Source: Candidatus Altiarchaeota archaeon
GTDB lineage: Archaea; Altiarchaeota; Altiarchaeia; IMC4; SCGC-AAA252-I15
Length of the DNA: 55,571 nucleotides
Assembly (NCBI GenBank): GCA_043804895.1
Contig: JAZDIN010000066.1
Coordinates: 1 to 55,571, forward strand
Reading direction: 5' to 3'
Shown here: positions 1-55,571 of the stretch, piece after piece
Position numbering within the stretch: the stretch's first letter is position 1
Layout: each line of letters opens with the position of its first letter
The notes under the pieces: generated by a model
Told to the model about the DNA's origin: nothing
The model's input: only the letters and a program-made list of their open reading frames with translations
The model's database searches: none
Made by a program: the position numbers and the translations under genes

Positions 1-2
1 TG

Positions 3-455
3 GAGCCTGTTGAGTGGGATGGGCGGTTCTGGGATTGGGTTAACCTCCCATTCTATGTCGCAACGTACTGGAGTGTGTTCGGCGTCGCCTTCAACCTTAA
101 GGAGGTCATGGACCACGCTTATGCTGACATTGAAAAACATAAGCTGGATGCGGAGCGTCCGCTCGTGTTGCACAGGGAGCCTATCCTATTCCATGGTAGG
201 ATTCTCATCCTGTTAAGCAGGTTCTCGGATGAGGTGCCGTGTCAGATGTGGAGCGGGAGATACTATACGCGGCTGTTTGAAGGCGAATACGGCGACTTAA
301 TAGAGTTTTTGGAGGAGTTCAGGAAGGATTTGAAGGGGAGGAGGCTTGAGTTGAGGGATGTCCTCTACCATTATCCGACGTGCCCAGACTGCATCAAGAG
401 GTATAAGAAGATGCAGGTTGTGATTTTCGGAAGAGTCGAAGACAGTCAGGGTTGA
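3..455 (+). CDS. Conserved hypothetical 'hydrolase'-annotated protein (GyrI-like/Bact_hydrolase-type), 5'-partial
   Basis: The frame is open from base 3 (EPVEWDGRFWDWVNLPF...) and the C-terminal YHYPTCPDCIKRY resembles the YxTCPxCxKxY motif of this family. Confidence 0.7.
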   Translation, partial: EPVEWDGRFWDWVNLPFYVATYWSVFGVAFNLKEVMDHAYADIEKHKLDAERPLVLHREPILFHGRILILLSRFSDEVPCQMWSGRYYTRLFEGEYGDLIEFLEEFRKDLKGRRLELRDVLYHYPTCPDCIKRYKKMQVVIFGRVEDSQG

Positions 456-465
456 GGAGGATACA

Positions 466-1215
466 ATGAAAAACCAGGAGAGAGGAGACGGAGGAAGATG
501 CCCTACAGGCATCAGGGGATTCGATGAATTAGTAAGCGGGGGCCTGCCACGTGCAAGGACCATACTGTTGAACGGGGCATGCGGTACAGGGAAGACTGTT
601 TTTGCGACGCAGTTCATCACCAACGGCATCCTCCACCATGATGAGCCTGCCGTGTTCGTGATGCTCGAACAGGACGCCGGCGAATTCAAGGAGGACATGC
701 GCGGGTTCGGCATCGACCTCCAGAAGATGGAGGACGACGGGAAGCTCGTAATAATCAACGCCAACCTCACCAAGAAGGGGGGCGGCAATTTCTTTGAGCT
801 GAAGAGTGAGACCCACAATATAAGCCCTGAGATGGCGAGCATAGACAGGATAGTGGAGGTCATCGAGGGCGCTGCCAGGAGCATCAACGCGAGGCGGGCT
901 GTGATAGACAGCCTCAGCTCGATGAGCATCTCCTTTGAGGACGCGAGGAGTCTCAGGCGGCTCATCTTAGACCTCAACTACTGCCTTAAGAGGATGGGCC
1001 TCACCACAATCATAATCTCGGATGAGGTGGCAGGGGATGTTACTGAGGCGACTGAGAAATATGTAGTCGACGGGGTCATAACGTTAAGGTATGTTACCAT
1101 AGGCCCGGATCCGGGTAGGACTCTTGTCATCGACAAGATGAGGAGGACCAGACACAGCGAGAACATACACACCCTCAGGTTCTGCAACGAGGGGGTTGAG
1201 GTAACGAATGAGTAA
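466..1215 (+). CDS. KaiC/RAD55-family single-domain ATPase
   Basis: PTGIRGFDELVSGGLP start, Walker A GACGTGKT, VIDSLS, DGVI and KMR motifs; GAGGAG SD upstream. Confidence 0.92.
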   Translation: MKNQERGDGGRCPTGIRGFDELVSGGLPRARTILLNGACGTGKTVFATQFITNGILHHDEPAVFVMLEQDAGEFKEDMRGFGIDLQKMEDDGKLVIINANLTKKGGGNFFELKSETHNISPEMASIDRIVEVIEGAARSINARRAVIDSLSSMSISFEDARSLRRLILDLNYCLKRMGLTTIIISDEVAGDVTEATEKYVVDGVITLRYVTIGPDPGRTLVIDKMRRTRHSENIHTLRFCNEGVEVTNE

Positions 1216-2554
1216 AATGGAAAAACGTGTTGCCTGTGCGTTGGTTCTTCTCCTACTCGTGTGTTTCGCGTCATCCCAAGGTACCTGTGGGGATGGAATT
1301 TGCACGGACTGGGAGAGGTCTGATGGAAACTGCCATGATGACTGCGGGGGGAGTGTTTACAGGACAGTCTGCGGGAACGGAGTCTGCGAGAGGGGTGAGG
1401 AGGGAGTGTGCACCAGAGACTGCGGAGGAGGCAGCGGTGGGGCAGGTTTGACAGTCTGCGGGAATGGCGTCTGCGAGAGGGGTGAGGAGGGAGTGTGTAG
1501 TAGAGACTGTGGAGGAGTATCTCAGCAGGATCGTGCACCTCCGACAGACGAGGAGCTCATTGCACTGGGGAAGATAGCATGCCTCGGAGTGGAGGAAGGG
1601 GGTAAATGCCTCCTCCCAAATGATATGGAGAGTGGTTTAGGGCTGTCAGGCGTCTGCTGCGGTGGCGGCTGCAGTTACAGGAAGACCTCATGCGCCAACA
1701 AGTCAGCTGCTGTTGACAAGCCTGACTTGATTGTGTCGTCCATCGAAGTCACCCCCCAGAACCCGACCGAGGACGTGAAAGTGAATGTGACAGTTAAGGT
1801 TGGAAATATCGGTAAGGCGCCGGTTGCTGGCGGATTCTGGATTCAGTTGAGTGTGGAGGAGGATAGCAGACTATTGGATGAAGACGACTTTGAGGTTAAG
1901 GGCAGAGTGGATGCTGGCGAAACTGTAACCCACACATTCACGGGAAAACTCGGATTCGGGAGGATAGGCTCGTACAGGATGAAAGCCGTAGCCGACAGCA
2001 GCGGATTCGAACACCGGAATAATCTGGTTGAGGAGGCAGACGAAAAAAACAACGTTGGGGTGAGGACAGTGTATGTGGCGCCTGAACAGAGGAGAGAATC
2101 CTGCGGAGATGGTATATGTGGTATCGGGGAGGATGGGTCGTGCGAGAGAGACTGCCGGATTGAGAATAGAACAGGAGGGGTAGTAGACTACTGTGGAGAC
2201 GGATTGTGTAGTAGGGGCGAGGAAGACATTTGCGCACAAGACTGCGGAAAGGAGGAGGGGATTCCAGGGGCTTATATCGTCGTGGGGAGCTTGATTGTTT
2301 TGACAGCTTCCCTGGCTCTTGCAGCCGTAATACTGATACGCTCCAGAAGGAAGGAGACGCCGCGGGAACCCGGGAAGGAGAATGGTTTAGAGGAGTTGGT
2401 GAGGGAGAAGGAGGAGTTGGAGAACATGCTCTCCATCGCGAAGGCAAAATACCACCGGAGGGAGTTGGATGAGGAGAGCTTCAGGGAGATAACCCGGGAC
2501 AAGCAGAAGAGGCTCATAGAGTTGGAGTTGGGGATTAAGAATCGTCAAGGTTGA
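1208..2554 (+). CDS. Secreted, membrane-anchored Cys-rich (CGDGxC repeat) protein with CARDB Ig-like domain
   Basis: Signal peptide, five CG[DN]GxC repeats, PDLIVSSI...VEEADEKNN CARDB signature, C-terminal TM helix and coiled cytoplasmic tail. Confidence 0.85.
   Translation: MSKMEKRVACALVLLLLVCFASSQGTCGDGICTDWERSDGNCHDDCGGSVYRTVCGNGVCERGEEGVCTRDCGGGSGGAGLTVCGNGVCERGEEGVCSRDCGGVSQQDRAPPTDEELIALGKIACLGVEEGGKCLLPNDMESGLGLSGVCCGGGCSYRKTSCANKSAAVDKPDLIVSSIEVTPQNPTEDVKVNVTVKVGNIGKAPVAGGFWIQLSVEEDSRLLDEDDFEVKGRVDAGETVTHTFTGKLGFGRIGSYRMKAVADSSGFEHRNNLVEEADEKNNVGVRTVYVAPEQRRESCGDGICGIGEDGSCERDCRIENRTGGVVDYCGDGLCSRGEEDICAQDCGKEEGIPGAYIVVGSLIVLTASLALAAVILIRSRRKETPREPGKENGLEELVREKEELENMLSIAKAKYHRRELDEESFREITRDKQKRLIELELGIKNRQG
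1363..1517 (+). repeat. Intragenic direct repeat, about 68 bp x2 (1363-1430 and 1450-1517), encoding TVCGNGVCERGEEGVC[TS]RDCGG
   Basis: Near-identical nucleotide copies offset by 87 bp. Confidence 0.9.
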
Positions 2555-3744
2555 GGGGAGTGGGCTACTATCTTCACATAAGCATTCTTGATGCCGCCGT
2601 ACCAGATTAGGTTCACATGCTTTCCGAAAAGTTCAAGGCGGCTTCCGCAGGATATCTCGAAGTCAGCGTTGAAGTCGCCTTTGTACACTGTGAGGGTGAC
2701 CACGGGACCGCGTTGTCCTTTGACTGTGAGGTTCATGCCGTCGTAGGTGGTGTTGGTTAACTGGTCTAGTGTGAGGGTTTTGGCGTCGTGGTATGTGAGG
2801 AGGTCTCTGCCGCAGAACCTTACACCCTCGTGGCTGCCGTATGCGTCTGAGTCTGATAGGGCGTAGACGAGAACATACCCTCCAGGGAGCCTCGTCTCCA
2901 ACACGCCGACTTCTAGGCCATAGTAGAGTATGACATCGCCTTCGGAGGCTTCGATGAACGCTGATTCGTTCTCGTAGATTATCCTCAGCTTAGCCCGCTC
3001 GGACTGGGGTGTGTCGAGGCTGAGCCGGTACCCCCTGAGGCTCCGGTTGCCAAGTCCACCCCCTAGCAAAAGCGCGGTCGCGCCCTCCGGAGTGTTGGCT
3101 CTCACGTATTCGCTTTCTTTGAGAAGCAGCGTCATGGTGATGCCCGGACCTGTTCTTAGGACTTGAGCTTCGAGGCCGTCTATGTATGTGGTGTTTGTGA
3201 AGGTTACAGTCGTCCATTTGTTGTCTGATGTGTTGTAGTCGAGGGTGTAGTGTTCTGTGCCTAGGATGTCTTCCATCCCAGTCATGTAGAATGTGTTGTT
3301 TCCGGCTGTCGCGTATTCCCGCATCTTCAGAAGTAGTGTGGCGGTGGTTGAGGTGGATGTCGTCGTCGTGGTTGTCGTCGGCTTAGGCTTGGCGGTTGTT
3401 GTGGTGATTAGTTTGTCCATGTCTTTTATTGGGACGTTCTCGTGGAGTGTTGTCGTGGTGGTGGATGTGGGAAGTTGTATTGTCATCTTCTCGCCCTCTG
3501 ATTCTACCCCCATCTGCACCCTATCTTCGCCTGTGAGGCAGCCTGAGACGAGGAGGATTAGGATCAACGACCACAGCCTGAAGGCTGTGGTATGATCCAA
3601 GCCAAAGCAATAGCTTTGGCAGGACCCTAAAAGTGCTTTGCACTTTTTCGGATCCTGATAGAGCAGAGGAGGTATACTGGCATTCATCCATATTCTACAG
3701 AGTGTGGTCTCTGCTCTATCTTGGATGAGGTAGGGTAGTCTCAT
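2545..3744 (-). CDS. Putative surface lipoprotein with Thr-rich linker; signal peptide interrupted by a 162-nt in-frame insertion
   Basis: LILILLVSGC lipobox-like motif and poly-Thr stretches. The ORF is open from ATG 3744; an alternative TTG start lies at 3600. Confidence 0.75.
   Translation of the reverse strand: MRLPYLIQDRAETTLCRIWMNASIPPLLYQDPKKCKALLGSCQSYCFGLDHTTAFRLWSLILILLVSGCLTGEDRVQMGVESEGEKMTIQLPTSTTTTTLHENVPIKDMDKLITTTTAKPKPTTTTTTTSTSTTATLLLKMREYATAGNNTFYMTGMEDILGTEHYTLDYNTSDNKWTTVTFTNTTYIDGLEAQVLRTGPGITMTLLLKESEYVRANTPEGATALLLGGGLGNRSLRGYRLSLDTPQSERAKLRIIYENESAFIEASEGDVILYYGLEVGVLETRLPGGYVLVYALSDSDAYGSHEGVRFCGRDLLTYHDAKTLTLDQLTNTTYDGMNLTVKGQRGPVVTLTVYKGDFNADFEISCGSRLELFGKHVNLIWYGGIKNAYVKIVAHSPQP
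3561..3726. mobile_element. Structured palindromic insertion (four-way junction plus a fourth hairpin) flanked by 4-bp ATCC/GGAT direct repeats
   Basis: Stems at 3570-3578/3583-3591, 3601-3608/3613-3620, 3629-3636/3640-3647, 3657-3668/3709-3720 and 3595-3600/3721-3726. Removing 162 nt restores MRLPYLILILLVSGC. Confidence 0.6.
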
Positions 3745-3767
3745 GGTTAAGGATTGGCGGCTGGCGT

Positions 3768-3774
3768 AAAAAAA
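3768..3774 (-). terminator. Oligo-T tract after secY (candidate archaeal terminator)
   Basis: T7 on the minus strand, 4 nt after the secY stop codon. Confidence 0.4.
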
Positions 3775-3778
3775 GCCT

Positions 3779-5170
3779 CTAGTCTTTGCCCATGAACCTG
3801 CGGAACATGGGGCTCATGTCAGCCATCTGCTCCTTCTGTATGTCCTCGTAGAGGCGGTATATGATTCCGACCGTCAGGAGTATCCCGGTTCCGGAGCCTA
3901 GGGCGCCCATGAGGTCAGCTACTGTTGCGAGGAGGCCGACTGCTATGCTGCTTATTATCGTGAGTTGGGGTATGTATTTGTCTAGCATTGTTTTGATAAT
4001 CCTCCTGTCTGGGCGGAATCCTGGGACCCTCATCCCGCTTTCCTCTATCTGCTTCGCCATGGTCTCGGAGTCTAGGCCGGTGGTCTGGCACCAGAACTGG
4101 CCGAATAGCACGCACAGTCCGCAGAACACTAGGAGGTATATTGCGAGGTGGAGGAGTATGGAGAGGTCTGATAGTACGTACCAGTTCTGGGGTTGTAGGA
4201 CGCTGTATAGGTTGCCGAGAGTCAGGTATTTTGCGATGGTGTAGACGATGTTCTGGAAGAATGTCATCCCCTGTGTGACTCCTGACTCGACGTCGACTCC
4301 GACAAGGCTGGTCCACATCCTCAGGTTCATGAGGAGCGCGGATGCGAGTATGACGGGGATGTTGCTTATGTAGAAGAATCTGAGTGGGATTCTGCCTCCG
4401 ATGCCTCTGATGTTCCCGTAGGAGAGTGGTATCTCTATGCGCATGGCTTCACCGTAGACGACGACTGCGAATACTATGACTGTGGCTATGATGGGGGCGA
4501 GTAGTATCAGGTCCATGTTGCCGCTCATCATCTGGGAGAGGAAATTGGGTATGTAACCGGAGTATGCTAGGCCGCCTGAGCCTTTCAGCGGGTTCAGGGA
4601 TCCTGTTATTATTGTGTGTGAGACTCCGCCTGCGATGAAGAGGGATATTCCTGAGCCTATACCCCATTTGGAAACTGTCTCGTCCATGTACATGAGCAGT
4701 ATCGACCCTAGGGCTATCTGGAATATGGTGAATGCTATGAGGGCGGTCCCTTCCACCATGTGGGTGGCGTAGACTAGGGCGCCAGCCTCGAAGAAGGCTA
4801 TTAGTATTGTCAGTATCTTCTGGGTCCCCTGGAAGAGGGCTTTGCCTTCCTTCGTCTTCAGGTCTATTTTTATCATCTCAGCGCCGACGAGGAGCTGGAG
4901 TATGATTGAGGCTGTGACGATGGGGCCTATGCCGACTGATGTGAGGGTGCCGATGCTGCTTGCGAATATCATGGTCATCTGTTCGAAGCCGCGTATGTGT
5001 TCTGACAGTTTCTCTGGTGTGACGCCGTATGGGTAGATGACGCCCATCACGTAGAATAGGACTAGGACGATGGAGGTCCAGGTGAGCTTCTCCTTGAACG
5101 GGACCTTACGGTTTGGTATCTTCACCTCAGGCATGTATTTGAGGAGCGGCCTTACGAACTCAAGGTCCAT
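3779..5170 (-). CDS. secY: Preprotein translocase subunit SecY
   Basis: GIGPIVTASIILQLL, KWGIGSGISLFIA, PGFRP and GTGILLTVGI motifs; follows uL15. Confidence 0.99.
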   Translation of the reverse strand: MDLEFVRPLLKYMPEVKIPNRKVPFKEKLTWTSIVLVLFYVMGVIYPYGVTPEKLSEHIRGFEQMTMIFASSIGTLTSVGIGPIVTASIILQLLVGAEMIKIDLKTKEGKALFQGTQKILTILIAFFEAGALVYATHMVEGTALIAFTIFQIALGSILLMYMDETVSKWGIGSGISLFIAGGVSHTIITGSLNPLKGSGGLAYSGYIPNFLSQMMSGNMDLILLAPIIATVIVFAVVVYGEAMRIEIPLSYGNIRGIGGRIPLRFFYISNIPVILASALLMNLRMWTSLVGVDVESGVTQGMTFFQNIVYTIAKYLTLGNLYSVLQPQNWYVLSDLSILLHLAIYLLVFCGLCVLFGQFWCQTTGLDSETMAKQIEESGMRVPGFRPDRRIIKTMLDKYIPQLTIISSIAVGLLATVADLMGALGSGTGILLTVGIIYRLYEDIQKEQMADMSPMFRRFMGKD

Positions 5171-5626
5171 CTATGCACCGGTTTCTTTTTCTCTTGTTTC
5201 GACGCTTCCTCCAGCGGCTTCTATCTTAGCTTTAGCCTGGGGGGAGCATTTTTCGACTTTGACTTTCAGTTTCGCGTTCACCTTGCCGGCTCCGAGGAGT
5301 TTGGTGTATCCGGCGTCTTTTAGGTTTATCGAGTATACTCCGCTTGACTCTGAGACGAGGCCTTTGCCGACCAGGATTTTTATTTCCTCTGATAGTTGGC
5401 TGACGTTTATTGTTTTGTCGAATGTGGTCTGGCTCTTCGGCCTCTTGAATCCTTTTTTGCCGAAGTATCCTGGCAGGTATTTTGAGACGTAGCCCCATTT
5501 GTGTTTTTTGCTGCCTGCCATGCCGTGGCCGCCTCTGCTTCCGGCTCCGCGGTGTTTTTGGGTTATTCCGTAGCCGTGGCTTCTGCTGCCGCGCATCTTC
5601 TGGGTTTTGCGGTCTGCTTGTGCCAT
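5171..5626 (-). CDS. rpl15: 50S ribosomal protein uL15
   Basis: RGSRSHGYG..KHRGAGSRGGHGMAG, KLLGAG and KIEAAGG motifs. Confidence 0.98.
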   Translation of the reverse strand: MAQADRKTQKMRGSRSHGYGITQKHRGAGSRGGHGMAGSKKHKWGYVSKYLPGYFGKKGFKRPKSQTTFDKTINVSQLSEEIKILVGKGLVSESSGVYSINLKDAGYTKLLGAGKVNAKLKVKVEKCSPQAKAKIEAAGGSVETREKETGA

Positions 5627-6102
5627 CAGAGCATCCTCCCGATGAGGTCTTTTATCTTGTCGCCTCTGTATCCGAGTGCTCCGCCGAGTGTGTACGGTTT
5701 TTTGATGCCCTTCCTCTCGAACCCCTTCCTTGGCGGGCTTAGCCTGAAAACCCTCTTGAGGCCTTTCACGTCCTTGAATTTGGCTTCGCCTGCTGCGAGC
5801 GCCTTAGCGAGGGAGTCTATGTCAGCGTATTTGCTGTTCTCCTTAACGTATGAGTCTGTTAGATTCTTGTCTCCGGTTATCCTACCCCTGACTTTGAGTA
5901 GCTGGGCTATGGTTTTGTCGTCGACTTCGCCCCATGTTATCTGGTCCTTGAACTTGGCTATCGTGCCTTTCACTTCCTTGCTTTCGAATAGTATGGTGCA
6001 GTGGTTCTTCCTTGTGAGGCCAACATATTTCATCGCGTCTTCCTGGCCTCTTTTCACGTGGACGCTTCCCCTCACCCTTATGGCCGCTAATGCCTTGCTC
6101 AT
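5626..6102 (-). CDS. rpl30: 50S ribosomal protein uL30 (archaeal L30P)
   Basis: MSKALAAIRVRG start overlapping the uS5 stop; ITWGE, FRLSPPRKG and GGALGYRG motifs. Confidence 0.96.
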   Translation of the reverse strand: MSKALAAIRVRGSVHVKRGQEDAMKYVGLTRKNHCTILFESKEVKGTIAKFKDQITWGEVDDKTIAQLLKVRGRITGDKNLTDSYVKENSKYADIDSLAKALAAGEAKFKDVKGLKRVFRLSPPRKGFERKGIKKPYTLGGALGYRGDKIKDLIGRML

Positions 6103-6998
6103 TCCATTACCTCTTGAGGCGGCGCCGTGACTTTGGCTGCGCCGGTTACTATCTTCAGCCGCTCCTCGTCTGCTTTGCTTATCTTCATGTAGTTCGTGTT
6201 CTCGAGCGCTTCCACGACCGCGTGGGCGAAGTTGAGTCCGCTTCTCGTGTGCCCTGACGCTTTCACCCAGACGTCTGTGACTCCGGCGAGTGCGAGTATC
6301 ATCCTTGCGTTCTCGCCGCTGACTATGCCGACGCCCCTTGGGGCTGGCATGAGCGTGACTGTTACGCTGCCGGATTTCCCGACCGTCTTGAACGGGACCG
6401 TGTGTGGTTTGCCGCATCCGCACTCCCAGCTTCCGCATCCCCTCTTTATCTCTTTTATGTTGAGTTTAGCGCGTTCTATGCTCTTTCTGATTGTGGAGCC
6501 AGCCTCCTTGCCTTTCGCCTCGCCGACTCCGATGTAGCCGTCGCCGTTGCCGACTGCTGTGACGACCCTGAACCTCATCCTCCTGCCTGAGTCTGTGACA
6601 CGCTGGACACGGCCGACGTCGATGACCTCCTCCAGGAGTCCTGGCAAGAGTTTGTCGACTATTCCGACCTCCCTTATCGGAGCCGACGCAGCTATGATGT
6701 CGTGTATGGTTGAGATTTCGCCGTTGTAGACTCTTTGGCCTAGCTTGGTGTTAGGCGTCCAGACGATTTCGCGGTCGTACTCGTCGAAGGCGCCTTTGGA
6801 TTTCTTGTCCTTCGGGAGTTCCTTCCTAATCTTCTCCTTCAGCTCCTTCTCGTCCTCGGCTTCGTCGACTATTATCGCGCCCGCTACCTCAGGTATTATG
6901 TCCTCCTCGGCCTTCACCTCAACCTCAGGCTCGTCGGCTTGCGCCTCAGCGGCCTTCTTCTTGGCCTCCTCTTTGGTTGCTTTATCGTCGTCGGTCAT
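6099..6998 (-). CDS. rps5: 30S ribosomal protein uS5 with acidic N-terminal extension
   Basis: WTPNTKLG, VQRVTDSGRR and RGCGSWECGCGKPHTVPF motifs. Confidence 0.98.
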   Translation of the reverse strand: MTDDDKATKEEAKKKAAEAQADEPEVEVKAEEDIIPEVAGAIIVDEAEDEKELKEKIRKELPKDKKSKGAFDEYDREIVWTPNTKLGQRVYNGEISTIHDIIAASAPIREVGIVDKLLPGLLEEVIDVGRVQRVTDSGRRMRFRVVTAVGNGDGYIGVGEAKGKEAGSTIRKSIERAKLNIKEIKRGCGSWECGCGKPHTVPFKTVGKSGSVTVTLMPAPRGVGIVSGENARMILALAGVTDVWVKASGHTRSGLNFAHAVVEALENTNYMKISKADEERLKIVTGAAKVTAPPQEVME

Positions 6999-7513
6999 TT
7001 TTTCACTATCTTCTCTTTTATGCTGTTGAAATCCTTCTCCATGTCCTTGGCTTTTGTCGAATATGATGCTATGACCTTCCCACTTAACCTGTCTTCTGAT
7101 GGGAATATGCTCGCATCAGCGGGTGATTCGACTCCCGAGTCTATTAGGCCCTTCAATGCGCCGTATATCTTGGAACCCTTCACCTGCGGGTAGAGGCCCA
7201 TGTCTAGTATTGCCTTTTCGACGCCGTTCGCCTTCCCTTTCGTCCCGCACATGAGCCCGGTCAGGTATGCTGCCGGCGTGTTTGACGTGCTGTGGGCCCA
7301 GCCGAGTTTTTTCAGCTCCCTGGAGGTTACGTGCGCCACGACCTTGTCGCCGTCTTCCTCGTATTGCACGAGCTGCATCAGTATGCTCTTGTTGGATGGC
7401 CTTACTACGAACCTTGTTGTCCCAGATTTTAGGAGGTTCAATCTCTTCTTGTAGTCTGTCTTCTGCTCCCTCTTCCTCCGGTACCTGACGCTGTAGTTCG
7501 CACCGTCGGCCAT
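6995..7513 (-). CDS. rpl18: 50S ribosomal protein uL18
   Basis: RRKREQKTDYKKRLNLLKS and NTPAAYLTG motifs. Confidence 0.98.
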   Translation of the reverse strand: MADGANYSVRYRRKREQKTDYKKRLNLLKSGTTRFVVRPSNKSILMQLVQYEEDGDKVVAHVTSRELKKLGWAHSTSNTPAAYLTGLMCGTKGKANGVEKAILDMGLYPQVKGSKIYGALKGLIDSGVESPADASIFPSEDRLSGKVIASYSTKAKDMEKDFNSIKEKIVKK

Positions 7514-7515
7514 CT

Positions 7516-7953
7516 TTATTTCACCCTCCCAATCTGTTCCCTCAGGTGTCTCCTGCTTTGGAACAGGTTACCCTTAGCTTGTAAGTAAAACTTCCTGTAT
7601 TCTGTGGGGGTTATCTCCTTCTTCTCCCGCATCATGCGAAGCTCCTCCCTTATCGCCCTGATCTTGTTCATCCACTTCTTCTTCTCTGGGGTCCTCGCCT
7701 TGGCTGTTCCGCCCCTGCGGCCCATGCCCTTACTCCTGCCCTTGAGCTTCTGCTTCTTCCTGGCTCTCGCCCTCCCCCTGCTTATGCCCCTTTTCGGGTC
7801 CTTTTTGATTGCCCCTGATTTTATTAGCGAGCGTATGTCATCCTTTGTGAGGGCTTCAGACACTTCCTCAAGGCGTGCTGGGTCGAACTTGACCCTCGTC
7901 CTGCCCACCTTCATTATCGCGCCAGCAAGCCTCCTCGGGCCTTCGAACGTCAT
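7516..7953 (-). CDS. rpl19e: 50S ribosomal protein eL19
   Basis: RRLAGAIMKVG..RV, GISRGRAR, WMNKIRAIR and YRKFYLQAKG motifs. Confidence 0.97.
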   Translation of the reverse strand: MTFEGPRRLAGAIMKVGRTRVKFDPARLEEVSEALTKDDIRSLIKSGAIKKDPKRGISRGRARARKKQKLKGRSKGMGRRGGTAKARTPEKKKWMNKIRAIREELRMMREKKEITPTEYRKFYLQAKGNLFQSRRHLREQIGRVK

Positions 7954-8627
7954 GCCTCGCCCCTCCTCGGATTCAATATAGTTATCTTGAGCTTGTTCGC
8001 CTCTTCAATTATCATATTCCTCTTCCTGCGGCCGACAGCTGAGGCGATTACAGCAGCCTGTTTTTTAGAGTCTACCATGCTGAGGTCTTTCGTGTTGAAC
8101 ACCCGGACTGTTTTGAATCCGAAATGTAATTCGGATTCAGCCTTGGGTTTCTTGTACCCGATTGAAGGCAGGTACCCCTTACCCCTCTGCTTCTCCAGCT
8201 TCTTACTGTCTATGCCAGTCGGAGTCCTCCACTTGTCCTCAAGCTTCGTCTTCCTCGGCCGCGAATACTCCTGCCTTCTGAAGTGCGGTTTCGTCTTCTG
8301 GGATACCGCGTAATCCTTCGGCGGGAGATTAGTTATCTTGACTGGAGCGTGAACCGCCTTCAGCTTAGGCTCCTCCTTCTTTTCAGGAGCCTTAGGCTTC
8401 TTCTTGGCTTCCGGTTTCTTCTCTTCGACTGCTGGAGTCTCCTCAGGAGGCTTCTTCTCCTCGACCTTCGTCTTAGCCTCCTTCGGTTTGGCTGGCTTCA
8501 TCGCTTTCGGCGTCTTCTCTGACGGCTTCTTGACCGCTGGCGTCTTAGCTGCTGGCTTCTTCTCAGCCGCCTTTTTCTCTGTTGGCTTCTTAGCCGCCGC
8601 CTTAACCTTTGCCTTGCCCTCAGTCAT
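7950..8627 (-). CDS. rpl32e: 50S ribosomal protein eL32 with long Lys/Ala/Pro/Glu-rich N-terminal extension
   Basis: KPHFRRQE..WRTPTGIDSK, PSIGY and VGRRKR..ILNP motifs; lies between uL6 and eL19. Confidence 0.93.
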   Translation of the reverse strand: MTEGKAKVKAAAKKPTEKKAAEKKPAAKTPAVKKPSEKTPKAMKPAKPKEAKTKVEEKKPPEETPAVEEKKPEAKKKPKAPEKKEEPKLKAVHAPVKITNLPPKDYAVSQKTKPHFRRQEYSRPRKTKLEDKWRTPTGIDSKKLEKQRGKGYLPSIGYKKPKAESELHFGFKTVRVFNTKDLSMVDSKKQAAVIASAVGRRKRNMIIEEANKLKITILNPRRGEA

Positions 8628-8629
8628 CT

Positions 8630-9193
8630 TCAAATCACCGGCTTACTGTCTTTTTCGATTATGAATATCCCATCCTGGAAGACTCGAACGTCGAGTTTCT
8701 TTATCCAGGTCATCTGCTCTATGTTCGCCGCAGTCTGTCCCACGGCCTCCTTGTCTATCCCCGTTACTGTGACTTCGTTGCCCTTGACTTCCACCTTGAC
8801 GCCTTCAAGTATATTAGTCCTCCTTGGATACTTCTCGCCTAGGAAGTTGTCGACCACGAACTCGCTACCCTTAACCGCCGCCTTCATCGGGAAGTGCGAG
8901 TACATTATCCTGAGCTTGTAAACGTATCCTTCGGTCACGCCCTTCATCATGTTCCTGATATGGCCTGCTATCGTGCCCATGATAGCCATCTGCTTCCTGA
9001 GCGGGAAACGCTTCGTCCTAGCGTTAATCTTTAACTTGCCGCCCTCTTGGGTCATGCTGATGAAGTCCTCGCGGAACCTACGAGACACTGAGCCCTTCTT
9101 GCCCTTGACTGTGATGTTGCGGCCCTTCACGTCCACTTCCACGCCTTCAATCAGGTCGACCGTGAGCTCGCCTTCGTGCTTCTTCTCAGCCAT
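8630..9193 (-). CDS. rpl6: 50S ribosomal protein uL6
   Basis: YSHFPM, NFLGEKYPR, GQTAANIEQ and DVRVFQDGIFI motifs. Confidence 0.98.
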   Translation of the reverse strand: MAEKKHEGELTVDLIEGVEVDVKGRNITVKGKKGSVSRRFREDFISMTQEGGKLKINARTKRFPLRKQMAIMGTIAGHIRNMMKGVTEGYVYKLRIMYSHFPMKAAVKGSEFVVDNFLGEKYPRRTNILEGVKVEVKGNEVTVTGIDKEAVGQTAANIEQMTWIKKLDVRVFQDGIFIIEKDSKPVI

Positions 9194-9194
9194 C

Positions 9195-9584
9195 TTAGTA
9201 CGCGTAGGCTATCAGCCTTCCTCCCAAACCCTTCTCCTTAGCCTCATCATGGCTCATGATGCCCTTAGGAGTTGAAACAACCAGGAGGCCGAATCCTTTG
9301 GAGGGGAGGTATCTCTTCTCCCACTTGTCGAATTCGGCGAACTTGACCGGAAACCGCGGCTTGATGATACCGCAGTCGTTTATCTGCCGCACAAGCTTTA
9401 TCTTCACGTTTCCGCCCCTTGAGTTATCCACGACCTCGAACTCGCCGACGTACCCCCTCTTCTGGAATAACCGAAGCACGCTGAGGAGGAGCTTGCTCTT
9501 CGGGTAGACGACGCACTCGCTCTTCCCAGTCCTCTCCGCGTTCTTTATCACAGATACCGCGTCATTCAATGGGTCGTGTCTCAT
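9195..9584 (-). CDS. rps8: 30S ribosomal protein uS8
   Basis: DPLNDAVSVIKNAE, CGIIKPRF and VSTPKGIMSH..GGRLIAY motifs. Confidence 0.98.
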   Translation of the reverse strand: MRHDPLNDAVSVIKNAERTGKSECVVYPKSKLLLSVLRLFQKRGYVGEFEVVDNSRGGNVKIKLVRQINDCGIIKPRFPVKFAEFDKWEKRYLPSKGFGLLVVSTPKGIMSHDEAKEKGLGGRLIAYAY

Positions 9585-9587
9585 CTA

Positions 9588-10016
9588 CTACCTCTGAGGC
9601 TTCTCCTTCCTTCCGTGAACGAGCTCGTTCAAGGAGATGTCGTTGACTTTGATTACCTTATATCTGACTCCGGACAGGTCACCCATCGAACGGCCCTTCC
9701 TACCCCCAAGACCCTCAATGAGCACCTGATCGTGTTCTTCGATGAACGTGATGGCCCTGTTCCTGGGGGCGAACGCGGTGACCTGTCTGCCGTTCTTGAG
9801 TAGCTGAACCCTCACACACTTTCTGATTGCTGAGTTAGGCTGCTTCGCCTCAATGCCGACCTTCTCTAAGACAATACCCTTAGCCTGCGGCGCACCCTCA
9901 AGCGGGTCGTGCTTCTGCTTCAGCTTCATAACCCTCCGCGAGTAATCCGACTTACTCCAGCGGAAACTCTTGCGCGTGTCCTGCAGCTTCTTAGCTGCGA
10001 ATTCACCTTTACCCAT
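9588..10016 (-). CDS. rps12: 30S ribosomal protein uS12
   Basis: MGKGEFAA start; [19 protein letters not shown] motif. Confidence 0.98.
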
Positions 10017-10145
10017 ATTAGACTCGAAAACAGATTTTAAATCAAGCCGGCAGTGTTGGAACCCCACCAAACCAGGGTGGGCCACCAATTCACCAGCCCG
10101 ACAAAAAAACGGTAGATATATAATGTATGAAGAGTATAAAAACGC

Positions 10146-10346
10146 ATGAAGCCTTACGTCGACCAGGGCAGGTGTATCGGCTGCGGAGCCTGCGTTAAAG
10201 TATGCCCCATAACACCGAAGGTGGTGGAACTGAAGGACGTGAAAGATGGTAAGAGAGCTGTGATAGTCCACCCCGAACTGTGCGACCTAGGAAGAGCATG
10301 CGAAAGAGCCTGCCCAACAAAAGCGTTCAAATTCGTAAGAGACTAG
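10146..10346 (+). CDS. Dicluster ferredoxin (second motif [12 protein letters not shown] lacks one Cys)
   Basis: [12 protein letters not shown] and CxxGxxCxxxCP; TATATAA about 24 nt upstream. Confidence 0.9.
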
Positions 10347-10430
10347 ATTTATCCTCGGCCAGACTGATGAATCTATTTAATACTCCAGCGCCCGTTCCAG
10401 CTGCCACCCCAACTCTAAATGTAATGGAGT

Positions 10431-11081
10431 TTAGGTAGGTGTGCTGTTGAGTCGAGCGTTCGGGTTGCCGTGGTAGCCCAGTGATTCGTCGTTCATCAAG
10501 AGGGCGGCTAATGTGGGGGAGAATAGGGGTTCCTTCGAGTATATCATCTCCGTTATTTCACGGATGCTGTGCTTATGCGATTCACTAATCGCCTCCTCGA
10601 CAGTCTTTTGCTTCAGAAGCTCACGCACCACTGTGTTGGAGCAGTTGATTATCTTAGTCGCTATGGGATCCTTCTCTGGGTTACATTCCGTGTTGTGGTA
10701 TCTGGCAACCCAAAGTTTGTTCTTGTACCCGATAAAGGCGTCACATCCATGTTTCACAGCCTCCAAAGCCAGTTTTTTAAGGCTGTCGCATGCGCGGGCG
10801 AACGTCACCGTGCCCTTCAATAGATTAACCGAACCCATGTTTATGAATTCCCGCCTCTTGTTATCATGGAATGCACTGTCTGTGCCATGGCCATTGAAGA
10901 ATATGAATTGGTATTTGCCATTTCTTATACGTTTGTCGATGTTTTTGAAGTTCTTGTCTTCGCCCTCAACGCGGTCGACACGGTATCCACGGCTTTCAGC
11001 TTCAGGTATCAGAGGTTCCGTAAGCTTGTATAGGTAGTGGGTTGCGGTGTCGTGGTCTGTGCGGATGAACAGTAATGTCAT
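10431..11081 (-). CDS. Putative clan CD (caspase/gingipain/CHAT-like) cysteine peptidase
   Basis: FIFFNGHG (His65), VTFARAC (Cys98), GCDAFIGY and a C-terminal YHGNP resembling the C25 GDP motif. Confidence 0.7.
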   Translation of the reverse strand: MTLLFIRTDHDTATHYLYKLTEPLIPEAESRGYRVDRVEGEDKNFKNIDKRIRNGKYQFIFFNGHGTDSAFHDNKRREFINMGSVNLLKGTVTFARACDSLKKLALEAVKHGCDAFIGYKNKLWVARYHNTECNPEKDPIATKIINCSNTVVRELLKQKTVEEAISESHKHSIREITEMIYSKEPLFSPTLAALLMNDESLGYHGNPNARLNSTPT

Positions 11082-11296
11082 AGTGACTCGGTAAGCAGCT
11101 TTGGCATCATTCGTATGAAATTAACCTGCATCTCAATAGCTGCCTTGCCTACTTCAGTGCCATTGTCAACCTCATTGATAAGGTCTCTTGCAGTGTAGTC
11201 ACCAACTCCACCTAAGGAGAATGTGACATCCGGAGGCATCGCATCCAGCCGGGCCTTCACCAGCTCCTTGATGCTTTTATCATATTCGCCCATCAT
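11078..11296 (-). CDS. Small hypothetical protein (72 aa)
   Basis: ATGA overlaps with both neighbours; weak similarity to the upstream small ORF. Confidence 0.75.
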   Translation of the reverse strand: MMGEYDKSIKELVKARLDAMPPDVTFSLGGVGDYTARDLINEVDNGTEVGKAAIEMQVNFIRMMPKLLTESL

Positions 11297-11493
11297 ATCA
11301 GCCCCAGTTTGATTAGTTGTTTCAGTATGTTTTTGGCGTTCCTTCCGTCATGTTTCACTTCTGCGTGGGCAGCTGCCCAACTGAATGTTTCATCGCCGAC
11401 CAGTGCAACAATCTCTGTCCGCAGCGGATAGGGTATATTTGCATATAATTTAAGGAATTTCGCCTTTAATATTCCATATTCGACTGAATCCAT
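11293..11493 (-). CDS. Small hypothetical protein (66 aa)
   Basis: AGGTG SD before ATG 11493 (alternative GTG 11502); stop overlaps the next ATG; TATA-like TTATATA at about 11547-11553. Confidence 0.75.
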   Translation of the reverse strand: MDSVEYGILKAKFLKLYANIPYPLRTEIVALVGDETFSWAAAHAEVKHDGRNAKNILKQLIKLGLI

Positions 11494-11578
11494 GAGATAC
11501 ACCTAGTTACAGCCAACAAACGCTTATAGATGACTTTAGTAGGGCGTATATAATAATCCGTGTTTAGGTTTGAGGAGG

Positions 11579-12006
11579 TTAGACTGTTCTGAGTGTTAGT
11601 TCGTCTATGTTGCTGTGTCTTTTGGTGAGGGCTTTGGCGGCCTTTATCCTGGTTCCGTTGTGGCCTATGGCTTTGCTTCGGTCTGCCCTGGAGATTTCAA
11701 CGACCGCGACTTTATTGTCGGAGGTTTGTGCGATGTTTAGGCCGTGTATTTCGACTGGTGTGAAAAGGTTTCTGATGAACTGCTCCTCATCGTCGTTGTG
11801 TTCGAATATGAGTATGTTCTTGCCGAGTGCTGTGCGGGCTTTCTCGACGTTGCCGCCTTTTTTGCCGATGGCGAGGCCCATGTCGCCTGCCTTGACTAGG
11901 AAGCATAGTGTGTCGCCCTCCTGGAGGAAGTCCTTGACCTTCGCGCCGGTCATGGATTCGAAGAGGGTTATGTGCTTTATGTCGTCTGTGGTGAGCCTTA
12001 TCTTGT

Positions 12007-12010
<4 letters not shown>
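11579..12010 (-). CDS. nusA: Archaeal transcription factor NusA (two KH domains)
   Basis: FESMTGA..D, AIGKKGGNV and AIGHNG motifs; canonical position after eL30. Confidence 0.96.
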
Positions 12011-15912
<3,902 letters not shown>

Positions 15913-15916
<4 letters not shown>

Positions 15917-17721
15917 GCCTTATCACTCAGTTTAAGTTTAGGTACTACGCACATTCCCATGAGCTCGTTCAAGAGGAGCTTGAACGCGTACGCCATCTCC
16001 ACAGGGTATGTGGGGACTTCCCCGCATAGGGGGCAGTATATCTGCCTCCTTTCGACGTCGTTGACTGCGACCATGCCGCATTTACCGCACACTGGGACGA
16101 CGACCTTGTCTGATTCGTCCAGGAGTCGGTCCTTGAGCATCATCGACGCGCCGTGGCCGATGAGACAATCTCTTTCCATCTCACCGAATCTGAGTCCGCC
16201 CTCCCTAGCGCGGCCTTCGGTCGGCTGTCTTGTTAGCATCTGGACCGGCCCTCTTGATCGTGCGTGGACCTTGTTAGCGACCATGTGGTGGAGCTTCTGA
16301 TAGTATGCTATCCCTATGAATATCTCAACTTCGAATTTTTCTCCTGTGGTTCCGTTGTAGAGGACTTCCTTCCCGGAGTGGTGGAATCCGTACTTCTTGA
16401 GCGCGGCCCTCAGGTCGTCCTCCTCCTCGTTTGAGAAGGCTGTCCCGTTCACGAACCTGCCTTCCATGGCTCCGACCTTCCCGCCCACCATCTCAAGGAC
16501 GTGGCCGATTGTCATCCTCGATGGTATCGCGTGGGGGTTGATTATGATGTCAGGCACTATGCCGTCTTTTGTGAATGGCATGTCCTCCTGCGCCACAATG
16601 AGGCCGCAGACTCCCTTCTGGCCGTGCCTTGAGGCGAACTTGTCTCCGAGCTCTGGTATCCTCATGCTTCTGACCCTGACTTTCGCGAGCTTGTTCTTCT
16701 CGACAGTCTCTGTGAGTACGACGCAGTCTACGACGCCTGATTCCATGTGCCTGACTGTGGTGGAAGTCTCCCGCCTCTTCTCCTCCACTATACCGTATGG
16801 TCCGATTTCCTCTAGGAATCTAGGAGGCGACGTTCTCCCAATAAGGACCTCGCCTGAGCCGACGTCGGATTCTGGGTAGATGAGGCCTTCAGGTCCGAGT
16901 TTGGTGTATGTGTCATCGGCTTGCGCGCCTTCAACCTCAACTGATGGCACCTCGAAGCTGTCCTTCTGTCCGCTCGGGTAGCGGCGCTCCTCAGCAGTGT
17001 ACGTCCTGTAGAACGTCGAGCGTCCTAGGCCGCGCTCCACTGAGCCGCGGTTGAGGACTACGGCGTCTTCCATGTTGTAGCCCTCGTAGCTCATGATTGC
17101 GACAACGAAGTTCTGGCCTGCAGGCCTTCTGCTGTATTCGATTGAGTCTATTATGTCGGTCTTGACGAGCGGGGTCTCAGGGTAGTGCAGTACGTTAGCC
17201 CTGCTGTCAAGTCTTGAGAAGTAATTTGAAGCGTACAACCCGAGCGTCTGCTTCGCCATCGCAGCTGCCATGGTTACCCTCGGCGAGGAGTTGTGCTCCG
17301 GCCAGGGTGCGAAGCATGCGCTGATTCCGAGCATCAGCGACGGAGTCAGCTCAAGGTGCGTGTGTTCAGGGTTCAGCTTGTACTCCCTCATCGCGATGTA
17401 AGCCTCCTCTTCCTCTTCGGCGTCTATGTATTCTACTATGCCCTGCTCCACTAGGTTCTTCCACTGTATCGTTCCGTCCCTCAGGTCCTTCAGGTGCTTT
17501 TCTGTGAAGTTGGGCCTGCCTTCCTCGATGATGGCGAGTGGCCTGAGCGTCCTGCCCTTGTCTGTGTAGACTTGGACTTCGTTGTTCTCCTCATGGAAGC
17601 TTATCGACACCGTAGGATGAATCTTGTTCTGTCTTCGCAGGTCGCGGAGTTTCTTCGCCAAGACCTCGGGGTTCTTGTGCTCCCCGATAAGCCGCCCATT
17701 CAAGTAGACTACAGTTGCCAT
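15913..17721 (-). CDS. rpoB1: DNA-directed RNA polymerase subunit B' (Rpo2C)
   Basis: [19 protein letters not shown] and [12 protein letters not shown] motifs; start MATVVYLNG. Confidence 0.99.
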
Positions 17722-17722
17722 A

Positions 17723-19189
17723 TTATTTGACTCCGAACTCCCGCATGTATTTCTCGAGCGGAGCCTCATCCTGCTCGGCTGTAATCAACGCACCTACTGC
17801 TAAGTTCTTCACGAGGCCGCAGTTCTGTCCCTCCGGGGTCTCGTTCGGGCATACCCTGCCGAACTGTGTCGCATGCAGGTCTCTTGCCTCAAAGTGCGGG
17901 TGGCTTCTTGATAGGAGGGAGCTGACTCTCCGCTGGTGTGTGATGTATGAGATGTAGTTCGTTCTGTCCAAGACCTGGCTTACTCCGCTTCGGCCGCCGG
18001 TCCAGTTGCCTGTTGCGAGCGCATAGCAGATGCTCTCTGTGAGGTTGTTGCTTCTGACCGCTGTCTTCACGTTAATCATCCTGTGGCGCGCATTCTGCTT
18101 CTCAAGCTGGTATTTTATGTCGCGCGCTATCTTGTTGAAGCTGACCCTGAAAAGCTCCTGCATCAAATCTCCGCTTAGGCGGAGCCTCTTGTTGCTGTAA
18201 TGGTCCTTGTCGTCCTCCTCACGTATCCCCAAATCAAGCTCTAGGACCTTCTTCGCCATTATCCCGAGGTAGATGGCTTTCGCCCTCCTGTCGCCTTCAG
18301 TGTTTCCGATGTGGGGTAGGAGGAAGTTATTTATTACCTGGTTAGCGCGGGTTGTCTGATACTGTTTGGCATGGCCTGCCCCAGCCCTCTTGCCGAGGTA
18401 GTCGAAGGCATCCTGCTGGGTCATCTCCTTCAGCTCCATGTTTATTTTGACTTCAAGCTGGGTCTCGTTGTCGAAGAGGCCGAGTATCTCGTCCTCCTTG
18501 AGGCCGAGTGCAGTCATCAGGACAGTGAGCGGTATCCTATTTGGTATCCCTGGGAACGCGACGAATAGGGTGCCACCACCGGATACTTCCCTCTTCTCGA
18601 CTGTGATCCTGGAGCGGAAGCCCTGCCTTACCGAGAATACCTTCGCTATGACGACGTCCTTGCCCATCACAGACTCCCTTGTGGTGACAATCCTGTTAGG
18701 GGCTAGATCCTCCACTATTATTAGTGTACGTTCAGTGCCGTTGATTATGAAATAACCTCCCATGTCCAACGGGTCCTCCCCCCTCTTGATGCGGTCGTCG
18801 TCGTCAAGGCCGTTCAAAAGGCATATCTTTGATTTAAGCATCACTGGGAGGTGGCCTATCTCAACTTCGACAGGCTCCCCGCGCTCTATGAATTCGAGGT
18901 TGATGGGAGCGGAGTATGTGAGGTTCCTGAGCCTGCATTCGAACGGGTAGCGGGGCTCAACACCCTGGCCTGACTCGTTCACCTGCGGGGTGCCGACACT
19001 GATCTTCCCTAACTCGAGGCTGTAGTCTGGTATCTCTATCTCCAGGCTCCCCTTCTCGTCGATTACCTCCTGTAGGCCTTTTTCGACTAGCCAGTTGTAG
19101 GAGTCAAGTTGGAATTTCGTCAGGTCCTCACGTTGAATGAAGTCTGAGAGCCTGATGAGAGGCAGTTTAGAGTGTTTCTCTGGGCTCAT
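17723..19189 (-). CDS. rpoB2: DNA-directed RNA polymerase subunit B'' (Rpo2N)
   Basis: [23 protein letters not shown] and [17 protein letters not shown] motifs. Confidence 0.99.
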
Positions 19190-19410
19190 TCGACAACCAC
19201 CCTGTAGTATATCGAGTTGCCGATGTATTCGTTTGTGCGCATTATCTTTATTATGTCGCCGACCTTTGCGTTCAGGTGCTTTATCGCAGGGTCGGCTGAG
19301 ATTATCTGCGGCATCTTGTCGCGGGTGACATTGTATTTGTCAAGGACTCCCTGGGTTTCTTCAGGGCTCAATAGCTAGTGCTTGGGTATTAGTTTATGTT
19401 CAATCAACAT
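19186..19410 (-). CDS. rpoH: RNA polymerase subunit H (Rpo5), with in-frame TAG at codon 12 (19375-19377)
   Basis: GGAGGTG SD then MLIEHKLIPKH*LLSPEE...PQIISADP..GDIIKIMR..YYRVV. Confidence 0.9.
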
Positions 19411-19507
19411 GACACCTCCACAAGACTTTTAGTCCGTGGACAGAAGGAGAAATGTGTCTTAGTTATATGCAACTAGTATTTATAAATTAAAATTATTCGC
19501 TGTTTGC

Positions 19508-20422
19508 CTAATTTTGCCTGTAAACCCATCTTAGGACGTCTGTTGTCGTTATCACGCCCTCCAGCCTGCCGTCTTTCACGACAGGGAATCCACCGTACCC
19601 AGTGTCGTGGATGAGCCCGACCACTGAGTCTAGGTCGTCCTCAGGAGCGACCGAAATTATGTTCTCCTCCATTATCTCATCAACCCGGGTGGAGAGGTTC
19701 TCCTCAGCGCCGACGCCCTTGTACTCCCCCCCCTCAAGGAATCCGAGAACGTCAAAAACTGTGACGAGCCCGACCACCTCCTCCTGCCTTATCACAGGCA
19801 GCCTCCTCAGCTGGTTCCTCACCATTATCTTGCTCACGTCAGACAGCATCATCCCAAGGGTGGCAGTTATCGGCTTAGGCTTCATAACCCTCCCGACAGC
19901 GACGCCTATCTTGTCATCAGTGTGGGGCAGCACATCACGCTCGGTCACCAACCCCACAACACCCATCGTCTTACTGTCCGAAACAATCGGTATGCAGCTG
20001 CTGTGTTTGTCGAGCATAATCGATACCGCATCCTCGACCGACGCCATGGAGTCGAGGTACTGGGACTGCCGCATAATCTTGCTAATCGGACTGTTGATAG
20101 CTGCAAGGAAGTTCCCGCCGTAATCCTTTTCGATGATGTTGTATTTCTCTCCGCCGCCGAGGAAATCAAGGAGGTCAATCGCAGTCACAAGGCCGCTGAG
20201 CCTCCTAGTCCCAGCATCCAGGACTGGAAGACGCCTGACGTCGTTGTCCCTCATCAGCGAGGCTGCATTCTTTATCGTGTTGGAGGGGTGAGTTATTATG
20301 ACATCCTTGGAAGCTACCTTCATCACGTCCCCGGAATGCTTGACTACATGGGAGACGTGCTTTTTAGGTCCCCTGTCCATGCCACCCTTGATGTCCGAAT
20401 ACCTTTGGCTTCCGCGAAACAT
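19508..20422 (-). CDS. Four-CBS-domain protein
   Basis: Repeated CBS signatures (VRRLPV, CIPIV, LRRLPV, GGFPVV, GVITTTD). Confidence 0.92.
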   Translation of the reverse strand: MFRGSQRYSDIKGGMDRGPKKHVSHVVKHSGDVMKVASKDVIITHPSNTIKNAASLMRDNDVRRLPVLDAGTRRLSGLVTAIDLLDFLGGGEKYNIIEKDYGGNFLAAINSPISKIMRQSQYLDSMASVEDAVSIMLDKHSSCIPIVSDSKTMGVVGLVTERDVLPHTDDKIGVAVGRVMKPKPITATLGMMLSDVSKIMVRNQLRRLPVIRQEEVVGLVTVFDVLGFLEGGEYKGVGAEENLSTRVDEIMEENIISVAPEDDLDSVVGLIHDTGYGGFPVVKDGRLEGVITTTDVLRWVYRQN

Positions 20423-20423
20423 C

Positions 20424-21182
20424 TTACCTTCCGTGAACTATCCTGCACAGTTTCTTTGTCATCTCCACGCGGTCCTTCGCCTGGAAGACGTTGCGACCTA
20501 TGGATATGCCCATAGCCCCGCAGTCCATCGCATCCTCCACCATCTTGAAGAGGTCAGCTTCGCTTTCTATCTTCGGGCCCCCAGCTATCACTATCGGAGT
20601 CGGGCATCCTTCGATGACCTCCTTGAACGTCTTCTTGTCGCCGGTGTAGAGGGTTTTAATTATGTCGGCGCCTAGTTCCGCGCCGAGTCTTGCGACGTGC
20701 TTCACGTACTTCACGTCTGTCGGGTTCTTTATCTCAGGGCCGCGCGGGTACATCATGGCAAGGAGGGGCATCCCGTATTCTATGCAGTCCTCTGATATCA
20801 TCCCAAGGTCGCGGACCATCTTGTGCTCGGTGTCTGAGCCGACGTTGATGTGGACTGAGACGGCGTCCGCTCCGAGCCTCACAGCCTCCTTAACGCTTGT
20901 GACCAGGATTTTATTGTTCGGGTCAGGCTGGACTGCGCTGCCTGCGTTCAGGTGTATTATCAGGCCGATATCGTTGCCGTATCCCCTGTGGCAGTAGCGT
21001 GGTATGCCCTTGTGCATCAAGACAGCGTTCGCTCCCCCCCGGGCCACATCATCAACAACTTCTGTGAGATTCTCAAGCCCCTGTATGGGGCCGACTGTGA
21101 CCCCGTGGTCCAACGGCACGATGACACTCTTCTTCGTCTGCCTGTCCATGATACGCTCCAACCGCACTCTCTTACCGATCAT
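20424..21182 (-). CDS. aroA': DhnA-type class I aldolase, probably 2-amino-3,7-dideoxy-D-threo-hept-6-ulosonate synthase (AroA')
   Basis: MIGKRVRLERI, VPLDHG, AMMYPRG, ELGADIIKT (Schiff-base Lys), AGGPK and GRNVFQ motifs. Confidence 0.85.
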   Translation of the reverse strand: MIGKRVRLERIMDRQTKKSVIVPLDHGVTVGPIQGLENLTEVVDDVARGGANAVLMHKGIPRYCHRGYGNDIGLIIHLNAGSAVQPDPNNKILVTSVKEAVRLGADAVSVHINVGSDTEHKMVRDLGMISEDCIEYGMPLLAMMYPRGPEIKNPTDVKYVKHVARLGAELGADIIKTLYTGDKKTFKEVIEGCPTPIVIAGGPKIESEADLFKMVEDAMDCGAMGISIGRNVFQAKDRVEMTKKLCRIVHGR

Positions 21183-21369
21183 TTTAGACACCACATATGT
21201 AGTGGTTCAATTAGTATTTAACACTTAAAAAGTCGCGGAGGGAGTGTGTAATCCATCCACTAGGATAGGCTGACTACCAGGTGATTCCCAGGATGGCACT
21301 ATTGTGCATCCTATTTGACACTAATATATACCCAACCTTTTTATGGGGGCCACCTAATCGTCAACTGAG

Positions 21370-21615
21370 GTGAAGGTGATGGAAGTATGCCCCAGATGCG
21401 GCACGCGGGAACTGCAGGATCTGCGGACTTGGAGGTACGTTAAGGAGATCTGCAGGCACATATGTCCGATATGCGTGCTCCAGGGGGCTGAGTTTGAGGA
21501 TCCGAATGTGTGGGAGAAGGACATTAGGGTAGCGGACACAAGCGCCATTGCCACATTATTCTCTAAGGGAGCTGGTAAGGTTAATCCTACGTTAAATGGA
21601 GGTGGTGGTGCATAA
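21370..21615 (+). CDS. Small putative Zn-ribbon protein
   Basis: CPRC ... CRHICPIC; GAGGTGA SD-like sequence; stop overlaps the next ATG (TAATG). Confidence 0.5.
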   Translation: MKVMEVCPRCGTRELQDLRTWRYVKEICRHICPICVLQGAEFEDPNVWEKDIRVADTSAIATLFSKGAGKVNPTLNGGGGA

Positions 21616-21755
21616 TGGATGCGGAATTCATCCAACCAGCTTCTGACTTGCGGATTGAGATATGCGCGTACCCGATGGCGCCGGAGAAGACGGCGAGACT
21701 CCTAATCGTCATGGCTATGGTCGCAGGACTCCTCGCAGCCTTGAAGTTGATGTGA
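21615..21755 (+). CDS. 46-aa small protein with C-terminal transmembrane helix (not in ORF track)
   Basis: MDAEFIQPASDLRIEICAYPMAPEKTARLLIVMAMVAGLLAALKLM; GGAGGTGG SD, TAATG coupling, T-tract downstream. Confidence 0.5.
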   Translation: MDAEFIQPASDLRIEICAYPMAPEKTARLLIVMAMVAGLLAALKLM

Positions 21756-21766
21756 GAGGGTTTTTT

Positions 21767-21878
21767 TATAGCTGAGGGCATACTCTCTAGACTTCATAAG
21801 AAGTATAATAAGCCTTGTGCCCTCAGATATATTCGAGAGCATAGAATCCAAGTCACGGAGGTTATGCTCTCGACTATA
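21767..21878. repeat. Double-hairpin structured element, copy 1
   Basis: TATAG...CTATA ends; stems CTGAGGGCA/TGCCCTCAG and TCGAGAGCATA/TATGCTCTCGA; central GATATATTCGA shared with 52604-52727. Confidence 0.75.
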
Positions 21879-21905
21879 CTAGCAGGTTACTGTAATAATT
21901 TGAAG

Positions 21906-22409
21906 ATGCTTAACTTGGACAGGGCCTTCGCAGGCCGGGGCGGACAAAGGAGGGTCGCGGAGTACTTGATTAAGCACGGGCTGAGGGTCTCACCTGACGG
22001 CCTCCTGCGTGCTGGCGACGTTGAGGTTTCGCAGGTTAGCGTCGCTCGCGTCCTGGACGTGGATAGGAGGGTCGTGAAGTCGACCATAGGGGCAGTCCTT
22101 AGGGATAGGGATTTGGGGAAAATATTCGGGAGCCTATCTGTCACCCCGTCTCTGCGGGAGCTTGCGCCTGTGCTCGGATTCGGGGCTGTGGAGATAATCC
22201 CGACCAACGCTGCAGGGAAGGGAATAGTCGCTGGCGTGACGAGCGCGATAAGCAATGCAGGCGTTGGCATAAGGCAGGTTATAGCAGACGACCCGGTGTT
22301 CGCAGACAACCCAGAGCTGACCATAATAACAGATAAGCCAATACCAAGGAACCTCATAGACAAGATCCTAAAGGTGAAGGGAGTACGGAAGGTCGTGGTC
22401 TTGAACTAG
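21906..22409 (+). CDS. Regulator of amino acid metabolism with ACT domain (COG2150-like)
   Basis: IARxxxVDRRVV-type HTH region and C-terminal ACT domain (GIRQVIADDP..LTIITDKPIP). Confidence 0.85.
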   Translation: MLNLDRAFAGRGGQRRVAEYLIKHGLRVSPDGLLRAGDVEVSQVSVARVLDVDRRVVKSTIGAVLRDRDLGKIFGSLSVTPSLRELAPVLGFGAVEIIPTNAAGKGIVAGVTSAISNAGVGIRQVIADDPVFADNPELTIITDKPIPRNLIDKILKVKGVRKVVVLN

Positions 22410-22452
22410 TTTATTATAGTATCCCGGGAATACTCCCTAATAGGGGCAAAAT

Positions 22453-25400
22453 ATGGCTGAGGCTGCTGAATTAAAAAAAGACCGGGTCGCTAAGGAAACA
22501 TTGGTTCTCATGCAGAATAGGCTTGGTAGGGCACTCAGCAGCATATCTGACATCAAAAGCGCCATGGAGGTATGCATCGACACTGCCATCAAAGCCGCAG
22601 GAATGGACTGCGGAGGCATCTACCAAGTCAACGAAGATTCAAGCCTGGACCTGATGGCGCACATGGGCCTGCCCGATTCCTTCATAAAGGTTGTGAACCA
22701 CTTTGAGGCTGACTCGCCCAACGCGCGCCTAGTCATGGAGGGGAGACCAGTATACACACAACACCAGATGATGGGGTTTGGCACAAGCGATAATGGAGTG
22801 GAAGGCCTCCGAGCATTAGCGGTGATACCCATTAAGTGCGAAGGGCGCGTGATAGCATGCTTGAATATATCCTCCCACACCCTTACTGAGGTCCCGGACA
22901 GAGCACGCAATGCGCTAGGAATCATATCAACACAAATCGGAACGGCCCTTGGCAGGATAGAAGCCGAGAACGCACTCAGGGACAGCGAGGAGAAGTACCG
23001 CCGTCTGGTTGAGATGTCACCAGACGGCATCGCAGTACACAGTGGGGGGAAGATTGTTTTCGTAAACCCCGCGGCTGCGAGGATAATGGGAGTTGGTAGC
23101 GCGGATGAGTGCATAGGGAAGCCGCTCATGGACTTCGTGCACCCAGACTACCGTGAGACTGTGAAGGAGCGGGTCAGGAAGATGAACGCTGGGGAGTTGG
23201 CGCCTCTGATGGAGGAGAAATTCCTGAAAGTCGACGGACGCGCAGTCGACGTTGAAGTGGCAGCCATGCCGATAACGTTCAACAGGCAGCCTGCGATACA
23301 GGTCGTGTTCCGCGATGTTACAGAGCGCAGGAAGATACGGGAGGCACTCAAGGAGAGCGAGGGGAAATACAAGGCGGTGGTCGAGAACGCCAACGACGGC
23401 ATCGCCTTAGTCCAAGACTACAAGCTTGTGTACGTGAACGAGCGGCTGGCGCAGATGATAGGCTATGGAGTTGATGAGTTGACTGGCGCCAGGTTGAAGA
23501 AGTTCATCCACCATGACGAGCTCAAGAAAGTTATGGAAAGGTACAGGAAACGCATCTCAGGGGAGGTCATAAGACAGGTTTACGAGACCGGGCTGAAGCA
23601 TAAAAAAGGCTTCAGAGTGGATGTCGAATTCAGCGCGGTGCTCTTGACATATGAGGGCATGCCGGCGAGCTTGGTGATAGTCCGCGACATAACCGAGCGT
23701 AAGAAGGCTGATGAAAAGTTGCGAACAAGCGAGGAAGAATTCAGACTAACATTCGAGAGTACAAAGGATGCAATCTTCTGGGCGGACCCGGAGACGGGGC
23801 TGATTACAATGTGTAATAAAGCTGCAGAAGCCCTTTTGGAGAAAAGAAGGGACGAGATTATCGGAAAACATCAGACAACAATCCACCCGCCTGAAAAGGC
23901 AGAATATTTCCAAAGGATATTCAAAAAACACATACGACATAAAGGGTGGGTAGACGAGGAGGCGGAGATAATAACCAAAACAGGGAGAGTGGTACCCATC
24001 CAAATAACTGCAACTGCAACCCTAGTCGGGGGAAAACCGATAATCCAGGGGATATTCCGCGACATAACCGAGCGTAAGGCCACAGACAACGCCATCCGCG
24101 AAAGCGAGGAGAAGTACAGGATGCTAATGGAGACGCTGCCGCAGACCGTCCTGATATTCATAGACAACAGAGTCGTCTTCGCCAACACCGCCAGCATCGA
24201 AATGTTCCGCTGCAGAGGGATGGATGACGTCATAGGCAAGGACATAATGGAGCAGATTCCAGATGCTGAGAAAAAACGCGTTCGAATGTACATAAGACAC
24301 CGCCTACAAGGAAAAAAAGACGTCCCAAAACACTACTTCATGACCCTGAAAAGATTGGATGGGGGAGAGTTTCCGGCTGAGATATTCGCAACTAGGGTCA
24401 GTTACAAGGGGCATAACGCCATACAGGTCGTTATATCCGATATAACAGAACGGCTGAAATCCGAGGAAGCTATCAGGGAGTCGGAGAAGAGGTACCGAAT
24501 CACCATAGACTCGATCAAGGACGCGATGCACGTAGCTGACCCGAAGCTTAAGATAATACTCTGCAACAAGACTATGACGGAATGGACCCGGAAGCTGAAG
24601 CTGAAGAAGGACATAGTAGGACATACCGTGTTTGACGTGTTCCCATTCCTCCCAACCAAAGTACGCGAAGAATACCACCAGGTGTTTAAGACGAAGAGTA
24701 TGGTTGTAGCACACGATGTCAACAAGATTGGCAACGTCGAGATGATAACGGAGACGAGGAAGATACCCATCATAGAATCAGGGAAGGTCACCCACGTCCT
24801 AACGGTCATAAGGGACATCACAAAGGAGGAGAAAACGCAGAGAGAGGTCCTTGAGATAAAAGGCCACCTTGAGACCATCTTGGATGGGATAAGCGAATCC
24901 ATAGTCGTCTTAGACAGGAGATACAACATAGTCAGCCACAACCGCGCGTTCCAAGAGTGGGTTGGTGGGGGAAGAACCAGACTCATAGGCTGCAAGTGCT
25001 TCGAAGTCATACACCGGAAGGAGACGCCATGCAGGAGATGCATAATCCGCGACGTCTTCAGGACTGGAAGACCTTCTGAGTCAGTCCACTACCACCAGAC
25101 CAAGAGGGGGAGAGCATACCATGAGGCTAACGCGTACCCGATAGTTAGGGACGGGGACAGAATAGACGAGGCCATCTACGTTTTCAGGGACGTCACCGAC
25201 AGGGAGCGGATGAAGGAGCAGTTGAGGGACAACTACGAGAGGCTTCTTAAGGTGAACGAGGAATTGGTCAAGCTTGACAAGATGAAGACTGAGTTCCTGT
25301 CGATAGCCTCCCATGAGCTTAGGACGCCGCTCACCATAATAAAGGGGTACGCTGAGATTCTCTCGTCAGGGGATTTGGGGAAGTTGAACGAGGAGCAGAA

Positions 25401-25959
25401 GAGCAAGCTGGAGAGGATTAACAGCAACGCCGAACACCTTAACCTCCTGGTCAACAACATACTAGACCTCACGAGGATGGATGCTGGGGAGCTGAATCTC
25501 AGGAAGACTAGATTCAGCATGGGGGGGTTGATTGATGAGGTGATAGGGGATATGGGGCAGCTCGCCCTCAAGAGGAGGATAATGCTGAGCTCGAAGATAA
25601 CTACAAAATCCAGGATACACGCTGACCGAAGTAGGATAAAACAGCTCATTGTGAACCTCCTGGACAACGCCATCAAGTTCACGCCTGATGGCGGAGGCGT
25701 CACCGTATCAGCGTCGGAGGGCAGGGACGTGATGAGAGTCAGCGTCTCAGACACAGGCATAGGAATAAAAAGAAACGAGATAGGGAAGATTTTCAAGCGA
25801 TTCTACCAGGTTGACGCATCATCAAAGCGCAAATACGGCGGCGCAGGCCTCGGGCTTGCGATATGTAAGAGGATAGTCGAACTACACGGTGGCAGCATCG
25901 GAGTCAGAAGCAGGTATAAGTCAGGGACGACCATCACAGTCAACCTCCCATTCAAGTAG
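22453..25959 (+). CDS. Cytoplasmic sensor histidine kinase: GAF + six PAS/PAC + HisKA + HATPase
   Basis: Repeated RDITER PAC ends, H-box SHELRTPL, N-box NLLDNAIKF, DTGIG and GAGLGL. Confidence 0.97.
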   Translation: MAEAAELKKDRVAKETLVLMQNRLGRALSSISDIKSAMEVCIDTAIKAAGMDCGGIYQVNEDSSLDLMAHMGLPDSFIKVVNHFEADSPNARLVMEGRPVYTQHQMMGFGTSDNGVEGLRALAVIPIKCEGRVIACLNISSHTLTEVPDRARNALGIISTQIGTALGRIEAENALRDSEEKYRRLVEMSPDGIAVHSGGKIVFVNPAAARIMGVGSADECIGKPLMDFVHPDYRETVKERVRKMNAGELAPLMEEKFLKVDGRAVDVEVAAMPITFNRQPAIQVVFRDVTERRKIREALKESEGKYKAVVENANDGIALVQDYKLVYVNERLAQMIGYGVDELTGARLKKFIHHDELKKVMERYRKRISGEVIRQVYETGLKHKKGFRVDVEFSAVLLTYEGMPASLVIVRDITERKKADEKLRTSEEEFRLTFESTKDAIFWADPETGLITMCNKAAEALLEKRRDEIIGKHQTTIHPPEKAEYFQRIFKKHIRHKGWVDEEAEIITKTGRVVPIQITATATLVGGKPIIQGIFRDITERKATDNAIRESEEKYRMLMETLPQTVLIFIDNRVVFANTASIEMFRCRGMDDVIGKDIMEQIPDAEKKRVRMYIRHRLQGKKDVPKHYFMTLKRLDGGEFPAEIFATRVSYKGHNAIQVVISDITERLKSEEAIRESEKRYRITIDSIKDAMHVADPKLKIILCNKTMTEWTRKLKLKKDIVGHTVFDVFPFLPTKVREEYHQVFKTKSMVVAHDVNKIGNVEMITETRKIPIIESGKVTHVLTVIRDITKEEKTQREVLEIKGHLETILDGISESIVVLDRRYNIVSHNRAFQEWVGGGRTRLIGCKCFEVIHRKETPCRRCIIRDVFRTGRPSESVHYHQTKRGRAYHEANAYPIVRDGDRIDEAIYVFRDVTDRERMKEQLRDNYERLLKVNEELVKLDKMKTEFLSIASHELRTPLTIIKGYAEILSSGDLGKLNEEQKSKLERINSNAEHLNLLVNNILDLTRMDAGELNLRKTRFSMGGLIDEVIGDMGQLALKRRIMLSSKITTKSRIHADRSRIKQLIVNLLDNAIKFTPDGGGVTVSASEGRDVMRVSVSDTGIGIKRNEIGKIFKRFYQVDASSKRKYGGAGLGLAICKRIVELHGGSIGVRSRYKSGTTITVNLPFK

Positions 25960-26045
25960 AAGTTTACAGCATTCTGTTCCTGTTTTAACACTATTGTGGC
26001 CTCAACCTTAATCCTTGGGAAAGCGAGCATGATTATGTAGCGTGG

Positions 26046-26303
26046 ATGTTGGAGTGCTCGATGGCGCTGGGGTTTAAGGTTGGGGAGTCGAAGGTGACTG
26101 AGAGTATCCTGCGGCACATAAGCGAATGCGACCTGATGTACCGGGAAGTCTACGGGGAGTGCGCCCCAGGCCCTGAGTGCAACGTGTGCAAGAAGCTTAT
26201 CACGATGGGTTTCGAACTCAACCAGGAGAACCTGCCTGAAGTGTGCATAGTACACTGTGAACGGTGGAGGCTACACTCACAGGACAGCGCGGCAGCGCAT
26301 TAG
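26046..26303 (+). CDS. Small Cys-rich hypothetical protein
   Basis: 85-aa ORF filling the gap between the kinase and the convergent dph2 fragment; CNVC and CIVHC. Confidence 0.4.
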   Translation: MLECSMALGFKVGESKVTESILRHISECDLMYREVYGECAPGPECNVCKKLITMGFELNQENLPEVCIVHCERWRLHSQDSAAAH

Positions 26304-26554
26304 AACTTCATGTGGCCGAAGTGTATGAGCAAGTCCAGTTTCAGTTTCTTAGACTGACTCTCCTTCAGGTCGCATGCACCGTACGTCGGGTCCGCGAATA
26401 TTACGGCCTTCGCCCTCGTCTTAGACTCCACCTCGCGCGCGATGTCCAACGCCCTGCCCTTGAGACCTTCCGGGAACTGTAGGCCGACTCTTTTGGCTTT
26501 GGTTTTTTTTATCTCAGCCAGTATCCTTTCGATTTCGAAGTCGTAGTCGGTCAT
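26300..26554 (-). CDS. dph2: Diphthamide synthesis Dph2 N-terminal domain only (84 aa)
   Basis: VGLQFPEGLK, ADPTYGACD and LIHFGH motifs; ATG overlaps the infB stop; ends right after HFGH. Confidence 0.8.
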   Translation of the reverse strand: MTDYDFEIERILAEIKKTKAKRVGLQFPEGLKGRALDIAREVESKTRAKAVIFADPTYGACDLKESQSKKLKLDLLIHFGHMKF

Positions 26555-28275
26555 CCTCCCTTCTTCACCTTCTTTATCTCCCTGAGCACGTCCTTCTCGT
26601 CTTCGGTTAGGTCGTCTATGTTGAGTTTTGCAGTGTCCTCGTGGCTTAGGAACGTGTAGAGGGTGTCTCCCTCGAATATGTGCCTGCCGACTATTGAATC
26701 GTCCATTGAGATGGCGACCTGACTGCCTGCCTTCGCCTCCGTGATGTTCTCGCCTGATGACTGCATCCCACGCACCCTCCCACACACCTTCCCGTCCTCC
26801 CTCATAAGCCGGCACCCGGAGTGCATGGTGCCTGCAACGACTTCCACGCCGAATATCGCAGGCTTGCTCTGACGGAACGTGTGGTCTTTGAGGAACCTTA
26901 TCTTACACGGTGAGGCGACACATTTAGCAACTTCGCGCCTGTCCTCATCCCTCCTCTTTTGGACCCACTCCTTGTAGTCGTCTATGATGCTGTAGATTAC
27001 TTTGCTTTTTAATATAGGGACTGAACTGTCCTGCGCTAAGGTTTCAGCATCAGGCAACGCCAATGTGTTGAACGCTAGGATCACCCCCAAATATTTGTTC
27101 TCGTGTGAAATCGCTGAAGCCTCGGTAACGTCCTGCTTGCTTATCCTCCCTATGCTACCCTTCCGGACTGGAATCTTCTCCCCCTCTAGTATCTTCACCA
27201 TAGCCTCCAGTGAGCCGAGGGTGTCAGCCTTCACTATGACCCCGAGGTCGTCCCTGAGGAACTCCACCTCACCAATCTCCTCCTTGACTTTGCCGACAAG
27301 TTCAAGACCACCGACGTAAATCGGCCCCCCAGGCATCGCTGAGTCGAGCCTCGGCGCGACTATCTTCACACCTGATGCAGCATAAACGCTTCTGACGCTC
27401 TTGAACTGCTTCTTCGGGTCCCGCATCTCGTCAAGGGCCCTCGGCCGAAGCAGCGCCTTCACCTTCGTGACTATCGGCTCACGGGCTGCGACGACGATTG
27501 AGTCGTTCACGTGGATTGTGCCGTCGTAGATTATCGCATCCACTGTCGTGCCAAGGCCTTTAGTCTCCTTCACCTCCAGGATTGTTCCCTTCGCAGGCGA
27601 GTCCAATCCGACGGTGAGTTTCTTGCTCAGGTACGTTTGGGCGAGTCCTATGAGCATCATGAGAAGCTCCTTCACCCCATCCCCGGTCCTCCCTGACACT
27701 GGTATGACCGCCAGGTTCCTGCTGAAGTCCTTGATGTTGTAGTAGAGGTCGCAGTCGAATCCGAGCATGCTAAGGTCCCCTATCAGCTTGTAGATTTTTT
27801 TGTTGAACTCGTCTTTGACGCGGGGAAGCTGCTCATCAAGCTTCACCCCACTCTGCCAGCCGGATATCGCGTCCACCTTGTTGGCTGCGACCACGAACGG
27901 CGTCTTATACTGCTTGAGTATCTCAATGGACTCCCTAGTCTGAGGCATGATGCCCTCGTTCAAGTCTATGACAAGGACGGCAAGGTCTGCGACGCTGCCG
28001 CCACGCTTCCTCAGATTCGTGAACGCCTCATGACCTGGAGTGTCGATGAACAAAAGGCCCCTCAACGGGATTGTTATCTTCATCCTGTCCAACATGCTCC
28101 CGCACAACTCCCTGATTACGTCGAATGGAACGTCAGTGGCGCCGATATGCTGGGTGATTCCGCCAGCCTCCCGGGAGGCCACCACACTGTCGCGGATAAA
28201 ATCCAGAAGAGTGGTCTTACCGTGGTCCACATGCCCCAACACCCCGATAATCGGCTCCCTCGTCTGCTCAACCAT
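26551..28275 (-). CDS. infB: Translation initiation factor aIF5B (IF-2)
   Basis: GHVDHGKT, GGITQHIGA, DTPGHEAF, NKVD and KADTLGSLEA motifs. Confidence 0.98.
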   Translation of the reverse strand: MVEQTREPIIGVLGHVDHGKTTLLDFIRDSVVASREAGGITQHIGATDVPFDVIRELCGSMLDRMKITIPLRGLLFIDTPGHEAFTNLRKRGGSVADLAVLVIDLNEGIMPQTRESIEILKQYKTPFVVAANKVDAISGWQSGVKLDEQLPRVKDEFNKKIYKLIGDLSMLGFDCDLYYNIKDFSRNLAVIPVSGRTGDGVKELLMMLIGLAQTYLSKKLTVGLDSPAKGTILEVKETKGLGTTVDAIIYDGTIHVNDSIVVAAREPIVTKVKALLRPRALDEMRDPKKQFKSVRSVYAASGVKIVAPRLDSAMPGGPIYVGGLELVGKVKEEIGEVEFLRDDLGVIVKADTLGSLEAMVKILEGEKIPVRKGSIGRISKQDVTEASAISHENKYLGVILAFNTLALPDAETLAQDSSVPILKSKVIYSIIDDYKEWVQKRRDEDRREVAKCVASPCKIRFLKDHTFRQSKPAIFGVEVVAGTMHSGCRLMREDGKVCGRVRGMQSSGENITEAKAGSQVAISMDDSIVGRHIFEGDTLYTFLSHEDTAKLNIDDLTEDEKDVLREIKKVKKGG

Positions 28276-28312
28276 GCTCTTATATAAGACAAAGGCCACT
28301 ATAAAAGTCGGG
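28276..28312. promoter_or_regulatory. Compact bidirectional promoter (two opposed TATA boxes, probably leaderless transcripts)
   Basis: 37-bp gap. TTATATAA (28280-28287) lies about 25 nt before ATG 28313, and minus-strand TTTTATA (28300-28306) lies about 25 nt before ATG 28275. Confidence 0.6.
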
Positions 28313-28909
28313 ATGGACAAGTACGTCAAAGACGGTGTCAAGAAGCTTTTCAGCCTCACCAGGACCAAGATTCGGCTAGCCGAGGAGGCCGAGACATTTG
28401 AGGTTAAGCCTGCGCCGCTGCCAGTGGTGAAACTTTTTTCCAATCAGGAGGTTGTTAATGTGGCTGAGTGTAAGGTACTCTGGCAGGAACTTAAGGAGGG
28501 TATGGACTATGACAACGACATGAACGTGGCATCGACTGTCCTCCAACTTTGTGACATAATCGAATGCGTTAAACACAGATTTGAACACCCGGATTACATG
28601 CCACTGCTGACTGAGGAGGAGCTCTCCATGCTGGAGGGCGAGTGCAGGAAAAACGACCGTTCTCTGAACGTCCTCCTGATGACGACGGAACCCCTGTCAG
28701 GAGTGTACTTTGGAGAGGACCCACCCGAGGGGGTTAGGCACTACAGCAGGGTCATATCAGGAATCGCCCCATTCCTCAGATTCGCATACAACTCGAATTA
28801 CCTCTCAGAGGATGTCAAGCTCAGGAACATGAGAGTCCACTACGGCACGAGGACGCTCCTCGGGAACGCAGTCAACTTTGCGCTAAAGGTATTATCGGAT
28901 TTACCCTAG
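28313..28909 (+). CDS. Hypothetical protein (198 aa)
   Basis: Non-overlapping part of the long ORF, starting MDKYVKDG; codon usage like its neighbours. Confidence 0.75.
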   Translation: MDKYVKDGVKKLFSLTRTKIRLAEEAETFEVKPAPLPVVKLFSNQEVVNVAECKVLWQELKEGMDYDNDMNVASTVLQLCDIIECVKHRFEHPDYMPLLTEEELSMLEGECRKNDRSLNVLLMTTEPLSGVYFGEDPPEGVRHYSRVISGIAPFLRFAYNSNYLSEDVKLRNMRVHYGTRTLLGNAVNFALKVLSDLP

Positions 28910-28917
28910 ATCGACCG

Positions 28918-29184
28918 CTAGTATATGTGGTCGTGGTGTTGGAGGTCCTCGAACCGTATTGCGTTACGGTTTTCATCAACCCTGAAGATAAGGACGAAGT
29001 GAGAGTCGATGTGAACGCGTTTGAAACCCTTCATCGTGTGCTTCAGGTTCTTGTAGTGGTGGATGTTAGTGGACGTTGAGATTTCCCCCATCTTTTTTAA
29101 TGTGGCTTCATAGCGGACCTTGTCCTTGTTGAGGAGTTTGCCGAGTATCTTCTCCAGCTTTTCGCTCAGCTCAAGCTCGTACAT
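28918..29184 (-). CDS. Type II toxin, RelE/ParE/YafQ-like mRNA interferase
   Basis: HYKNLKH.MKGFKRVHIDSHFVLIF..HHDHIY pattern; overlaps the upstream antitoxin. Confidence 0.9.
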   Translation of the reverse strand: MYELELSEKLEKILGKLLNKDKVRYEATLKKMGEISTSTNIHHYKNLKHTMKGFKRVHIDSHFVLIFRVDENRNAIRFEDLQHHDHIY

Positions 29185-29419
29185 TCTCTATTTCCCTTCT
29201 AAGTTCCTCGATGGTGGAGAACTTCTTGAACTTCCCGCCATCGATTTTCACCAGCTCAGCTTCATATTCAGGCCTCAAAGAAGGCTCTAGGAATGCGTCC
29301 TCGAACTTTTGGATTATCATGCTGATTGCAGCTGACTTGTTCCTGAGGCCGTATTTGCCTTTCACTATATTCAGTACCCTTGCATCATGTTCATTCAGGT
29401 TCACGATAGCTTGCACCAT
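29171..29419 (-). CDS. Type II antitoxin, DUF2683-like
   Basis: MVQAIVNL..VLNIVKGKYGLRNKS.AI..EP.LRPEY; GGTGA SD. Confidence 0.88.
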   Translation of the reverse strand: MVQAIVNLNEHDARVLNIVKGKYGLRNKSAAISMIIQKFEDAFLEPSLRPEYEAELVKIDGGKFKKFSTIEELRREIENVRA

Positions 29420-29430
29420 GTTAAATCACC

Positions 29431-29465
29431 ATTACATTTTATTATGTAATATAATGAAACATTAT
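29431..29465. promoter_or_regulatory. Candidate toxin-antitoxin operator: two adjacent palindromes
   Basis: ATTACAT-N6-ATGTAAT and ATAATG-N3-CATTAT immediately upstream of the antitoxin. Confidence 0.55.
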
Positions 29466-29493
29466 GTATTTATAAGTTGTTTACAGAGTACAT

Positions 29494-30333
29494 ATGATGA
29501 AGATTACGCCAGTCGCCTTCGAAAGCTTGGGTGTCAGGAGCATGGCCACCCTGGTTGAGGCAGGCAAGAGAGTGTTCATAGACCCGTCGGCGGCCCTTGG
29601 GCCACTCAGGTACGGTTTGCCGCCTCATGAACTTGAACTTCAGGCACTGACTGAGGCCAAAAGGAGGATACATGAAATCGCATCAGGCTGCGACATACTC
29701 ATCATCACCCACTATCACTTCGACCACCACGACCCTGGGGAGACATTCTATGGAGGGAAGACAATACTCGCGAAGGACACCAAAAACAAAATCAACAAAA
29801 GCCAGACTGAACGGGGGAGATACTTCGCAAACCAGCTTCCGGAGGACTGCAAACTGGAGTACGCGGACGGGAGAGAGTTCTACTTCGACGGGCTGAGGAT
29901 ACGTTTCTCTCCTCCTGTCCCACACGGCCCGAAAGGGATAAACCTCGGCTACGTCCTCATGTGCAGGATAGAAGAGGGAGGAGACGTGTTGGTATATTCG
30001 TCAGACGTGCAGGGCCCAGTAGACGAGGAAGCGACCGAGTGGATAATACAAGCTAGGCCCAACCTCCTCATAATGGACGGGCCGCCGACGTACTTCCTCG
30101 GGTACAAGTTCAGCGTCGAGAACATGAGGAAGGCCGAGGAAAATCTCATTCATATAATTGATGAGACGGGATGCGAGGTCATACTAGACCACCACCTCCT
30201 GAGGGACGAAAAATACAGGGAGAGGTTCGCGAGGGTGTACGCCACAGGGAAGGCGAAAAGCGCTGCAGAGTATTTAGGCGTGGAAAACAGGTTACTTGAG
30301 ATGGACAGAAAGAGACTATGGGGCGGAAGATGA
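29494..30333 (+). CDS. UPF0282 / COG2248-like metallo-beta-lactamase-fold hydrolase
   Basis: FESLGVRSMAT, ALGPLRYGLPPH, THYHFDHH, SDVQGP and DHHLLRD motifs. Confidence 0.9.
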   Translation: MMKITPVAFESLGVRSMATLVEAGKRVFIDPSAALGPLRYGLPPHELELQALTEAKRRIHEIASGCDILIITHYHFDHHDPGETFYGGKTILAKDTKNKINKSQTERGRYFANQLPEDCKLEYADGREFYFDGLRIRFSPPVPHGPKGINLGYVLMCRIEEGGDVLVYSSDVQGPVDEEATEWIIQARPNLLIMDGPPTYFLGYKFSVENMRKAEENLIHIIDETGCEVILDHHLLRDEKYRERFARVYATGKAKSAAEYLGVENRLLEMDRKRLWGGR

Positions 30334-31220
30334 AGGTGCCGGCTGAATTCGACAGCTACCACAGGAGGATACTCAAAGACGAATACTTCAAGTTCATGCA
30401 GTATTTCATGAAACCGCAGGAGAGGCAGTCCATTAGAGTGAACACATTAAAGTCTGACATGCGGCAAGTGAAGAGAATCCTCGCAGAACACGCCGTACAA
30501 TACGGGCCGGTAAAATGGTGTCAGGACGGTTTGTGGGTCAACTCCCAGAGCCTCGATTACATGGAACACCAGCTTGGATTGTATTACATACAGTCAGCGT
30601 CTTCTATGATAGCGCCACAAGTCCTTGGGAGAGGGGAACGGGTTCTTGACTTGTGCGCAGCTCCGGGGGGTAAGTCCACACACCTCGCCCAGCTGATGGG
30701 GAATAGAGGATTACTAGTTGCAAACGACAACAACCCTGCGAGAATCCGCGGCCTAGTGTATAATATACAGAGATGCGGCGTCACAAACGCTGTTGTCACG
30801 ATGCTTGACGGGTGCAGGATAGACCGGGAGGGGGAGAGGTTCGACAGAATCCTGGTTGATGCGCCGTGTTCGAGCGTCGGCACCCTACGACAGAGCATGG
30901 AGGTGCTCAGGAAGTGGAGCCTCGAATGGGTCAGGCAACTTAATGTAATACAGAAGAAGATGATACTCTCAGGGTTCGACAGCCTCGCGGACGGCGGCAG
31001 ACTCGTGTACAGCACGTGCACGACGACAGTCGAGGAGAACGAGCACGTCATAGAATACCTGCTGAGGGAGAGGGGGAAGGCGAGGCTTGAGAAGGTTAAG
31101 TTGGATGGGATAAAGCTACGGCACGGCCTCACTGAGAAGACCTTCGACTGCGCCCGCGTCTACCCGCAGGACAACGACACTGAGCCGCATTTCATAGCTG
31201 AGGTGGTTAAAGGTGGATGA
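30330..31220 (+). CDS. RsmB/NOP2-family RNA m5C methyltransferase
   Basis: LDLCAAPGGKST, DAPCS and YSTCT..EENE motifs. Confidence 0.95.
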   Translation: MKVPAEFDSYHRRILKDEYFKFMQYFMKPQERQSIRVNTLKSDMRQVKRILAEHAVQYGPVKWCQDGLWVNSQSLDYMEHQLGLYYIQSASSMIAPQVLGRGERVLDLCAAPGGKSTHLAQLMGNRGLLVANDNNPARIRGLVYNIQRCGVTNAVVTMLDGCRIDREGERFDRILVDAPCSSVGTLRQSMEVLRKWSLEWVRQLNVIQKKMILSGFDSLADGGRLVYSTCTTTVEENEHVIEYLLRERGKARLEKVKLDGIKLRHGLTEKTFDCARVYPQDNDTEPHFIAEVVKGG

Positions 31221-31596
31221 GCTCTTAGATAGACTGAACGAATACTACGGCTCAACCTACAAACCGGAGGGTAAGCTCATCCTAAGGAAAGAGAAACTCT
31301 TCTTATACAGTGGCCCGGACACTAAGCTCCCATACGACTGGATCGGCTCACACATCGCCAACACCGATTTGTCGCTGAGCATTGAGGGAGCCCAGAAGTT
31401 AGGCACCACAGCCACGAAGAACGTCGTCACAGTGACTAAAGAGGAAGCCGAACGATACTACCAGGGAGTAGACCTACTAGGCTACCCAGGCTGCGGCCAC
31501 AGGATACTCAAAACAACGGAGAGGATAATCGGCCCAGGAGAGATACAAGACGACACCATAAAGAACACGCTGCCGCAGTCGAGGAAAACGAGCTGA
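31213..31596 (+). CDS. NOL1/NOP2/Fmu-associated PUA-like protein (RsmF C-terminal-like)
   Basis: LSIEGAQKLG..ATKNVV..EEA..Y..G.DL..N.LP.SR; coupled to the m5C methyltransferase. Confidence 0.8.
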   Translation: MDELLDRLNEYYGSTYKPEGKLILRKEKLFLYSGPDTKLPYDWIGSHIANTDLSLSIEGAQKLGTTATKNVVTVTKEEAERYYQGVDLLGYPGCGHRILKTTERIIGPGEIQDDTIKNTLPQSRKTS

Positions 31597-31678
31597 TACT
31601 ATGCAATCATGCCATAACTGCGGCGTTTTGTCATCTTCTATTGAACACAGCAACATAAAAACCCGGAACCAGACCGCC

Positions 31679-31734
31679 TACAAGACGACGCGATAAAAAA
31701 CACCATGCTGAAGTCGAGGAAGACAAGTACCTGA
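31679..31734 (+). pseudogene. Diverged duplicate of the 3' end of the preceding gene
   Basis: Encodes QDDAIKNTMLKSRKTST* versus QDDTIKNTLPQSRKTS* at 31546-31596. Confidence 0.65.
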
Positions 31735-31801
31735 ACAATGGGCATATATATATGCTTCCTAGATATAACACAGAAAAAAAATGCCGAACGAGGTGTAGAA
31801 A

Positions 31802-32257
31802 ATGTCAAGAGGAAGCGAGGAAAAACCAAAGGAGGAAGGAGGTATTCCGGGAAAAGAGGAGTTAGATAAGGAGATAAGTAGTCGTTTTATAACGATTCCT
31901 TTTGTTATCACTGATGAGGACGGTACGAGACATTATCTCCAAGATACATTAGAACAACACGGGAGGGATAGTTACATCCAAAATTTAAGTGACAAGTGGG
32001 ATAAGCATAAGATTATGGAGGGGCTTTTCAATGGAATTATAGGGGCAGGATTAGAGTACTCTAATACAATGAGGTTACCTCCAAAAATAGACGCTGACAG
32101 AATAAAGAAGATGTGGACTAATGCCCCTGAGGGGTATAAGGACCGCTGGAGAAAAGTGGCCGGAGAGGTAGGGCTAAAAACGGACGAACAGATAGTAGGG
32201 GGTTTGGTTTATCACACGTTGACACGGCAAATAATGGGAATATCAAAGGAGAAATAG
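31802..32257 (+). CDS. Hypothetical AT-rich orphan protein
   Basis: 151-aa ORF with GAGGTG SD; visibly A/T-rich codons. Confidence 0.7.
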   Translation: MSRGSEEKPKEEGGIPGKEELDKEISSRFITIPFVITDEDGTRHYLQDTLEQHGRDSYIQNLSDKWDKHKIMEGLFNGIIGAGLEYSNTMRLPPKIDADRIKKMWTNAPEGYKDRWRKVAGEVGLKTDEQIVGGLVYHTLTRQIMGISKEK

Positions 32258-32352
32258 AAGGAACAGGAAGTATTCTCGCGTAAAATATTGAATCCACAGT
32301 CAACCTGATTGGATACTCCTTGACTTAATCATCAGACCATCCACTTACACGG

Positions 32353-33714
32353 TCAACTCGACGTCTTCGCCTTCTTCCTGCCACTCCTACGAGGCGCCTT
32401 AGGCCGCGTAAGCCGAATCCGCCCAAGAATCTGCCGAATATATGATGCGCCAGCTGCGTATTGCTTCGGAGGCTTGTTAACGAGGCCCCAGAAGCCGACT
32501 GAGCCGAGTATTATGAACGCGACTTCGTAGGGTATGAGGTACCGTTCCTCACCGACGGCCTGGACGTACACGACAATTAGGAGGGAGGCGACTAACAGTA
32601 GGAGGAGGATGACGTGTTTCCTGTTTTCCTTAGCAACGTACATGAATGAGATGAGTGATAGGGGGATGAGCATCCCGTATGTGAAGAGCTTGAAAATGAG
32701 GAATAGGGTCTCATAACCGGTTACTGAGCTGAAGCGAGGGAACAGGTAGCTGTGGAAGACCTTGAAAATTTGCTTGATATTTGATACTATCCTAGATGGG
32801 TTCTTCTTTATACAATCCAACCCCATCAGGTAATAGTACGTCTGATTCGTGAACTGCACGTTGGTGATGACCTTCCGGCTCTCCGGGTAGTCGATGTTTC
32901 CGGGGGAGATGAAGTGGGCGAATTCAGTGTTGGTTCTGTATCCTATCTCCCGCAGGTCACACCAGGTTAAGACGAAGTTGGGGCCGCCATTGGTTGAGAT
33001 GGACAAAGACTTTCCCCCAGTCACCTCATAGCTGTAGAGGGAGTGCAGGGAGAGTACCGCCATGAATGCTGCCAGGAATAATGCCAACCCTTTCAGCCCC
33101 CCCTTGTTGTAGTGGTAGTGCCAGGCCAGGAAGAGGGGAGTGAAAAGGATGAGGGGCGGCCGCGTTACCGCCGCCAGACTGAGTGTGAGTCCAGAAATAA
33201 CAAACCATGTTTTTTTGCCGGCGTCTAGTTTGCACACTATTATGTAGAGGGAGGCCGCGAGGAGGGGGAGGAAGAGATTCTCGCTTAGGATGAACACGTT
33301 CAAGTAGATGAGGGGGTAGAATACAGCATATATGAGGCATGCGGTGATTGCCGCCTTCCTTGATGCTATTTTCTCAGTTATCCGGTAGATGAAGAATGGA
33401 GATAGGCAGGACATTAGGGCATGGACGAATGGCAGGAGCATGTACTTTTGACCGTATAACCCCAGGGCCTTGAGGACATAATAGACCCAGGACAGGAAGA
33501 TATAGTAGGACGGTGGCCAAAATGTCGGAGCCCATGATTTCCTGTTGTTGAGTAGGTCATCGGCGTGGCCGTCGTAGAAGACCATGTCCGAGACGACGTA
33601 ATTCGCAGGCTGGGTGAATGGGTAGATGTAGGCGACTCTGACTGCAAGGGATAGGAGGATTAGCGCCAGGATTATGTGCCAGTCCTTCAGCCTGATTTCA
33701 AGAGTCCTGGCCAT
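32353..33714 (-). CDS. Membrane glycosyltransferase, GT39/PMT/ArnT-like
   Basis: SD..FYD.A, FWPPSY, ILSENL and ERYLIP motifs; many TM helices. Confidence 0.88.
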   Translation of the reverse strand: MARTLEIRLKDWHIILALILLSLAVRVAYIYPFTQPANYVVSDMVFYDGHADDLLNNRKSWAPTFWPPSYYIFLSWVYYVLKALGLYGQKYMLLPFVHALMSCLSPFFIYRITEKIASRKAAITACLIYAVFYPLIYLNVFILSENLFLPLLAASLYIIVCKLDAGKKTWFVISGLTLSLAAVTRPPLILFTPLFLAWHYHYNKGGLKGLALFLAAFMAVLSLHSLYSYEVTGGKSLSISTNGGPNFVLTWCDLREIGYRTNTEFAHFISPGNIDYPESRKVITNVQFTNQTYYYLMGLDCIKKNPSRIVSNIKQIFKVFHSYLFPRFSSVTGYETLFLIFKLFTYGMLIPLSLISFMYVAKENRKHVILLLLLVASLLIVVYVQAVGEERYLIPYEVAFIILGSVGFWGLVNKPPKQYAAGASYIRQILGRIRLTRPKAPRRSGRKKAKTSS

Positions 33715-33731
33715 TCTGAGGGTTTCCTTTT

Positions 33732-34079
33732 TCAGGGGCTGCTTATTGCCTTGACTTTCTCTTTGGTTTTCTTCTCCAGGAGTTCGTATCTTTCGAAGCT
33801 GAGTTTCATGCTCCACAGGCCCCAGACGAAAAGGAGGCTGATGATGAGTAGGAGTATTCCTTCGAAGTTCTTCACGACGGTTTTCAGGTTCGGGAGGAGG
33901 GCCTCGTAGGGGATTAGGCCTACGGTCTGGTGGAAGATGGTCAGTATGAAGGCCATGGTGACTGCAAGCCATGGTTTGTTCAGCCTGTTGTGGCGGTAGA
34001 TTCCGTACGACAGGTAGGCGGCGGTGATAGAGCATAAAACCGACAGGATGTCAAGCGCATAGTTTATTTCGGGCAGCAT
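33732..34079 (-). CDS. Small three-TM membrane protein
   Basis: Three hydrophobic segments; overlaps the upstream KaiC-like gene. Confidence 0.75.
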   Translation of the reverse strand: MLPEINYALDILSVLCSITAAYLSYGIYRHNRLNKPWLAVTMAFILTIFHQTVGLIPYEALLPNLKTVVKNFEGILLLIISLLFVWGLWSMKLSFERYELLEKKTKEKVKAISSP

Positions 34080-34582
34080 TTTCTCACCTCGTCCATGAAG
34101 GACTCTATTGTTTTTATGATCGTGTGGTCCATGTCGGACTCGAGGGCCAGCATTATGCCGTCCATCTCCTGTATCCTCAGTTTGTTGAGCAGGAAGTTGG
34201 AGAACTGTCCGACGACTTTGGAGTCGTTATACAGTAGTAGTGTGCTGAGGGAGTCGAGAAGGAGTATCTTGTGGCCTGGGAGGTGTTCGATGCCAGTGTT
34301 TATTGCGATTGCGATGGCTGTCATGTCCTGTAGGCTTTCGACAAACAGGCAGTTGGGGGGTTCCGGTATTTTCCCTGTTGAGACTTCGCGGGTTATGCAG
34401 TCGATGAAGAATATCCTGCTGGTGTCTATCCCCTCCTCTTTGAAGAGGTTGATGATGTGGTTGTATGGTTTGTTGGTGGTGACGTAGACGGCGTACCTGT
34501 CGCCTATCTCGTGCTTGAAGATGCTGACAACGCCTTCGAAGTATCTCTCCGGGTTGATGAGGTAGAGTACTGTCCTGACCAC
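34064..34582 (-). CDS. Degenerate RecA/KaiC-fold protein without Walker A (DUF7504/DUF835-like)
   Basis: VYVTTNKPY, FFIDC, LLDSLSTLLLYN and F.DEV pattern. Confidence 0.8.
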   Translation of the reverse strand: MVRTVLYLINPERYFEGVVSIFKHEIGDRYAVYVTTNKPYNHIINLFKEEGIDTSRIFFIDCITREVSTGKIPEPPNCLFVESLQDMTAIAIAINTGIEHLPGHKILLLDSLSTLLLYNDSKVVGQFSNFLLNKLRIQEMDGIMLALESDMDHTIIKTIESFMDEVRKCCPK

Positions 34583-34654
34583 GGTAAGTACATTAAAAGG
34601 GAGTGGATAAAAAGTAGGATACTGGCTGCTGAAGCAGCCAGTCCATTATTTGAT

Positions 34655-35719
34655 TCAGTAGCCGACGACCTGGTCTATAGCGTCAAGGTATTCCTTCAGC
34701 TCTGCCATGGTCCTGTCTGCCATGTGCGCTACCCTGAAGGCCTTCCCCTTCAGGTCGCCGTAGCCGTTGCTGAACTGGTATCCTTTGCCGCCGAGCTGTT
34801 TGCTAAGTTCGGCTAGGTCGTAGTTCCTGCTGTTGTTGGCGCATGTGACCGTCTGGGACAGGCACCACGGCTCACAGTAGAGCTGCCAGTTCTTCTTCAC
34901 CCAATCTTGGGTGTGCTTCGCCATATCAGCGTGTCTTTTGAACCTGTTCTCCAGGCCTTCCTTATCGAGTATCTTCCCGCACTGGTATTCGAGGGCCCTA
35001 ATTTGGGGTATCGGCGGAGTGCTTGGTGTCTGGTCCTTGTCCAGCTTCTTCAGGTAGTCCTGGTAGTCGAAGTAAAGTCCTCTGTTCGGAACGCTTTTTG
35101 AGCGCTCAAGCGCCTTGGCGCTGACCGCCGTGAATGCGAGGCCTGGGGCGACTCCGAAGCTCTTCTGCGTCCCTGTGACCAGGACGTCTATGCCGAGCTT
35201 GTCTGTTTCTATCTTGACTCCGCATGCGCTTGACACAGCGTCCACGCAGAATATCACGTTGTTATCCTGACATATCTTCGAGAATCCTTCAAGGGGCGTC
35301 ATCGCGCACGTTGACGTCTCGTTGTGTGTGAGGAAGAACGCGTCGAATTCTCCTGAGTTCAGCTTCGCCTCCACGTCCTTCGGTTTAGCTGCGCTGCCCC
35401 ACTTTATCTCCAACTTCTCAACCTTCTTGCCGCATGCGACTGACATCTTGTACCACCGTTCGCTGAACGCACCGTTGACGACGTGAAGCGCCTTCTTCCC
35501 GACGCAGTTCAAAACCGCAGCCTCCATCCAACCGCTTGAGGACATCGGCCCCACGAACATCGTGTTGTTTGTGTACAGTATCTTCTTCAGCTTGTCTGTG
35601 CAGTTTTTCTGCAGTTCAGAGTACTCTTTGCCGCGGTGGCTTATCATCGGTTCAGCCATCTTGGCAGCTACGTCCGGTAAAACATCTACTGGTCCTGGTA
35701 TGAAAAGTTTCTTCGCCAC
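34655..35719 (-). CDS. Class V PLP aminotransferase (alanine-glyoxylate/serine-pyruvate family)
   Basis: FIPGP, HNETST, VDAVSS, GTQK (PLP Lys) and FRVAHM motifs. Confidence 0.93.
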   Translation of the reverse strand: MAKKLFIPGPVDVLPDVAAKMAEPMISHRGKEYSELQKNCTDKLKKILYTNNTMFVGPMSSSGWMEAAVLNCVGKKALHVVNGAFSERWYKMSVACGKKVEKLEIKWGSAAKPKDVEAKLNSGEFDAFFLTHNETSTCAMTPLEGFSKICQDNNVIFCVDAVSSACGVKIETDKLGIDVLVTGTQKSFGVAPGLAFTAVSAKALERSKSVPNRGLYFDYQDYLKKLDKDQTPSTPPIPQIRALEYQCGKILDKEGLENRFKRHADMAKHTQDWVKKNWQLYCEPWCLSQTVTCANNSRNYDLAELSKQLGGKGYQFSNGYGDLKGKAFRVAHMADRTMAELKEYLDAIDQVVGY

Positions 35720-35849
35720 GTATATCACCCTCTAAATTTATTGTACTACCCTATTGCATTCTCGGGTATAAAAAATAGCTTTACAGCGGCGTACACGCAA
35801 TTGTTTCTTTTAGATACCCAAGGATGTTTCAAGGTTGCGGATTTTAATC

Positions 35850-36221
35850 TTATCTCACAAGCGCTTTCTTAACGTGCCTTACCAGCTTCTCCCGGTTGAA
35901 AGGCTTGGTGAGGTAGTCGGATACGACGTCCTGGAGGCCGAATATTTCCACGCCTGGGCCTTTGTCGACTGTGAGTATTATGACCTTGGTCTTGTCGGTT
36001 ATCTTCTTCTCCTTCAATTTTCGCAGGGCTGTCCAGCCGTCCATCTGGGGCATCCATATGTCGAGTATTATGAGGTCGAACTTCTCCTTCGATGCTTTCT
36101 CCAGGCACTCTTTGCCGCTTTGTGCTGTTGACACGTCAAAGCCTGCCTGTGTTAGGACGAGCTTTACTATGTCCACTAAATCCGGCTCATCGTCCACCAC
36201 CAGTATCCTATTCTTGCCCAT
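35850..36221 (-). CDS. Stand-alone response regulator receiver (CheY-like)
   Basis: ILVVDDE, LDIWMPQMDG and YLTKPF motifs. Confidence 0.95.
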   Translation of the reverse strand: MGKNRILVVDDEPDLVDIVKLVLTQAGFDVSTAQSGKECLEKASKEKFDLIILDIWMPQMDGWTALRKLKEKKITDKTKVIILTVDKGPGVEIFGLQDVVSDYLTKPFNREKLVRHVKKALVR

Positions 36222-37707
36222 CTTCGCCACCTTCATGTATGACTGCGGGGCTTGAGACTATGCCCCTGCCTTTCTCCGTTATCTCCAGGAACTTGTAACG
36301 CCCCTGGGTTAGTATCTTCAGGAGCCCCTTGTTCTCAAGCTCGTATATCCTCTTCCTCGCCGTCGTCTTCGTTATTGCGAACTTCTTTGTTATGCTCTTG
36401 AAGGAGGGCGTCTTCCTCCTAGCGTTCTCGGTGTAAACAAATAGTAGGACCGAATATAAAGGCTCCCCCAAGGATATCTTTTCCGCGTTCGTGAGGTCCT
36501 CTAGCTCCTGCAGGAGGAGTGCTAGCTTCTCCCTGCTAAGCGTGGAGGCGTCGAGGGACACGAGGAGTATGCACTTGCTTGGGGTTATCACGTCGTTTAG
36601 GTTGTGTATGAACTTCAGGACCGTGTTGAAGTCGTTCTCTGTTATGAGGTAGTCGAGGCGCTGCACGAGTAGTATGGAGTCTGTGTCGAATCTTATGAAG
36701 TCCTTTATCACCAGAAGCATCCGGTCAAGGTCCTTCGGCTTCACCGACTTCTCGTCAGTCTGGGCGTTGGTCATCCAAAGGACGGGCGTAGTCCTCAGGC
36801 TGAATTTCTGCCTCACCTGGGACGGCTGGCTTCGGGTGAACATGAGGCCGTGGTGGTTGTGCGTGACATAGTCTGTGAATATCTCGGTGCTTTGTGATGG
36901 GTTCTCCTCCTGTATGAGGTAGCTGTATCCCATCTTGAGCCGGTATTTCATCGGCGTCTTCCCCTTCCTCTCGTCAAGTGGGATTAGGTGGACTCCGCGG
37001 ATTTGCGCCTCCATGATGAGCATTACTACTGGCACCATCAGGAGCAGTATCGCCAGGCATTGGGTGAGGACGCCTGTGAGGCGCAGCCCGTATTTCATCG
37101 CGAGGCTGAGCCCACTGATGTGGGCGTAGTTTAGGAAGAGGGGGTCCACTATAAGGAGGATGGACCCGAGGCGAGCGCTATTGTATGCGAGAAGACGAAA
37201 GTGAGGTATGTAGTCCTGTGTCAGTTTGCCAAGTGTGAGGAAGATGAATATCATGGCCGAGACTGAGAGGTTGTATTCTATGAGGTATAGGGATGCTGCC
37301 GGTGTTATGAGCCCCATGAGTAGGGTTAGGATTGGCACTGCCACGCTGAGTATCACGAGGCTTTGGAGGGTGACTTTCGTCCTGCCTAGGCTTATCTTCT
37401 GGAACGCTAGAAGCTGAAGTGACGCATAGGACGCGATGATGACGCCGGCGAGTAGTATGGCTGACAGTACCGCTTGGTTCTCTGGTATCGTGTCCCCGTA
37501 TATCCAGTAGTAGTAGGATGTGCCGAACGGATATGCGAGGACCATTAGAGTGGACAGCAGGTACAGCTTCCAGTAGGTTTTGAACCGCGTGTAGTATTCT
37601 ATGAAGTAGGATAGGACCGCCAGAAGTAGGATAGGGAAACACCAGGTTATGATACTCAGTACGTTAGTAGCAGACGTCACGAGACTCCATCCGCTCAGGA
37701 CGGCCAT
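36208..37707 (-). CDS. Multi-TM membrane protein with DUF835-like domain and C-terminal winged HTH
   Basis: About 7-8 TM helices, then TR..P..VLWMT..LDYLITENDF, then ITKTTARKRIYELENKGLL..ITEKG. Confidence 0.82.
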   Translation of the reverse strand: MAVLSGWSLVTSATNVLSIITWCFPILLLAVLSYFIEYYTRFKTYWKLYLLSTLMVLAYPFGTSYYYWIYGDTIPENQAVLSAILLAGVIIASYASLQLLAFQKISLGRTKVTLQSLVILSVAVPILTLLMGLITPAASLYLIEYNLSVSAMIFIFLTLGKLTQDYIPHFRLLAYNSARLGSILLIVDPLFLNYAHISGLSLAMKYGLRLTGVLTQCLAILLLMVPVVMLIMEAQIRGVHLIPLDERKGKTPMKYRLKMGYSYLIQEENPSQSTEIFTDYVTHNHHGLMFTRSQPSQVRQKFSLRTTPVLWMTNAQTDEKSVKPKDLDRMLLVIKDFIRFDTDSILLVQRLDYLITENDFNTVLKFIHNLNDVITPSKCILLVSLDASTLSREKLALLLQELEDLTNAEKISLGEPLYSVLLFVYTENARRKTPSFKSITKKFAITKTTARKRIYELENKGLLKILTQGRYKFLEITEKGRGIVSSPAVIHEGGEDGQE

Positions 37708-37798
37708 AAGACAACCACCAGAGTATATTGTGAATGAAGTTAAATATGCTTTTTAGTGGCACTATTTTGACACTGGACCTTTTTTGACACTAGGCTAT

Positions 37799-38644
37799 TC
37801 AAGGTTCGGCAAGCAAATCCTCAAGATACAACCTCAGAGAACCTAACTTGTAGCCTTTAGACCGAGCTACCGTACCCAGCAGCTTATGCACTCCACTACC
37901 ATACTGCGCAGCCTTCTTCGGCCTGTCTGCGATATAGTCTGGGACTCCCATCCTTATTGCAAGCTTCTTCAGAGCATATTTCCTCACGAACTTCCTGCCT
38001 GAAATCTCGTCACATGTGAGATTACCGTCTTCCCTTATCTTCATATCAAACGGCATCCTACGGACGTACCCTGAAAAATCAGAGTCAAGGTACGGGAACC
38101 TCAACTCGACGCCGTTGCTTGCTGTTACAGCCCGGTCTCGGTCTAGGTTGTCTGCGTCGGCGTTCAACCAGTCTTTCTCCATCCAGGCTACCGTAGCCTC
38201 AGGCCCCCTCTCAACAAGGCATTTAAGGTAGCGCCAGTATCCCCCGAATAGCTCGTCGCCGCCCTGCCCGCACAGCATCACTTTCAGGCCATCGGCTTTC
38301 GCTGCCTCTGATGCGAAGTGCATCGGCATGCCGACTCCGACATCGACTGGATTTGGTTTTTTAACGGCTGATAGTACCTTCGGCACTGTTGCCTCGATGG
38401 TAGCGGCGTCAAGCACAGTGTACCTTATCTGAAACGGCGCGACTGGCGCAAGCATCCGAGCGTACTTCAAGTCCTCGGAGCCTTCAACCCCGACAACGTA
38501 CGCAGTCACCTTCGAAAACTTGGAGGCGACGTATGCCGCCAGCGTGGAGTCAACCCCTGCAGAGAATACCACACCCACCTGCCGCTCGCACACTGCCTCG
38601 ACAGCCTTCGCAAAGAGCCTCTCAAGGTCGCTGAGGGGGTCCAT
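37799..38644 (-). CDS. Asparagine synthase C-terminal (PP-loop) domain protein, no glutaminase domain
   Basis: FSAGVDS, GQGGDELFGGY, LRFPYLD and RPKKAAQYGSG motifs. Confidence 0.88.
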   Translation of the reverse strand: MDPLSDLERLFAKAVEAVCERQVGVVFSAGVDSTLAAYVASKFSKVTAYVVGVEGSEDLKYARMLAPVAPFQIRYTVLDAATIEATVPKVLSAVKKPNPVDVGVGMPMHFASEAAKADGLKVMLCGQGGDELFGGYWRYLKCLVERGPEATVAWMEKDWLNADADNLDRDRAVTASNGVELRFPYLDSDFSGYVRRMPFDMKIREDGNLTCDEISGRKFVRKYALKKLAIRMGVPDYIADRPKKAAQYGSGVHKLLGTVARSKGYKLGSLRLYLEDLLAEP

Positions 38645-38696
38645 AGGAATAGTATCTGACGCCCCCTTTTTATACAGCCAATCCCAATCCTCACAC

Positions 38697-39947
38697 ATGA
38701 AATTCAAGTTCCTTGGCGGCGCCATGGAGGTCGGGAGATCCTCAGTACTCCTTGAGACTGAAGGACTCAACCTAGTCTTCGACTCAGGCACGAAGCTTAC
38801 AGAGCCACCCACCTACCCCCTCCCCACCGAAAGCGTTAACGCAGTCTTCCTGTCCCACGCCCACCTAGACCACTGCGGTAACCTGCCGGCATTGCACAGG
38901 CAGCATAAGATGCCGATATACGCGACCCCAGTCACATTCGAGCTTGCCCACATGATACAGGCGGACAGCATGAAGATAAACAAGCTGAAGGAGTTCCCGC
39001 AAAGCTACACCGAGAAGGACATGGCGCGGATGATTGAGGGGGAGATACACATCCAATACGACAAAGGATACCGCTTCCACAACAAAGTAGACTTCACATT
39101 CTACGACGCAGGCCACATCCCAGGGAGTGCGGGCATACTCGTGGAGGCTGAAGGGAAGAGCGTGTTCTACACCGGAGACACCCACTCCACAGACACGAGA
39201 CTCATGAACAAGGCCGTGTATCCTGAACACGCAGACATCGTGATATCAGAGTCCACGTACGGGAACCGACTCCACCCCCCAAGGAGGGAGGTCGAAAACC
39301 AGTTCCTCCACGAAGTGGAATCCACGCTCGAACGAGGCGGAACCGCCCTCATCCCCGTCTTCGCGATAGGCAGGACGCAGGAGATACTACTCCTTTTGAA
39401 GGACATCGATGCGAAAGTCTACCTGGACGGGATGGCAAAGAGAGCCTCGCAGACGATACTCAGATACCCTGACTCAGTAAAAAACCACTACCACCTCCAG
39501 GAGGCAGTGGACAACACCGAATGGGTTAAGGACAGGAGGCAGAGGAAGAAGATAACAACCGAACCGAGCATCATAGTAACCACAGCAGGGATGATAGAGG
39601 GCGGCCCAGTACTCGACTACCTAAACCACCTACACAAAGACTCAAACAGCAGCATCATACTCACAGGATACCAGGTCGAAGACACCAACGGCCGCCTACT
39701 CGTCGAAAAAGGATACGTCCTCGATGAAGACTCAGGCCGGAGGTTCGACGTGGACATGCAAATCAGCCAATACGACTTCAGCGCACACAGCGACAAAGAC
39801 GAACTCGTCAAGACAATAAAAGCCATGAACCCTGAGGAGATAATACTGATACACGGCGACAAGGATTCGATAGGAAGCCTCAAAAAAGAATTCGGGGAAA
39901 AACGGGTGCACACGCCAAAGGACGGAGAGTCATTAGAGATTGTTTAA
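38697..39947 (+). CDS. Beta-CASP MBL-fold ribonuclease (aCPSF2-like)
   Basis: LGGAMEVGRS, HAHLDH, AGHIPGS, ESTYG and FSAH motifs. Confidence 0.93.
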   Translation: MKFKFLGGAMEVGRSSVLLETEGLNLVFDSGTKLTEPPTYPLPTESVNAVFLSHAHLDHCGNLPALHRQHKMPIYATPVTFELAHMIQADSMKINKLKEFPQSYTEKDMARMIEGEIHIQYDKGYRFHNKVDFTFYDAGHIPGSAGILVEAEGKSVFYTGDTHSTDTRLMNKAVYPEHADIVISESTYGNRLHPPRREVENQFLHEVESTLERGGTALIPVFAIGRTQEILLLLKDIDAKVYLDGMAKRASQTILRYPDSVKNHYHLQEAVDNTEWVKDRRQRKKITTEPSIIVTTAGMIEGGPVLDYLNHLHKDSNSSIILTGYQVEDTNGRLLVEKGYVLDEDSGRRFDVDMQISQYDFSAHSDKDELVKTIKAMNPEEIILIHGDKDSIGSLKKEFGEKRVHTPKDGESLEIV

Positions 39948-40830
39948 TAGCCTACACTGCCCAGAATATGATAAGGTGGCTGTAAAGGAGACTGAGGAGT
40001 CTGAACTAATCCGGGAGAGGCAGGAATATGGCTTGCCACACCCTAGAGCGATTGACAATAATTCAGCGAGTAGACAACTAGAACTTCTGAACAGGGGAAA
40101 TGCAATACTCGGACAATTTTTCCCGACAACCAACCTCCCTAAGATAGACGGCATCACATACTCCGCGTTAAGCAAGCCGCTGGAGTACATGAGTGGGGAC
40201 GTCCACGGCGTCGTCAAATTGGATGACGGCAAGTTCGGACTTTATGTCGGGGATGTCACTGAACACGGCCCAGGCGCAGCCTTGGCAGGAACCTATTTGA
40301 GGGGAATGTTCGACAGCTTGCAAGCAAGGGGGTTGTGGAGAAACCCTGGCGAGATGATGAGGCAAGCCGACTCCATCCTTGCCGAGAACCTGCCAGAAGA
40401 CCAGTCAGCCACACTATTCTACGGCGTTTATGACTCTTTGACGAGAAAATTAACTTACGTGAACGCAGGTCATACTAGACCGATACTATACCATGCTGAA
40501 ACAGGGGAGGTGGAAGTCTGCGGTGCAGGAGGCCTGCCGTTGGGGTATATGAAGGGAGTAAATCGTGAATTTAATAAAGGTTATGAGACAGGTAATGTCA
40601 CGCTCAAAGAAAATGATATTCTCCTAGTCTATACCGACGGCCTCAGCGAAGGCCTTGGAGTTAAAAAGTCAGGCAAAGACGTGGAGTTACTAGGCGACTT
40701 AATCGGAAAAAACAAAAATCTCACCCCGTCTCAGCTCACGGAAACTCTGGCTGGGATGGCAAAAGACGTAAGGGACGATGTCACAATAATGGTGTTTAAG
40801 GTCGACCCTGGGAAATTGTCTCACAGTTAG
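39940..40830 (+). CDS. PP2C/SpoIIE (RsbU-like) Ser/Thr phosphatase; start uncertain
   Basis: SGD, GDVTEHG, VNAGH, YTDGL and DDVT motifs. Confidence 0.87.
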   Translation: MFNSLHCPEYDKVAVKETEESELIRERQEYGLPHPRAIDNNSASRQLELLNRGNAILGQFFPTTNLPKIDGITYSALSKPLEYMSGDVHGVVKLDDGKFGLYVGDVTEHGPGAALAGTYLRGMFDSLQARGLWRNPGEMMRQADSILAENLPEDQSATLFYGVYDSLTRKLTYVNAGHTRPILYHAETGEVEVCGAGGLPLGYMKGVNREFNKGYETGNVTLKENDILLVYTDGLSEGLGVKKSGKDVELLGDLIGKNKNLTPSQLTETLAGMAKDVRDDVTIMVFKVDPGKLSHS

Positions 40831-40837
40831 AAAGAGG

Positions 40838-41323
40838 TCATACTATTTTTCCGCCTTGGTATTTTCCGTCGTATCCGATGACCTCTCCTTCAACCCTTTC
40901 GAACACTATCTGCGCTATCCTCGCCCCCCGCTCGATTGTGAAGTTCCGGTCTGAGAGGTTTTTGAGGCCGAATGTGAGTGTGCCCTTGTATCCTGGGTCT
41001 ACGAGTGCGTTGACGATGGTGCATCCGCAGCGGAATACTGTGCTTCTGTTGAGGACTCTTGCTGTGAGGTCTGCTGGCATGTTAACCTTCTCGAGGGTCT
41101 CCACGAGGACGTACTCCCCAGGAGGGAGGGTGATTGATTCAACCTTCACCTCCTCGACTTCCGGTGTCTTTCTCGAGGACACCCCGAGTGCGCTGTCTGA
41201 TTTGAGCTTGAATATTCGCCCTAGCCTGAGATCGTATCCTGCGCCGCCGAGGCACTCAAGCTGGAAGTGTTCGATGAGGCCTCCGTGTGCGAGTTCCAGT
41301 ATGATGCTTCTCCCAAGGACCAT
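40838..41323 (-). CDS. dCTP deaminase / dUTPase family protein
   Basis: GYDLRL, RSTVFRCG, VDPGYKG and RIAQIVF motifs. Confidence 0.9.
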   Translation of the reverse strand: MVLGRSIILELAHGGLIEHFQLECLGGAGYDLRLGRIFKLKSDSALGVSSRKTPEVEEVKVESITLPPGEYVLVETLEKVNMPADLTARVLNRSTVFRCGCTIVNALVDPGYKGTLTFGLKNLSDRNFTIERGARIAQIVFERVEGEVIGYDGKYQGGKIV

Positions 41324-41356
41324 GGGATTTTATTCCATGGGAGGTAATATATACCG

Positions 41357-43816
41357 ATGAGGATTCTGGTTGTTGCGTTGATTCTGGCTGCCTTCGTCTC
41401 CTGCGTTTCGGCTGAGGAGTACATGTCGTTGTACGGGAACTCGAGCGCGAAGGAGGTCGTGTTCGGTTTGGACGTGGGGGATGTGAACAACGACGGCAGG
41501 AAGGAGGTCGCGGTCGCCGGGTCCCAGGACGGCCTCGCATACCTGTTTGACTATATGGGTAATCTGTTGTGGAAGAGGGATATGGCTTCCATAATTTACA
41601 GCGTCGCTGTTGGGGATGTGAACGGCGATGGAGTCGGTGAGGTTATTGCAGGACACACGGACATGTACGTCTTCGACGGCTACGGTAACAGGCTCATGAG
41701 GTATAATACCCAGAACCCAGTCCATACCATACGGACCGGTGACGTCAACGGCGACAATGTGAGCGACATACTGTTGTCAGCATACGACAAGAGCTCATGC
41801 GACAAGGATAGCATCATCTACGCGATAGACCTGAATTCGAAGAACGAGTTGTGGAAGTACATGCCTGACAAGAGCTTGGCCGTCCTTGTCGGCTCATACA
41901 GCGTGCCTTATGTGATAGAAGCCGCCGACTTGAACGGCGACAACAAGAGTGAGGTTTTGGCTGGGTTTATATACAGGAGCCGGAGCAGCGGAGCCTGCAA
42001 GGGAATGTCGAACCACCCCACAGCCGTTACTGCAGTTGACGGAAGCGGGGAGCTTATATGGTACTTTGAGACCTCGGGGGAGGTGACGTCGATTTCTACA
42101 GGGGATGTGGACGGCGATGGGAAGCCTGATATTGCGGTCGGAAGCTACAGCACAGTCTACGTCCTAGACGCCCAGGGGAAGCTATTGTGGGAGAACAGCA
42201 ACGTGGTCACCACAGGAGTGGAAGATGTCATGATCGCTGATGTGAACGGCGATGGGAAAGGGGAGGTCATCGTCGCATCCAACGGAGTCTACGTCCTCGA
42301 CAGCACAGGGAAGGTGCTGTGGAGCGCTTCAACAGGCTCAAGAACGTACGCCGTAGCATCAGGCGACCTGGACAACGACGGACTACCTGAAGTTATTGCA
42401 GGCTCAGGAGCAATCTACGTTTACTCCCAAGACGGAATCCAACTCTGGCAGGGGCCGTCGCACGTCTCCTATGAGTTCATCAGGGTGGCGGACCTTGACG
42501 GCGACGGATACAACGAGGTCGTCACAGGTTCTGTGAGGGACGTGTACATTTGGAAGTCGACGAAGTATGCGAAGAAGCTCCTTGCTGAGCGGCTCTACAA
42601 CCAGGCAATTGGTTTGGGGAACACGAACATTACGTCTGCACTGGAGAAGTTCACCAAGGCGAAAACGATTTACAGCGAGCTTGGCGACTTGAACGGGAGG
42701 ATAAGGTGCATGAACGAGATAGACAAGCTGACAAAGACGTCTGAAAGGATTGAGGAGGTCAAAGGGAATGCGGGAGTGTTCCTGGACATGGCAAGGGATT
42801 TCAAAAATGGCGGGGACTACATGAACGCCTCAAAATACGCGGCTATGGCACTCTACCAGTCGCAGGAGCTTAACGCCAGCGCCAGGGAGGAGGCTAAGGC
42901 GATAATCTCAGAAGCCAACGCCACGATGTCCAATAAAGCGACTGAGGAGCTGGCTTCGGCGAACGAGAGGTATAATGCCGGGGACCGGGAGGGAGCCTGC
43001 ATTCACGCGACTGTCGCGAGGGGGTATTACGAGTTCTTGGGTGATGAGTGGAGGGTTGAGAAGACAGGTGAGTTGATATCGGCCTTGGATTGCGTCCCTG
43101 AGAGTAAGCCCCAGGAGAATGTCACGCAGGAGAGTGTAACGGACATGATCAAACGCGACCTGTCTAACCTTGCTGTCAACATCAACTCAGTAAACCCAAT
43201 CTACTTGATTGGACTCCTCGCGGCCGTGGCAGCAGTCATGTTCATGATATTGGTGACAGCCTACTTCTGGATGTTATCAAGGAGGAATACCCTTGACGTG
43301 AACCGCCTCCACAAGGTGAGCTACGGCAGAGACTACGAGTCAGCGGTGGCGCAAACCGGGAGCCAGAGCAAAAAGTACACTGTGGGGGAGGACAGGCTGG
43401 TGGTTGGGACGATCAGGACTGACGAAGACCATCAGGTGAGCCCGCTCAAGCGCAGGAACATGGTGGTTGAGAAGTACACCACGACAAACGGTAGCGGAGA
43501 CGTTGACATGCCCAAAGAGAGCGAGGAGATTGTGAAAGCCCCCCCAAGGATTAAGGTGCCGAAGGTTGAAAGATACAGGACAAGCGGGGAGGAAACGCAG
43601 GTGGAGGAGGACAGGAAAAGGGAGACTAAGCTGCCGCCTGTGAACGAAGCCTCTGAGGCGATGATTAGGGCTAGGAAGGCGAGATTCAGCGGGCAGGTTG
43701 GCTCAAGCGACAGCATGAGAGTCGAGTTGACTCCAAACAAGGGGATATTCAAGGCGCAGGTGTGCAGGAAAGGCGCCTGCATAAGGACGAAAAGGATAAT
43801 GAAGAGGTATATATAA
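41357..43816 (+). CDS. Secreted FG-GAP/VCBS repeat beta-propeller protein with helical stalk and TM anchor
   Basis: Signal peptide; many D[VL][ND]GDG..E repeats; TM segment near residue 620; cytoplasmic tail. Confidence 0.88.
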   Translation: MRILVVALILAAFVSCVSAEEYMSLYGNSSAKEVVFGLDVGDVNNDGRKEVAVAGSQDGLAYLFDYMGNLLWKRDMASIIYSVAVGDVNGDGVGEVIAGHTDMYVFDGYGNRLMRYNTQNPVHTIRTGDVNGDNVSDILLSAYDKSSCDKDSIIYAIDLNSKNELWKYMPDKSLAVLVGSYSVPYVIEAADLNGDNKSEVLAGFIYRSRSSGACKGMSNHPTAVTAVDGSGELIWYFETSGEVTSISTGDVDGDGKPDIAVGSYSTVYVLDAQGKLLWENSNVVTTGVEDVMIADVNGDGKGEVIVASNGVYVLDSTGKVLWSASTGSRTYAVASGDLDNDGLPEVIAGSGAIYVYSQDGIQLWQGPSHVSYEFIRVADLDGDGYNEVVTGSVRDVYIWKSTKYAKKLLAERLYNQAIGLGNTNITSALEKFTKAKTIYSELGDLNGRIRCMNEIDKLTKTSERIEEVKGNAGVFLDMARDFKNGGDYMNASKYAAMALYQSQELNASAREEAKAIISEANATMSNKATEELASANERYNAGDREGACIHATVARGYYEFLGDEWRVEKTGELISALDCVPESKPQENVTQESVTDMIKRDLSNLAVNINSVNPIYLIGLLAAVAAVMFMILVTAYFWMLSRRNTLDVNRLHKVSYGRDYESAVAQTGSQSKKYTVGEDRLVVGTIRTDEDHQVSPLKRRNMVVEKYTTTNGSGDVDMPKESEEIVKAPPRIKVPKVERYRTSGEETQVEEDRKRETKLPPVNEASEAMIRARKARFSGQVGSSDSMRVELTPNKGIFKAQVCRKGACIRTKRIMKRYI

Positions 43817-43845
43817 TTGCTAGTGATAAGTTATTGTGAGGGGTT

Positions 43846-44058
43846 ATGGAGCTGATTAATGCCTTTTTGGTTGTGTTGTCTCTTGCCATTACAGTCTCTG
43901 CGGCTGGGGGCAATTCTCCACTTCTTGAGTCGATTGAACTGCACATCGGCCTCGTGCTTCTGATAGCGTCCATTGTGGTCATAATCCTTATGGTGATGAT
44001 GCTCATCTACCTCCACAGCATAAGCGAGCACCTCAACTGGATTAGGCGGGTGAGGTAG
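43846..44058 (+). CDS. Small two-TM membrane protein
   Basis: Two hydrophobic segments; GAGGG SD-like sequence. Confidence 0.55.
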   Translation: MELINAFLVVLSLAITVSAAGGNSPLLESIELHIGLVLLIASIVVIILMVMMLIYLHSISEHLNWIRRVR

Positions 44059-44094
44059 CGGCTTATATTGCCGGATTGTTTATAGGTTACTTCG

Positions 44095-44346
44095 GTGGTT
44101 GGTTTGTCAAGGAAATTAAAGGCGAAGACGCTTCCAAAGAAGAAACCCGCGGCTGATGTTTCCGGAAAACGCCAGAAGGTGTACAGCATAATACACAAGC
44201 TGCACATGCTCAAGGTCACGAGCCTCACATCAGAGGCGGAGAGCGAGAGGATAACAGGCGAGGAACTCGGTGAAATACTCGACGAGCTTAAGCTAAAGGG
44301 TCTCATATACTCGCCGAAGCCTGGCTTCGTCGACTGCGTCGACTGA
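44095..44346 (+). CDS. Small winged-helix protein
   Basis: C-terminal ILDELKLKGLIYSPKPG. Confidence 0.6.
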   Translation: MVGLSRKLKAKTLPKKKPAADVSGKRQKVYSIIHKLHMLKVTSLTSEAESERITGEELGEILDELKLKGLIYSPKPGFVDCVD

Positions 44347-44353
44347 AACCCTT

Positions 44354-46960
44354 TCACTCCCTTTTGAGTATCGCGTCCAGTCTCCTTGCTGCCGCATCAG
44401 CGAAGTAGAGGAGGAGAGCTGCTGAGGCGAAGTACAGCCACAACTCCTTAGAATCCCTGACCTCCCTCGTCGAAGACTGCTTAGCCTTACCAGTTATGTC
44501 GGCTATGAGCTCTTCAAGCTGATCCTCTCCGTACACTCCGCCGTCTGTTGTTGATGTCATCTTCGAGAGCCCCTCCTCGTCAACGCCTAATGTGAGGTAT
44601 TCGAGCGGGAAGTTCACGGCAGCGGCGTCGATATCTTCCTCGAGCGGGATTGAAGCCCTTATCCCGTAGAATCCGCTCACCTTCGGCGTGAATGAGGCTG
44701 AGTAGCTTCTGACTCCGGTTCTTGTGAGTAGTATTTTCGGCTCATCCGCCGTGTCTTTGATGTTCTTCACATCCATCTTCGGGGTGGAGTCGGCTGTGAC
44801 AGTAAGTTCCACATCTTGGCCGAGGTGAACGTCCTTCGAGTTGACTCTTATCTTCTTGCCTTTCTCAAGGTCTCCGACGACCCAGTTGGTCATCCCTGAG
44901 ATTAGCTTGCCTGAGTCCACCTTCACAAGCTCCTCACCCCACTCCAGGCCGTTGTCAGCCGTGAGGGTAGCGACCCTGCCAAGGCCGAAACGCCACACTG
45001 TGAGTATCGGTTCCCCGCCTGTTGTGGTTATGAGCAGCTGCGCTATGTTCTTCTCGTAGACTTTGTTGTATCCGCTGACGTAGGAGCCGACGTTCGAGAG
45101 TTCGAAGAGGTTGCGGGTTATGAAATGGTATTCATCGAGGACAGTCACTGGTGTCCTGGCCTCGCCCTTCGGGTTCTCCTCGTCGCCGAATAGCAGCTTC
45201 AGCCGCTGGTCCGCGTCTGTCCTGAAGTAGATGCCGCCGCTCGTCTTCGCGAGGGCGTCCATGAAGTTGTGGCTGGTGTCGAATCCGACGCCGACCGTGT
45301 ATATCTTGACGTTGTTCTTTCGCATGTCGGCTGCGAGGTTGATTGAGATTTTCTCGTTGGCAGCCATGTTCGTGCTTCCGACCCCGTCTGATATGAGTAT
45401 TATCGACTTGTCGCCTGGGTAGTCCTTCACCTGCGAGTACGCGTACCTCAGGGGCTCCGGGAAAGCAGTCCCGTAAGTGCCTGACGGCTTAAGCCGCAGC
45501 ACCTTGTCTTCTATGTCCATCTCGTGCCCTCCAATCTCTCCTGTCGGCCAGACATAGATGTCCGGGTTTATGTGGGGCAGCACGTCGAACGAAGCTATCC
45601 CGACCGTGTCGTTGCTGTGCAGTTCCCTGAGTATCTTTATCAATATGGCCTTCTCTATGTTGATTTTGGTGTCCTGGCTCCCGCTCGCAGCCTTGTATGT
45701 GGTGCTGCCGGACAGGTCGATTAGGAAGAATATGGCTATCGGGTTCCTCTTGTCTATCGGCTTGTCAGTGCTTCTGACTGGGAGTATGTTCTCGACGTAG
45801 CTGTTGTTGTATCCGCCGTATTCGAAGCTGTTTTTGCCGCCGACGAACGCCACACCGTTGCCGGCTTCGAGTATGTATTTTCTGATTTTGCTGACCCTGT
45901 CCCTCGGAAAGTCCCTGTCGTTGATGTTGTCGAATATGACGCCTGCGTACTTGCTGTAGTCGTTGTCAACGCGTCCTGAGACGTCGACGTTGTAGAGCTC
46001 GCCGAGGACTCGAAGCATAGGTGAGGACGCGTTGGCTGACACGAGGAGTATCTTCGGCTTCTCTACGACTTCGACTGCCTTGTAGTAGACGTCGTTTTCA
46101 GCGAACGAGTCCTGATTTGACTTGCCCTCAAGGTCAGGCTGTATCTCGACCCTTATCTCATGCACCCCTATCCCCTTCATTCCAAGGATTAGGGGTATGT
46201 CCTTGAGGGGCTCAGGCTGGGTGAAACGCTGGCTGAACTTCCGCGCACCGTCAACATAGACCAAGAGGTCGTAGGATGCGGAAGCGGTCGCGGTGTTGCC
46301 TACCCTCACAAGGAGGTCGTAGTTTATGTTAGAGGGTATCTTCTTGTCTCCTAGGACGGACTGTATGTACACGTCGTCAAGCTTCCTCTCAGGCGTCACG
46401 GCGTAGAGGCTGGAGTTCGTCTCAGCCATGACAGCCGCTATATCATCTGGGTTTCGGCCTCGGTTGTTTCTTCCGTCGCTGACTAGCACCACAGACGAGG
46501 GTTCGCCGGAGTATTGTAGCATGTTATGGTAGATGGCGTCTCCTATGGCTGTGCTGTTGCCTTCAGAGAAGCGTTCGAGCTTGACCTTAGGCTCTTTTCC
46601 TGTGAGGTTCTGTATCGCGACCTTAAGCCTGTCGAATAAGATGTTTCCTGTAGCCTCGGCGTTCGGGTACATTCTCATGCTGGAGGAGGAGTCCACGAGT
46701 ACTGTTATCGGCGGGACGTCCTCGATGGTCTTCCTACTCTGGAAATACACCGGAGAAGCCAAGGATAGTGCGATAAGTATCACCACAGTCGACCTGATAG
46801 CAAGGAACATGAACTTGCCCCTGGTTAGCCCGCCGCGGCGAACATACAAGAGGAGTATGATGAGTAGGGGAACGGCAATCAGCAGGTATTCTGGGTGTCC
46901 GAAGCCGAAAGACGACGACACACCAAGGTCTGCGCCTGTGGGTAGGGTTGCATTTGTCAT
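44354..46960 (-). CDS. Membrane protein with two vWA domains and a GATase1-like domain
   Basis: DSSSSM and DLSGS MIDAS-like motifs, LVSDG, ISDG, SFEYGGY..ILPV and WRFGLGRV. Confidence 0.88.
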   Translation of the reverse strand: MTNATLPTGADLGVSSSFGFGHPEYLLIAVPLLIILLLYVRRGGLTRGKFMFLAIRSTVVILIALSLASPVYFQSRKTIEDVPPITVLVDSSSSMRMYPNAEATGNILFDRLKVAIQNLTGKEPKVKLERFSEGNSTAIGDAIYHNMLQYSGEPSSVVLVSDGRNNRGRNPDDIAAVMAETNSSLYAVTPERKLDDVYIQSVLGDKKIPSNINYDLLVRVGNTATASASYDLLVYVDGARKFSQRFTQPEPLKDIPLILGMKGIGVHEIRVEIQPDLEGKSNQDSFAENDVYYKAVEVVEKPKILLVSANASSPMLRVLGELYNVDVSGRVDNDYSKYAGVIFDNINDRDFPRDRVSKIRKYILEAGNGVAFVGGKNSFEYGGYNNSYVENILPVRSTDKPIDKRNPIAIFFLIDLSGSTTYKAASGSQDTKINIEKAILIKILRELHSNDTVGIASFDVLPHINPDIYVWPTGEIGGHEMDIEDKVLRLKPSGTYGTAFPEPLRYAYSQVKDYPGDKSIILISDGVGSTNMAANEKISINLAADMRKNNVKIYTVGVGFDTSHNFMDALAKTSGGIYFRTDADQRLKLLFGDEENPKGEARTPVTVLDEYHFITRNLFELSNVGSYVSGYNKVYEKNIAQLLITTTGGEPILTVWRFGLGRVATLTADNGLEWGEELVKVDSGKLISGMTNWVVGDLEKGKKIRVNSKDVHLGQDVELTVTADSTPKMDVKNIKDTADEPKILLTRTGVRSYSASFTPKVSGFYGIRASIPLEEDIDAAAVNFPLEYLTLGVDEEGLSKMTSTTDGGVYGEDQLEELIADITGKAKQSSTREVRDSKELWLYFASAALLLYFADAAARRLDAILKRE

Positions 46961-48909
46961 ATGATACCCCTCCGCCTGTAGAGCACCAGCTCGATGAGCA
47001 GGAACACGAGCATCAATCCTAGGAGATGGCGGAACAGTTCGACCTTCACGTCAACCTCCTCGTACTTGACCTGGAATCCTTCAGCCTCTGCAACATCATC
47101 TTGTGAGCCGACCGTTGTGTTAGACTCCGCAGGGTCGAGCAGGTTCACAGGCACCTGGTCGGTCCGGTCCGGGTAGGCGACCTTGTACACCCCCTGCCGG
47201 TCCAGGAAGATGCTCGCCGAGTTAATGCGCTTGCCCTGGGGGGTCTCAATTCCCATGACTGAAGGAAGCTCAAGGTACTCGCCTGTGCGAAGGCTCGTCG
47301 CCGCCGCCATACCCCTCGACTTAGCGAAGTATTTTATCATCTGGTTCCAGAGTATCGGGAACGAGGAGCTGTAGTATAGGTTACTCCACTCAGGCTCGCT
47401 GTTGATTCCCATGTAGGCGACGTATCCCTTGCCGAAGGGCCGGTAGGATATGAGGGGGTTCTCGAAGAGGTTCAGCCCTACGATGGTCCTCGTCTGGTTG
47501 TCGCGTTCGTTCACGTTATAATACCTTTTGGCCATGACGTTGTCTAGGAACACGTCGTTGAACATGTCATGCTCTTCCATCACCTTGACTGTCGACTCCC
47601 TGCTGCCTTCGCCGATTATGTCCACCGGCATTATGGAGGAGAGGTGCTCGTCTTTCAGGTACTGGGGGAGGCTTTCAGTGCCGAGGACGACGAGGGTCGC
47701 CCCGCTCGCCACTTGGGCTTTTATCAGGGAGAACGTTTCAGGAGATATCTCCTTCTGGTCCGGTATGTTGCCGAGCACTATGACGTCGTAGGGGATGAAT
47801 TCATCCACTTCCTCAGGCACCGTGTAGTTGAAGTCCAGTTTCCTTGAGTCATGGAGCGACTGGAGCATGACATAAAGGTAGTGGTCCTGCTTTGAGGACA
47901 GGAGTATCACCTTGTTGAGCCTGACCGCGGGCACATAGGCGTAGGCGGTGTCGTCGACAGTCAGTTCGTCGCCGCCGACCAGGTTCACTGAAATCAGCTG
48001 CTCGGCCGCCGTTATTGCAGGATGGAAGTAGAAGAACCCCTCATCCCCGGAGGCGACCGCTTTGTTTTCTGATGCGAGGACTCTGTCGCCTGAGCGGACC
48101 TCAAGTGTGACGTTCTTCTCCTCGGGGTAATAGTTCCTGACTGAGGCAGTCGTGAAGAGCTCGCTGTTGTTGGCAAGTGAGCGCCTCACATCCAAGCCGA
48201 CTATCCCGACGTTGCCCCCGCTTGAGCCGACCCTGACGTACTCGACCCGTATAGACGACATCATCGCAAGCTTCCTGGCCAAGTGGACGTCAAAGCCGCC
48301 TCCGGGAGAGAAATCCGAAAGCACGTATATCGCCTTCTTCCTTTCGGAGGAGAGGAGCATGTCACGGGCGAGGAGCACAGCGTCGCCGAGGTTTGAGGGA
48401 GTGTCCGAGAAGGATGCCTCATTGAGTGTCCCGACCGCGTCCTCGCGAGTTCCCATGGACGAGAACGTGAGGGGGATGTTCTCTGCGAGCACTATGGAAA
48501 CCTCGTCCTTCACGTTCAGGTCCCGTAATATTTCGCGCGCCTTAGAGATTGCGGCGCTGAAGCGGTTCGGGCTCACGTCAGTCGACTGCATGCTCGCCGA
48601 CGCGTCGATTATTATCACAACCGACTGGTCCTCCCTCACCTCCTCCCTCGTGTTGTAGAATGGGTTGACTAGGGCGAGGACGAGGACGGTTATTATCAGA
48701 ATCTGAATCAACAGTATCGGGTCGTGCACGAACCTCTGCAGGAAGCTCGTGAAACGCTTGTTCTTCTCTATGAACCTGATGAACATCGTCGAGGGGAACA
48801 GCACAAGCTTCGGCTTAGGCTTCAAAAGGTACAGGAGTATTATCGGCACGAGGAGGCCGAGTCCCGCCAGCGCCAGGGGGTTGGACAGGTTGGATAACAA
48901 ATCAGCCAC
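46957..48909 (-). CDS. BatA N-terminal + vWA domain membrane protein
   Basis: NPLALAGL..PIILLYLLKPKP..FPS, IDASASM and VLSDF motifs. Confidence 0.9.
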   Translation of the reverse strand: MADLLSNLSNPLALAGLGLLVPIILLYLLKPKPKLVLFPSTMFIRFIEKNKRFTSFLQRFVHDPILLIQILIITVLVLALVNPFYNTREEVREDQSVVIIIDASASMQSTDVSPNRFSAAISKAREILRDLNVKDEVSIVLAENIPLTFSSMGTREDAVGTLNEASFSDTPSNLGDAVLLARDMLLSSERKKAIYVLSDFSPGGGFDVHLARKLAMMSSIRVEYVRVGSSGGNVGIVGLDVRRSLANNSELFTTASVRNYYPEEKNVTLEVRSGDRVLASENKAVASGDEGFFYFHPAITAAEQLISVNLVGGDELTVDDTAYAYVPAVRLNKVILLSSKQDHYLYVMLQSLHDSRKLDFNYTVPEEVDEFIPYDVIVLGNIPDQKEISPETFSLIKAQVASGATLVVLGTESLPQYLKDEHLSSIMPVDIIGEGSRESTVKVMEEHDMFNDVFLDNVMAKRYYNVNERDNQTRTIVGLNLFENPLISYRPFGKGYVAYMGINSEPEWSNLYYSSSFPILWNQMIKYFAKSRGMAAATSLRTGEYLELPSVMGIETPQGKRINSASIFLDRQGVYKVAYPDRTDQVPVNLLDPAESNTTVGSQDDVAEAEGFQVKYEEVDVKVELFRHLLGLMLVFLLIELVLYRRRGII

Positions 48910-49789
48910 CCCTTTTACCTCCCCCCACCATCCTCACGAACGCCCCGAATAGGGGGGTTTCTGTGGTGAGCGTCGTGAAGTTGACTCCGATGTCATGGCA
49001 CGTCTGCTCTATCTGGGCGTTGTGTTCCCTGATCTTCCTGCCGTACTCGCGCCTGAAGCTGGGGCTGATGAACGTCCGCTTCACCTCACCTGTCTCCATG
49101 TCCTGGAACTTTATGTCGTCGCTCCATCCGAGGTCCAGCTCCCAGGGGTCTAGGACCTGGACGAGCATAAGCTCCTTGCTGTGCTTGGCCATCCGGTAGA
49201 TGCCCTCACGCACTGATTCCATGTCCTCTATGAAGTCCGATATTATGACGCTAATCGACTTAGACTTTATCAGCTTACTGTACTGTGAGACTGACACCCC
49301 AAGGTCTGTTGCGCCCTTAAGCTGCGTCCTGTTTAGGAGGTCTATTGTGTTGAAGAGGTGGGTCTGGCTCTTCTTCGGCTGGGTTATCTCCCTCAGAGAG
49401 TCCGAATACAACCCTAACGCGAACTTCTCGTGGTTGTTCACGGAAAGGAAGCCGAACCCTGCGGCAATGCTCCCGGCGTAGTCGAACTTGCTCAACTTCC
49501 CGGTCTTGAAGTCCATGCTCGAACTTGAGTCGATGAGTATGTGCAACACGACCTCCTTCTCCTCCTCGAAACGTCGGACATAAAGCTTCTCCATCCGCCC
49601 GTATACGCGCCAGTCTATGAGGCGGAAGTCGTCGCCGGGTATGTACTCACGGTAGTCCACCACCTCGATGCCGCGGCCGTGCTTGATGGATGGTCTGCCG
49701 CCTGCGTAGACGCTGGATATCCTCTTTTTTAGGAGGAAGTTCAACTCCTTCAGCTCGTTTAGGAAGGATGGGTCAATCAATCGGACCAC
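48902..49789 (-). CDS. DUF58 protein
   Basis: DYREYIPGDDFRLIDWRVYGR, DSSSSM and ISDF motifs. Confidence 0.94.
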   Translation of the reverse strand: MVRLIDPSFLNELKELNFLLKKRISSVYAGGRPSIKHGRGIEVVDYREYIPGDDFRLIDWRVYGRMEKLYVRRFEEEKEVVLHILIDSSSSMDFKTGKLSKFDYAGSIAAGFGFLSVNNHEKFALGLYSDSLREITQPKKSQTHLFNTIDLLNRTQLKGATDLGVSVSQYSKLIKSKSISVIISDFIEDMESVREGIYRMAKHSKELMLVQVLDPWELDLGWSDDIKFQDMETGEVKRTFISPSFRREYGRKIREHNAQIEQTCHDIGVNFTTLTTETPLFGAFVRMVGGGKRGG

Positions 49790-50857
49790 CTAACCCGCTT
49801 CCTTCAGTATCTGGTTCACGACTTCGTCGGCGCTCAGACCCTTCCGTTCGCTTTCGAAGTTCAGTATTATCCTGTGCCGAAGCACCGGATGCGCCATGGC
49901 CTTTATGTCGTCCTTGCCGACGTAGTTCCTGCCGTTGAGGAGAGCCCTTGCCTTGGCTGCGAGTACGAGTCCGATGCTCGCCCTTGGGGAGGCGCCGAAG
50001 TCGAGGAATTGGGATGCCGTGTTTTTGCCGGTCGGCCTTGTAGCTGAGACTATTCGCAGCGCGTATTCCCTCACGTCGCCTGAGATTGGCATCTTCTTCG
50101 TGAGGTCCTGTATGGCGAGGACGTGCTCCCTCCTGAGTATCTTGTTCACGCTCGGCGTGAAGTCGCTCGAATACAATTCGACAACCCTGTCCTCCTCTTG
50201 GGCAGTGGGGTAGCCGACCATGATCTTCAGAAGGAACCTGTCAACCTGCGCCTCAGGCAGCGGGTAAGTTCCCTCCATCTCAATCGGGTTCTGGGTCGCA
50301 AGCACGAAGAACGGCCTCTCAAGCTTGTGCGTGGTGGTGCCGGTCGTCACCTGCCTCTCCTGCATGCTCTCAAGCATGGAGGACTGGGACTTCGGAGTCG
50401 CCCTGTTAATCTCATCAGCCAGGAGGATGTTCGTGAAGATGGGGCCTTCCTCGAACCTGAACTTCTTGCGGCCTTGGGAGTCCTCTTCGACTATGTATGT
50501 TCCCGTAACGTCCGAGGGCATGAGGTCTGGGGTGCATTGTATCCTCCTGAACTTCAGGTCCATGATGCTTGCGAGCGTCCTCACCATCATCGTCTTGCCG
50601 ACTCCGGGGAATCCTTCGAGGAGGGCGTGGTTGTCTGTGAATATAGCTACAAGTAGCTGCTCTAATACGTCGTCCTGTCCGATGATTACACGGGAGACTT
50701 CCCTGCGTATCTCATTGTACGTCGTCTTCATCTGGGCGTAGACCTTCCGCAAGTCTACGCTCTCGGGGGCGCGTTCCCCGTTGGGTTTGTCAGGTTTCTC
50801 GTCGACTGTTTCCCAAAGGCTTCTGCCGCCTGTCGCTGCTGCCACCATATGAACCAC
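49790..50857 (-). CDS. moxR: MoxR-family AAA+ ATPase
   Basis: GFPGVGKT, RIQCTPDLMPSD, LADEINR and ATQNPIEMEGTYPLPEAQVDRF motifs. Confidence 0.96.
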   Translation of the reverse strand: MVHMVAAATGGRSLWETVDEKPDKPNGERAPESVDLRKVYAQMKTTYNEIRREVSRVIIGQDDVLEQLLVAIFTDNHALLEGFPGVGKTMMVRTLASIMDLKFRRIQCTPDLMPSDVTGTYIVEEDSQGRKKFRFEEGPIFTNILLADEINRATPKSQSSMLESMQERQVTTGTTTHKLERPFFVLATQNPIEMEGTYPLPEAQVDRFLLKIMVGYPTAQEEDRVVELYSSDFTPSVNKILRREHVLAIQDLTKKMPISGDVREYALRIVSATRPTGKNTASQFLDFGASPRASIGLVLAAKARALLNGRNYVGKDDIKAMAHPVLRHRIILNFESERKGLSADEVVNQILKEAG

Positions 50858-50887
50858 TTAGTTATTGTATTATCCGTATTAAAGACT

Positions 50888-51868
50888 TCAGGAGATTTCC
50901 CCTATCTTCTCGAAATACCGCCTCACCACATCCTCGTTCTCTGGCGCCACGATGCATTCGACGCACTCCTGCGCTGATGACACCTCGTCCATTTGGAAGT
51001 TCCGGTCCCTCGCCCTCCCGCCAACCTCTTTTATGTCGATGCTGCCACCGTATTCCGGGTGGAGCCTGAAGTCGACGTCCCTGCCTTCGATGCTCGCGGA
51101 CGACGCCTCCCCGTATATGTCCTTTCCTGAGACCGTGCCTGCGCCTCCGCCCTTCCCGGGAGTGGGGCCTTCGCTGAATCCGGGACGGTCTCCGCCTGAC
51201 TTCGCACCCAGCTTCTCCTCCTCCTTCTGGTTGCTGTAGTTGCTTGCCTCCCAGCGTCTGCCTGTGAGTACTTCGAATTCGGTGCCTGCATCGGAAACCA
51301 CCTTGGAGAGTCCGCCTTTCGCGTTCGTGGAATCGAGGATGTAGTCCAATGAGTTGAATGCGACGGAGCGCAGGTTAAGGACTGTGACTGTCAGGAAGAG
51401 GAAAGAGAGGACAGCGAGAACGTATATCCTCTTCGACAGCACCTTCATGTCAACGAAACTTGAAGTTTCCACTTCGTCCATACGTTTTATGACATCTGCA
51501 TTAAGGTCCTCGACTATCACGTTGTGAGTGCCCTGATACTCCAGCGCGGTCTGAAGCCGTTCATCAAGGTTCTCATACTGGCCTTTAAGCCTCTCGGTGA
51601 TGTTCCTGTGACGGTATTCCTTTAGAAATTCCACCACCACTATGCCGCACAAGACTGGGATTGGGTATAGGAACTCAATGCTCGGCAGGGGGATAGTTAT
51701 ACCAAGGAGTGGGACGGCCCAGGGGAGCATATGGAGGTTGAAATCCGCCATGAGCATCATGAAAAGAACCAGCAGGTAGCCTATTAGGACGTCGAGGATG
51801 ACCGTATAGATGTTCATGGTCCATAAGACCACCTTAGCCTCCATAACCTTGCTGTTTAACATTTCCAC
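50888..51868 (-). CDS. Conserved hypothetical membrane protein upstream of the MoxR operon
   Basis: TM segments, LDERLQTA and C-terminal VVRRYFEKI. Confidence 0.8.
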   Translation of the reverse strand: MEMLNSKVMEAKVVLWTMNIYTVILDVLIGYLLVLFMMLMADFNLHMLPWAVPLLGITIPLPSIEFLYPIPVLCGIVVVEFLKEYRHRNITERLKGQYENLDERLQTALEYQGTHNVIVEDLNADVIKRMDEVETSSFVDMKVLSKRIYVLAVLSFLFLTVTVLNLRSVAFNSLDYILDSTNAKGGLSKVVSDAGTEFEVLTGRRWEASNYSNQKEEEKLGAKSGGDRPGFSEGPTPGKGGGAGTVSGKDIYGEASSASIEGRDVDFRLHPEYGGSIDIKEVGGRARDRNFQMDEVSSAQECVECIVAPENEDVVRRYFEKIGEIS

Positions 51869-51869
51869 T

Positions 51870-52574
51870 TTAAGCGCTCTTCATGTGGTTGATGACGCCC
51901 TGAATCTGCGTCATGAGGCTGTCAGCCGCTTCCACTGCTATGCTCATGTCGTTCGCGTTGCTTTTGATGCTGTTCGCGTACGAGTCCACGGTGGTGTTGC
52001 TCATGTCCTTTATCGCCTGGGCATCCGACTCCACCTCGCTCAGTTTCGACAATAATGTACTCAGCTTCGATTCTACCAGGGCCAGCCGGTTCTCCAATTC
52101 TATCACGTCCCCTTTCATCCTGCCTATCCTCGTGTTAGCTGTTGATAGGTCGCTGTTGGTTTGAGTGTATTTGTCCTGCCACTGCCTGCTCTCGTCAGAG
52201 TACTTCTGGGCCTTCGCAGCGTATTCGTTCCGTGCACGAGTCACGTCAGACAGGCTTGCATTTAGGTCGTCAACCTGGTCCTTCACCTGAGTGACGCGGT
52301 CTGTGAGGCCGCTAACCCTGCTCTTGGTGCTGTTGATTTCACGCTGATAGTTTTCCAACGCAGCCTCCCTCTCATTCAATAAGGACTCCTTGGAGGCAAG
52401 CTCATACTGCGTCCTGTTCACCTCGGAGGACACGTTCCGCAGGTGGTTCAGCGCCTCGTCATACTTGAGGCTGAGGCCCTGGTAGGTGACGTAGTAGTAT
52501 AATACCAGACCTATCATCGAAACTAGAACCAAAAGCAACAGACCCATAAGACCGAAGTTAACGTTATGCCTCAT
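51870..52574 (-). CDS. Membrane-anchored coiled-coil protein (alternative start 52601)
   Basis: One N-terminal TM helix followed by a long heptad-rich region. Confidence 0.8.
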   Translation of the reverse strand: MRHNVNFGLMGLLLLVLVSMIGLVLYYYVTYQGLSLKYDEALNHLRNVSSEVNRTQYELASKESLLNEREAALENYQREINSTKSRVSGLTDRVTQVKDQVDDLNASLSDVTRARNEYAAKAQKYSDESRQWQDKYTQTNSDLSTANTRIGRMKGDVIELENRLALVESKLSTLLSKLSEVESDAQAIKDMSNTTVDSYANSIKSNANDMSIAVEAADSLMTQIQGVINHMKSA

Positions 52575-52603
52575 TCTACCATTAGATATTGAATACGACA
52601 TTA

Positions 52604-52727
52604 TATAGCGAATGACATGGATTGTTGAACATGGCTTATTGGAAATCGGCGGAGTCCTATGTCATTCGATATATTCGATAGCAAATGTACATTGTCAAAA
52701 GTTAAAATACATTTGCTATCGTCTATA
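52604..52727. repeat. Double-hairpin structured element, copy 2
   Basis: TATAG...CTATA ends; stems CGAATGACAT/ATGTCATTCG and CGATAGCAAATGTA/TACATTTGCTATCG; central GATATATTCGA. Confidence 0.75.
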
Positions 52728-52779
52728 AGGGAGGTTCAACGACTATTTAAATGATGGATTTTTATTATTGTTCCTAAGA

Positions 52780-52947
52780 ATGAAAGTTGACAGGGGCAGG
52801 TGCCTGTACTGCGGCGGATGCGTCGGCGTATGTCCGACACATGCCCTGGAGCTGATGGAGGTAGTCCTCGAGGTTGACGAGAAGAAATGCAACAAATGCG
52901 GCATCTGCGTGAAATTCTGCCCAGTCGGGGCGATAAAGGGGGATTAA
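52780..52947 (+). CDS. 2x[4Fe-4S] ferredoxin (55 aa, not in ORF track)
   Basis: MKVDRGRCLYCGGCVGVCP...CNKCGICVKFCPVGAIKGD; directly upstream of GGR. Confidence 0.93.
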   Translation: MKVDRGRCLYCGGCVGVCPTHALELMEVVLEVDEKKCNKCGICVKFCPVGAIKGD

Positions 52948-52948
52948 G

Positions 52949-54145
52949 TTGGAGAACATTAAAGTTGACGTCGTAGTCGTTGGGGCGGGCCCGGGTGGGA
53001 GCACTGCAGCCTGGGAGCTGGCGAAGCGCAAAGTCAACGTCCTCGTCCTTGAGAAGCGCCAGGAGATAGGTGCGCCGAAGAGGTGCGCCGAGGGAGTCGG
53101 CGACGACCTCTTGGACAAATTCCATCTCACGAAGGACAGGAGGTGGGCTGCGCAGGAGATTAAGGGCTCCATACTCTATTCGCCGAGCATGAGGAGGATA
53201 GAGGTCGAAGGCAGGAACAGGGGCCGCGTGGTTGAGAGGAAGGTGTTCGAGAAGTTCCTCGCAGCCGAGGCGATTAATGCTGGCGCAAAGTATATGGTGA
53301 AGACGACGGTCACTGACGTGATAAAGGAGGATGGAAAAATCGTCGGAGTCAAGGCAGAGCACATGGGTGAGAAGTTCGAAGTGCACGCTAGACTGGTGAT
53401 AGCAGCTGACGGCGTCGACTCGATGACAGGCAAGAGGGCTGGCATTGAGACGACGAACAGACTCACAGACTACCACAGCGGATTCCAGTATGAGATGGCT
53501 GGTGTCAACGCCAGGGAGGACATGATTCACCTCTTCTTCGGAAACAAGATAGCGCCGAAAGGTTACGTGTGGATTTTCCCGAAAGGCAACACCCTCGCCA
53601 ACGTCGGCATAGGCATCGTCGGCGTAAAGTCAGGCGAGGATGGGAGGGCGAGGGACTACCTTGACAGGTTCATCAAAGACAATCAGGGAATCTTCGGGAA
53701 GGCAAGTCCTGTGGAGATTAACGGCGGCGGCATCCCGGTGAGCGCCTCATGCAAGACCTCGGTCGGGGAGGGGATAATGGTCATCGGAGACGCCGCGCAG
53801 CAGGTGAACCCCATACACGGCGGCGGAATCGGATTAGCTATGAATGCAGGGAGGATAGCTGCTGAGGTGGGGGCGGCGGCGCTCTCCGAGGGAGACACTT
53901 CAAGGAAGAGGCTCCTGGAGTATGAGAGGCGCTGGGACGAGGAGGAGGGGGGGAGGCTTAAGAAGCTTCTGAAGCTCAGACACTTCCTTGAGAAGATGGA
54001 GGACGACGACTTCGAGAGGTTCGCTGACATCCTCGATGCTGAGACGATACTCAAGCTCGGCTCCGGAGAGTTGAAGCCGTTCCTGAGCGTGCTTTTAACG
54101 AAGGCTCCGAAGATGCTCCCGCTTGCGAAGAAGTTCCTGTACTAA
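52949..54145 (+). CDS. Digeranylgeranylglycerophospholipid reductase (geranylgeranyl reductase family)
   Basis: VVGAGPGG, PKRCAEG, GYVWIFPK and GDAA..NP.HGGG motifs. Confidence 0.93.
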   Translation: MENIKVDVVVVGAGPGGSTAAWELAKRKVNVLVLEKRQEIGAPKRCAEGVGDDLLDKFHLTKDRRWAAQEIKGSILYSPSMRRIEVEGRNRGRVVERKVFEKFLAAEAINAGAKYMVKTTVTDVIKEDGKIVGVKAEHMGEKFEVHARLVIAADGVDSMTGKRAGIETTNRLTDYHSGFQYEMAGVNAREDMIHLFFGNKIAPKGYVWIFPKGNTLANVGIGIVGVKSGEDGRARDYLDRFIKDNQGIFGKASPVEINGGGIPVSASCKTSVGEGIMVIGDAAQQVNPIHGGGIGLAMNAGRIAAEVGAAALSEGDTSRKRLLEYERRWDEEEGGRLKKLLKLRHFLEKMEDDDFERFADILDAETILKLGSGELKPFLSVLLTKAPKMLPLAKKFLY

Positions 54146-54244
54146 GCGTTCGACTTTAGTCGATGTTTTGACCAATGGTCAACGCACATGATATTTTTTA
54201 ATACAACCTCTAATGAGTACAGGACATAAAAACTAGGTGCGAAA

Positions 54245-54556
54245 TTGATTTTGACAAGATTGGCCTATGTCATCTTATACCTCTTGAACTTAGCATACAA
54301 TATGCTCCTTTCCGCCCGGGACACTGGAATACTCGCCGTGACCGGCAAGATTGACCCAGTTGTTGTCGAAGTCAAGACGAAACTGAAGAAGCCGATATCA
54401 CATGTGATACTCGCCAACTCGATAACATTGACTCCTGGAACTGTGACAATAGACGTAGACCATGAAAGGCAGGTCCTCACGGTGGCGGCCCTGACCCCCC
54501 GGACTGACGACGCCATCATACCGTTCGAAAAATACATCAGGGGGATGTTGGAGTGA
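54245..54556 (+). CDS. MnhE-like subunit (EhbA-like, energy-converting hydrogenase/antiporter module)
   Basis: LANSITLTPGTVTID and IIPFE motifs. Confidence 0.88.
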   Translation: MILTRLAYVILYLLNLAYNMLLSARDTGILAVTGKIDPVVVEVKTKLKKPISHVILANSITLTPGTVTIDVDHERQVLTVAALTPRTDDAIIPFEKYIRGMLE

Positions 54557-54819
54557 CCATCATCCTCATGTTCTTCCTGTTCGCACTCTCAGTCGGAGTC
54601 CTCACAGGAGTCATCATAGTCGCAAGAGGCGGGGTAGGCAGCAGGGAGAACTCCCTCATAGGATTGAACATCGCCACCATCTGCGCGGTCACCATGCTCG
54701 TCGCCATGGACAAGTACATGGGCATCGCATTCAGCAGGGACATCGCCTTCTACCTCATATTCCCAGGCGTCTTCGGAATCATAATATTCTGCATGCTCTT
54801 GAGGGAGGTGGACGACTGA
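54553..54819 (+). CDS. MnhF-like / EhbB-like membrane subunit
   Basis: Three TM helices, RDIA motif, GTGA coupling to the previous gene. Confidence 0.75.
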   Translation: MTIILMFFLFALSVGVLTGVIIVARGGVGSRENSLIGLNIATICAVTMLVAMDKYMGIAFSRDIAFYLIFPGVFGIIIFCMLLREVDD

Positions 54820-55088
54820 TGGATGCCGTTGACGTCCTGCTTGCAGTGTCAGGCCTTTCGATACTGGTTGCATGCCTTGGCCTCCTCCGATTTGGAGAGA
54901 GGAAGAACATAGTCTACGCTAGGCTCCACCTGTCCGGCATAATCGACGTCGTTTGCATATTCCTCACCATCATCATAGGATACCCCCTAATCGGACTCGT
55001 CTACTTCTTCCTAACCCCGCTTTCAGCCCACGCGATAGCGAACGAACACTACCGCACAACAAGGAAGGCTGAGGGAGGCTGCAAATGA
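54819..55088 (+). CDS. MnhG-like / EhbC-like subunit
   Basis: GLLR..YARLH..G..D and P.SAHAIA motifs. Confidence 0.85.
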   Translation: MDAVDVLLAVSGLSILVACLGLLRFGERKNIVYARLHLSGIIDVVCIFLTIIIGYPLIGLVYFFLTPLSAHAIANEHYRTTRKAEGGCK

Positions 55089-55321
55089 TAGAGTACGTCT
55101 TGATGGTAAGCATCATCGCGATAGCTGCGATTTCCCTGTTCCCTAAGGACCTTATGAAAGCAGTCATCATAGGCACCGGGATAGAAGGCCTCGCCCTAGC
55201 AGTCCTCTACCAGCAGCTTCTCGCCTCAGACGTCGCCTTGACGCAGGCCATAATCGCATCCACCGTGCTCCCAGGCATATTCGCGCTCGCCGTGTATAGG
55301 ACGCAGAGGTGCGAGGAGTGA
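55085..55321 (+). CDS. DUF4040 / EhbD-like subunit
   Basis: KDLMKAVI and [10 protein letters not shown] motifs. Confidence 0.85.
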
Positions 55322-55571
55322 TACAACTGGCATCGTTCATCACGGCAGGCGTGCTATTCCTGATAGGATTATACGCCGTGGTCTTCAAGGACAACCTCAT
55401 AAAGAAGGTGATGGGCCTCACCTTCATAGGCGACGCAGTCAACCTCGTCCTCATCGCAATGGACTACAAGGTTGGGGGAATCGTACCCATCATACTCCCC
55501 GGAATGGACCCCGCAGAGTTCGCATCGAAGGCCGCCTACCCGCTGACCATCGCCCTCGTCCTCACAAACAT
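55318..55571 (+). CDS. MnhC-like / EhbE-like subunit, 3'-partial
   Basis: GTG start; [38 protein letters not shown], open to the window end. Confidence 0.85.

Follow-up and report, generated by a model that had tools for sequence, protein, structure and literature searches.

The window, i.e., the whole stretch of DNA analyzed (55,571 nt), carries on its minus strand an open reading frame of 399 amino acids (2545..3744), in which the signal peptide of a predicted lipoprotein is split by an insert. In minus-strand order the beginning of the gene reads ATG AGA CTA CCC TAC CTC ATCC, insert, ATCC TA ATC CTC CTC GTC TCA GGC TGC. The two ATCC copies bracketing the insert are located at 3726-3723 and 3564-3561, and the frame stays open with the insert included. 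Deletion of 162 nt yields the reading MRLPYLILILLVSGC. The gene and its surroundings comprise the following features:

3779..5170, minus strand: open reading frame of 463 amino acids, putative secY, upstream neighbour of the interrupted gene
3767..3775, minus strand: T-run CTTTTTTTA, candidate TATA box, about 27 nt upstream of the ATG at 3744
3742..3744, minus strand: ancestral start codon of the lipoprotein gene; MRLP... matches the orthologue of G001 (MRLPVACVTLMLVLSGC), and the start context is conserved
3538..3561, minus strand: hydrophobic core of the signal peptide and lipobox, LILLVSGC, an ending kept in homologues
2545..3537, minus strand: mature part, a threonine-rich surface lipoprotein, intact

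The upstream neighbour was tentatively named secY from its sequence and from synteny, as a secY-like gene was found upstream of the orthologue at all 5 orthologous loci. A T-rich run 25-30 nt before the start, followed by ..ACC ATG/GTG, was present in this genome and at all 5 of these loci, while a GGAGG-like motif before the start was absent from all six. The position of the T-run suggests a leaderless mRNA with the run as its putative promoter. No Pfam family was detected in the lipoprotein. Along its full length, the mature part is similar to 6 database homologues, at 32-52% identity, and it has 5 genomic orthologues, all stop-free. The ..SGC/..AGC/..CGC ending was conserved in 11 of the 12 homologues examined. 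An uninterrupted signal of about 16-19 residues before the cysteine, e.g., MRLPVACVTLMLVLSGC, was found in all 5 syntenic orthologues downstream of secY. The 6 non-self homologues from the database all have a signal of that length and likewise lack the insert. One further database match (P0007) had no recognisable signal. Overall, the insert was absent from 12/12 homologue rows at the protein level, the orthologue of G006 and P0004 being one protein counted twice. The empty site, which the sequence-only reading had proposed to look for among orthologues, is thus real at the protein level.

The insert consists of a left-end module (A), a nested module (B) and a right-end module (C), with the following parts:

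3723..3728, minus strand: left flank TCATCC, candidate target or left cleavage site (T-N-ATCC), part of the gene's sequence and not of the element's
3561..3722, minus strand: 162-nt insert AAG...TTGATCC, read as a composite PATE with left end, nested module and right end
3657..3722, minus strand: left-end module A, with a 12-bp outer stem 3720-3709/3668-3657
3707-3688, minus strand: degenerate inner hairpin of module A, 6/8 pairs as judged by eye
3689-3680, minus strand: conserved GGATGAATGC of module A, coordinates from the motif search
3595..3651, minus strand: nested 57-nt double-hairpin module B, flanked by GGAT...GGAT
3561..3598, minus strand: right-end module C, with the candidate guide GGATCA (3598-3593) and a hairpin (3591-3570)
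3598..3600, minus strand: in-frame TTG within the element, alternative start leading to MDHTTAFRLWSLILILLVSGC and start of the recorded protein P0001

The boundary of the insert can be slid by up to 4 nt, because ATCC stands at both edges. Module B is composed of the hairpins AAAAGUGC/GCACUUUU and GCCAAAGC/GCUUUGGC, and the terminal TCGTTGATCC of module C stops 10 nt past the hairpin foot. The two element ends have about 6 imperfectly inverted bases in common (ATCCAA / TTGAT), and no long terminal inverted repeats were observed. With 162 nt, and about 105-109 nt in its short forms, the element is too small for a transposase, and no transposase open reading frame lies inside. Since the inner hairpin of the left end is degenerate (6/8 pairs), the window copy may be past mobilization.

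The description of the insert as in frame, highly structured and splitting a signal peptide was confirmed, all helices named in the sequence-only reading being perfect. These are the outer stem 3726-3721/3600-3595 (6/6 pairs), the helix 3720-3709/3668-3657 (12/12), the two-part hairpin 3656-3621 (7/7 and 8/8) and the hairpins 3620-3601 (8/8) and 3591-3570 (9/9). GGAUCA at 3598-3593 and UGAUCC at 3566-3561 form 6/6 pairs. The minimum-energy fold of 3540-3760 (minus strand) reached -89.6 kcal/mol compared to -52.5 +/- 4.3 for 200 shuffles (z = -8.67). None of the 200 was equally good, so that in the proposed comparison with shuffled controls the natural sequence came out far more stable. This fold takes the GGAUCA/UGAUCC pairing and not the outer AUCCAA/UUGGAU stem, and the "four-way junction" proposed earlier is therefore one of two exclusive alternatives. 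The internal GGATCA can indeed pair with either junction and not with both at once: the complementarity is real and the pairings are mutually exclusive.

According to BLAST and profile searches, the insert belongs to a modular repeat that has about 20 copies in this genome. BLAST yielded 2 further copies of full length, with 87 and 83% identity, as well as at least 7 short ones without the middle 57 nt, and the profile search added diverged subfamilies. The BLASTN check suggested earlier thus showed that the insert is not unique. Using a covariance model built from 10 copies, 27 matches were found in this genome, and 19 of the 41 genomes of the order, this one included, contained matches. In a structural alignment of 27 copies from 15 related genomes, fitted to the model and thereby favouring structure, 90.1% of the cells pair versus about 40% with slid partners. 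Compensatory changes occur at 31 of 35 pairs in these 27 copies, which was reached by 0/500 shuffles, and the guide/terminus helix also covaries among copies. The family keeps its structure and not its sequence. Regarding genomic context, of 12 copies examined the window copy alone lies demonstrably inside a gene, and the other 11 are placed outside any demonstrable coding region. Orientation relative to neighbouring genes was unbiased, with 4 copies on the same and 5 on the opposite strand by our count. The other two long copies carry stops in all 3 same-strand frames each (0/6 open), indicating that the family is not built for translation or splicing. A scan of genome and metagenome contig collections with the 16-mer ATCCAAGATAGARYAG, a pattern too short for such collections, gave chance matches only, and 0/234 loci fitted the element profile. 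ARAGORN found no tRNA or tmRNA in the window.

IS200-type elements of about 700 bp have a left end that resembles the long hairpin of the insert and a right end that resembles its CCACAGCC hairpin. The Pfam family Y1_Tnp (PF01797) gave matches in 14 of 41 related genomes. At 7 of 13 Y1 loci (L280, L282, L283, L285, L287, L288, L289), the element model matched directly 3' of the Y1 gene, where the right-end motif reads ATACC-hairpin-GGT..TT.AT. The left-end motif was found 5' of the Y1 gene at 9 of 13 Y1 loci from relatives, and the window copy and the Y1 loci have a common left-end architecture (..GAATAC/GAAGAC, hairpin, GATGAA..). Five aligned IS copies show the left hairpin, then a HUH/Y gene of about 150 amino acids and then the right hairpin. 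In the two copies with the longest flanks (both from G020) similarity is lost just upstream of a common TTATTAC; the remaining ends of the five are cut off by contig or locus ends. For a Y1 transposase in this genome (G000) the PF01797 search gave 0 matches, tblastn with 3 Y1 proteins from relatives gave a best E of 0.44, and the Pfam search found none in 4 congeners. The assembly is metagenome-derived, 88.7% complete and split into 71 contigs, and insertion sequences are often missed by assembly. Across the order, 13 of the 19 element-bearing genomes had no Y1 match and 8 Y1-bearing genomes had no element match. PF07282 (TnpB) also gave 0 matches in G000, and a reading of the insert as omega-RNA was dropped on this ground.

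In the window copy alone, a 4-bp ATCC target duplication is indistinguishable from a target plus the right terminus of the element. The aligned copies are more informative in this respect. At the left flank, all 10 copies have ATCC preceded, two bases upstream, by a T, while the bases at -1, -3 and beyond vary; at the corresponding place of the right flank, CC stands in just 2/10. As the left ATCC is invariant and the right flank varies, a fixed target is indicated rather than a duplication. Copies of the type found in this genome combine GAAGAC with an ATCC target, the others GAATAC with TTAC or TTAT. This is suggestive of a compensating guide/target pair, the boundaries of diverged copies being too uncertain to count it. 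Because both end hairpins match the ends of Y1-transposase-bearing IS200-type elements in relatives, the insert is, as far as sequence comparison can tell, a transposase-less PATE with both ends of an IS200-type element; it represents selfish DNA of a known type rather than an intron. The sequence-only reading had offered a new mobile palindromic element as one possibility. Its "mobile palindromic" part is borne out by the matching end hairpins and flanks and by the multiple copies; the word "new" has to be given up, since the element belongs to the IS200/IS605-derived PATEs.

Such PATEs were described for Haloquadratum walsbyi and Natronomonas (Dyall-Smith et al., 2011; PMC3119063). They agree with our repeat in being too short for a transposase, in lacking long terminal inverted repeats and target duplication, in near-terminal palindromes like those of the autonomous IS, in a short targeting oligonucleotide on the 5' side and in many, heterogeneous copies. 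Intact tnpA genes are scarce in Haloquadratum as well, comparable to the genome studied here, strain C23 having tnpA pseudogenes only, and a cognate transposase is not part of the PATE definition (PMC3119063). Smaller repeats strike these elements, too, SMR-A there and the 57-nt double-hairpin module here (PMC3119063). Differences are the altiarchaeotal host, the in-frame position of the window copy within a coding region, and the parents, which are tnpA-only IS200-type elements of about 700 bp here and tnpB (IS1341)-bearing elements in the PATE description (PMC3119063). A second comparison is with IS608 and ISDra2, which serve as models for the mechanism of single-strand transposition in the IS200/IS605 family (PMC3201880, PMC5934647, PMC5027513). 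Common to them and the repeat are subterminal hairpins at both ends and a putative insertion 3' of a fixed short target without duplication. As in IS608, internal sequences are complementary to the cleavage sites (PMC3201880, PMC5934647). From the left-flank tetranucleotide to the foot of the left hairpin downstream of it the distance is 15-17 nt, compared to 19 nt in IS608, and 10 nt separate the foot of the right hairpin from the downstream element end in both (PMC3201880). Unlike the TTAC of IS608, which recurs in more distant relatives of the family, the target here is T-N-ATCC. Furthermore, GGATCA is 6 nt long and 2 nt away from the hairpin foot, while the IS608 guide comprises 4 nt immediately 5' of the foot. 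A final difference is that neither tnpA nor tnpB was found in this genome.

Of the 10 aligned copies, 3 carry module B; the other 7 lack it precisely and read CAGGAT|CATACC. The position of the module coincides exactly with the guide region on the 5' side of the right-end hairpin. Its GGAT...GGAT flanks are the complement of the ATCC target of the element, and on the other strand it shows host-like termini (ATCC|AAG-hairpin ... GATCC|). A pattern search of this genome found the 3 copies nested in long elements and one chance-like match. Unrelated double-hairpin modules of similar size were observed in other copies (G001, G002, G007, G031, G033, G036). A derivation of module B from the core of the IS, suggested by the recurrence of the stem CCAAAGC in the hairpin preceding tnpA in one IS copy (L280), was set aside as less likely, since this stem differs in the other IS copies and unrelated modules take different positions in other copies of the element. 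That module B represents an undescribed class of ultra-small mobile DNA preying on IS200-type ends is a speculative and, in our view, unlikely interpretation. If it exploits the same pairing of guide and target, it would be a transposon hyperparasite. The gene-interrupting composite could then preserve the record of a three-level conflict and, at the same time, be an insertion into an export signal that is reversible and can be excised precisely.

The overall explanation that we favour, and consider quite probable, is an IS200-derived PATE inserted in frame into a gene that is read through from AUG 3744. A derivative of the IS200 group (IS200/IS605) would have lost its transposase gene and kept both hairpins, which would be bound by the Y1 (HUH) transposase on single-stranded DNA. 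It most likely inserted by single-strand "peel and paste" transposition, with the transposase supplied in trans, and would have landed within codons 6-8 of the lipoprotein gene, with the target T-C-ATCC directly on its 5' side. No target duplication would have arisen, the second ATCC being the element's own right terminus, and we infer that the internal GGATCA is the counterpart of the IS608 guide sequences that define the cleavage sites. As promoter and probably leaderless AUG 3744 are intact and the insert consists of 54 stop-free codons, the most likely product would be a precursor whose signal peptide is longer by 54 residues in its N-region. Since hydrophobic core and lipobox are unchanged, cleavage at the lipobox cysteine would be expected to give the normal mature protein. 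Both this long precursor from AUG 3744 and its export are predictions from the sequence.

Whether the gene now starts elsewhere has to be weighed against this. Out of 20,000 shuffles of the 162 nt, 1,110 (5.6%) were stop-free in the gene frame, and together with a length divisible by 3 (x about 1/3) about 2% of random inserts of such composition would qualify; the open, in-frame state is thus unlikely to be due to chance. It is also unnecessary if the same transposon remnant now contains the start (TTG 3600 or ATG 3687), with its 3' part contributing a novel N-region (MDHTTAFRLWS...) and the signal peptide being normal in other respects. The open frame to ATG 3744 would then be a coincidence or a short-lived by-product. 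The recorded protein P0001 (351 aa) does begin at TTG 3600, MDHTTAFRLWSLILILLVSGC offers a charged N-region, hydrophobic core and lipobox at a homologue-like length, and the signal peptide of Yersinia YPO1552 is partly made by a small repeat (PMC2229807). However, T-run and start context of the ancestral gene are intact, so that a leaderless mRNA would begin there and ribosomes would read straight through from AUG 3744. No SD-like motif precedes TTG 3600 or any other in-frame start of the gene. We regard such an internal start as rather unlikely. Small in-frame palindromic repeats that leave a conserved gene undestroyed are likewise known from Rickettsia (RPE), Yersinia (YPAL/RU-2) and M. jannaschii, and YPAL supplies part of a signal peptide (PMC2229807). 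The Rickettsia analogy drawn earlier is fair for the in-frame insertion itself. It fails at the family level: those families keep open frames and often lie within genes (PMC2229807), whereas here 1 of 12 copies is demonstrably in a gene and the other two long copies have 0/6 same-strand frames open. Intergenic hairpin repeats related to Y1/HUH enzymes are also found in the REP/BIME/REPIN class. In contrast to REPs, which consist of one hairpin of 20-40 nt headed by GTAG or CGTC and have a single-copy domesticated RAYT, the unit here combines left and right end of a mobile IS200-type element.

The remaining explanations differ in the nature of the insert. A cut-and-paste MITE with short terminal inverted repeats (ATCCAA / TTGAT), a 4-bp ATCC duplication and a DDE transposase would account for ATCC at both edges of the window copy and for its weakly inverted-repeat-like ends, and a TIR-based census reported very high MITE density in Ca. 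Altiarchaeum hamiconexum (PMC11602168). The invariant left ATCC in 10/10 copies next to a variable right flank, the match of both subterminal hairpins and flanks to Y1-bearing IS200-type ends, and the absence of a DDE-gene partner with these ends in the repeat searches of the family make a MITE very unlikely. Archaeal introns with a bulge-helix-bulge (BHB) motif occur in mRNA, e.g., in cbf5, and without the insert, which like these interrupts an archaeal protein gene, the reading would be that of the homologues. An intron-like element cut from the mRNA by splicing endonuclease or self-cleavage, or a switch at the RNA level with the alternative pairings of UUGGAUCA as its two states, would fit the canonical signal peptide obtained by exact removal of 162 nt, the high stability of the RNA and the mutually exclusive pairings. 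Nevertheless, a scan of intron lengths of 150-174 nt found no BHB motif for the 162-nt excision, the best candidate having 6/12 pairs away from the junctions, in agreement with the sequence-only reading. Rfam gave no ribozyme, intron or riboswitch match, with a best E of 0.42 (far below the gathering score) for the window copy, and unrelated tRNA and sub-threshold matches only for six loci with better-preserved copies. The other copies are intergenic in both orientations (4 same strand, 5 opposite), and an excised RNA needs neither a stop-free frame nor divisibility by 3, both of which distinguish the insert from BHB introns. The complementarity of GGATCA would be better explained as IS200/IS605-type pairing of guide and cleavage site at the DNA level. 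Both the intron-like element and the RNA switch put forward earlier are consequently highly improbable. A fragmented metagenome assembly (71 contigs) could in principle join a repeat wrongly into a gene. As all other copies of the repeat are at least 13% different from the window copy, and as each of its flanks encodes one half of the same signal peptide, in frame, which a chimeric join would not give, an assembly artefact is hardly conceivable.

With the PATE reading, a candidate for an intron or riboswitch becomes a well-understood object in which each odd feature is explained. The perfect hairpins would represent transposase binding sites, the repeated ATCC the target and the right terminus, and the internal junction-pairing sequence a guide. 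For the Altiarchaeota order a source can be named for part of the abundant hairpin repeats, namely IS200-type ends persisting as PATEs in 19 of 41 genomes. For the interrupted gene, tolerance of an insertion in the coding region would follow from the mature protein coming out normal. The locus would thus provide a natural example of a tolerated 54-codon insertion in a conserved secreted protein, placed in the N-region of a cleaved signal peptide.

Reading the minus strand of the window from ATG 3744, AGA CTA CCC TAC CTC ATCC is followed by a densely paired stretch, which ends with ...GTTGATCC and continues into TA ATC CTC CTC GTC TCA GGC TGC. A 34-nt spacer with a T-run separates this ATG from the upstream gene.

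3779-5170, minus strand: secY, upstream neighbour of the interrupted gene

The ORF 2545..3744(-) encodes 399 aa, and its frame is uninterrupted across the 162-nt insert (3561-3722, minus strand). Five syntenic orthologues, each immediately 3' of secY, start with short signals and do not carry the insert.

N-termini of the five syntenic orthologues: MRLPVACVTLMLVLSGC; MRWAVLAIVLVIVGSGC; MKAAWPLLLTIILLSGC; MRLLALILALTCFCGC; (V)RALPLLVAVIVLAAGC

A short lipoprotein-type signal was likewise found in 5 of 6 non-self database homologues, and the insert was absent from all 12 homologous proteins compared, where the database homologue P0004 and the orthologue of genome G006 are one protein. With the frame open and no homologue carrying the insert, the in-frame insertion splitting a signal peptide, as claimed by the sequence-only reading, was borne out. 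The convergent neighbour of the lipoprotein gene (1208-2554, plus strand), whose stop overlaps the 3' end of that gene by 10 nt, encodes a Cys-rich protein of 448 aa. In this protein, motifs resembling CGNGVCERGEEGVC recur, Pfam detects a CARDB domain (E 3.6e-12), and the C-terminus carries a membrane anchor.

Searching the source genome (G000) with the insert revealed two further full-length copies (contigs C25:21149-21314, 87% identity, and C47:14549-14711, 83%), seven or more shorter copies and numerous others that are partial or diverged, in agreement with the mobile repeat proposed earlier. In the aligned copies the left edge, between T-N-ATCC and AAGATAGAGCAG..., is invariant, and the right edge is ...CCACAGCC-loop-GGCTGTGGTCGTTGAT(YY). 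The short form of about 107 nt consists of module A (long hairpin, inner hairpin and conserved GGATGAATGC) and module C (the CCACAGCC hairpin). Among 12 copies examined for their context, 11 were located in short intergenic spacers, often adjoining a stop or start codon, both orientations relative to neighbouring genes occurred, and only the window copy was demonstrably within coding sequence.

More subfamilies of the same element type with other stems were observed in G000 (C25:13375-13466, C35:4981-5065, C7:28884-28965, C56 about 4150-4212), including a tandem at C40:16873-16957 and 16970-17045. They keep the left-end core ..AGAATAC-hairpin-GATGAATG.. and have ATAAATA-hairpin-TATTTAT on the right, while their left flank is TTATC, TATAC or similar, not ATCC. 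In the copies at C3:33372-33476 and C25:148516-148618 the sequence enclosed by the 12-bp stem arms of the long hairpin is present as its reverse complement, with unflipped outer edges; this looks as if the inverted stem arms had recombined and flipped the segment, which would place the left-end hairpin on the wrong strand. Element termini adjoin or overlap the stop codons of neighbouring ORFs at C39:1220, C25:148617, C47:14549 and C20:35073 (distances -1, -2, -1 and 0), and in some cases part of the neighbour's stop codon seems to be supplied by the element. Another repeat family of G000 has the hairpin CCGCAGCC-loop-GGCTGCGG, preceded by a conserved ..GAGCGTATTTGGAAT.. stretch.

CCGCAGCC-hairpin repeat family, G000: C44:11770-11806; C41:5199-5230; C11:45717-45752; C3:44760-44783, 52371-52403; C61:1761-1791; C62:16860-16878

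All helices listed by the sequence-only reading pair perfectly, and this holds for both partners of UUGGAUCA, which exclude each other; the insert region folds far more stably (-89.6 kcal/mol) than shuffled controls (-52.5 +/- 4.3; z = -8.67). We nevertheless regard the intron or RNA switch proposed from this structure as very improbable. No bulge-helix-bulge motif fitting excision of the insert was found, neither the window copy nor better-preserved copies matched an Rfam family, the element matched no ribozyme or riboswitch family, and the copies showed no orientation bias. An in-frame, stop-free state would also be pointless for an RNA that is excised.

The origin of the element became visible at genes for Y1 transposases, the HUH enzymes of IS200/IS605. 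The element model matched directly 3' of the transposase gene in 7 of 13 fetched Y1 loci, where the sequence ..ATACC-GCCGCC-TTCA-GGCGGC-GGTCATTCAT.. corresponds to module C. On the 5' side, 9 of 13 loci carry ..GCAAGGATAC or ..CTGAATAC, a hairpin and then GAGGAA or GATGAA, and this hairpin with its flanks forms the core of module A. Five IS copies, drawn from two genomes, can be aligned over their full length: the left hairpin is followed by a gene for some 150 aa that contains HUH and Tyr motifs, and this by the right hairpin; in the two with the longest flanks (both from G020) similarity is lost just upstream of a shared TTATTAC, the ends of the others being cut by contig or locus ends. As its ends match the flanks of Y1 genes, the window element therefore corresponds to the left plus right end of an IS200-type insertion sequence, an origin assigned to modules A and C, not to module B. 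Judged by its sequence, it is a palindrome-associated transposable element (PATE) as defined by Dyall-Smith et al. (PMC3119063). According to that paper, PATEs have no inverted terminal repeats, IS-like near-terminal palindromes, a conserved 5' targeting oligonucleotide and no target duplication, and are too small for a transposase.

The covariance model, built from 10 copies, matched 19 of the 41 genomes of the order (G000 counted; four families) and Pfam Y1_Tnp matched 14, with both in only 6 (G018, G020, G022, G023, G031, G036) and no Y1_Tnp match in G000 or its four congeners. In these incomplete assemblies, an element is usually found without a detectable transposase. In three IS200-type loci of G020 and G018 (L280, L287, L289) a long hairpin lies between the left end and the tnpA start, with its 3' arm running into GGAGG just before the ATG, and by its position it could sequester the ribosome-binding site. 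Salmonella IS200 reportedly has a similar hairpin arrangement before its transposase gene.

In other genera the stem sequences are quite different and the linkers are retained, in the order GAATAC/GAAGAC, hairpin, GATGAATGC, ..., (A)TCATAC, hairpin, T.TTGAT/TATTTAT. In an alignment of 27 copies, taken from 15 related genomes and fitted to the model, which favours structure, 90.1% of cells are paired, compared with about 40% with slid partners, and compensatory changes were found in 31 of 35 pairs. Locus L271 (G013:C75) holds an element copy at 793-908 near a tRNA match (428-550, minus strand), which spans 123 nt versus the 71 positions of the model and points to roughly 50 nt of inserted or intronic sequence.

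We infer the transposition mechanism of the window element from the IS608 paradigm. As described for IS608 (PMC3201880, PMC5934647), the transposase binds subterminal hairpins of the top strand. Its left cleavage site is 3' of TTAC and lies 19 nt 5' to the left hairpin, its right one 10 nt 3' to the right hairpin; both are recognised by pairing with guide sequences inside the element. The element is excised precisely and inserts 3' of the target, which is not duplicated. Our element, too, terminates 10 nt beyond the right hairpin foot on the 3' side. Its conserved left tetranucleotide lies 15-17 nt, instead of 19 nt, 5' of the left hairpin foot and reads ATCC in this genus, whereas more distant copies and the IS have TTAC. 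By analogy, the ATCC direct repeat is target plus right terminus. The internal GGATCA can pair with the right terminus TGATCC (6/6, covarying in other copies) and with the left site TCATCC (5/6, by eye), or with ATCCAA in the register of the sequence-only reading. The complementarity to both junctions noted there is real, but GGATCA is best read as a candidate DNA-level guide. Because no enzyme was found in G000, the window copy may be frozen in place; its inner left hairpin is also degenerate (6/8 pairs).

The long copies carry a further, nested module.

3595-3651, minus strand: module B, 57 nt, two hairpins, between CAGGAT and CATACC, flanked GGAT...GGAT

Of 10 aligned copies, the three long ones contain it and the other 7 lack precisely this module. 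Modules that match it in size and shape (two hairpins plus a short closing helix) but are unrelated occur in the same element family in G001, G002, G007, G031, G033 and G036, mostly at this position immediately 5' of CATAC and the right hairpin, and otherwise within the left hairpin. The SMR-A repeats of Haloquadratum, which target PATEs, offer a parallel; their mobilisation is described as unexplained (PMC3119063).

PATEs, IS200/IS605 mechanics and in-frame palindromic insertions are already published. In-frame small palindromic repeats in print include one forming part of a signal peptide (PMC2229807), and a TIR-based census (PMC11602168) reports that MITEs are very dense in Ca. Altiarchaeum hamiconexum. 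No description of this element family was found in the papers searched on Altiarchaeota MITEs, Altiarchaeum transposases and repeats or IS200-linked PATEs.

For the lipoprotein gene, the 162 nt of the insert contain no stops in its frame. Only 5.6% of shuffled inserts were stop-free, one third of lengths preserve the frame, and in the other two long copies none of the three same-strand frames is free of stops. It looks like the insertion survived selection owing to the frame remaining open. G000 shares a conserved T-run and ..ACC ATG context with all five orthologous loci; none of these start regions has an SD-like motif, and this sequence context suggests a leaderless mRNA beginning at the ancestral AUG, which is intact here. 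Alternatively, translation may begin within the element, at an in-frame TTG (3600) that the gene call on record (P0001, the window's own lipoprotein) takes as its start and that would yield an equally normal-looking signal, MDHTTAFRLWSLILILLVSGC. Since T-run and start are conserved and the frame is open, translation from AUG 3744 is favoured. The precursor translated from AUG 3744 would carry 54 extra residues before an unchanged hydrophobic core and lipobox, and once it is cleaved at the lipobox, the mature protein would be the same as before.

What the first reader, a model, noticed from the sequence alone, without database searches (positions are those of the whole stretch)
10431..11555. 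Three-gene cassette: two small paralogues plus a caspase/gingipain-like protease, inserted between nusA and rps12
Seen in sequence: three translationally coupled ORFs (ATGA overlaps at 11293-11296 and 11078-11081) have their own TATA-like box and SD and are AT-richer than the flanks (hand-counted 60-nt lines: 23-24 G+C versus 31 in an rpoA1 line). The 216-aa protein has hydrophobic strand-His-Gly (FFNGHG) and strand-Ala-Cys (TFARAC), then G..AFIGY and a terminal GNP. Established knowledge: this is the motif layout of clan CD peptidases (C25 gingipain, CHAT, caspases). It has no signal peptide or sensor domain. The two roughly 70-aa proteins align with each other (FSWAAAHAEVKHDGRNAKNIL vs YTARDLINEVDNGTEVGKAAI; YANIP vs LDAMP). 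Inference: an uncharacterised protease-controlled module (defence/abortive infection, toxin-antitoxin or signalling) in which the small proteins are substrate, inhibitor or activator.
Basis: partly seen in the sequence, partly recalled or inferred. Interest (0 to 1): 0.82.

Follow-up and report, generated by a model that had tools for sequence, protein, structure and literature searches.

The report
Minimal caspase-like protease with two partners
A three-gene cassette inserted into an archaeal ribosomal/transcription gene cluster encodes a new family of small caspase/gingipain-like cysteine protease and two tiny partner proteins; one partner is predicted to sit on the active site, and the trio recurs in ultra-small archaea and bacteria.

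Summary
The three minus-strand ORFs are real: A 11293-11493, B 11078-11296, C 10431-11081. They have 4-nt ATGA overlaps and lower G+C than the flanks.

C (216 aa) matches no Pfam, NCBIfam or PADLOC model. Its AlphaFold model (pLDDT 91.6) has a clan CD caspase-hemoglobinase fold:
- RgpB Z 16.1
- SAVED-CHAT Z 15.9
- separase Z 13.3
- legumain Z 12.8

His65 and Cys98 sit at the ends of consecutive strands and are invariant in 53 of 53 full-length homologues.

The A-B-C order holds in 58 of 61 loci from DPANN archaea and CPR bacteria. Two of the other three are cut by contig ends.

The module is accessory. It occurs in 10 of 61 genomes of the phylum and in 0 of 20 other genomes of the family. In 5 of 9 related loci NusA lies directly next to S12.

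A three-chain model supports binding of C to the small proteins (ipSAE 0.89, best control 0.37). B lies over His65/Cys98 in a substrate-like way.

Paralogy of A and B is only weakly supported.

My best reading is a horizontally mobile protease module locked by a pseudosubstrate partner, of toxin-antitoxin or defence type. That function is untested.

The parts
11293..11493 (-). Gene A: 66-aa protein (ATG at 11493; the listed GTG ORF reaches 11502). Helix, beta-hairpin, two helices. Invariant F13, P21, R25, W39, E45.
   Evidence: ORF. 57 homologous ORFs lie directly upstream of B in other loci. AF2 model pLDDT 95.8. No fold match: best Foldseek E 1.1, best VIA Z 4.2. No Pfam family in 29 of 29 members.
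11078..11296 (-). Gene B: 72-aa acidic protein, overlapping A's stop and C's start by 4 nt each. Invariant G29 and G50. Position 23 is D or N in 56 of 60. Position 36 is R or K in 53 of 60.
   Evidence: ORF. 59 homologous ORFs lie directly upstream of C. Column counts. Predicted to touch C residues 11-14, 64-67, 96-99, 121-130 and 173-199. No Pfam family in 29 of 29 members.
10431..11081 (-). Gene C: 216-aa single-domain clan CD cysteine peptidase of a family absent from Pfam, NCBIfam and PADLOC. Catalytic His65 (FFNGHG) and Cys98 (ARAC). An acidic residue at position 11 is the predicted S1 determinant.
11547..11556 (-). TATA-like A/T box (TTATTATATA) about 55 nt upstream of the A start codon, in the 85-nt gap after NusA.
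   Evidence: Read from the sequence. Promoter function is not tested.
11500..11504 (-). Shine-Dalgarno-like AGGTG, 6 nt before the ATG of gene A.
   Evidence: Read from the sequence. Not tested.

Best explanation
The cassette is a horizontally acquired, self-contained operon.

What each gene encodes:
- Gene C encodes a minimal, stand-alone clan CD cysteine endopeptidase. Its fold is closest to the gingipain catalytic subdomain, CHAT and separase.
- Gene B encodes a small acidic protein, translated just before C. B binds across the substrate cleft. Its beta-strand (residues 23-29) pairs with the loop after strand 5 of C (121-130), as substrates and peptide inhibitors do in clan CD enzymes. Its last helix packs on C helix 187-200, covering His65/Cys98.
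- B therefore acts as a trans-encoded pseudosubstrate lock. The nearest analogies are the gingipain prodomain, securin on separase, or a type II antitoxin.
- Gene A encodes a small protein of similar layout. It mainly joins B and touches C only through its conserved P21-R25 loop.

Proposed mechanism: when the lock is lost or cleaved, the protease is free to cut cellular or invader proteins. It probably cuts after Arg or Lys, because position 11, at the place of the S1 determinant, is always Asp or Glu. The module would thus work as a toxin-antitoxin or abortive-infection type cassette that moves among DPANN archaea and CPR bacteria.

What is shown by computation: the fold, the conserved dyad, the conserved gene order, the patchy distribution and the predicted interface.

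What is inferred: inhibition rather than processing, the P1 preference, toxicity and the trigger.
For: Fold:
- AF2 model pLDDT 91.6.
- RgpB Z 16.1, SAVED-CHAT Z 15.9, Kgp Z 13.9, separase Z 13.3, legumain Z 12.8, MALT1 Z 12.4. The Foldseek list agrees.

Catalytic dyad:
- His65 lies at the end of strand 59-67 and Cys98 just after strand 92-97. This is the clan CD arrangement described in PMC4357240 (passages read).
- H65, G66 and C98 are invariant in 53 of 53 homologues. Position 11 is D in 51 and E in 2.
- In RgpB, MALT1 and caspase-7 the P1-binding residue lies on L1/alpha1, just after strand 1 (PMC4357240).

Operon:
- Both junctions are ATGA overlaps.
- The gap from the stop of B to the aligned start of C is within 30 nt in 55 of 57 loci.
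- A-B-C order holds in 58 of 61 loci.

Binding:
- ipSAE 0.89, 0.88 and 0.89 in three runs; best of 3 controls 0.37. That mark was reached by 58 of 80 solved complexes and 2 of 110 mismatched pairs.
- Runs agree in at least 91% of contacts. Partner pLDDT is at least 88.
- With B replaced by an unrelated protein the score fell to 0.00.
- No solved relative of A, B or C exists by sequence, so the pass is unlikely to come from memory.
- Conserved residues of C (D11, T14, Y16, L17, G64-G66, C98, I180, Y181, P185) and of B (P21, D/N23, S27, G29, T35, R/K36) fall in the predicted interface.

Accessory and mobile behaviour:
- Present in 10 of 61 genomes of the phylum, 0 of 4 other genomes of the genus and 0 of 20 of the family.
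- Present in 7 of 101 and 3 of 101 genomes in two other orders, with up to 3 copies per genome.
- NusA is directly next to S12 in 5 of 9 relatives.
- G+C is lower than in the flanks.
- The window's C groups with sequences from other archaeal phyla.
- By my own classing of Pfam names, 18 of 55 loci have a toxin-antitoxin, restriction, Fic, IS or similar gene among the four nearest genes.
Against: - No hit to any PADLOC defence model, no PHROG and no relative in viral contigs.
- Many loci lie among housekeeping genes: tRNA synthetases, ribosomal proteins, UvrAB, thermosome.
- The predicted pose cannot tell an inhibitor from a substrate.
- No sensor or trigger is evident.
- A shows no recognisable DNA-binding fold for autoregulation.
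- The excess of disrupted C copies is not significant. Seven of 8 disruptions fall in C, but C makes up about 61% of the coding length.
- The restriction to ultra-small symbionts could point instead to a lifestyle function.
- The complex score comes from a three-chain job with my own alignments, unlike the tool's calibration.
Confidence: 0.45

Rival explanations
1. Processing system. B, and perhaps A, is the physiological substrate or precursor. C cleaves it once to release an active small protein or peptide, such as a signal, a regulator or a surface or host-interaction factor. The module is then a maturation pair, not a toxin lock.
For: - B is predicted to lie in the cleft in a substrate-like strand pairing with C 121-130, touching H65 and C98.
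- B carries a conserved basic residue at position 36 (R or K in 53 of 60) and D or N at position 23 (56 of 60), both within the interface.
- Clan CD enzymes are strict P1-specific processing enzymes (PMC4357240).
Against: - The window's own B has Ala at position 36, with Arg at 37.
- B and A are compact folded domains with conserved cores, not variable peptides.
- The patchy, multi-copy, laterally moving distribution fits a conflict module better than a maturation pathway.
Confidence: 0.25
2. Lifestyle or housekeeping protease of ultra-small episymbionts. It would be a regulated intracellular protease for protein turnover, cell-surface maturation or host interaction, with A and B as regulatory subunits, shared between DPANN and CPR because of their similar biology.
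For: - Nearly all 61 loci come from records titled as DPANN archaea or CPR/Patescibacteria.
- Many loci lie beside translation, repair or chaperone genes.
- In the window it sits in the rpo-NusA-S12 cluster.
Against: - It is found in only 10 of 61, 7 of 101 and 3 of 101 genomes of the three groups sampled, and in 0 of 20 other genomes of the window's family.
- No neighbour is conserved.
- None of the three proteins has a signal peptide or membrane segment.
Confidence: 0.15
3. C is not a hydrolytic protease but a transpeptidase or ligase, as some legumain-like enzymes and the gingipain-like type IX sortase are. It would join or cyclise A and/or B.
For: Legumain-type peptide asparaginyl ligases appear among the fold matches at Z 11.5-12.0. 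B position 23 is D or N in 56 of 60.
Against: These matches are weaker than those to gingipain, CHAT and separase. Nothing specific in the sequence points to ligation. The always-acidic position 11 suggests a basic P1.
Confidence: 0.05

Closest known systems
Gingipain R/K catalytic subdomain (MEROPS C25, clan CD) with its inhibitory prodomain
   Same: - Best structural match: 4ief_D Z 16.1, rmsd 2.6 over 177 residues; 1cvr Z 13.8; Kgp Z 13.9.
- The His-to-Cys spacing of 33 residues matches my recalled RgpB His211/Cys244; the review passage I read prints His221/Cys244.
- An acidic residue lies after strand 1, where RgpB Asp163 binds the P1 Arg (PMC4357240).
- An inhibitory polypeptide covering the active site is the proposed role of B.
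   Different: - No sequence match: 0 of 27 members hit any clan CD Pfam model at E up to 1.
- No N-terminal subdomain, Ig-like domain, signal peptide or secretion domain.
- The proposed inhibitor is a separate gene product with a different, unmatched fold.
- The protein is cytoplasmic and found in archaea and CPR bacteria.
CHAT-domain proteases of prokaryotic immunity (SAVED-CHAT, TPR-CHAT/Csx29, DdvA)
   Same: Second-best fold match: 8tl0_C Z 15.9, DdvA Z 12.0, Csx29 Z 11.5. These are effector proteases of conflict systems that stay inactive until triggered.
   Different: - Those proteases are fused to sensor or scaffold domains (SAVED, TPR, transmembrane). C is a bare 216-aa domain.
- No longer fused relatives were found (weak evidence). 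All of the best 150 relatives are 246 aa or shorter.
- There is no CRISPR or CBASS context and no Pfam CHAT match.
Separase-securin
   Same: A clan CD protease (Z 12.4-13.3) is held inactive by a separately encoded pseudosubstrate partner that binds along the substrate cleft. The tight coupling of B and C would allow binding as C is made.
   Different: Separase is a eukaryotic protein of more than 1000 residues with large helical domains. Securin is disordered, whereas B is a small folded domain. There is no sequence relationship.
Type II / tripartite toxin-antitoxin modules
   Same: A small, tightly packed, self-contained operon. Patchy, multi-copy, laterally spread distribution. A small acidic partner is predicted to bind the enzyme's active site. 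Other toxin-antitoxin genes are frequent neighbours.
   Different: In my four literature searches I found no toxin-antitoxin family whose toxin is a clan CD protease. Toxicity, neutralisation and autoregulation are all untested. There are two small partners, and neither has a recognised DNA-binding fold.

Membership tests
Clan CD cysteine peptidases (caspase-hemoglobinase fold) | Alpha/beta/alpha sandwich fold shared with caspases, legumain, gingipain and separase | tested here: met
   AF2 pLDDT 91.6. VIA Z 16.1 (RgpB, rmsd 2.6, 177 aligned), 15.9 (CHAT), 13.3 (separase), 12.8 (legumain), 12.4 (MALT1), about 11 (caspases). Foldseek E 8.8e-6 for 8tl0.
Clan CD cysteine peptidases (caspase-hemoglobinase fold) | His then Cys catalytic dyad, at the C-terminal ends of consecutive strands (beta3, beta4), in His-Gly and Ala/Ser-Cys motifs | tested here: met
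   Strands 59-67 and 92-97 end at H65-G66 and C98. H65, G66 and C98 are invariant in 53 of 53; position 97 is A or S in 52 of 53. Criterion as given in PMC4357240.
Clan CD cysteine peptidases (caspase-hemoglobinase fold) | Peptide-bond hydrolysis with strict P1 specificity | not testable with these tools
   Only inferred. The acidic residue at position 11 (D 51, E 2 of 53), at the L1/alpha1 site, suggests Arg or Lys at P1.
Gingipain family C25 (Pfam Peptidase_C25) | Sequence match to the family model | tested here: not met
   0 of 27 members match it, or any clan CD model, at E up to 1. The profile finds no PDB sequence at E up to 10.
Gingipain family C25 (Pfam Peptidase_C25) | Secreted multi-domain architecture (prodomain, two catalytic subdomains, Ig-like domain) | tested here: not met
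   The protein is a single 216-aa domain aligned only to RgpB residues 372-581 / 143-352. Its N-terminus is strand 1, not a signal peptide.
CHAT domain proteases (Pfam PF12770; accession recalled) | Sequence match to the CHAT model and fusion to sensor or repeat domains | tested here: not met
   No Pfam match. Relatives are all about 200-246 aa. No longer forms were found (weak evidence).
Caspases / metacaspases / orthocaspases (C14) | Sequence match to Peptidase_C14 with a p20/p10 organisation | tested here: not met
   No Pfam match. Fold matches to caspases (Z about 11) are weaker than those to gingipain, CHAT and separase.
Type II toxin-antitoxin module | Tightly linked small operon with patchy, laterally spread distribution | tested here: met
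Type II toxin-antitoxin module | The antitoxin binds the toxin directly | tested here: inconclusive
   The model supports binding: ipSAE 0.89 against a best control of 0.37. This is a prediction, not a measurement, and it cannot separate inhibitor from substrate.
Type II toxin-antitoxin module | The toxin arrests growth and the antitoxin neutralises it | not testable with these tools
   Needs expression experiments.
Known anti-phage defence systems (PADLOC-DB 2.0) | Match of any component to a defence-system model | tested here: not met
   0 families for A, B and C at E up to 1.

The most novel reading that the evidence does not exclude
This is a previously undescribed kind of protease-based conflict module. 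A bare, ancestral-like clan CD (caspase/separase/gingipain-type) protease is kept locked by a dedicated two-protein pseudosubstrate clamp of novel fold. The module is exchanged across the domain boundary between DPANN archaea and CPR bacteria. To my knowledge it would be the first toxin-antitoxin or abortive-infection system with a caspase-like toxin and no sensor domain, and a minimal model of how separase/securin-type control arose.
Probability: 0.3. Interest if true: 0.82.

Novelty: new variant of a known kind. Interest (0 to 1): 0.64.

Why it matters
Clan CD proteases (caspases, separase, gingipains, CHAT effectors) carry out irreversible decisions in cell death, the cell cycle, virulence and prokaryotic immunity. 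Almost all known prokaryotic ones are fused to sensors or secretion domains.

Here there is a family of about 500 sequence clusters. Each member is just the catalytic core, always encoded with two tiny partners of unknown fold. It is not covered by Pfam, NCBIfam or PADLOC.

If B is a trans-acting pseudosubstrate lock, the system is a very small and tractable model for how such proteases are held in check. It would also be a new class of toxin-antitoxin or defence module in the least-studied microbes (DPANN and CPR), with evidence of exchange between the two domains.

Even on the more modest reading, it defines three new protein families and a testable protease-partner complex.

Tried and rejected
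- Sequence libraries. Pfam, NCBIfam, PADLOC and PHROGs gave nothing for A, B or C. The single PHROG row had E 0.096. Scanning every member of the three alignments against Pfam gave only scattered chance rows.
- PDB by sequence. Single sequences and profiles gave no hit better than E 0.2. The S100-like stretch in B (E 0.32) and a 22-residue match in A (E 0.22) were set aside as chance.
- Word-index search with B alone found only itself. B and A relatives had to be found through their position next to C.
- Fold of A. No Foldseek match (best E 1.1). The best VIA Z was 4.2; POU/XRE-type helix-turn-helix rows at Z 3.3-3.8 are within noise. I therefore do not call A a DNA-binding protein.
- ESM Atlas gave only unnamed clusters.
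- Paralogy of A and B. Tested by BLASTP, hhalign and shuffles; left open.
- Virus link. No relatives in viral contigs by pattern scan.
- Fused forms. None found among longer proteins (weak evidence).
- Flanking repeats or target duplications around the insert: only short chance-level repeats. The sigma-70 and terminator scan was at background and is not suited to archaea.
- Expression. No RNA holder was listed for the stretch, and only three DNA runs held small shares.
- Bias of gene disruptions towards C. Seven of 8 fall in C. This is not significant given gene lengths, and assembly errors cannot be excluded.
- Earlier notes of this scan: none near the place or like the sequence.
- Literature. 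Four full-text searches and a term search within PMC8204110 found no description of this family. Supplementary tables of the DPANN/CPR protein-family papers, which I could not see, may list it as an unnamed family.
Full report
**What is in the window**

On the minus strand, between the NusA-type KH protein (11579-12010; Pfam KH_5 E 8e-11) and ribosomal protein S12 (ORF 9588-10271, S12 homology from about 10031), lie three ORFs:
- A: 11293-11502 as listed. A probably starts at the ATG at 11493, giving 66 aa, the length and N-terminus of its homologues.
- B: 11078-11296, 72 aa.
- C: 10431-11081, 216 aa.

The + strand reads tcat at both 11293-11296 and 11078-11081, so both junctions are ATGA overlaps. 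Upstream of A, on the minus strand, there is TTATTATATA at 11547-11556 and AGGTG at 11500-11504, 6 nt before the ATG.

G+C is 0.445-0.48 across the cassette, against 0.50-0.55 on either side. A small 2x[4Fe-4S] ferredoxin gene (10146-10346, + strand) lies convergent to C.

**The cassette is an insertion**

The genome holds one copy.

I searched 21 genomes of the window's family with NusA and looked at 9 loci from other genomes.
- In 5 (L065, L069-L072) NusA is followed directly by S12.
- In 3 (L066-L068) other genes follow NusA. I read two of these; they encode Thr/Ser-rich proteins.
- One is cut by the contig end.

The peptidase is found in 10 of 61 genomes of the phylum, counting the window's own. 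It is in 0 of 4 other genomes of the genus and 0 of 20 of the family. No flanking repeats beyond chance were seen.

**Protein C is a clan CD peptidase of an undescribed family**

Pfam, NCBIfam and PADLOC give no hit at E up to 1. None of 27 family members hits any clan CD Pfam model. A profile finds no PDB sequence.

The family itself is sizeable. There are 67 proteins in the word-indexed search. There are 496 representatives at E up to 1e-3 in the library clustered at 50% identity, and the best 150 are all 96-246 aa long. No longer fused forms were found (weak evidence).

AlphaFold2 with a 27-sequence alignment gives pLDDT 91.6 and pTM 0.90.
- Foldseek's best PDB hits are SAVED-CHAT (E 8.8e-6), caspase-4 and -8, gingipain R, legumain and MALT1.
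- VIA-align on those candidates gives:
  - RgpB Z 16.1 (rmsd 2.6, 177 aligned)
  - SAVED-CHAT Z 15.9
  - Kgp Z 13.9
  - separase Z 13.3
  - legumain Z 12.8
  - MALT1 Z 12.4
  - DdvA Z 12.0
  - Csx29 Z 11.5
  - caspases about Z 11

His65 ends strand 59-67 and Cys98 follows strand 92-97. A review of the clan places the dyad in exactly this position (PMC4357240, passages read).

In 53 full-length homologues from archaea and bacteria, H65, G66, C98 and Y119 are invariant, and position 11 is Asp in 51 and Glu in 2. Position 11 lies between strand 1 and helix 1. This is the region (L1/alpha1) that carries the P1-binding residue in caspase-7 (Arg87), MALT1 (Asp365) and RgpB (Asp163), according to the same review. 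From this I infer, without a test, a preference for Arg or Lys at P1.

**The triplet is conserved**

A pattern scan of one genome per species returned 56 loci. Nearly all come from records titled as one of these groups:
- DPANN archaea: Woesearchaeota, Nanoarchaeia, Micrarchaeota, Iainarchaeum, Altiarchaeota, Aenigmatarchaeota.
- CPR/Patescibacteria: Levyibacteriota, Roizmanbacteria, Saccharibacteria, Woesebacteria and others.

Profiles built from the window's A and B found an A ORF and a B ORF directly upstream of C, on the same strand, in 52 of 56 loci. They found B in 54 of 56.

The exceptions are:
- L004 and L011, where the contig ends.
- L026, where A is present but frameshifted.
- L056, a very distant homologue without A or B.

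All 5 further loci from the window's phylum also have A-B-C. Overall that is 58 of 61.

The distance from the stop of B to the aligned start of C is within 30 nt in 55 of 57 loci.

Beyond the triplet nothing is conserved. I scanned 191 neighbouring ORFs.
- Some are housekeeping genes: GlyRS, AlaRS, ribosomal proteins, eIF2-alpha, UvrA/B, thermosome.
- Some are mobile or conflict genes: TumE, HicAB, MazE, CopG antitoxin, PIN, Fic, an Eco57I-type methylase, a Schlafen-type helicase, IS110 transposase, DUF4062, and nucleotidyltransferase domains (Pfam Polbeta/NTP_transf_2) of the kind found in MNT-type antitoxins.
- By my own classing of Pfam names, 18 of 55 loci have at least one conflict or mobile gene among the four nearest genes.

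**Distribution and history**

The module is sporadic and sometimes multi-copy. It is in 7 of 101 genomes of the order around one Woesearchaeota locus, with 2, 2 and 3 copies in three of them. It is in 3 of 101 genomes of the order around one CPR locus.

A quick maximum-likelihood tree of 53 C sequences shows the following:
- The window's protein sits in a well-supported group (SH-aLRT 99) of 16 archaeal or unnamed rows. Its nearest rows come from several differently titled archaeal phyla.
- 19 of 21 bacterial rows fall in one group (support 88) that also holds two archaeal rows.
- Genomes of the window's own phylum appear in two distant parts of the tree.
- The domain label needs at least 2-4 changes.

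This pattern fits lateral spread, not vertical inheritance of a core gene.

**The small proteins**

Neither A nor B has a Pfam family, a PDB relative by sequence or a named Atlas cluster.

A folds with high confidence (pLDDT 95.8) as helix 3-18, hairpin 28-38, then helices 39-47 and 53-62. This model matches nothing in the PDB: best Foldseek E 1.1 and best VIA Z 4.2.

Conserved positions are as follows.
- A: invariant F13, R25, W39 and E45; P21 in 56 of 58.
- B: invariant G29 and G50; R16 in 55 of 59; D or N at position 23 in 56 of 60; R or K at position 36 in 53 of 60. The window's B has Ala36-Arg37.

Whether A and B are paralogues stays open.
- BLASTP is not significant.
- The score of 25.1 is matched by 2 of 200 column shuffles and 13 of 200 block shuffles.

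**Predicted complex**

I submitted A, B and C with their alignments, scoring C against the other two.
- ipSAE was 0.89, 0.88 and 0.89 in three runs. The best of 3 controls was 0.37.
- That mark was reached by 58 of 80 solved complexes and 2 of 110 mismatched pairs in the tool's calibration. The calibration holds only roughly here, because I used my own alignments and three chains.
- The runs agree in at least 91% of contacts, and the partner's pLDDT is at least 88.
- When B was replaced by an unrelated protein the score fell to 0.00. B therefore carries the interface.

The interface residues are:
- B residues 20-36 and 49-72 touch C residues 11-14, 16-17, 64-67, 96-99, 121-130 and 173-199. These include D11, H65 and C98.
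- The most confident pairs are B 24-27 with C 124-127, and B 55-63 with C 188-196.
- A touches C only through residues 21, 23-24 and 27.

C 121-130 is the loop after strand 5 (115-119). The review describes the equivalent caspase element (L5) as forming a short sheet with bound inhibitor. B is therefore predicted to occupy the cleft as a substrate or a pseudosubstrate would.

No relative of this complex has been solved, so the pass is unlikely to come from memory. It remains a model's confidence, not a measurement.

**Interpretation**

Shown by computation:
- a new single-domain clan CD peptidase family with an intact, invariant dyad;
- two dedicated small partners, always co-encoded;
- accessory, laterally spread occurrence, restricted in these data to DPANN and CPR;
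- a confident predicted interface in which B covers the active site.

Inferred: B is a trans-encoded lock (pseudosubstrate inhibitor) and A its accessory subunit. Release of C would then give an Arg/Lys-directed protease that damages the cell or an invader. That is a toxin-antitoxin or abortive-infection logic (confidence about 0.45).

Main rivals:
- B and/or A are true substrates that C matures (0.25).
- A lifestyle-related regulated protease of episymbionts (0.15).
- A transpeptidase (0.05).

Evidence against the defence reading:
- There are no PADLOC, PHROG or viral hits.
- Many loci lie among housekeeping genes.
- No sensor is evident.
- Disrupted copies do not favour C significantly. Frameshifts occur in L012, L027 (same sequence as L060) and L052-L055, and an in-frame deletion removes the Cys segment in L023. 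But 7 of 8 disruptions against about 61% of the coding length is not significant, and assembly errors are possible.

**Comparison with what is known, and novelty**

It works most like gingipain with its prodomain, separase with securin, or a type II toxin-antitoxin pair.

It is a member of clan CD by fold and dyad. It is not a member of C25, C14 or CHAT by sequence or by architecture.

Four full-text searches and a term search in one DPANN protein-family paper found no description of it.

I rate it a new variant of a known kind, with interest 0.64.

Noticed in passing
window 10146-10346 (+): A 66-aa 2x[4Fe-4S] ferredoxin gene lies convergent to the cassette. It also has lowered G+C (0.475 in 10000-10399). 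No match to it was found in any of the nine related NusA loci, including the five where NusA directly adjoins S12. It may have arrived with the cassette or separately.
   Followed up: partly
window 7950-10271 (-): S12 is followed directly by S8 (9195-9584), L6 (8630-9193) and an L32e-like protein with a long Lys/Pro/Glu-rich N-terminal extension (7950-8633), not by S7 and EF-2. The S12-S8 adjacency recurs in related genomes (L065, L069-L072). The protein names are my reading of the translations; no tool search confirmed them.
   Followed up: partly
L012, L023, L026, L027 (same sequence as L060), L052-L055: Disrupted copies of the module elsewhere. C is frameshifted in six distinct loci. In L023 an in-frame deletion removes the segment with the catalytic Cys. 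In L026 A is frameshifted. B is intact everywhere. This could be pseudogenisation or assembly error.
   Followed up: partly
L056:3716-4357: A very distant stand-alone homologue of C, on a contig titled Spirochaetes, has no A or B genes. It sits beside Vsr endonuclease, RhuM-family and HATPase_c_3 genes, a context typical of defence islands.
   Followed up: no
L066:1926-2669 and L068:1936-2685: In two genomes of the window's genus, the gene after NusA encodes a Thr/Ser/Pro-rich protein with a hydrophobic N-terminal segment, not S12. The NusA-S12 junction therefore appears to be a recurrent site of gene-order change in this lineage.
   Followed up: no
G061, G134, G140 (genome search handles): Some Woesearchaeota-order genomes carry 2-3 diverged copies of the peptidase gene on different contigs.
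   Followed up: no

Follow-up and report, generated by a model that had tools for sequence, protein, structure and literature searches.

The window analysed here, a stretch of 55,571 nucleotides from a Candidatus Altiarchaeota archaeon (GCA_043804895.1, JAZDIN010000066.1:1-55571), carries two copies of a repeated, hairpin-forming element. The genes bordering the copies are housekeeping genes of an ordinary kind according to Pfam. The features are as follows, with positions counted from the first nucleotide of the window.

21767-21878, + strand: copy 1, complete element of 112 nt, subfamily A; 99.9 bits with covariance model R1 (E 5.4e-17)
21767-21771, + strand: 5' terminus TATAG of copy 1, its outer TA being the probable target duplication
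21772-21826, + strand: hairpin 1 of copy 1, 5' arm CTGAGGGCA (21772-21780), 3' arm TGCCCTCAG (21818-21826), loop with TAGAC, a motif of the inner terminal inverted repeat (TIR)
21826-21836, + strand: central GATATATTCGA of copy 1, read from the sequence as two inward-facing truncated copies of the terminus (TATAT...) that overlap on TATA
21833-21873, + strand: hairpin 2 of copy 1, arms TCGAGAGCATA (21833-21843) and TATGCTCTCGA (21863-21873), from covariation and folding
21874-21878, + strand: 3' terminus CTATA of copy 1, ending 27 nt upstream of the likely start of the downstream gene (ATG at 21906)
51870-52574, - strand: gene flanking copy 2, coiled-coil membrane protein; start set by alignment with the related genomes G001 and G003, Pfam giving weak coiled-coil matches only
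52604-52727, + strand: copy 2, complete element of 124 nt, subfamily B; 123.1 bits with R1
52609-52668, + strand: hairpin 1 of copy 2, arms CGAATGACAT (52609-52618) and ATGTCATTCG (52659-52668), loop with TTGAAC
52668-52678, + strand: central GATATATTCGA of copy 2, located by exact 11-mer search
52676-52721, + strand: hairpin 2 of copy 2, arms CGATAGCAAATGTA (52676-52689) and TACATTTGCTATCG (52708-52721), loop with AAAAGTT
52777-52947, + strand: 2x[4Fe-4S] ferredoxin gene downstream of copy 2 (Pfam Fer4, 3.5e-17)
52949-54145, + strand: geranylgeranyl reductase gene downstream of copy 2 (Pfam GGR_cat, 4.1e-26)

Direct reading of both loci agrees exactly with the common architecture described in an earlier note on this DNA, i.e. 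TATAG-C-stem1-loop-stem1'-GATATATTCGA-stem2-loop-stem2'-TCG-N-CTATA. Each terminus recurs further inward in inverted orientation. In copy 1, the reverse complement of positions 21813-21831 matches nucleotides 1-14 of the element apart from a single change (G5 to T), and positions 21828-21843 represent the reverse complement of the last 16 nt, again with one change. Counted by hand, terminus and inward inverted copy are identical at 13/14 positions for hairpin 1 and at 15/16 for hairpin 2 of copy 1; the respective values for copy 2 are 14/15 and 18/20. The two window copies share 52% identity, while copy 1 is 76-96% identical to five other aligned type A copies of the same genome and copy 2 is 82-90% identical to other type B copies.

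The source genome comprises 1,583,362 bases in 71 contigs, has a G+C content of 51% and is 88.7% complete. Copies were counted from blastn, nhmmer and the covariance model R1, which was built on 21 two-hairpin copies, and the 60 other genomes of the phylum in the comparison sample were scored at E<=1e-3. The search for further copies in this genome and its relatives, as proposed in the earlier note, was productive: the source genome carries 27 full copies plus 3 fragments, and 16 of the 60 other genomes are positive (15 at E<=1e-5). Within the window, the exact 11-mer GATATATTCGA occurs twice; allowing one mismatch at most raises this to 5 matches vs 0.66 expected, a number reached in 0/100 shuffles; the three matches with one mismatch lie in ordinary sequence that lacks the architecture. 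Genome-wide, the exact 11-mer is found 11 times, compared to 0 for the reversed control, and all 11 sites display the full architecture, 5 of them being copy 1-like and 6 copy 2-like. The 27 full copies span 88-179 nt, with forms of 104-126 nt and longer forms of 154-179 nt that carry inserts of 52-53 nt. They fall into the following subfamilies.

Subfamily A: 7 copies, resembling window copy 1
Subfamily A with insert: 2 copies, with a 52-nt twin-hairpin insert in the centre
Subfamily B: 8 copies, resembling window copy 2
Subfamily B2: 2 copies
Subfamily B2 with insert: 3 copies, with a 53-nt insert
Subfamily B3: 2 copies
Subfamily C: 3 copies

Identity reaches 97.6% in the youngest type B pair and 95.6% in the youngest type A pair; the youngest type B copies are located at C10:5049, C4:83806, C6:7137 and C1:41610 of the source genome. 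All 27 full copies are located between ORFs or touch ORF ends only. Each of the five bases of the 5' terminus TATAG is kept in 58-63 of 63 copies. The 52-nt twin-hairpin insert is nested at the central TA of the two type A copies that carry it, and free-standing relatives of it are present at four other places. Some copies contain extra hairpin modules of ~25-57 nt, either centrally or within a loop. Of note, the two halves of the element are inverted relatives of each other.

As had been claimed, the stems differ in sequence between copies and yet stay paired. Among 21 aligned copies, with the outer helix included, 94.8% of the cells pair compared to 79.4% in shuffles, and the covariation score amounts to 0.408 vs 0.149; neither value was reached in any of 500 shuffles. 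When the alignment was slid as a control, paired cells fell to 28-45%. In the RNAalifold prediction, two hairpins comprise 22 pairs in total, and compensatory changes are seen in 18 of these. Both window copies are also considerably more stable than their shuffled versions (z -5.95 for copy 1 and z -5.12 for copy 2; 0/200 shuffles as good). Pairs that changed on both sides amount to 9/10 and 9/12 in the two hairpins, but to 0/5 in the outer TATAG/CTATA helix, i.e. all covariation signal resides in the two hairpins. Single-sequence folds of both copies on both strands yield side-by-side hairpins, and the closing helix is present in 0 of the four MFE or centroid folds; in 3/4 folds the central TATA pairs instead with the adjacent terminal TATA, which lengthens one hairpin. 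The covarying stems are thus confirmed, whereas the earlier view that TATAG and CTATA close a three-way junction had to be rejected, since this outer helix neither covaries nor appears in any predicted fold.

Stems and loops evolve at different rates. Within subfamilies, there are 0.02 changes per site in the stems vs 0.15 (type A) or 0.07 (type B) in the loops, i.e. stems change 4-8 times more slowly. The two loops of a copy are complementary over at least 7 nt in 11/43 copies, compared to 2/43 in direct orientation; among these 43 copies, no such complementarity exists in type A nor in either window copy. Loop-loop 'kissing' was rejected as an explanation, the same TIR motif being present in inverted orientation in both loops accounting better for this match.

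The distribution of the element was assessed next to its structure. All positive genomes belong to one order (16/48), while the two remaining families, f8 and f9, comprise 0/12 genomes with the element. Positive genomes contain between 1 and 37 matches, counted on both strands. Scanning 185,579 species genomes for the pattern yielded 19 stretches, 15 of which stem from records titled Altiarchaeales, Altiarchaeota or uncultured archaeon; the four bacterial stretches gave no match with the model. In metagenome contigs, the pattern suggested in the earlier note returned 0 stretches and a looser pattern 14, only 2 of which (L134 and L139) match the covariance model. The looser pattern further yielded 2 stretches in viral contigs, neither matching the model, and the plasmid and phage collections gave no match.

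Comparison of syntenic loci for empty sites, likewise proposed beforehand, revealed four sites that are filled in same-genus relatives but empty in the source genome, namely L036 (G001), L054 (G003), L035 (G004) and L055 (G002), where the orthologous flanking genes are adjacent and separated by short spacers. Vice versa, neither G001 nor G003 has an element at the copy 2 site. No insertion site shared between species was seen among the sites examined. These comparisons are made over considerable distance, as same-genus genomes share only 66-74% identity in their orthologous coding DNA; the flanks of relatives near filled and empty sites are only about 70% identical (74% for G022 vs G027), and a base-exact empty site was not obtained. 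In genome G026, a duplicated left flank is present only in two filled copies. One copy in this genome also interrupts an IS630 fragment, for which no nucleotide-similar intact copy was found. The positional behaviour of the element is that of a mobile repeat and not of a conserved RNA gene.

This bears on the first of the readings offered earlier, a new non-coding RNA or ribozyme. According to this alternative, the loci encode a structured non-coding or cis-regulatory RNA, e.g. a stabiliser or processing site at mRNA 3' ends or a ribozyme, with hairpins selected for a host function and spread being secondary. Such an RNA would account for the strong covariation of the stems and for their slow evolution relative to the loops. 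It would also fit the positions of the copies, as judged from crude ORF calls: 18/27 begin no more than 40 nt from, or overlap, a same-strand upstream stop codon, and those between co-directional genes are oriented with the genes in 12-13 cases vs 4 against. However, these 4 of about 17 copies have the opposite orientation, and no single transcribed strand is singled out by the family as a whole. When 60 copies from 17 genomes were compared, stability favoured the element's strand in 26 cases and the opposite one in 32, G.U pairs number 126 on the element's strand vs 145 on the opposite one, and the covariance model matches the opposite strand of most copies, too. In favour of an RNA, the fold of copy 2 is better by 7 kcal/mol on the + strand. 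Searching the whole window against Rfam 15 gave 0 matches at gathering score, in agreement with the earlier statement that no known family is recognisable; at E<=10, only hairpin-type matches of 12.9-22.4 bits were obtained around both copies, compared to gathering scores of 50-111. Moreover, the element was not found in 44/60 related genomes, its distribution is patchy, it never occupies orthologous sites, its closing helix does not covary, and homology to IS630 TIRs, presented below, accounts for both the 5' arms and the conserved motif of the loops. We therefore consider a structured RNA improbable. A bulge-helix-bulge intron was dropped by reasoning, as this motif requires exon sequence.

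A transposon origin is suggested by the sequences surrounding transposase genes in related genomes. In G003, which belongs to the same genus, the DNA upstream of a partial DDE_3 (PF13358) transposase gene starts with TATAG and carries TTGAACTTTT at positions 22-31; the latter is the hairpin-1 loop motif of type B copies and their relatives. Ten DDE_3 loci were taken from the element-bearing order, and IS630 loci of family f8 (n=4), whose genomes lack the element, served as negative control. TATAG is present 520-760 nt before the DDE_3 domain at 9/9 loci with upstream sequence available, and CTATA follows shortly after the gene at 9/9 loci with downstream sequence available, so that most loci represent TATAG...CTATA units of 1056-1192 bp with clear terminal inverted repeats. 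In the f8 controls, TATAG was found within 1000 nt upstream in 0/4 loci. With the model NF033545 'IS630 family transposase' (cut-off 100), two intact ORFs reach 210.9 and 221.2 bits; they contain HTH and DDE_3 domains according to Pfam. A 345-aa ORF at L155:874-1911 represents an intact IS630 transposase of Altiarchaeales.

We aligned 11 IS ends without gaps over 40 nt to 8 element ends, among them the four ends of the window copies; the IS ends were taken from IS630-family units of G002, G003, G024, G026 and G045. All ends align in register, with TATAG at positions 1-5, a variable stretch, CATAAC at about 13-18 and an inner motif at 22-31. The 5' arm of hairpin 1 of copy 1 corresponds to TIR positions 6-14. 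As inner motif, TTAGAC is common to type A copies and the G026b/c, G045 and G024 transposons, whereas (T/G)GAAC(T/A)TTT is common to type B and G026-type copies and the G003, G002 and G026e transposons. Counted by hand, type A copies share 22/27 of the first nucleotides with one G026b TIR. To provide a background for identity over positions 6-32, 1555 other TATAG-anchored segments of the source genome were scored, which gave a mean of ~7 and a maximum of 14-18 of 27. Out of 122 element ends, 51 exceed this maximum with the TIR of G003, 26 with G002, 15 with the 5' end of G026b, 10 with the 5' end of G026e and 0-9 with the others, and the top scorers against the G026b end are type A copies of the source genome. 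The G026a lineage (L113) has only TATAG in common with the element, and 0/122 ends exceed the background in this case. Judged by sequence comparison, the element ends are homologous to the TIRs of IS630-family insertion sequences of the same archaeal order. The loops, previously described as unrelated, accordingly look different when the family is considered: type A loops share TTAGAC, and those of type B and its relatives share TTGAACTTT or GGAACTTTT, a conserved motif which is the inner part of the transposon terminal repeat.

Taken together, we propose with a probability of roughly 0.78 that both loci represent a non-autonomous DNA transposon of the MITE kind, which descends from insertion sequences of the IS630 family (Tc1/mariner superfamily) in the order Altiarchaeales. 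Each element end is taken as a copy of a ~30-nt IS630 TIR composed of TATAG, variable positions 6-16 and the inner motif at 22-31; type A carries TTAGAC at this place, type B and its relatives TTGAACTTTT or GGAACTTTT. On the inner side of each TIR, the terminal 14-20 nt recur as an additional inverted copy, with TATAT in place of TATAG. Consequently, each end could fold as a hairpin, with TIR positions 6-16 as 5' arm, the inner TIR motif in the loop and the inverted copy as 3' arm. The two inward copies overlap on TATA, which generates the 'invariant junction' GATATATTCGA. Movement presumably occurs by cut-and-paste in trans through an IS630-family DDE transposase, which would bind the inner motif, cleave at the termini and insert the element at a TA that becomes duplicated; in a genome of 51% G+C, such sites would mostly be TATA boxes and gene ends.

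Candidate enzymes are present in some of the genomes. G024, which is 97% complete, encodes an intact IS630 transposase whose TIRs resemble the element copies of the same genome, and G026, the sole single-contig genome of the sample, has 9 DDE_3 matches alongside 24 element matches. In the source genome no DDE_3 or IS630 gene was found, and 12 of the 16 other element-bearing genomes lack DDE_3. DDE_3 is present in 4/16 element-bearing genomes (G024, G026, G002 and G003) vs 7/44 element-free genomes, i.e. element and enzyme do not clearly co-occur. IS copies are often missing from MAGs, and MITEs persist longer than their parent elements. For this reason, absence of DDE_3 from the source genome was not counted against derivation from IS630. 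The source genome is also devoid of matches to Y1_Tnp (PF01797), TnpB (PF07282), DDE_Tnp_1 (IS4/IS5), DDE_Tnp_4 and rve; its repeated genes code for RtcB, ZIP, flagellins, Fic, DUF488 and AbiEii, none of them transposases.

The earlier note had offered as second reading a hairpin element of the attC, REP or MITE kind served by an enzyme encoded elsewhere. Its MITE part is supported by the homology of the ends to IS630 TIRs, while the REP part fails on the enzyme. A REP/BIME- or REPIN-like palindromic repeat would be maintained and mobilised through host recombination or an enzyme of the RAYT type, and have no kinship to insertion sequences. The modular, mosaic hairpins with their extra ~25-57-nt modules and the inverted relationship of the element's halves are in line with such a repeat. 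However, RAYTs belong to Y1_Tnp (PF01797), which has 0 matches in the source genome, and homology of the ends to IS630 TIRs extends over ~30 nt, making this explanation extremely improbable. An attC type would not be favoured either, as the ends are explained by sequence similarity to IS630 TIRs and the copies flank housekeeping genes.

Mobile elements with hairpins are also known from archaea: PATEs of Haloquadratum and other IS200-IS605 derivatives are small, hairpin-bearing and non-autonomous, and have asymmetric ends. An IS200/IS605-type palindrome-associated element would move as single-stranded DNA through a Y1 (HUH) transposase acting on subterminal hairpins and insert 3' of TAT or TATA. 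Indeed, our element has two same-strand hairpins near its ends, and TATA is present to its left and as its last bases, as in such elements. Y1_Tnp is encoded in 8/16 element-bearing vs 13/44 element-free genomes, including the high-copy genomes G022, G023, G026 and G027. However, the partner enzymes Y1_Tnp and TnpB were not found in the source genome, and Y1_Tnp is absent from four element-bearing genomes of the same genus. No element-like hairpin adjoins six Y1 genes, even when all search filters were switched off, and a strand bias is absent over 60 copies. In addition, the ends are two-fold symmetric and match IS630 TIRs, whereas IS200/IS605 elements lack such ends. A PATE is thus very improbable, and the IS630-derived MITE remains our preferred reading.

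The insertion sites are compatible with this MITE. The IS630 family follows the rule of TA target-site duplication. All copies are bounded by TA...TA. Where a copy starts with AATAG, a T precedes it (5/5), and where it ends with TATT, an A follows (3/3). The boundary TA is hence kept in 8/8 variants, which fits this rule, albeit indirectly. In 54/63 copies, TATAG is preceded by A or T, left flanks being A-rich and right flanks T-rich. With respect to the genes, 12/26 outward-facing ends are located 20-39 nt from the adjacent start codon, according to crude ORF calls with few manual corrections. Across 362 genes of the genome, TATA is most frequent 20-34 nt before ATG (56 occurrences at 25-29 nt vs about 15-20 in bins elsewhere), i.e. 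the elements sit at TATA-box positions. In three cases, the upstream gene has the TAG of TATAG as its stop codon. The 5' end of copy 2 is probably the TATA box of the flanking gene at 51870-52574 on the - strand. At the same site, TATA-rich sequence is present in the empty locus of G001; it ends in TATAG and lies ~25-35 nt before the start of the orthologous gene, which favours the direction that the element targets TATA boxes rather than supplying them.

One peculiarity sets the element apart from its putative parents. The ends of the parent IS do not fold back, as their perfect stems measure 3-7 bp (13 ends) vs a median of 10 bp (range 5-15) for 122 element ends. Therefore, plain internal deletion of an insertion sequence does not explain the architecture. 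Most likely, the fold-back serves the element's own propagation, either by providing extra transposon ends or as an extruded-hairpin substrate. Matching of the arms could be kept by selection for propagation, by arm-to-arm correction within the palindrome or through a role at the host or RNA level; the conservation of the stems and the orientation bias of 12-13 vs 4 would also fit constraint at the latter levels. A more far-reaching and doubtful idea, which we put forward tentatively, is that the fold-back is a functional innovation of the MITE lineage that displays the transposase-binding motif in the loop of an extrudable hairpin. If true, the transposase would recognise a hairpin or cruciform, or four ends rather than two, a mode of substrate use not described so far for IS630/Tc1-mariner elements, and the fold-back could explain the success of the MITE in genomes without a detectable transposase gene.

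These data assign an ordinary identity to a striking structured element: the covariation derives from transposon ends and not from RNA. For annotation this is a warning, since covariation tests alone can confuse palindromic mobile DNA with structured RNA. About 27 sites in the source genome are flagged at which promoters or gene ends have been remodelled, and landing in archaeal TATA boxes combined with an outward-facing TATA at each end may rewire promoters. Subfamilies keeping a fold-back that their parents lack represent a tidy natural experiment.

Archaeal MITEs were reviewed in 2024, and this review names Sulfolobus, Halobacterium, Haloquadratum, Desulfurococcus 'and several other archaeal genomes' (PMC10969869). 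Full-text literature searches combining Altiarchaeota or Altiarchaeum with MITE, repeat or hairpin, or using the motif strings, returned nothing relevant; the present family is apparently the first report of a MITE from Altiarchaeota. Similar elements have been described in bacteria. Correia elements (CREE/NEMIS) of Neisseria carry a 26-bp repeat TATAG[CT]GGATTAAC... at both ends, and their transposase is not established according to PMC2649163. They resemble our element in their termini, TATAG[CT]G(G/A)AT, in the TA target, in ends located at promoter distance and in a mobilising enzyme that is not self-encoded (PMC2649163; PMC2229807). The size classes are similar as well, ~105 and ~155 bp with a ~50-bp insert for CREE compared to 104-126 and 154-179 nt with 52-53-nt inserts here (PMC2649163; PMC2229807). 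However, only the first ~10 nt of the 26-bp Correia repeat are alike, while positions 11-26 differ; CREE fold end-to-end via long TIRs and carry an IHF site, whereas the present family has IS630 relatives with matching TIRs. On sequence grounds, the resemblance of the termini may be taken as a lead, short of demonstrated homology. CIR repeats of Caulobacter and Brucella share the TA termini, the lack of a long end-to-end TIR and a long stem-loop of its own in each half, but they are bacterial and associated with methylation sites, and an IS relative is not reported in the available text (PMC2229807).

The nearest known kind is RUP, the repeat unit of pneumococcus, a ~107-bp MITE of S. pneumoniae with TIRs like those of IS630-Spn1 (PMC3049150). 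Both are of similar size (~107 bp vs 104-126 bp here), non-coding, AT-rich and multi-copy, possess IS630-like TIRs and are proposed to be mobilised in trans; both are intergenic and often located at gene ends. RUP, however, is a bacterial element (Streptococcus) with one end-to-end fold, whereas in the archaeal family each TIR is accompanied by an internal inverted copy, giving rise to two separate covarying hairpins. Moreover, there is no IS630 gene in the assembled host genome here, and several subfamilies match different IS630 lineages.

Several copies of the element carry additional hairpin-forming sequence. In the Candidatus Altiarchaeota archaeon assembly (G000; C-numbers are contigs), two type A copies, located at C4:54147-54313 and C25:101175-101340, hold a 52-nt twin-hairpin module at the central TA. 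Relatives of this module are also found free-standing (C4:79497-79543, C4:123083-123134, C4:39283-39330 and C33:5170-5216), and the type A copy at C4:39128-39240 is followed, after 45 nt, by one such free copy of the module. A distinct 53-nt insert, whose borders show an apparent TCAT repeat, occurs exclusively in three copies of subfamily B2. In G026, the single-contig genome of the same order, one copy has a stack of up to four hairpin modules of ~25 nt each separating its two hairpins, and another twin module resides within a hairpin-1 loop (loci L082, L088 and L081). Other hairpin repeats seem to favour the central TA and the loops of the element as landing sites. At a further G026 locus, L080, the loop motif of hairpin 1 has the opposite orientation in one copy, reading AAAAGTTCC rather than GGAACTTTT, as though the loop had been turned around inside its own palindrome.

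Apart from the full-length copies, G000 contains three partial ones:

C10:5340-5410, solo hairpin 1, lying downstream of a complete type B copy at a distance of 166 nt
C48:1073-1117, internal fragment of the element
C39:6296-6374, copy truncated by the contig end

The solo hairpin 1 adjoins a gene for AbiEii, which belongs to a type IV toxin-antitoxin system.

Some copies in G026 may have been rearranged. Two copies on opposite strands, C1:1068259-1068512 (+) and C1:951330-951583 (-), are separated by 117 kb; their left flanks are 99-100% identical over 150 nt, while their right flanks differ. This pattern suggests either inversion or recombination between the copies, or a duplicated segment. 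The second case is a tandem array at locus L076 (C1:1278398-1278862), which comprises three heads and two tails of the element and adjoins a masked stretch. This array could have arisen by slippage or through a nested insertion at a CATA site within hairpin 2, or it could be an assembly artefact; the locus carries no weight in the conclusions.

Genes are also repeated in G000. Two RtcB RNA-ligase genes (C9:668-2122 and C57:1934-2977) share ~90% DNA identity, and a pair of DUF488-domain genes is duplicated in tandem at C16:13977-17747. A Fic-domain gene (C4:40630-41592), which has a diverged second copy on C45, and a type A copy of the element are 1.4 kb apart.

Upstream of copy 1, the type A copy at 21767-21878 of the window, there is a 46-codon ORF (21615-21755) with a hydrophobic C-terminal half, which had no match in a Pfam search. 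It stops 11 nt ahead of copy 1, and seven consecutive T come after its end.

Finally, one G026 copy adjoins the 3' part of a DDE_3 (IS630-like) gene fragment (C1:1214958-1215296). Here, the MITE appears to have inserted into a transposase gene or at its end.
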